Below are positions 1 through 24,000 of a DNA stretch of 24,000 bases, one piece after another. A program made the position numbers and the translations under genes. This DNA comes from Nanobdella aerobiophila. Its GTDB lineage: Archaea; Nanobdellota; Nanobdellia; Nanobdellales; Nanobdellaceae. The first letter of the stretch is position 1; each line of letters opens with the position of its first letter. The stretch covers positions 411,053 to 435,052 of the forward strand of contig NZ_AP019769.1 of the NCBI RefSeq assembly GCF_023169545.1, given 5' to 3'. The notes beneath the pieces are model-generated. The model was not told the DNA's origin. It saw only the letters and a program-made list of their open reading frames with translations, and searched no databases.

Positions 1-209
1 GCTTCGATTGGATTATAGTTAAGACCCATCTGTGCACTATTTGGTATCAAAAAGAATATTATCTGGTAATTTGAAAAAGAAACTCCAGAAATAATGGATA
101 TATTTTAGTAATATATAAATTTCATTACGGAAGATCTTATCAATTACCGTATATTAAATATTTTTTCGAATTATCAATAAATTATATCATAATAAAGTAT
201 ATTGTTAAT

Positions 210-1055
210 TTATAATTTTAATTTTAGCTCTACTATATCTTTATCTTCCAATTTATAGTTTAGTCCACCCCTCGTATACTTGTTATTTCTATATATTTTT
301 GCATAGATAAACTTATCTATCCAATTTTCATTTAATTTTTTTATAAAATCCTTTATTATAGCATCTTTATTTAACAATACGCAATGTTCAGAACCTACTG
401 GTTTTACTCTTATATAATCTAATTTTTTAATAATCTCCTCTAATATTTGATCTATTTTTATATTGTTAAAATCATTATAGTCATTATATATTATTGTATA
501 TTCTTTATTATCATATTTATTTAGTTTTATTATCCCTTCAGTAAACTGATTTATCCTACTTAATTGTTCTTCTACATTATTTTTATTTAATATAATTATA
601 TAATAATCGGATAAAGATAGTATATTTCTAAATCTCCTCTCAAATGTTGCTGGAATTTCTACAAATTGGTAATATATACAATTGTAAAATAATGTTCCAA
701 CTATAGGATTTGTTGTAGAATAGGGTATGTCATTTACATCTACATTTGCATTTGTAAATTTTTTTAAAAAATAGCTCTTTCCAGAATTTTCTACTCCTAA
801 AATACTAATTAATATATCTCCGTTTTTTTCTATTAATTTTATACCTTTATTTCCCTTCTTATTCTTTGATTCTTCTAATAGTGATTCATATTCAGATATT
901 TTTTTATTTATCCAAGCTATTAAATGTTCTGAGCCTTTGTGCTTTGGTGCGTATTTTAGCATCTCATATAAATATTTTAGTCTTTCTTCATTGGTTCTTG
1001 CGCTTTCAAACTTGTTTTTTGCTGCATAAAATTCTGCACCAGCATTAGTTACCAT
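210..1055 (-). CDS. DRG/Rbg-family GTP-binding protein with C-terminal TGS-like domain; G3 and G4 motifs are degenerate
   Basis: The N-terminal helical segment (KHKGSEHLIAWINKKISEY) resembles the DRG KNKATEHHLG..LKAKLAKL region. A P-loop GVENSGKS and a G2-like YSTT are present. VEIPATF stands where DxxG is expected, and NKNN where NKxD is expected. The C-terminus (LEDKDIVELK) is TGS-like. The start overlaps the upstream PIN gene by 11 nt, suggesting an operon. Confidence 0.7.
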   Translation of the reverse strand: MVTNAGAEFYAAKNKFESARTNEERLKYLYEMLKYAPKHKGSEHLIAWINKKISEYESLLEESKNKKGNKGIKLIEKNGDILISILGVENSGKSYFLKKFTNANVDVNDIPYSTTNPIVGTLFYNCIYYQFVEIPATFERRFRNILSLSDYYIIILNKNNVEEQLSRINQFTEGIIKLNKYDNKEYTIIYNDYNDFNNIKIDQILEEIIKKLDYIRVKPVGSEHCVLLNKDAIIKDFIKKLNENWIDKFIYAKIYRNNKYTRGGLNYKLEDKDIVELKLKL

Positions 1056-1458
1056 ATATTATATGTAGTTCTTTATTAGAATAAAAAATTACAGGTACCT
1101 TTAGTTTTCTCAATATATACCTTAAATTTTTATCTTGAGTACACACTATAAAGTCACCAGATAAAGATATATTTACTATTAACCTATCTGTCTTCTCATT
1201 GTTTTTATTCGTTTCTATAATATTTATATTATTTTTATTTATATAATCCAAAACTAATTTATATAGTTTTTTTGACTTCTCAGATCTTGTACTTTTTAAT
1301 TTGTCCTCTATTTCTATTATATTCTTTCTTAGAGTATATAAACCTACATAGTTTATATCTTTTCTATTTAAGAACAACTTTAATTCTTCTATTATATCAT
1401 AATTATAATAAAAAGGTATAAAAAATACATTAGAATCTATCAATATTTTATACTGCAT
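1045..1458 (-). CDS. PIN-domain protein, Fcf1/COG1412-like predicted RNA nuclease
   Basis: An N-terminal KILIDSNVFFIP carries the acidic Asp. The C-terminal VCTQDKNLRYILRKLKVPVIF is typical of archaeal Fcf1-like PIN proteins. Position directly downstream of aIF2-gamma is a conserved archaeal neighbourhood. Confidence 0.65.
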   Translation of the reverse strand: MQYKILIDSNVFFIPFYYNYDIIEELKLFLNRKDINYVGLYTLRKNIIEIEDKLKSTRSEKSKKLYKLVLDYINKNNINIIETNKNNEKTDRLIVNISLSGDFIVCTQDKNLRYILRKLKVPVIFYSNKELHIIYGN

Positions 1459-2656
1459 TAATTAGTTCTCCAATAGCATATATTTTCCACCTCTTATTTA
1501 TTTTTCTCAATATTAATACCCTGTCATTTTCATATCCTAATATTGGTCTTTCTAATTTTATCGTGATCATATTATTTTTTTCCATATTCTTTATTATACC
1601 ATTTGATATCATATTATAGAGTACTACTGTTATATCTTCTCCTTTTTGCATCTTTTCACTGCTATTAAATAATTCTTTAATTATTTCATATTTTACCTTT
1701 ATCTCATTGTATTGGTTTGGTAGTTTATTTTCTAATCCCAACATTTGGCCAGCTAATGTATCTTCTTTAGTTACAAATGGATCTAAGTTTGTACCAATAC
1801 CAGCAGTTCCACCGGGTATTATCTCATCAACGTCTATATTCCCTTGTTTTAGTGAAACTATTTTAGTCTTAATTGGTTTCCATTGATTATCTATAAATAA
1901 ACCCGGCCTTATTTCTATATTATCATCTTTCTTTAGTTTTCCTTTTAATAATGCTCCACCTAATATACCCCCTACCAATTTTTCTATATCTGTTCCTGGT
2001 TTATTTATATCAAAAGATCTTGATATCAAAAAGATAGGATCTGAATTTATGTCTCTATTATCTTTTTTTATATCTATTAAAGCTTCTAATATATAGTTTA
2101 TATTTATATTATTTATCGCGGATATAGGTATTATCTTTACATTTTTTATATCTATTTCTAATTTTTTTAACAGATCTATTATATCATTATAATTTTTTAT
2201 AGCTTCTTCTTTTGATACAAGATCTATTTTATTCTGTACAATTATTAAAGGTTTATTCCCCATATATTTAAATGCAATTAAATGTTCTAATGTTTGTGGT
2301 TGTGGCACTGGCTCATTTGCTGCAATAACTAATATAGCTGCATCTACTATTGCAGCACCAGTTAGCATTATCATTAATAAACTTTCATGACCTGGTGCAT
2401 CTACTACAGATATTTTTTTAATTATAGCATTTTCCTTCCCACATATAGGACATATCTTTTCAGTAAAGTATCCATGATCTTCACATCTATATATAGTAAA
2501 ATCAGAATATCCTAATTTTATTGTTAATCCTCTTTTTATTTCCTCCGAATGTTTTGATAACCACTGGCCTGTTAATGCTTTTGCTAAAGTTGTTTTTCCA
2601 TGATCTACATGTCCCAAAATTATAATAGATAAATCAGGATATATTATTTGATCCAT
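1448..2656 (-). CDS. eif2g: Translation initiation factor aIF2 gamma subunit
   Basis: GTPase motifs are GHVDHGKTTL (G1), VDAPGHE (G3) and QNKIDL (G4). A zinc-knuckle remnant C..H...CPICG is present. The 402 aa length and overall sequence are typical of aIF2-gamma. Confidence 0.95.
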   Translation of the reverse strand: MDQIIYPDLSIIILGHVDHGKTTLAKALTGQWLSKHSEEIKRGLTIKLGYSDFTIYRCEDHGYFTEKICPICGKENAIIKKISVVDAPGHESLLMIMLTGAAIVDAAILVIAANEPVPQPQTLEHLIAFKYMGNKPLIIVQNKIDLVSKEEAIKNYNDIIDLLKKLEIDIKNVKIIPISAINNININYILEALIDIKKDNRDINSDPIFLISRSFDINKPGTDIEKLVGGILGGALLKGKLKKDDNIEIRPGLFIDNQWKPIKTKIVSLKQGNIDVDEIIPGGTAGIGTNLDPFVTKEDTLAGQMLGLENKLPNQYNEIKVKYEIIKELFNSSEKMQKGEDITVVLYNMISNGIIKNMEKNNMITIKLERPILGYENDRVLILRKINKRWKIYAIGELINAV

Positions 2657-2700
2657 CTTTAAAAGATTATTAAAAAGGATTAAAAATTTATTTTATTTAT

Positions 2701-4314
2701 TTAACTAAACTTATATATTGTTTTATCTCCAGAATCCAATAACTCTATACCTAGCTCTTTTAATCTATTCCTTATTTTATCAGATAAATTATATAGTCTA
2801 TTATCTCTTAAATCTTTTCTAATATCTATTAGTAGGTTTATTATCTGATTAATATTATTATCCTTATTATTACAAAATATATTTTCCCATAAACCATAGA
2901 TTATCGATGCATTTTTATAAAATTCATACGCTTTATAATATAAAGTAAATATATTTGAGTTTATTACATATCTATTTATATATTTTGTAAGCTCTAATAA
3001 TGTTACAGTAGCTTTTCCTATATTAAAGTCATCTCTAAGATTATCAATAAATTCTTTTTCATATTTTAACATATTATTAAATATCTCTATATTTTTTTGA
3101 TCTAAATAAAACGTCCTTTCTAAATTACCTATATTAGATACTATTATTTTTATTGTAGATTCTATATAATTATAATTCTTCTTCGCTTGCTCTATACTAT
3201 CCTCATTTACATCTATAGGTTCTCTATAATGATATGATGCAAAATAAAATCTCACAATTTCTGGTCCATACTTATCTATAAAATCTTTTGCAGGTATTAT
3301 ATTTTTCAATGATTTCGACATTTTTTCACCTTTTATTTTTAATAATCCAACATGTATCCAATATTTCACCCATGGATTTATATTAAATCTAGCTTCTGAT
3401 TGTGCAATTTCATTTTCATGATGAGGGAATATGAGATCTTGAGCTCCTGAATGGATATCAAATTGTTTACCTAGATATCTAGATGACATTGTAGAACATT
3501 CGATATGCCAGCCTGGTCTTCCCTCTCCTATTATTGTTTTCCAATATGGTTCTCCATCCTTCTTAAATTTCCATAGAGCAAAATCATACGGATTTTTCTT
3601 ATCTTCCAATACATTTGTTTCTTGATCCCAATATTCTTTCTTATTACCTGATAATTTTCCATAATCTTTATATTTATCTACATCAAAATATATGCTATAT
3701 TTACCTGTATAAGCATATCCTTTATCAATTAGGTCTTTTACAAACTCAGATATTTCATTTATATGCTCTGTTACTAATGGATTTATATAAAAAGGTAGAT
3801 TATTTAATCTTTTTATTTGTTCAAGATGATATCTTATATTATTTCTCGGTATAGACTGCCAATCTTTGGTAGCCAATTCATTAGCTCTATTTATTATCTT
3901 ATCATCTATATCTGTAAAATTACTTATTGCTATATCAATATACCCAAAAAATCGAAGTATTCTTCTTATAATATCTATAGATACCTCGGCCCTTAAATGA
4001 CCTATATGCGAATAATCATAGGGCGTTATCCCACAATGGTATATTCTTACAAAAGGATATTCTATAGGCTCAAATATCTCTTTCTTCTTTGTTAGTGTGT
4101 TATATATATAAATTGCACCGATATGAATTTTCCATAAATATTTCTTATATCTAATATTTATAAGTTTGTTATTAGATAGATCATTAATGAAATTAATATT
4201 ATTTGATATGTTTAGAGACAAAGTTGGAATATTTATATTTATCATATTTTTTATAATATCTATTTTATATATTAGATTTAATTTTCTACCCTTATTACTT
4301 GCTCCAATAAGCAT
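2701..4314 (-). CDS. cysS: Cysteinyl-tRNA synthetase; true start uncertain
   Basis: Class I signatures HIGHLR and KMSKS are present. So are the HCGITPYD zinc/Cys-binding segment and the canonical N-terminal block IYNTLTKKKEIFEP. That block begins about 70 codons after the first ATG. The in-frame start candidates are M1 (4314), M24 (4245) and a TTG (about 4221). Confidence 0.92.
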   Translation of the reverse strand: MLIGASNKGRKLNLIYKIDIIKNMININIPTLSLNISNNINFINDLSNNKLINIRYKKYLWKIHIGAIYIYNTLTKKKEIFEPIEYPFVRIYHCGITPYDYSHIGHLRAEVSIDIIRRILRFFGYIDIAISNFTDIDDKIINRANELATKDWQSIPRNNIRYHLEQIKRLNNLPFYINPLVTEHINEISEFVKDLIDKGYAYTGKYSIYFDVDKYKDYGKLSGNKKEYWDQETNVLEDKKNPYDFALWKFKKDGEPYWKTIIGEGRPGWHIECSTMSSRYLGKQFDIHSGAQDLIFPHHENEIAQSEARFNINPWVKYWIHVGLLKIKGEKMSKSLKNIIPAKDFIDKYGPEIVRFYFASYHYREPIDVNEDSIEQAKKNYNYIESTIKIIVSNIGNLERTFYLDQKNIEIFNNMLKYEKEFIDNLRDDFNIGKATVTLLELTKYINRYVINSNIFTLYYKAYEFYKNASIIYGLWENIFCNNKDNNINQIINLLIDIRKDLRDNRLYNLSDKIRNRLKELGIELLDSGDKTIYKFS

Positions 4315-4657
4315 AAGGATATTATTATATATATTTGCAATTTTATTTACACTAAATTTTTCTTTATTAACATATATAATAATAGTTTACAGGAAATTTT
4401 GGAAAGGTAATTTATTATCTTTTATATCCGCTATTTTTGGATTTGTTTCTGTCCAGGGATGTATACTAGGATGTGGCATAAGTACAATATCAATATTCTT
4501 GGCATCTGTAGCTTCTATATTTGGTATATCTGTAATTCAGCTAGGGTACAATTTATTAATAATTAGCGATATATTATTTTTTATAAGTATAATATTTATA
4601 CTAAGAGTAAAGAAGCCCGAAAATAAAAAGTATGTTTTTAAATTGAAATTAAAATAA
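4166..4657 (+). CDS. Hypothetical small multi-pass membrane protein with a GCxxGCG motif
   Basis: This 163-aa ORF has four or more hydrophobic segments and a VQGCILGCGIS motif inside one. The only Met codons are at 4166, 4187 and 4208, so any start overlaps the annotated cysS 5' extension. The stop (4655-4657) abuts tRNA-Leu. No homolog recognised. Confidence 0.45.
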   Translation: MLLDRSLMKLILFDMFRDKVGIFIFIIFFIISILYIRFNFLPLLLAPISIRILLYIFAILFTLNFSLLTYIIIVYRKFWKGNLLSFISAIFGFVSVQGCILGCGISTISIFLASVASIFGISVIQLGYNLLIISDILFFISIIFILRVKKPENKKYVFKLKLK

Positions 4658-4741
4658 GCGGAGGTGTCCGAGAGGCCAAAGGAGATCGGTTGAGGTCCGA
4701 CTGGTGCAGAACCGCCAGGGGTTCAAATCCCCTCCTCCGCA
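4658..4741 (+). tRNA. tRNA-Leu (anticodon GAG), class II with long variable arm
   Basis: Manual cloverleaf: acceptor GCGGAGG/CCTCCGC, anticodon loop TTGAGGT, variable arm TGGTG-CAGAAC-CGCC, T arm AGGGG-TTCAAAT-CCCCT, discriminator A. No encoded CCA. There is one A27:C43 mismatch at the top of the anticodon stem. Confidence 0.9.
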
Positions 4742-4827
4742 ATTTTAAAACTTTTTTATTATTAGGGAATAAGACAGAAAGATAATCTATGAAAAGTTGA
4801 TTTATTAATAATATGTTTATATTTGGG

Positions 4828-4843
4828 CATGAAGATCTTCATG
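4828..4843. repeat. Perfect 16-bp palindrome CATGAAGATCTTCATG in the spacer between the convergent tRNA-Leu genes
   Basis: Read directly; the reverse complement is identical. It has 8-bp arms with no spacer and three G:C pairs per arm. Confidence 0.9.
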
Positions 4844-4953
4844 ATATTGAATGATGCAAGATTATTTAGATCAATTATATGGTTATTATGAACTAGATTT
4901 GTAGATAGCAAACATCTATTATCTCATTTATTGAAAAATAGAATATTAAATTC

Positions 4954-5036
4954 TGGACCCGCAGGGATTCGAACCCTGGAAGACTCTCGTCATCTGGACC
5001 TGAACCAGACTCCATCGACCACTCGGACACGGGTCC
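4954..5036 (-). tRNA. tRNA-Leu (anticodon CAG), class II with long variable arm
   Basis: The reverse complement folds as acceptor GGACCCG/CGGGTCC, anticodon stem TCTGG/CCAGA with loop TTCAGGT, variable arm TGACGAGAGTCTTC, T arm CAGGG-TTCGAAT-CCCTG, discriminator A. No CCA. Confidence 0.9.
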
Positions 5037-5057
5037 ATAAATTAATATTTTTTAATG

Positions 5058-5069
5058 AATTATATAATT
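5058..5069. promoter_or_regulatory. Palindromic TATA-like element AATTATATAATT, centred about 27 nt upstream of the mature 5' end of tRNA-Leu(CAG)
   Basis: This is the only strong TATA-like element in the 37-bp divergent spacer between tRNA-Leu(CAG) (5' end at 5036) and the AOR-like CDS (ATG at 5074). Its spacing fits an archaeal TATA box for the tRNA. The AT-rich background weakens the call. Confidence 0.35.
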
Positions 5070-5073
5070 TTAT

Positions 5074-6600
5074 ATGATTAGATCATTATTTATAGATCTT
5101 GATAAGAAAGAATTTAAAAATGAAATAATAGATAATAGAACTCTCGATTATTCTATAATCTTGAATAAGGATATTTATAGGACCTACGAGAGAGATCCTT
5201 ATAATAACAATCTTACTATACTATCTGCCGGATATATAAAAGATGAAAATGATATAACTTCCTTATTAATATATAGGTCACCCATAACAAATTCTTTAGA
5301 TATAAATATATCTTCATTTGGAAAATATATAAGAAATACAGGAAATGACATGATAATATTAAAAGGAAGGTTAGATAAAAAATATTTTATAATAATAGAA
5401 AATGACAATGTAATATTTTTAGAGGATGATATAGAAGAAGATATATATAATAAAAAGGAAAAATTATATGGAGAATTAAAAAATATATATGGTAACGAAG
5501 ACTTTATATTATTATTAAACGGTTTAGGATCAAAATATACTATATATGGAAATTTAATAATATTTAAAGATGATAAGATTAAAGCAACAAAAGGTGGTAT
5601 AGGCTCGGTTTTATATAATTATCATAATATTTCCGGGATTTCTATCGGAGGAAATAACCATGTAAAAATAAATGAGATTAAGATAAATGAAAAAAATATG
5701 AATTTTCATGAGAACATTAATGATGTATACAACTTAATATATGAAAAAGTACCCATATTAAATTTTAAAAATATTTATCTGGCAAAAGAAGAAAATAAAA
5801 AAATTTTCGAAGATTTTATATATCCTTTGATAAATAATTTGAAGAAAAAATATCCATATGAGCCTTTTAATATGTTTGGGCCTTTTTTAGGTATATTTGA
5901 TGAAAATTATATTTCATTATTGATAGATAAGGCAAATAGATATGGTCTTGATACATTATATTTAGGTTTTATTCTAGGACTTATATTGGAAGGTCTTGCA
6001 ATGAACAAAGTAAATATAAATGGATTAAATAGTTCTATATTTGATTTTAATAATTTAGATAGATCAACAGAAAATAATTATAAAATTGTAGATTATCTAA
6101 TGGATAAAATCGCTTATGAAGAACTATCTATTCTAGGAAAGAATATAAGATATATTTCTAATATATTTAATCTAGACGATATATCTGTATATGCACCTTT
6201 GGGAGAATCTTATTCTGCAGTGTTCAATCCATATATATCATTGGGTTTGTTTTTACCAAATATAATATATGATAAATATTTTTCAGATCATTTAATGAAT
6301 CCTACTGATCCAGTTAGCTATGCAGAATTAAATTATGGAAGACTTGAATCAACATTTTATATAAATAATTTACATGATAATATATATAATTTTAAAAGGG
6401 ATAATGTTTTCGTAAAGATGTTAGAGTATCAGAAATTAACAAATTCTATGCCTAATTTTAATTATTCAAAAAGATTAAACGATATATACTTGTATATATC
6501 CAGAAATTATAATTTAAATTATACTTTTGAAGATTATTTTTTAAACTATTATAATAGATATAAAGAATTAATATATAATAATAAAGCCTCCGTAGTGTAG
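5074..6600 (+). CDS. Aldehyde:ferredoxin oxidoreductase (AOR)-family homolog, highly diverged and cysteine-free
   Basis: The blocks line up with my recollection of the P. furiosus AOR sequence. SPITN..FGKYIRNTGNDMIILKG matches SPLTG..FGAELKFAGYDAIVVEG. ATKGGIGSVLYNYHNISGISIGG matches AGRGGVGAVMGSKNLKAIAVEG. YEPFNMFGPFLGIFD......ANRYGLDTLYLG matches YESVWALGANLGIND......CDELGLDTISTG. The 508-aa translation contains no Cys. Confidence 0.7.
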   Translation: MIRSLFIDLDKKEFKNEIIDNRTLDYSIILNKDIYRTYERDPYNNNLTILSAGYIKDENDITSLLIYRSPITNSLDINISSFGKYIRNTGNDMIILKGRLDKKYFIIIENDNVIFLEDDIEEDIYNKKEKLYGELKNIYGNEDFILLLNGLGSKYTIYGNLIIFKDDKIKATKGGIGSVLYNYHNISGISIGGNNHVKINEIKINEKNMNFHENINDVYNLIYEKVPILNFKNIYLAKEENKKIFEDFIYPLINNLKKKYPYEPFNMFGPFLGIFDENYISLLIDKANRYGLDTLYLGFILGLILEGLAMNKVNINGLNSSIFDFNNLDRSTENNYKIVDYLMDKIAYEELSILGKNIRYISNIFNLDDISVYAPLGESYSAVFNPYISLGLFLPNIIYDKYFSDHLMNPTDPVSYAELNYGRLESTFYINNLHDNIYNFKRDNVFVKMLEYQKLTNSMPNFNYSKRLNDIYLYISRNYNLNYTFEDYFLNYYNRYKELIYNNKASVV

Positions 6601-6660
6601 CCAGGACAACATTCCGGGCTTCGGTCCTGGAGATCAGGGGTTCGAATCCCCTCGGAGGCT
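6586..6660 (+). tRNA. tRNA-Arg (anticodon UCG)
   Basis: Acceptor GCCTCCG/CGGAGGC, D arm GTGT-AGCCAGGACA-ACAT, anticodon stem CCGGG/CCTGG with loop CTTCGGT, T arm AGGGG-TTCGAAT-CCCCT, discriminator T. The first 15 nt lie inside the preceding CDS. The last nt is shared with the stop codon of the next minus-strand CDS. Confidence 0.92.
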
Positions 6661-7604
6661 TATATATCCTTATAAATTGTATTATATATTTTATTGATTA
6701 GATATTTTATCTTATATATATTTAAATTAAGTATATCTTCATGTTTTAATTCTTTAGAAATCTCATTAAAATCGTTTTTATTTAGTTTATTTTCATTAAA
6801 TAGTTTAATTATTCCTTCTGTAATATCTATATAATCTTCAGGTAAATAAAAAGATATATCTTCTAGCAATTTTAGAAAATTTATCATGGATTTATCGTCA
6901 TCAATTATTAAAGGTAATGCTTCGGCTGTATTTATGAATTTATATGCATAATCTTTATAATTTTTTCCTTTTTTTGATAATAAATAATTATTTATTATTA
7001 TATTTGCTAGTGGTGAAAATATAATATCTAATGCTATGTTCATCTTAAATCTGTTCAGATATAAATTATATACAGCTTTTATCTTTTTATTTTGTTTATC
7101 TAATATAAAATTTTTTATTTCTTTAGTTATATAGATTATATCTCTCTCTTTTAATCTATAAAATTCTTTTTCTTCTATAATATTTTTTAAATTATCTGTA
7201 ATTATGCTCAAAGTATTATAGTATTCATAAGAAAATCCAATATTTTTAGAGAGAGTTCTTAATCTTCTATTATAATCAGTTAAACTATAATAAGAATATG
7301 GTAATCTTTTTTTATATAGATCATAATTTTTTATTATATCTATATAAGATTTTATATCTAATTCTTTAAATAAGCTATCTATTGATTTTCTTAATAGTTC
7401 ATCTATATTTTTATAAGTTATTAATTTACTTGATCTTATTGTTTCAATAAGATTTCTAGCAAATATTCTTTCTTTTTCATTATTAATATTTATCTTTTTT
7501 ATATCTTCTTTATTTATCGAATTTATAAAATTTAATATCTCTAATAAATCAACATTTGGATTTATATATTTTATATCTATTTGATAGTAATTATCTAAAC
7601 CCAT
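6660..7604 (-). CDS. Hypothetical protein (314 aa, predicted mostly helical, soluble)
   Basis: A long ORF that fills the gap between tRNA-Arg and the methyltransferase gene exactly. I recognise no motif. Confidence 0.6.
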   Translation of the reverse strand: MGLDNYYQIDIKYINPNVDLLEILNFINSINKEDIKKININNEKERIFARNLIETIRSSKLITYKNIDELLRKSIDSLFKELDIKSYIDIIKNYDLYKKRLPYSYYSLTDYNRRLRTLSKNIGFSYEYYNTLSIITDNLKNIIEEKEFYRLKERDIIYITKEIKNFILDKQNKKIKAVYNLYLNRFKMNIALDIIFSPLANIIINNYLLSKKGKNYKDYAYKFINTAEALPLIIDDDKSMINFLKLLEDISFYLPEDYIDITEGIIKLFNENKLNKNDFNEISKELKHEDILNLNIYKIKYLINKIYNTIYKDI

Positions 7605-7628
7605 TATTTAGTAATAAAAATAGATCTT

Positions 7629-8678
7629 TTATATCTTTTTAATTTTTGCAATATAAAATCCCTCTGTATCATTATCCCATGGCCATATCCTTACAGTATT
7701 TCTTATATCTTCTAGATTTTCTATCTTATATTTTCCATATTCTTCAATTATTTCTGATTTATTAAGATTTGGTATGTTTATTTTTTCTATTTTTGCATTT
7801 TCTCTCTTTGATAATAAATAATCTACTATAAACTCATTTTCTAATGGTTCTACAGAACATGTTGAATATACTAGTGTCCCTCCTTCTTTTAAATTATCAA
7901 AAGCTTTAATTATTAATTTCTTTTGCAAATAACTCAATCTATTTATAGCATCGTTGCTCCATATTTTTAATGTCTTATATGATTTTCTTATTGCTCCAGT
8001 TCCAGAACATGGTGCATCTAGTAAAATTTTATCGAACTTAATATTTAATCTATCTATTTTTAACCCATCCATCATGGTAACTATTGTATTTATAATACCC
8101 TGCTTTTGTAAATTTTCACCTAAAGCTCTTATTCTATTTATATCAACATCATTTGCTATTATTAATCCCTCATTTTCCATATGCATAGCAATTTGTGTCG
8201 TTTTTGAACCAGGTGCAGCGGCGAGATCTAATATCACATCATCTTTTTTTGGATCCAATGCTATGGGAGGTATCATAGACGCAGCCTCTTGTGGATAATA
8301 ATAACCTAGTTGGAACTCTACAGTATTTCCTATATCCCGTCTATAACCATCTATCCAAAATCCATATTTATAAAATGGTATCCTCTTTATTTCCCAACCA
8401 TAATCTTTCAATCTGGATAATACTTCTTTTGCCGATATGTTTATTTTAAATGGATTTTGCCTTAAATTATATATATTATCTATTTCTTTTGATATATATC
8501 TTAAATTTTCTTCTTTTATTATGCATTTTAGGTTATCATAATTTATGTCGTCTATTAATTTTATTGTATTTATTCTTATAGCTTTCTTTAATAGTCTAAA
8601 GGACCATTCTAAAAATTTATCATAATCTTTGTCTAATAATCTCTTAAAATGCTCTTCAAAGCTTTCTTTTATTTCCAT
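7629..8678 (-). CDS. NOL1/NOP2/Sun-family RNA (cytosine-C5)-methyltransferase, archaeal Trm4/RsmB-like
   Basis: The SAM motif is DLAAAPGSKTT. The catalytic cysteine motifs are DAPCSGTG (motif IV) and LVYSTCS (motif VI). Confidence 0.9.
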   Translation of the reverse strand: MEIKESFEEHFKRLLDKDYDKFLEWSFRLLKKAIRINTIKLIDDINYDNLKCIIKEENLRYISKEIDNIYNLRQNPFKINISAKEVLSRLKDYGWEIKRIPFYKYGFWIDGYRRDIGNTVEFQLGYYYPQEAASMIPPIALDPKKDDVILDLAAAPGSKTTQIAMHMENEGLIIANDVDINRIRALGENLQKQGIINTIVTMMDGLKIDRLNIKFDKILLDAPCSGTGAIRKSYKTLKIWSNDAINRLSYLQKKLIIKAFDNLKEGGTLVYSTCSVEPLENEFIVDYLLSKRENAKIEKINIPNLNKSEIIEEYGKYKIENLEDIRNTVRIWPWDNDTEGFYIAKIKKI

Positions 8679-8728
8679 CAGTCGCTATCTAATCATCATC
8701 ATTCAGGAGCGTAATGCTTCATCATTAA
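8676..8728 (-). ncRNA. C/D box sRNA (2'-O-methylation guide RNA)
   Basis: The minus strand reads AAUGAUGA|AGCAUUACGCUC|CUGA|AUG|AUGAUGA|UUAGAUAGCGA|CUGA|UGG. C box is at 8719-8725, the 12-nt guide at 8707-8718 and D' box at 8703-8706. A 3-nt loop follows, then C' box at 8693-8699, the 11-nt guide at 8682-8692 and D box at 8678-8681. All four boxes match consensus exactly. The RNA ends are approximate. Confidence 0.8.
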
Positions 8729-8735
8729 AAAATAT

Positions 8736-9242
8736 TTATTTTTTATTTACTAAAGCTTCAGTTATAACTTTTTCTGCTTCTAATTTACCCTTAAATTCTT
8801 TTATTTTTACATATTTACCTGGCTCTAATTCCTTGTAATGCTCATAAAAGTGTTTTATTTGGTTTAATATTGCTTCCGGTAGATCTTTTATATCTTTTAT
8901 ACCTGAAAATCTAGGATCTATTTTATCGATTGGGACTGCAATTATTTTTCTATCTGTACCTTTCTCATCTTCTGTAACTAATACTCCTATTGGTCTTGCG
9001 GATATTATAGAGCCTGGGAATAAGATATCATATGATATCACTAATACATCCAATGGATCTCCATCTTCTTCTAGTGTTTCTGGTATAAATCCATAATTAA
9101 ATGGATAAAACATTGCCGTATATAGTATCCTATCTACCCTCATTACTTTCTCTTCTTCATCAAATTCGTATTTTACATTACTTCCCTTTGGAATTTCTAT
9201 AAAAACATTTATATCCTCTGGTGGATTCTTTCCAGCTTTCAT
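8736..9242 (-). CDS. ppa: Inorganic pyrophosphatase (family I)
   Basis: [33 protein letters not shown] and a 168 aa length are typical of archaeal family I PPase. Confidence 0.95.
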
Positions 9243-9830
9243 ATTTTAAAGTTTTTTATTATTTTTATAAATTTAATATTAGAAAATAAAAATATTTTAA
9301 TATTATATTTGTACTATATAAAAACCTAAATTCAACTAATTTATAACATAATATAATATAATTTTAATATTGATTACAATATTTAACTTTATTTATTACT
9401 ATAGAATCATTAAATAATTAAATATTCCTATATTTTTAGAAAATAATACTCATATCTTTTCTAGAATATTTTATAACTCTTCCAATTTAGCTATATAATT
9501 ATTTCTATTTATTATAGTATGTATAAAGCTAATATATGAAGATGAATAAATTATATATTCATATCTATAATTATGAACTAGATAATCTAGTTCATCCATT
9601 TTTTATAATTTTAATATCTTCTTTTATAATTTCTATAACTTTTTTAACATTGAAATAACCTTCAATATCTTTTGATAGAATTACCTTCTAGACTCTTGAT
9701 TTTTTCATTTAAATCTTATCGTTATTAATTAAAAAATATATTTAAAATATTACCTTATAGTAGTCATATAATTGTTAGATTAATATATAAAATAACTATT
9801 TTTATAAACATATTTATCAAAAGATAGGTA

Positions 9831-10028
9831 ATGGGTAGAATATTACATAGTAAATTTAGAAGATATGCTGATAAGATACTAGACAAATATCAAGATATAT
9901 TTACTAACGATTATAAAAAAAATGTGAAGATACTAAATTTAGTATCTAGAGTACCATCAAAAAGATTGAGGAATAAAGTAGCTGGATATATAACAAAGCA
10001 AATGAAATATAGATCACCAGTATCATGA
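9831..10028 (+). CDS. rps17e: 30S ribosomal protein S17e (eS17)
   Basis: MGRI...KFRRYA..ILDKY.D.FT.DY..N and SKRLRNKVAGYITK match the archaeal S17e consensus at 65 aa. There is a 4-nt ATGA overlap with the downstream alba gene. Confidence 0.9.
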   Translation: MGRILHSKFRRYADKILDKYQDIFTNDYKKNVKILNLVSRVPSKRLRNKVAGYITKQMKYRSPVS

Positions 10029-10312
10029 TGGCAGATCAAATCGTAATATACATAGGAAATAAACCATTTATGAACTATGTAACAGCAGTAGTAATGCAAT
10101 TTACAAGCCAAGATGCAAAAGAAGTTTTAATAAAGGCAAGAGGAAGATTTATAGCAAGAGCAGTAGATGTAGCAGAAGTAGTAAGAAAGAAGTTCCTATC
10201 CGATCAGGTAGATATATCAAAAATAAAAATAGACTCTGAAGAGAGACAAGTAGATCAGGGAGGAAAGAAAAGAAGAGTATCTACAATAGAAATATTATTA
10301 GCAAAGAAGTAA
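10025..10312 (+). CDS. albA: DNA/RNA-binding protein Alba
   Basis: IGNKPFMNYV, IKARGRFIARAVDVAEVVRKKF and RVSTIEILLAKK closely parallel Sso10b/Alba. Confidence 0.95.
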   Translation: MMADQIVIYIGNKPFMNYVTAVVMQFTSQDAKEVLIKARGRFIARAVDVAEVVRKKFLSDQVDISKIKIDSEERQVDQGGKKRRVSTIEILLAKK

Positions 10313-10399
10313 TATTTTTCAGATTTTATTTTTTGAAATATTATTATTTTATAAAAGATTATATATTTTTAAACTGTTTATTAAAAATTAAATAATTAT

Positions 10400-10474
10400 A
10401 GCGGAGTAGGGCAGCTAGGAGTGCCCGGGGGGCTCATAACCCCCAGGTCGGAGGTTCAAATCCTCCCTCCGCTA
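10400..10474 (+). tRNA. Initiator tRNA-Met (anticodon CAU)
   Basis: Acceptor AGCGGAG/CTCCGCT gives an A1:U72 pair. The anticodon stem GGGGG/CCCCC supplies the three consecutive G:C pairs typical of initiators. The loop is CTCATAA, the T arm GGAGG-TTCAAAT-CCTCC and the discriminator A. Confidence 0.88.
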
Positions 10475-10478
10475 AATT

Positions 10479-11819
10479 TTATTGAGGTTTTTGCGATAGA
10501 TATAAATTAAATATATGTTCTAAAGCCTTTTTATTATCATCGAAATCATCTTTTTTATATGATTTAGTGCTTTTTATTATATCTTCTAGATTATATAGTT
10601 TTGTATTTTTAAAGATAATTGATTTATAATCAAAATAATTATTTTCTCCTATAATATCTTTGTATATGTCATCTATAAATTTATTATCATTTGTATCGCT
10701 AGAACATATAACTTCTGACTCTTCTTTTTTACAATATTTAAATATTTTTATCTTTTTTATACTATCTATTAAATCTTTAGTATTTTCTAATAATAAAGAT
10801 TCTAAAGTTTTGCTATTTGTAGGTACTTCTAATCCTGAAGCTATATCTATATAATTTATATCATTTCCACCTCTAGTAATCTGATATAATGCAATATCAG
10901 ATATCGAATATTTATTATCTACTACAGATTTTATTATCAATTCTATCGAAGAAGTTAGTTTATATAAAAATTCATCATATGGTAATTTTACATAAAAATT
11001 ATTTAAATTATCTCTATCAAATTCAAATTTATAATCTAATCCAAGTATATATGAAGGTATTGTTGGATTTTTAACTATATCTGATATTATTAATGCTGAA
11101 AGATTATTTTTTGCAGTTAATATTGGCATTATATACATATCATACGTTCCTTCTTGGTAATATAATATATAGGGATTTTCTTGATAATATGGTTTGCTAA
11201 TGTACCTTAATTCTTTTATATTTTTGTTATTGATAATTAAAGGCATTCCCAATAATAAAGGTACATAATATATTCCATATATATTCTTTTTTAATGCCCT
11301 GTATTTACTTTTTATATCTTTCTCTACGTCTATAGTATGGTCAGCTAAGAATTTAGAGTTATATGGTCTAATCTCGCTTAACTTTATTTTTTCCCCTTTT
11401 TTATTATATAATATTAAAGATTCTGGTAGCTTTCTTCTAAACTTCTCAATATTAATATCCTTTCTTTTGTTACCTATTAAAGTTTCATATAATATTTCAT
11501 CATCTTTTATTCTTATTGAAACCCTAAATTTATCAAAAGTACTACTCACTAATTTTTGATAAAATTCCCCATAATTATTATAAAAATTTTTACCTATTAT
11601 ACCTCTATTTTTTAAACTTTTTAAATATTCTATATTCGGCAAGTATTCAGAGTAAATCTTTGGAAATATATCTTTTTTATCAGTGTATTCAGAACCATTA
11701 TTTCCTATAAAAAAATATGAACAACTATTATATTCTTTATTTATTATCCTTCGAATATAATTTATGTATTCATTAAATGACTTTAGATTACATATTTCAT
11801 CTATTATATTATTATCCAT
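10479..11819 (-). CDS. Uncharacterised protein, paralog A of an unrecognised family (446 aa)
   Basis: A long ORF sharing collinear blocks with the ORF at 12415-13692. YISKPYYQENP is identical in both. SYILGLDYKFEFD aligns with PYILGLSYKFELD. KLPESLIL aligns with KLPESTIL. YQIT..G....IDIASG aligns with YQIT..G....IDIAPG. There is no P-loop, Cys cluster, signal peptide or TM segment. Confidence 0.8.
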   Translation of the reverse strand: MDNNIIDEICNLKSFNEYINYIRRIINKEYNSCSYFFIGNNGSEYTDKKDIFPKIYSEYLPNIEYLKSLKNRGIIGKNFYNNYGEFYQKLVSSTFDKFRVSIRIKDDEILYETLIGNKRKDINIEKFRRKLPESLILYNKKGEKIKLSEIRPYNSKFLADHTIDVEKDIKSKYRALKKNIYGIYYVPLLLGMPLIINNKNIKELRYISKPYYQENPYILYYQEGTYDMYIMPILTAKNNLSALIISDIVKNPTIPSYILGLDYKFEFDRDNLNNFYVKLPYDEFLYKLTSSIELIIKSVVDNKYSISDIALYQITRGGNDINYIDIASGLEVPTNSKTLESLLLENTKDLIDSIKKIKIFKYCKKEESEVICSSDTNDNKFIDDIYKDIIGENNYFDYKSIIFKNTKLYNLEDIIKSTKSYKKDDFDDNKKALEHIFNLYLSQKPQ

Positions 11820-12414
11820 TTAGAAATTTCAATAAAAATATTTATATATATTATTAATATATTACTTATAAAAGAGGAACAAAAATTTTAAGATTTGTAT
11901 AATTTTAATTAATTTTTTATGTGATTTATATATAAAATATTTATAATAAATCTAGCATTTTATCATTGAGTTAATTATTTTTCTTATAATTTTCTATATA
12001 TTATTTTTTTAATTATATAAAATCTATGAGTTATTAACTGGAAATTTTTGTTTTATTCTTATAAAGGAAATAGGTATATATATCTTCTAGATTAATTTCT
12101 TTAATTTTTATATTTAACACACTATTATTTAAGCTATAATTATAAAATAAATTTAACTAGATCTTTTAAATCTCTTAAAACATAAATAGCAAATTTTCTT
12201 TTTACAACCATAGATCAGAATAAAGGAATATGATATATCAGAGTCAAAGACATAGGACTGGATTTGGAATACAGTATAAAGATATGGTTTTATAAAAGGA
12301 AAATATAGTTTTTTCAGTAGAGACTACCGACATTGCAGGCTTAGTATTTTTTCTCTTCTGCTTGCTTTAATAATTTAGTAATAATACATTAAAATATAAT
12401 AGAAAACTTTTGGA

Positions 12415-13692
12415 TTAAAATTGTTTATATTCTTTAGCATATAGTTTATGAATTTTTAATATATTACTTGTTATTTTTTCAAATTCATCTTCATCTAAAG
12501 AATCTACCATATCCATATAACCTTTTATATCAATTCCATTCTTAATTTTTTCTCCTAAATTATATGGTGTTTTTGTGTTGAATATATTATCTTTACAAAC
12601 GATATAATTGTCTTTTATTTCACATCTTTTTAATATTTCAAATTTATCTGCATCTAATAATTCATTATATGCATTTTCTACTAAAGCTTTCAATCCTCCT
12701 TGATTAATTGCAACTCCAAATCCAGGAGCTATATCAATAAAAATTGGTTCCCTCCCATTAAAAGTTATTTGATATGGTCCTACATCTGATGGCACAAATT
12801 TCATATTAATAATAGATTTTAATGTTTTATCTATAAACTCGGTAGCTTTCCCTATAATATTGTCAATTTTTTCTTCTATCTTTATTTTATTTATAGCCTC
12901 TTTATCCAATTCAAATTTATATGATAATCCCAAAATATAAGGTTCAAATGTAGGATGTCTTACTATACTCAGTAAAGTTAGATGACTTAAATAATTTTCT
13001 GATATACTTATTGGTTTTTTAACTATCTCATAAGGACCACCACAACCATAAAATGGGGTTGAAGCAAAGGGGTTCTCCTGATAATATGGCTTACTAATAT
13101 AAAGTATTTTTGGAAAATATTGTTCAAATGATAGAAGTAGATGAACGGCAAATATTGTAGGAATATATATAGGGCCAGTATGATTTTTTTCTATTTTTTT
13201 AATATTTTTTTCTAAATAGATATTAGGGAGTTCTACATAATATCTAAGTTCTGATAATTTCTTTTCCCTTTCATCCTGTGTATTTCCATCTTGTGCTGAA
13301 GTTTTTGTTAAAATCGTAGACTCTGGTAATTTAGTTCTATTTTGTAGTGAAGAAAGATAAATATCGTTTCTTCCCTTAAGAATATCCTTTTCATATATAA
13401 TTTCTTTTTCTGTTTTTGTATGAAAAACCATCAATATTTTTTCAGGATGTTTTTCTAATACTTCAGTAAGATCTCCTGAAAATCTTATCTCTTCAATGAA
13501 ATTTTTATAAAAAGGTAAATATTGTAGTGGCAATATTGATGATTTTGATATTGTAGTAGAATATTCTCGACCTACAGCAAGATAAGAAGCCGATCTAAAA
13601 TCACCGTTTACATATTCTCTAATAAATCGTATATAATTATCATAATTACTAGATTCTTCTAATTTTTTATCTAAATTATCTAAAGCGACCAT
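12415..13692 (-). CDS. Uncharacterised protein, paralog B of the same unrecognised family (425 aa)
   Basis: See paralog A. By eye the two are roughly a quarter to a third identical along the full length, with the same block order. Confidence 0.8.
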   Translation of the reverse strand: MVALDNLDKKLEESSNYDNYIRFIREYVNGDFRSASYLAVGREYSTTISKSSILPLQYLPFYKNFIEEIRFSGDLTEVLEKHPEKILMVFHTKTEKEIIYEKDILKGRNDIYLSSLQNRTKLPESTILTKTSAQDGNTQDEREKKLSELRYYVELPNIYLEKNIKKIEKNHTGPIYIPTIFAVHLLLSFEQYFPKILYISKPYYQENPFASTPFYGCGGPYEIVKKPISISENYLSHLTLLSIVRHPTFEPYILGLSYKFELDKEAINKIKIEEKIDNIIGKATEFIDKTLKSIINMKFVPSDVGPYQITFNGREPIFIDIAPGFGVAINQGGLKALVENAYNELLDADKFEILKRCEIKDNYIVCKDNIFNTKTPYNLGEKIKNGIDIKGYMDMVDSLDEDEFEKITSNILKIHKLYAKEYKQF

Positions 13693-13788
13693 ATTTTGAT
13701 TTATTTATATAAATTTTTTATAAATGTAACTATTTAAGAGTAATATTATATATTTTACTTTTTAAGTATTTAATCAACATTCCTTATT

Positions 13789-14991
13789 ATGTTAATAGGT
13801 CTAACTGGAAAACCAAATGTAGGGAAATCAACAATGTTTAAAGCAATAACATTACAAGATGTTGCAATAGCAAACTATCCATTTACGACAATCGATCCCA
13901 ATAAAGGTTATGGTTTTGTTAAAGTAGAAGATGTAGGTCCTGAATTTAATGTTAAGTCAAATCCGAGAAATGGATTTATAAAAGATAAGTACAGATTCGT
14001 TCCAATAGAAATTATAGATATAGCAGGTTTGGTGCCTGGAGCACATGAAGGTAAGGGGTTGGGTAATAAATTTTTAGATGATGTTAGACAAGCAGATTTA
14101 TTAATACATGTCGTAGATATTTCTGGAAGTACAAATGCAGAAGGTCAATACCTAGGTCCTGGTAATTATGATCCTTCAAATGATATAATATGGTATGAAG
14201 AAGAGATAAATTGGTGGTTTTTTAACATTATAAAAAAGAATTTGGAAAAAAATATAAGAAAAATAAAAAATGAACACTTAGAATTAGATAAAGAATTAGC
14301 AAAGTTAATATCAGGATTAAATATAAAAGAATACCATATATCAAAATCTTTTAAAGATTTAAATATAAATAACGATGATTATGATATATTAGATGATGAT
14401 AACAAACTATTCCAGCTTGCTTCTACTATAAGAAAAAATTCTAAACCAATTATTATCGCTGCAAATAGGATAGATATTAATATAGATATTGCTAAAAATA
14501 ATTTGAAAAAATTAAAAGAAAAGTTTCCAGATAAGATTATTATACCAACTTCAGGTTATGCAGAATTAATATTAAAAGAATTAGACAAAAAAGGTAAAAT
14601 ATATTATATACCGGGAGATAATCATTTTAAAATAATAGGAGATTTAAATGATAAGGAAAAAAAGGCTATAGAATTTATTAAGGAGAAGATATTATTAGAA
14701 TTTAATAGTACCGGAGTTCAAGATATCCTGAACTATTCTGTATTTGATTTATTAAAGTATGTTGCTATATTTCCAGGTGGTATAGATTCATTAGCAGATA
14801 AAGAAGGTAGAATATTGCCAGATTGTTTTTTAATGCCTCCAGGAAGTACAGTGCTAGATTTTGCAAATAGAATTCATTCAGATTTAGCAAAAAACTTTAT
14901 AAAAGCAATAGATGTAAGAACAAAAAAAATGCTAGGTAAAGATTATATATTAAAGAATAGAGATATAATACAAATCATAGCTAATGCATAA
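13789..14991 (+). CDS. Obg-superfamily GTPase, YchF/OLA1- or DRG-related, with C-terminal TGS domain
   Basis: Motifs are G1 GKPNVGKST, G2 YPFTTIDPN, G3 DIAGLV and a G4-like NRID. The C-terminal TGS-like end is GKDYILKNRDIIQI. Confidence 0.85.
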   Translation: MLIGLTGKPNVGKSTMFKAITLQDVAIANYPFTTIDPNKGYGFVKVEDVGPEFNVKSNPRNGFIKDKYRFVPIEIIDIAGLVPGAHEGKGLGNKFLDDVRQADLLIHVVDISGSTNAEGQYLGPGNYDPSNDIIWYEEEINWWFFNIIKKNLEKNIRKIKNEHLELDKELAKLISGLNIKEYHISKSFKDLNINNDDYDILDDDNKLFQLASTIRKNSKPIIIAANRIDINIDIAKNNLKKLKEKFPDKIIIPTSGYAELILKELDKKGKIYYIPGDNHFKIIGDLNDKEKKAIEFIKEKILLEFNSTGVQDILNYSVFDLLKYVAIFPGGIDSLADKEGRILPDCFLMPPGSTVLDFANRIHSDLAKNFIKAIDVRTKKMLGKDYILKNRDIIQIIANA

Positions 14992-15023
14992 ACCTTTATA
15001 AAGTTGCGATAATATTATATAGA

Positions 15024-15221
15024 ATGATTATACCAGTTAGATGCTTTACATGTGGCAGACCAATTGGACATTTATGGGAGAAATATAATGAATTGATAAA
15101 CAGTGGGAAATCTGAAAAAGAAGCTTTAGATTATTTGGGCTTAGAAAGATTTTGTTGTAGGCAAGTATTCTTAGGACATGTAGATCAGATACAATTAATA
15201 GCAAAGTTAAAGAAATTATAA
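15024..15221 (+). CDS. rpoN: DNA-directed RNA polymerase subunit N (Rpo10/Rpb10)
   Basis: MIIPVRCFTCGRPIG and the LERFCCR zinc-binding pattern at 65 aa. Confidence 0.95.
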   Translation: MIIPVRCFTCGRPIGHLWEKYNELINSGKSEKEALDYLGLERFCCRQVFLGHVDQIQLIAKLKKL

Positions 15222-15225
15222 ATAT

Positions 15226-16494
15226 ATGCTTTTTTTAAAATTATTTGGTTATATATTACCAATAATAATATCTATATTTGTAATATACATACTAGTAGGC
15301 ATATACAGATATAATAAAAATTATATTAATTTAGATTCTCATAATTTTGATAAAAATAAAATCTTTATTTTAGTTCCTTTATATAATGAAAAATTAGAGA
15401 ACTTTAAATTACAAATAAATTTGTATAAAAAATATAATATTTTATATATATTAAATGGATCATTAGAACCTTATAAGAGTATTTTAGAAGAAAATAATAT
15501 AAGATACATTTATATAGATGAAAAGAATAAAAAGAAAGCAGTATGGACGGGTTTAGATTATATAAAGAAATTTAACCCAGAATATATATTATTATTAGAT
15601 AGTGATACAATAATAACAGATAAAGACATAATAGAAGGTTTAAATTATATAGAAAAATTTAATATTTCTGCTCTATCCTTTAATATATTATATTATGGAA
15701 ATAATATATATAACGATTTAATCAGTTTAATAAATCAAACATTTATATATATAAACAAAGGCTTTACAGGTAATAATAGATGTCATTTCTTATATGGTCA
15801 GTGTATTCTAGGAAAATTTGGTGATATATATGACGCATATAAATTAATTTCTGAAAAATATATTAATAAAAAATTAGGAGATGACAGATTGTTAGCTTCT
15901 ATATTGATAAATAATAATAAAAAAATATTTTATTTAGATAATAATTATATAATTACCGAAGGAATAAATTCTTTTAATGAATTAATAAAGAAATTTACTA
16001 GATATATGAGATCTTTAATTATTATATCAATAATTGATATTAAAGAAAGGTATATATTTAAAAAATCCATTTTTTATTATTTGTATTTATTTATATCTTT
16101 CTTACCATTAGTATTATATATTTATAACTTCTATACGATTTTAGGATTTATCTTATCATCAAAACATCTTTCCATATATATTGTAAAAGGATTATTTTAT
16201 AAGATATTATATATTAATATTGTCTCTGATATAAGATTTTTATATAATTTAATATTTTATAAAAATTGGATAAGTCATTTATTTAATTATCCGCATATAT
16301 TTGTCCATTTGTTATATATCTTATTTAAATATTTTGTAATATCTTTCTATATGATATCAATATATGCTATATATATAAAATATATCCATAAAAAGAGCCC
16401 TATATTATTATATATGCTTTTTTCTTTTATTTATCCTTTTATTTTGTTTTATTCTTTATTTACTTTTTTTAAGGATGATTGGTTGACAAGATAA
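15226..16494 (+). CDS. Family 2 glycosyltransferase, membrane-integrated, processive synthase-like (NodC / hyaluronan / chitin-synthase type)
   Basis: An N-terminal TM helix is followed by LVPLYNE, LLLDSDT, GDDRLLA (the GEDRxLT equivalent) and KKFTRYMRS where Q(Q/R)xRW is expected. About 150 aa of multi-pass membrane domain follows. Confidence 0.8.
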   Translation: MLFLKLFGYILPIIISIFVIYILVGIYRYNKNYINLDSHNFDKNKIFILVPLYNEKLENFKLQINLYKKYNILYILNGSLEPYKSILEENNIRYIYIDEKNKKKAVWTGLDYIKKFNPEYILLLDSDTIITDKDIIEGLNYIEKFNISALSFNILYYGNNIYNDLISLINQTFIYINKGFTGNNRCHFLYGQCILGKFGDIYDAYKLISEKYINKKLGDDRLLASILINNNKKIFYLDNNYIITEGINSFNELIKKFTRYMRSLIIISIIDIKERYIFKKSIFYYLYLFISFLPLVLYIYNFYTILGFILSSKHLSIYIVKGLFYKILYINIVSDIRFLYNLIFYKNWISHLFNYPHIFVHLLYILFKYFVISFYMISIYAIYIKYIHKKSPILLYMLFSFIYPFILFYSLFTFFKDDWLTR

Positions 16495-16886
16495 AATACA
16501 TTTCTTATACTTAATAAAAAAATTGTTATACCGAAAAATAATATTATAGGATTTGGAAAAGTACCATAATTAGATGCTATATTTCTTACTGCTATATCTA
16601 ATATATTGTTATCGTACAAAGTGAATGCAGAAAACAATATAAGTATAGAGATCATAAAAGATATTAAGTATCCATAATTATTATTCTTATATATTAAGTA
16701 TATAGATATTATTGATATAAAAAGTATTATAAATAAAAATATTTCAACAGATATAACAATATTATAATTAAATATTGGTTTGTATACTATATATGCCACT
16801 AAATCTAAAAATGTTTCTAGAGAAAACAAAGACATAAGTATTAATAAAATTTCTTTCCTTATATTTATACCTTCTACTTTATCCAT
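16449..16886 (-). CDS. Hypothetical membrane protein (about 4 TM)
   Basis: A hydrophobic 145-aa ORF. Its start overlaps the stop of the upstream thiolase gene by 8 nt. Its 3' end overlaps the convergent GT2 gene by 46 nt. Confidence 0.55.
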   Translation of the reverse strand: MDKVEGINIRKEILLILMSLFSLETFLDLVAYIVYKPIFNYNIVISVEIFLFIILFISIISIYLIYKNNNYGYLISFMISILILFSAFTLYDNNILDIAVRNIASNYGTFPNPIILFFGITIFLLSIRNVFYLVNQSSLKKVNKE

Positions 16887-17796
16887 TTTTCAGTTCTAAT
16901 CTTATTTCGCATGCCCTGCATATCTCTCTCGTTGTTGGATAACCGCATATCTTGCATTTATTTAATTTTATATTATTCATATTTTTAAAATCTACTTTTG
17001 CATTATTAATAATTTCTAGTATATTTTTTAATAGTTCTTCATGAAATCCCTCATATATATTTTCAATATTATATAGTTTTGATCTTATATATTCTCTAAA
17101 TTCGCCATTTATGAATGAACATTCGCCGTAGATGGGCGCCAGGTTATTTATTATAGAATATATATAATTTTCTTTTTCAGAATTAAAATAAAAAGGTTTT
17201 ATTCTTGGTATGAAATCTGTTTCAATTATACCAGTATACGGTCCAGTTTTTAGAAGATCTTTTATATTATCTTCAAATATATTCATGATTATTGTTTGTA
17301 ATTCATCATTTAAATTATGCGCAGTAGCAAATTTGTTTATATCTAGATCTTTTGATGCTTTCCACATTAACCACCTTCTCCAGACTCCGCAGATTGTACA
17401 AGACTTCATATCTCTAGATATCTTTAATGCATCTTCTAATCTTGTATTAAAATAATCTTCAAATTTGTATATTTTTATTTCTATATTATATAACCTTGCA
17501 ATTTCTAGTAATTTTAAAGTATCTTTATCCCTATACCCTTTTATACCTTCATCTATATGTACCCCATATACCTTTATATTAAAATATTCTGTGTATTTAT
17601 TTAGGAAATATAATAGAGCATTCGAGTCTTTCCCCCCGGAAACTCCAACACCAATAATATCTCCTTCTTTTATTAAACTATATTTTTCTATTGTTTTTAT
17701 TGTTTTCTCTTCAAAGTATTTTATAAAATGATCTTTACAATAATATAGATCCTTATATCTATATATTGCATTATTATTACAAAAAGAACATTTCAT
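16879..17796 (-). CDS. PP-loop ATPase, tRNA 2-thiolation protein (TtuA/NcsA/Ncs6 family)
   Basis: The N-terminal zinc finger is CSFC...CKDH and the PP-loop is SGGKDS. The Fe-S ligand region is CTICGVWRR plus GEC. The C-terminal zinc finger is CKICG...CRAC. Confidence 0.88.
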   Translation of the reverse strand: MKCSFCNNNAIYRYKDLYYCKDHFIKYFEEKTIKTIEKYSLIKEGDIIGVGVSGGKDSNALLYFLNKYTEYFNIKVYGVHIDEGIKGYRDKDTLKLLEIARLYNIEIKIYKFEDYFNTRLEDALKISRDMKSCTICGVWRRWLMWKASKDLDINKFATAHNLNDELQTIIMNIFEDNIKDLLKTGPYTGIIETDFIPRIKPFYFNSEKENYIYSIINNLAPIYGECSFINGEFREYIRSKLYNIENIYEGFHEELLKNILEIINNAKVDFKNMNNIKLNKCKICGYPTTREICRACEIRLELKNG

Positions 17797-18809
17797 TTGT
17801 TTATTTCATGTATAAAATAATCTTTTATTGCCGGTACAACATCATATATAAACTTGCCTTTTAGTTTTGTCCTAGTTAAATATTTATATTCTACCATCCT
17901 TTTTAGTATATTGGATATGGCATGTATTGTTGCATCATTATATCTTTCTTTAAATAGCTTTAATAATTCGTTAACAGTTTTAGGTCCGTATTTTGATATT
18001 ATCTCAATTATATATTTTTGTTTTTCTGTTAGTTTTAATATATCGGTAGGTGGCCTTTTAGATTCATATATTTTATCAATTATAGATTTATCTACTATAT
18101 TTTTTCTTTCTCTGTATGCTATTAATAATGCTTCATAAGAGTATTTCAGTATCTCTCTTGGTAGACCTCCAGATAGATTATATATCTCTTCTATAGCATC
18201 ATCTGTAAATAGACCAGGGTTTCCAGATATCTCCAATCTCTTCTTAATCAATAACTTTCCGCTTTCCGGATCTAGAGATTTAAGATATATTTTTGATAAT
18301 ATTCTTTCATATAATGTTCTGTGTTCTTTCAATAATCTTTCTTCTAATTCCGGCAATCCAGATAATATAAATGTACAACTAGTCTGATCTGATAATATCT
18401 TTATCCACTCTAGCATATCATCTGTAAAGAAAGTTGCCTCATCAATAAATATAATTAAATTTTTTTTATTTAAATATTCGAGTAGATTATATTTCTTAAT
18501 TTTATATAATATCTTCTCCATTATAGTAAATTTCTCTTTAATATAGTCTTCAAATTCGCTTTTTTCTTTAAAAGGTCTGTATATATAAATTTTATTTTTT
18601 ATTTTTAGATTATTAAATGTCCATAATAATAATGTTGTCTTACCAGCTCCAGTGGGTCCTGATATTAATATTATCTTTTCTTTTCCATTTATGGATGATA
18701 TTAATTTTTCTCTCTCTAAGCTATATCCTACAAAAGTTTGCAGTATTATTTCCAATCTAAATGGATTATCATTTAAATTAAAATACTTTAGTATTTCATT
18801 ATCATTCAT
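17793..18809 (-). CDS. ExeA-like (AAA_22/COG3267-type) AAA ATPase with C-terminal winged-helix-like domain
   Basis: The N-terminal FNLNDNPF resembles the ExeA FGL...PF motif. Walker A is GPTGAGKTT and Walker B is IIFIDEA. LFTDDAIEEIYNLSGGLPREI matches the ExeA-type SGG(I/L)PR block. The C-terminal 90 aa are wHTH-like (TVNELLKLF...ISNILKRM). There is a 4-nt overlap with the downstream thiolase gene. Confidence 0.78.
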   Translation of the reverse strand: MNDNEILKYFNLNDNPFRLEIILQTFVGYSLEREKLISSINGKEKIILISGPTGAGKTTLLLWTFNNLKIKNKIYIYRPFKEKSEFEDYIKEKFTIMEKILYKIKKYNLLEYLNKKNLIIFIDEATFFTDDMLEWIKILSDQTSCTFILSGLPELEERLLKEHRTLYERILSKIYLKSLDPESGKLLIKKRLEISGNPGLFTDDAIEEIYNLSGGLPREILKYSYEALLIAYRERKNIVDKSIIDKIYESKRPPTDILKLTEKQKYIIEIISKYGPKTVNELLKLFKERYNDATIHAISNILKRMVEYKYLTRTKLKGKFIYDVVPAIKDYFIHEINK

Positions 18810-18890
18810 CCTAAAATATTGATTATAAAAAATATTATTAAAGCTTAAAAATATAAAAAATCTAAATTAATAATCATTATAAAGGTCAAT

Positions 18891-18963
18891 AGCCCCGTCG
18901 TCTAGCGGCCCAGGATGTAGGGTTTTGGTCCCTGTGACCGGGGTTCGAATCCCCGCGGGGCTA
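18891..18963 (+). tRNA. tRNA-Gln (anticodon UUG)
   Basis: Acceptor AGCCCCG/CGGGGCT with an A1:U72 pair, as in archaeal tRNA-Gln. Anticodon stem TAGGG/CCCTG with loop TTTTGGT, T arm CGGGG-TTCGAAT-CCCCG, discriminator A. By my count 48 of 73 nt are G or C. Confidence 0.9.
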
Positions 18964-19038
18964 TGTCACTGTATCTAGATAGTTGAAGTTACCTTAAATG
19001 ATAGACACTTTATAAATTGATAAGAATTTATTTTATAT

Positions 19039-19656
19039 ATGATATTGACTCCTTTATTAAATCTAATAAGTTCATATAATTATCTTAAGGTATCCATAGT
19101 ATTTATTTCTATAGTTGTAATTGGTTATTTTATAGGAAAATTAGTATCATTTATATTAAAAATTATATTAAATAAGATACTGGGATTTGATAGCTGGTTG
19201 CATTCCAGAGGGATAGCTCAGGAATACTCCATTACGAATATAATACTAAGTATAATAAGATTTTTTATATATTTTTATTTTATAGGTTATGCTTTCAAGA
19301 TATTACCATATAATATATCAATAATAGGTATTTTATTACTTTCTGTACTAAATTATCTATTAATTATTATACTATCTATGATCATTGCCTTTATAATGCT
19401 TGAAATGATAATAAAAACATCCATAGAACCAATATTAAATAATATAAAATATAAATCAGAAATGATGACTCTACTAAGATTTATAACAATGTTCTTTGTT
19501 CTAGTATTATTATTAAGTTATCTAAATTTATTGTCTCCGATATTATTATATCTATTTATTATATTATTTTCAGGAATGATAATTCCTATATCTATAGCAT
19601 TAGGGATTGCTTTAGGAGACTTGTTTAAAGAAAAAATAAAAGACCTAAAGAAATGA
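19039..19656 (+). CDS. Hypothetical multi-pass membrane protein
   Basis: A 205-aa ORF with about 5 hydrophobic helices. Its stop overlaps the next gene's start by 4 nt. Confidence 0.6.
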   Translation: MILTPLLNLISSYNYLKVSIVFISIVVIGYFIGKLVSFILKIILNKILGFDSWLHSRGIAQEYSITNIILSIIRFFIYFYFIGYAFKILPYNISIIGILLLSVLNYLLIIILSMIIAFIMLEMIIKTSIEPILNNIKYKSEMMTLLRFITMFFVLVLLLSYLNLLSPILLYLFIILFSGMIIPISIALGIALGDLFKEKIKDLKK

Positions 19657-20825
19657 ATTATAAAGAAAGGATAATATTATTGTCTAATAACTTATTAAGT
19701 GGTATATTAAATAGTATATATTTTGTCTACCCATCCTTTTACCATTTTAATTCATCGATATACTTTTTTATAGTATTTATATCGTATTTTGGATCAATAC
19801 TCTCTTCTATAATATTTGGAAATATAAAGGTAAATGGTAATAATTATATAAAGTGGTCTCTAGTTGGTATAGCTGGACCATTATTATCCATATTATTCTT
19901 ATTCTATCCAAACACATATTTATACATATTCTCATATCTATTATTTTCTTTTACATATTATTCTACATATTTTGTATTTTTATTGTATTATAAAGATGTT
20001 AAATTAAATTTCTATTTTAATATTTATTGGACAATTGGAGAAATTATACCACAAATATCATTATTATTTGTATCAATAATGTTAAATTTATATATAATTA
20101 GTATATTGCTCTTATTATCGATATTAGTTGTTTTATCAAGAGAAATATACATGTTTCTATTTACAGAAGCTTATGAACTTAATTTATTAGTGAAAATTGA
20201 TAAGATATTTTCTCAAATAGATCATGATATAAGTAATTTTGGAACGCTAGTTCCACTCTTTGAAGGCCTATTATATCCTATAAATATTAGAAAATTAAAA
20301 TTTGGCTACATTGAATTATATAATTTTTTTGTATTAATCGGTTTTTCTCTTGTATGGTCATCTTTAGTATTTCTTGTTGATAAAATAAATTTAGGAAATA
20401 TATATCCATTATTATTATTCATTAATGGACTATATACTTCGATATTTTATAAGATATATAAGAGAACCATCAATAATAATAATGTAAATATAGGTATATT
20501 AAGCAGATTATCCATGGGCGTAATATTAATTATATTTTCTGTGATTTATTCCGTATTAAGTATACCAATAAATGGAATAATAATGACTGTATTATTTATT
20601 TTAGCTGCTTACTCATGGACTATGTTTCAATTCTTTTTTGATAATTTTATAATAATTAAATATCCAGAAAAATTTGGAAATGTATACTTTTTTAGGAATC
20701 TTGGCGGTATGTTTGGATCAATAATATTATTATTTATATCATTATTTAATGGTCTAATATTATCTTTAGCTATTTTGGGTATATCTATATTCTTTTTTAG
20801 GTCATATTTTAAAAAAGTAATATAG
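19653..20825 (+). CDS. Polytopic membrane protein, possibly an MFS-type transporter
   Basis: A 390-aa ORF with about 10-12 hydrophobic segments. No diagnostic motif, so the transporter assignment is weak. Confidence 0.6.
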   Translation: MNYKERIILLSNNLLSGILNSIYFVYPSFYHFNSSIYFFIVFISYFGSILSSIIFGNIKVNGNNYIKWSLVGIAGPLLSILFLFYPNTYLYIFSYLLFSFTYYSTYFVFLLYYKDVKLNFYFNIYWTIGEIIPQISLLFVSIMLNLYIISILLLLSILVVLSREIYMFLFTEAYELNLLVKIDKIFSQIDHDISNFGTLVPLFEGLLYPINIRKLKFGYIELYNFFVLIGFSLVWSSLVFLVDKINLGNIYPLLLFINGLYTSIFYKIYKRTINNNNVNIGILSRLSMGVILIIFSVIYSVLSIPINGIIMTVLFILAAYSWTMFQFFFDNFIIIKYPEKFGNVYFFRNLGGMFGSIILLFISLFNGLILSLAILGISIFFFRSYFKKVI

Positions 20826-20837
20826 GAATAAATCTTT

Positions 20838-22265
20838 ATGGATTTGAAAATAAATAAAATTGACAATAATATATTTGAAATTAAGGAAGATAAGAATATG
20901 AATGTACCTGTTAGAATTTATGCTAATGAGAATCTAATAGAAAAGATGAAGAATGATAAAACCCTAATACAAGGAAAGAATGTGGCAAGCCTACCTGGAA
21001 TTTATAAATATTCTATAGTTATGCCAGATGGCCATGAAGGATATGGATTTCCGGTAGGTGGTGTAGCGGCTTTTGATATAAACGAAGGAATAATCTCTCC
21101 AGGTGGAATAGGATATGATATAAATTGCGGAGTTAGATTAATAAAAACGAATTTAACTTATAATGAAATAAAGGCAAAATTAAAAGAACTAGTAGAGGAA
21201 ATTTTTAAGAATGTACCAGCAGGTGTTGGGGAAACAGGGAAAATAATACTATCCACAGGTCAATTTAAGGATTCTATCGAGGAAGGATTAGACTGGAGCT
21301 ATAGAGAAGGATACGCATGGAAAGAAGATCTAGATTATATAGAATCTAATGGAAAATTAAAAGAGGCATCAATAGATTATATATCTGATTTGGCTATAAG
21401 AAGAGGTTTAGATCAATTAGGAACTCTAGGATCTGGAAATCATTTTCTAGAAATACAAGTTATTGAAAAAATATTTAATCAAGAGATAGCGAAGATACTT
21501 GGTTTAGAAAATGATCAGGTTATGATAATGATCCATACAGGTTCCAGGGGTTTTGGCCATCAAATAGCTTCAGATTATATAGAATTGGGGTTAAATAAAT
21601 ATAAAGATACAATAGATAGATTACCAGATAGAGAACTAATCTATTTACCATTTCAATCTGAGGAAGGGCAAAAATACTTAAAATCTATGAGTGCTGCAGC
21701 AAATTTTGCTTGGAATAATAGACAATTAATTACTTACCAAATTAGAAGATCATTTGAAAAAGTATATAACCATTCTGCGGAAGATATAGGATTAAATATA
21801 TTATATGACGTAGCGCATAATATAGCAAAAATAGAAAAATATGATAATAAAAAATTAATAGTTCACAGAAAAGGTGCTACAAGAGCATTTCCAGCAGGTA
21901 GTGAAGAACTAGTTAGTAAATATAACAAGATAGGGCAACCAGTTTTAATACCAGGTTCTATGGGAACCGGTTCATATATATTGGTCGCGAATCAAAACTC
22001 CGTAGATCTGTCTTTTGCTTCATCTGCTCATGGTGCTGGTAGAAATTTATCAAGATCTTCAGCAAGAAAAAAATTTAGATATGATGATATAATAAATAAT
22101 TTAAATAAAAAGGGAATAATTGTAAAATCTACAACTAAAGAAGGGATAATTGAAGAAGTTCCGGAAGCTTATAAAGATATAGATGAAGTAGTAAAAGTTA
22201 TAGATTCATTGAATATATCAAATATAGTAGCTAGACTTAGACCAATTGCAGTAATAAAAGGATAG
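20838..22265 (+). CDS. rtcB: RNA-splicing ligase RtcB (3'-phosphate/5'-hydroxyl RNA ligase)
   Basis: Motifs present are PDGHEGYGFPVGGV, GYDINCGVR, GSGNHFLE, HTGSRGFGHQ and HGAGR. The protein is full length (475 aa) with no intein. Confidence 0.96.
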   Translation: MDLKINKIDNNIFEIKEDKNMNVPVRIYANENLIEKMKNDKTLIQGKNVASLPGIYKYSIVMPDGHEGYGFPVGGVAAFDINEGIISPGGIGYDINCGVRLIKTNLTYNEIKAKLKELVEEIFKNVPAGVGETGKIILSTGQFKDSIEEGLDWSYREGYAWKEDLDYIESNGKLKEASIDYISDLAIRRGLDQLGTLGSGNHFLEIQVIEKIFNQEIAKILGLENDQVMIMIHTGSRGFGHQIASDYIELGLNKYKDTIDRLPDRELIYLPFQSEEGQKYLKSMSAAANFAWNNRQLITYQIRRSFEKVYNHSAEDIGLNILYDVAHNIAKIEKYDNKKLIVHRKGATRAFPAGSEELVSKYNKIGQPVLIPGSMGTGSYILVANQNSVDLSFASSAHGAGRNLSRSSARKKFRYDDIINNLNKKGIIVKSTTKEGIIEEVPEAYKDIDEVVKVIDSLNISNIVARLRPIAVIKG

Positions 22266-22409
22266 ATATGAAATATATATTTTGTATCCTACAAATAATA
22301 TTTTTTATAATAGCCGTCAATTAATAATGAAATCTTGATTTTTTATTCGATGATTATATTAGGTAAAATAACACATAAAATATATATCTTACTAAAATAT
22401 ATCTATATT

Positions 22410-22952
22410 ATGAGATCTATATCACCTATTATAGCTACTATATTATTTTTATGTAGGTAAATTTCCTTAAATATCTTCTACCTATGTAGAATATGATAAT
22501 GGAGAATATATGATCTATTTTGGGAGGATCCATTACAGTTAACAAATGGATAAATATAACTGCTACTTCTAGCTCAATAGAATATACTGCTACTACCTTT
22601 TCATCCAATGTAATTTTAGACTTCTAAGGCTATATAGGTCAGCCAACTGGCTCAAACTATTGGAATCCAAATAGTTTCTTTCCAAATACTACTCAAACAT
22701 CTACACCAGAAGGTCAGGTGATTATGTCTATGAATATGGTCCTTCAGGAGGGATATTTCCAACTACTCCGCTTCATCAATTCAAGTTACCGACTATGCAA
22801 TATTTCCAACAGTATTAACTGGGAGTAATACATATTATTGCATAAACTATACACAGATGCCAACATATTATGCGCAACAATCATCATCTCATTACATTTG
22901 GCTCTTCCTAGAAAGGAGAAAGCGACAGACCAACATTTATTTAATAGGCTAG
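22410..22952 (+). pseudogene. Disrupted archaeal type IV pilin-like (class III signal peptide) secreted protein gene
   Basis: ATG at 22410 encodes MRSISPIIATILFLCR, then TAA at 22458. Downstream protein-like S/T/N/Y/G-rich sequence is spread over all three frames. Examples are SILGGSITVNKWINITATSSSIEYTATTFSSNVILDF* (22514-22627), GYIGQPTGSNYWNPNSFFPNTTQTSTPEG, YEYGPSGGIFPTTPL and VTDYAIFPTVLTGSNTYYCINYTQMPTYYAQQ (ending at 22952). The region looks more GC-rich than true intergenic DNA here and has no ORF of 60 aa or more. Confidence 0.55.
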
Positions 22953-23010
22953 AGCTCGTGAATAGCCTCCTAAACGTAGTTATACCTTCTATTTCTTAAA
23001 GATTAAAAAT

Positions 23011-23247
23011 CTATTCGGAAACAATTAATGTTATTGTTTTTTCAACAAAATCTAGAGATCTTATTTTATCTAATAAAAATCTCCTTATATCTTCTAAATT
23101 TTGAACTTCTATCTTTAATATTATATCATATTCTCCATATACAGTATGGTATTCTAATACATTTACTTCCTTCTCTTCTTTAACTCTATCTATAAGATTT
23201 TTCTCCTTCCCTGGCCTTAGATTAACTAATACATAAACAAGCGTCAT
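23011..23247 (-). CDS. Stand-alone Lrp/AsnC ligand-binding (RAM) domain protein
   Basis: At 78 aa, the pattern VYVLVNLRPGKE...V.EYHTVYGEYDIILKIEV.NLEDIRRFL..KIR....V.KT.T.IV matches the AsnC-type C-terminal domain. There is no HTH. Confidence 0.78.
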   Translation of the reverse strand: MTLVYVLVNLRPGKEKNLIDRVKEEKEVNVLEYHTVYGEYDIILKIEVQNLEDIRRFLLDKIRSLDFVEKTITLIVSE

Positions 23248-23552
23248 TTCTTTATCTCTTCTTTTAATTCTTTTATCTCTTTTCTCTGATATTCAATTAC
23301 TATAGCAATAATAGACAACCATAGTACAGATAACCATGTAAATAATGCAGAAATTGTTGAAGAAGCTGTACTTTCTAATACCAATGGTAATTCTATGCTT
23401 TTAAATAATAATAAAAATCCCAATAGCATATTGATGAAAAAACCCACTAGTAAAATTATCTCTAATAAATCTGGTACTTTATAATCAAAATTCACCATAC
23501 TATTATTTTTTAAAAAAAATTTATATATATATTCTATGAGAGCACTAGACAA
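23244..23552 (-). CDS. Hypothetical small membrane protein (2 TM plus charged C-terminal helix); start probably at 23501
   Basis: The ORF has two hydrophobic helices. Starting at 23552, it would overlap the divergent PUA gene start by 17 nt. An internal Met (MVNFDYK, 23501) removes that overlap. Confidence 0.5.
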   Translation of the reverse strand: MSSALIEYIYKFFLKNNSMVNFDYKVPDLLEIILLVGFFINMLLGFLLLFKSIELPLVLESTASSTISALFTWLSVLWLSIIAIVIEYQRKEIKELKEEIKK

Positions 23553-23997
23553 TAAAACAAAAAAGGAACTATTTGATATTTTAATAAATAAATATAAAAT
23601 AAAATGCGAAGAAACAAAAAATGAACAAATATTTATGGATGAAAATAAAATATATTATTATAAAGATACACCAATTGCATTTATAAAAAAAGACAAGGTA
23701 TATCCTACACTATTATTAATAACAAAATATGACAATGACCTAAATTATATAATAGTTAATAATGGAGCAAAGGATAGTATATTAAATGGCGCTGATGTAT
23801 TCAGACCTGGCATTGTAGAATTTTCAGAATTCAAAAAAGGAGATATAGTAATTATTGCATCAGAGGACCAAAAAATTTTAGCAATAGGTGAAGCATTATA
23901 TGATTATAATGAGTTAAATGATATGAAAAAAGGAAAAGTAGCAGAAAATATACACTATTACGGAGATAATATATTTAGATACATTAAAAGACTATAA
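23536..23997 (+). CDS. PUA-domain RNA-binding protein (archaeal COG2016, MCT-1/Tma20-like)
   Basis: The C-terminal PUA signature is ILNGADVFRPGIVEFSEFKKGDIVIIASEDQKILAIGEAL...G. Confidence 0.8.
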   Translation: MRALDNKTKKELFDILINKYKIKCEETKNEQIFMDENKIYYYKDTPIAFIKKDKVYPTLLLITKYDNDLNYIIVNNGAKDSILNGADVFRPGIVEFSEFKKGDIVIIASEDQKILAIGEALYDYNELNDMKKGKVAENIHYYGDNIFRYIKRL

Positions 23998-24000
23998 TTA

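Follow-up and report, generated by a model that had tools for sequence, protein, structure and literature searches.

Several systems described in archaea come close to the locus that we report here. In N. equitans, the C/D box sRNA9 was represented by 19,600 RNA-seq reads and its guide was predicted to act on a G of the 23S rRNA, and the genes of sRNA2, 5, 11, 17 and 25 adjoin RNA-modification genes (Randau 2012, PMC3491384). The helix 68-71 zone of 23S rRNA is a methylation hotspot (Dennis 2015, PMC4644070). In the summary given by PMC7994747, 7% of archaeal C/D sRNA genes overlap the 5' end of an ORF on the same strand (Tripp 2017), the start codon often lies in a guide or right after the D box, and in Sulfolobus such 5' overlaps reduced expression of a downstream reporter (Tripp 2017). 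Lui 2018 (PMC6009581) associated 5' overlaps with orphan D guides and discussed excision of the sRNA and interference by L7Ae.

The window analysed here, a stretch of 24,000 nucleotides from the genome of the small archaeal symbiont N. aerobiophila, contains a 57-nt spacer between ppa and a gene for an RNA m5C methyltransferase, 47 nt of which are boxes and guides. A previous sequence-only reading had proposed that this spacer holds a C/D sRNA with four boxes and that the last A of its D box is also the A of the methyltransferase ATG. Both proposals were confirmed: the canonical boxes are present at 8725-8678 on the minus strand (Table 1), and the shared A is kept in all 13 genomes of the genus. 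The C box to D box span is 48 nt, with a 3-nt linker between the D' and C' boxes, a geometry that fits archaeal C/D box sRNAs (guides of ~10-13 nt, total length of ~50-60 nt). On the minus strand, a U6 tract lies immediately 5' of the C box.

Table 1. Positions of the sRNA parts and flanking genes, counted from the first base of the window.
Feature	Position	Strand	Basis or remark
NOL1/NOP2/Sun-family RNA m5C methyltransferase gene, 349 aa	7629-8678	minus	TIGR00446, 294.9 bits, over cut-off
D box CTGA	8681-8678	minus	final A (8678) doubles as first base of the methyltransferase ATG
D guide, 11 nt	8692-8682	minus	sequence; may be a relic of a guide to 16S helix 3 (U31)
C' box ATGATGA	8699-8693	minus	sequence and comparison with relatives
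D' box CTGA	8706-8703	minus	read directly
D' guide, 12 nt	8718-8707	minus	sequence and 23S pairing
C box ATGATGA	8725-8719	minus	read directly from sequence
Possible sRNA promoter in ppa 3' end	8727-8755	minus	weak TATA-like score here
ppa, inorganic pyrophosphatase gene, 168 aa	8736-9242	minus	NF002317, 239 bits, over cut-off

A strict four-box pattern matched six times in the 669-kb genome (668,961 bases, 24.6% G+C) against none in any of 10 genomes simulated with a third-order Markov model. With a relaxed box pattern we obtained 14 matches against none in five simulations, which puts the complement of the genome at about 14 C/D sRNAs. Fibrillarin, Nop5 and L7Ae are all encoded, each over its cut-off. 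At the gathering threshold, an Rfam search returned tRNAs only and no C/D family; under it, sR5 (RF01304) matched with 33.4 bits (E 3.7e-6; gathering score 40), as did many other C/D families. The similarity to sR5 lies in the boxes and not in the guides; with its score under the threshold, the element is not assigned to this family. Thermodynamic folding of the sRNA was on par with shuffled sequences (z -0.3); C/D k-turn RNAs are expected to fold no better than shuffles. The Rfam score under threshold could suggest that the four boxes arose by chance in an AT-rich genome, an origin whose probability we consider practically nil. It is ruled out by the empty result in all 15 simulated genomes, by the conservation of boxes and guide, by the presence of an rRNA target and by an ortholog verified by RNA-seq. 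In relatives, the boxes, the D' guide and the overlap of D box and ATG are all conserved; the C box is always RTGAWGA or a single-base variant of it, and the D' box is again CTGA in the 12 of 12 relatives found via the methyltransferase protein (in matches from the pattern search it is present by construction of the pattern). By its sequence and conservation, the element is a well-supported C/D box guide sRNA.

The sequence-only reading had also predicted a target of the D' guide with a G at N+5, and such a target exists in the 23S rRNA of the organism. The guide forms 10 Watson-Crick pairs with nt 1988-1997, its two terminal bases being mismatched, and the N+5 nucleotide is G1991, in a C:G pair, in line with the 9-10 or more bp to rRNA or tRNA and the Watson-Crick N+5 pair expected of at least one guide in such an sRNA; 2-3% of shuffled guides equalled this pairing. 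G1991 lies in the helix 70 region, near the subunit interface, and we take it to be E. coli G1935, from the alignment in PMC4644070 and with m5U1939 assumed as the anchor. We found no paper linking G1935 and an archaeal sRNA in a literature search. The target site is kept in every 23S sequence of the genus that covers it. The D' guide itself recurs in 17 of the 21 genomes of the order, with 0 matches for reversed-pattern controls, and, among 200 genomes of the class, in two from one other family, where it occupies the D position in at least one. At guide position -10, N. aerobiophila has a C:G pair with the rRNA, N. equitans a G:C pair and genome G027 a G:U pair, and we read these differences as compensatory change. 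From this pairing and covariation, the D' guide would direct 2'-O-methylation of 23S G1991. Since the same guide stands at the D' position of N. equitans sRNA9 and points to the same target nucleotide, the sequence comparison identifies the sRNA as an ortholog of sRNA9. The synteny differs, so the likeness may conceivably be convergent.

Three further C/D sRNAs of the genome, at 167314 (-), 474391 (-) and 547247 (-), aim at 23S nt 1996, 1970 and 1976, respectively; guides on 23S helices 69-71 occur in 4 of its 14 sRNAs. Two genomes labelled Woesearchaeota (contigs L092 and L091, each near 1450-1525) have the G1935 guide in the D position of a double-guide sRNA, which overlaps, in antisense orientation, a gene of ~160 aa at its 3' end.

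The element had been described as a double guide as well, and this description could not be upheld, given that the D guide lacks a passing target in this genome and differs among relatives. When it was compared with the rRNAs and tRNAs of the organism, no target passed, and 40% of shuffles scored equally; no exact match of at least 10 nt was present anywhere in the genome besides the locus itself. We rejected 23S nt 1918 as a target, the duplex having a mismatch at -4, beside N+5, and the site not being conserved. No relative shares the D guide of N. aerobiophila, whose sequence turns over: most other relatives have decayed A/T-rich forms, YN1 and two more genomes have distinct sequences, and the corresponding guide of N. 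acidilobi matches 23S nt 1872 over 10 bp (reached by 1.5% of shuffles). In a double guide both guides have a valid target, the two usually lying no more than 100 nt apart; here the D guide has none that passes.

We also considered that the D guide may methylate 16S U31 (helix 3, approximately E. coli U37) through a short duplex, which would make the element a true double guide. Indeed, the guide forms 9 Watson-Crick pairs from position -1 with the 16S rRNA of four sister species and 8 pairs with that of N. equitans, the N+5 nucleotide always being U31; 9 such pairs are reached by ~4% of shuffles, and 16S helix 3 is an archaeal methylation hotspot (PMC4644070). However, with its own 16S rRNA the guide forms 6 Watson-Crick pairs and one G-U pair (7 bp, again with U31 at N+5), less than the 8-bp minimum used in PMC6009581, and the relatives lack this guide. 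In addition, the match to U31 emerged after a scan of several guides and genomes, and we consider methylation of U31 by this sRNA unlikely. The D guide may be a relic guide for 16S helix 3, presumably dispensable and drifting, and the element, as far as the sequence indicates, would act as a single-guide sRNA like N. equitans sRNA9.

The enzyme encoded downstream belongs to its family with both catalytic Cys motifs present in the alignment, and scores below the cut-off of all equivalogs, Trm4 and RsmF included. Its closest structure is 1ixk (E 8.6e-61); it is closer to 1ixk and MJ0026 than to NSUN5, and the names of its database entries point to an enzyme acting on tRNA C48/49. The ATG at 8678-8676 is the real start: members of the class share the N-terminal helix, a stop in the same frame precedes the ATG by two codons, and the first 110 residues contain no further Met. 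The public annotation of the N. acidilobi protein (AMD30087.1) gives 304 aa, 52 fewer than its 356-aa relatives; its start is probably mis-called and misses the D-box ATG. Upstream, ppa has its own TATA at -29, and its stop codon lies 10 nt before the C box. Elsewhere in the window, tRNA-Arg(TCG) at 6586-6660 (+) overlaps the final 15 nt of the ORF at 5074-6600 (+) and reaches as far as the stop codon of a convergent ORF at 6660-7604 (-). This last ORF (314 aa) and that at 10479-11819 (-) (446 aa) had no Pfam or NCBIfam match.

The 16S gene (near G000:C1:622500-622570) ends without a CCUCC anti-Shine-Dalgarno tail, Shine-Dalgarno-like words stand before just 11 of the 504 long ORFs, and TATA-like words are most frequent 29 nt ahead of the ATG, from which we infer that most genes of this organism are leaderless or stop-start coupled. 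We found no TATA at -29 of the methyltransferase ATG in any genome of the genus and rejected for this reason a leaderless promoter of its own, whereas four other genes behind sRNAs in the genome follow after a gap of 32-37 nt that contains a TATA. The mRNA of the methyltransferase, which has no TATA of its own, most likely includes the sRNA as a leader or as an intercistronic spacer, judging from these promoter positions. The proposal that the sRNA lies within a ppa-methyltransferase transcript was thus supported as regards the methyltransferase, while co-transcription with ppa is not required: in 9 of 12 relatives, a TTTAAA precedes the C box by 31-32 nt. The promoter score is -0.6 here (76th percentile of random) against 7.1-8.5 in nine close relatives (97th-99th percentile); TTTAAA falls in ppa codons, and codon use is a rival cause of its presence. 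The transcript may start at the ppa promoter or at a promoter in the 3' end of ppa.

Two further readings of the locus were considered and rejected. Termination-reinitiation at the TGA of the D box was discarded because, in 11 of the 13 genomes of the genus, no start codon opens the frame that ends at this TGA. A short ORF of 8-9 codons, extending between the C box and either the linker or the C' box, is present in 12 of 13 genomes (it is frameshifted in N. acidilobi) but follows from the spacing of the boxes. Elsewhere in the genome, sRNAs at 278315 and 527769 (+) lie directly before the RNA-processing genes for archease and the Taw1 wyosine synthase, both of which have a TATA of their own.

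Gene order was compared among same-genus relatives, which include Nanopusillus, Nanobsidianus and YN1, and beyond them in the order, to which N. equitans belongs. The arrangement ppa-sRNA-methyltransferase with the one-base overlap is found in the 13 of 13 genus genomes and in ~15 more metagenome contigs. A sister genus (G015) keeps ppa-sRNA and has aIF2-gamma 49 nt after the D box, with no ATG at the D box, its methyltransferase being encoded elsewhere. The gene downstream of the sRNA is rps8 in N. equitans and, in G019, an RlmI-like m5C methyltransferase at a distance of 28 nt. Beyond the genus, the sRNA and the NOL1/NOP2/Sun methyltransferase are unlinked. Read from this gene order, the simplest history would be a single arrival of the methyltransferase in the genus ancestor, with the sRNA tied earlier to the 3' end of ppa. 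The sRNA would have settled behind ppa in the ancestor of the Nanobdella genus and its sister genus, and the methyltransferase gene, formerly elsewhere, would then have been placed directly behind it in the genus ancestor, its start being made of the D-box A plus TG. Such an overlap is cheap to make because a U often follows the D box, as in 19 of 25 N. equitans sRNAs (count from PMC3491384), and one added G gives AUG. The G019 gene (L068:293-1447, minus), which combines PUA and SAM domains, is a second, independent pairing of the sRNA with an m5C enzyme.

The sequence-only reading had noted that the guide is physically coupled to the m5C methyltransferase gene. A functional coupling of the two is not supported by these comparisons: the link is confined to one genus, ppa is the older neighbour and other neighbours are found elsewhere. 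One could still imagine that the sRNA and the enzyme are clustered for acting on the same rRNA region. Yeast C2278 presumably corresponds to E. coli position 1935, by offset count. This base is the methylation site of Rcm1, a NOP2/Sun enzyme, within the H70-71 cluster (PMC4174444), m5C methyltransferases make up two of the five known downstream neighbours of the sRNA, and several N. equitans sRNAs adjoin RNA-methyltransferase genes (Randau 2012, PMC3491384). However, the target base here is a G, so it cannot carry m5C, and the enzyme resembles 1ixk and MJ0026, with names pointing to tRNA, more than NSUN5. The NOL1/NOP2/Sun and RlmI-like methyltransferases are moreover unrelated families, and only 1 of the 14 sRNAs of the genome has an RNA methyltransferase among the scanned neighbours. 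We therefore regard a common rRNA region as a very improbable reason for the clustering.

The overlap raises a different question, that of translation. In k-turn geometry, the D-box A is part of a sheared G-A pair, and the assembled sRNP would thus cover the AUG; if the mature sRNA is trimmed out, the remaining methyltransferase mRNA would lose its start. The C/D k-turn might thus have been selected also as an L7Ae-dependent switch, in which free L7Ae or the sRNP represses translation of the methyltransferase, or commits the transcript to the sRNA. Although the D guide is free to vary, the exact overlap persists throughout the genus genomes and metagenome contigs, and the methyltransferase gene has no TATA, Shine-Dalgarno word or stop-start coupling. 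L7Ae is known to repress archaeal mRNAs via leader k-turns (PMC5539422), and the U tract that precedes the C box in this genome could form a weak duplex with the first codons (6-7 bp, two of them G-U). On the other hand, the genomes are close kin that represent one gain event, the D box and the ATG are each needed independently, so that their conservation needs no regulatory role, and the sRNA and the enzyme are unlinked outside the genus. By a crude test, moreover, TATA and coupling are likewise both absent from 113 of 509 long ORFs. We hold such a switch to be doubtful. Equally speculative is its extension to a genus-wide translational switch in which sRNP assembly sets the level of the promoterless methyltransferase and links two RNA methylation systems. 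If true, L7Ae gating would provide a conserved example from nature of the regulation proposed by Tripp 2017 and Lui 2018, and would give a handle on the translation of non-leaderless genes in an archaeon without an anti-Shine-Dalgarno tail; the genus-wide overlap with a promoterless methyltransferase is a good test case for it. Selection may have acted on the overlap, which is kept in the whole genus despite the loss of reporter expression that came with 5' overlaps in Sulfolobus (Tripp 2017, summarised in PMC7994747).

Altogether, the locus is probably best explained by a standard C/D guide sRNA with a D' guide to G1991, a drifting D guide and an overlap that results from compact packing. The product would be a guide sRNA of ~50-55 nt, bound by L7Ae, Nop5 and fibrillarin and trimmed out of a transcript containing the methyltransferase; the overlap of D box and ATG would then reflect compactness and not a common modification pathway. 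The locus contributes a well-supported guide together with the history of its neighbourhood, a literature search having found no paper on sRNAs of Nanopusillus or Nanobdella. It offers an example of one guide constant across the order while its partner decays and is replaced, and of a gene captured behind an sRNA with the D box used as a start.

The closest known relative, N. equitans sRNA9/NeqsR09 (PMC3491384, PMC4644070), shares with the N. aerobiophila sRNA the core of the D' guide, the predicted 23S G, the box geometry and a D guide without target. It differs at three guide positions, which track changes in the rRNA, has CAGA as D box and sits between TFB, which is divergent, and rps8 without overlapping a start codon. 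With the 5'-overlap sRNAs (Tripp 2017, summarised in PMC7994747, and category 1 of PMC6009581), our sRNA has in common the same strand, the start codon at the sRNA 3' end, a co-transcription and excision that are inferred and a D guide usually without target. Here, however, the overlap is a single D-box base, a length excluded by Lui et al. as too short to affect guides, and is fixed throughout the genus. N. equitans sRNA2, 5, 11, 17 and 25 likewise are C/D sRNAs adjoining an RNA methyltransferase gene in the same archaeal order, but the enzymes are other ones, the arrangement is mostly convergent, divergent or upstream and none is listed with a start-codon base in common. The k-turn in the l7ae 5' UTR (Daume 2017, PMC5539422) also lies at a translation start, although that k-turn hides a Shine-Dalgarno site and does not belong to a guide RNA; N. 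aerobiophila has no anti-Shine-Dalgarno tail. The guide is a known type of sRNA in a known type of arrangement, both 5' overlaps and methyltransferase-adjacent sRNAs having already been published.
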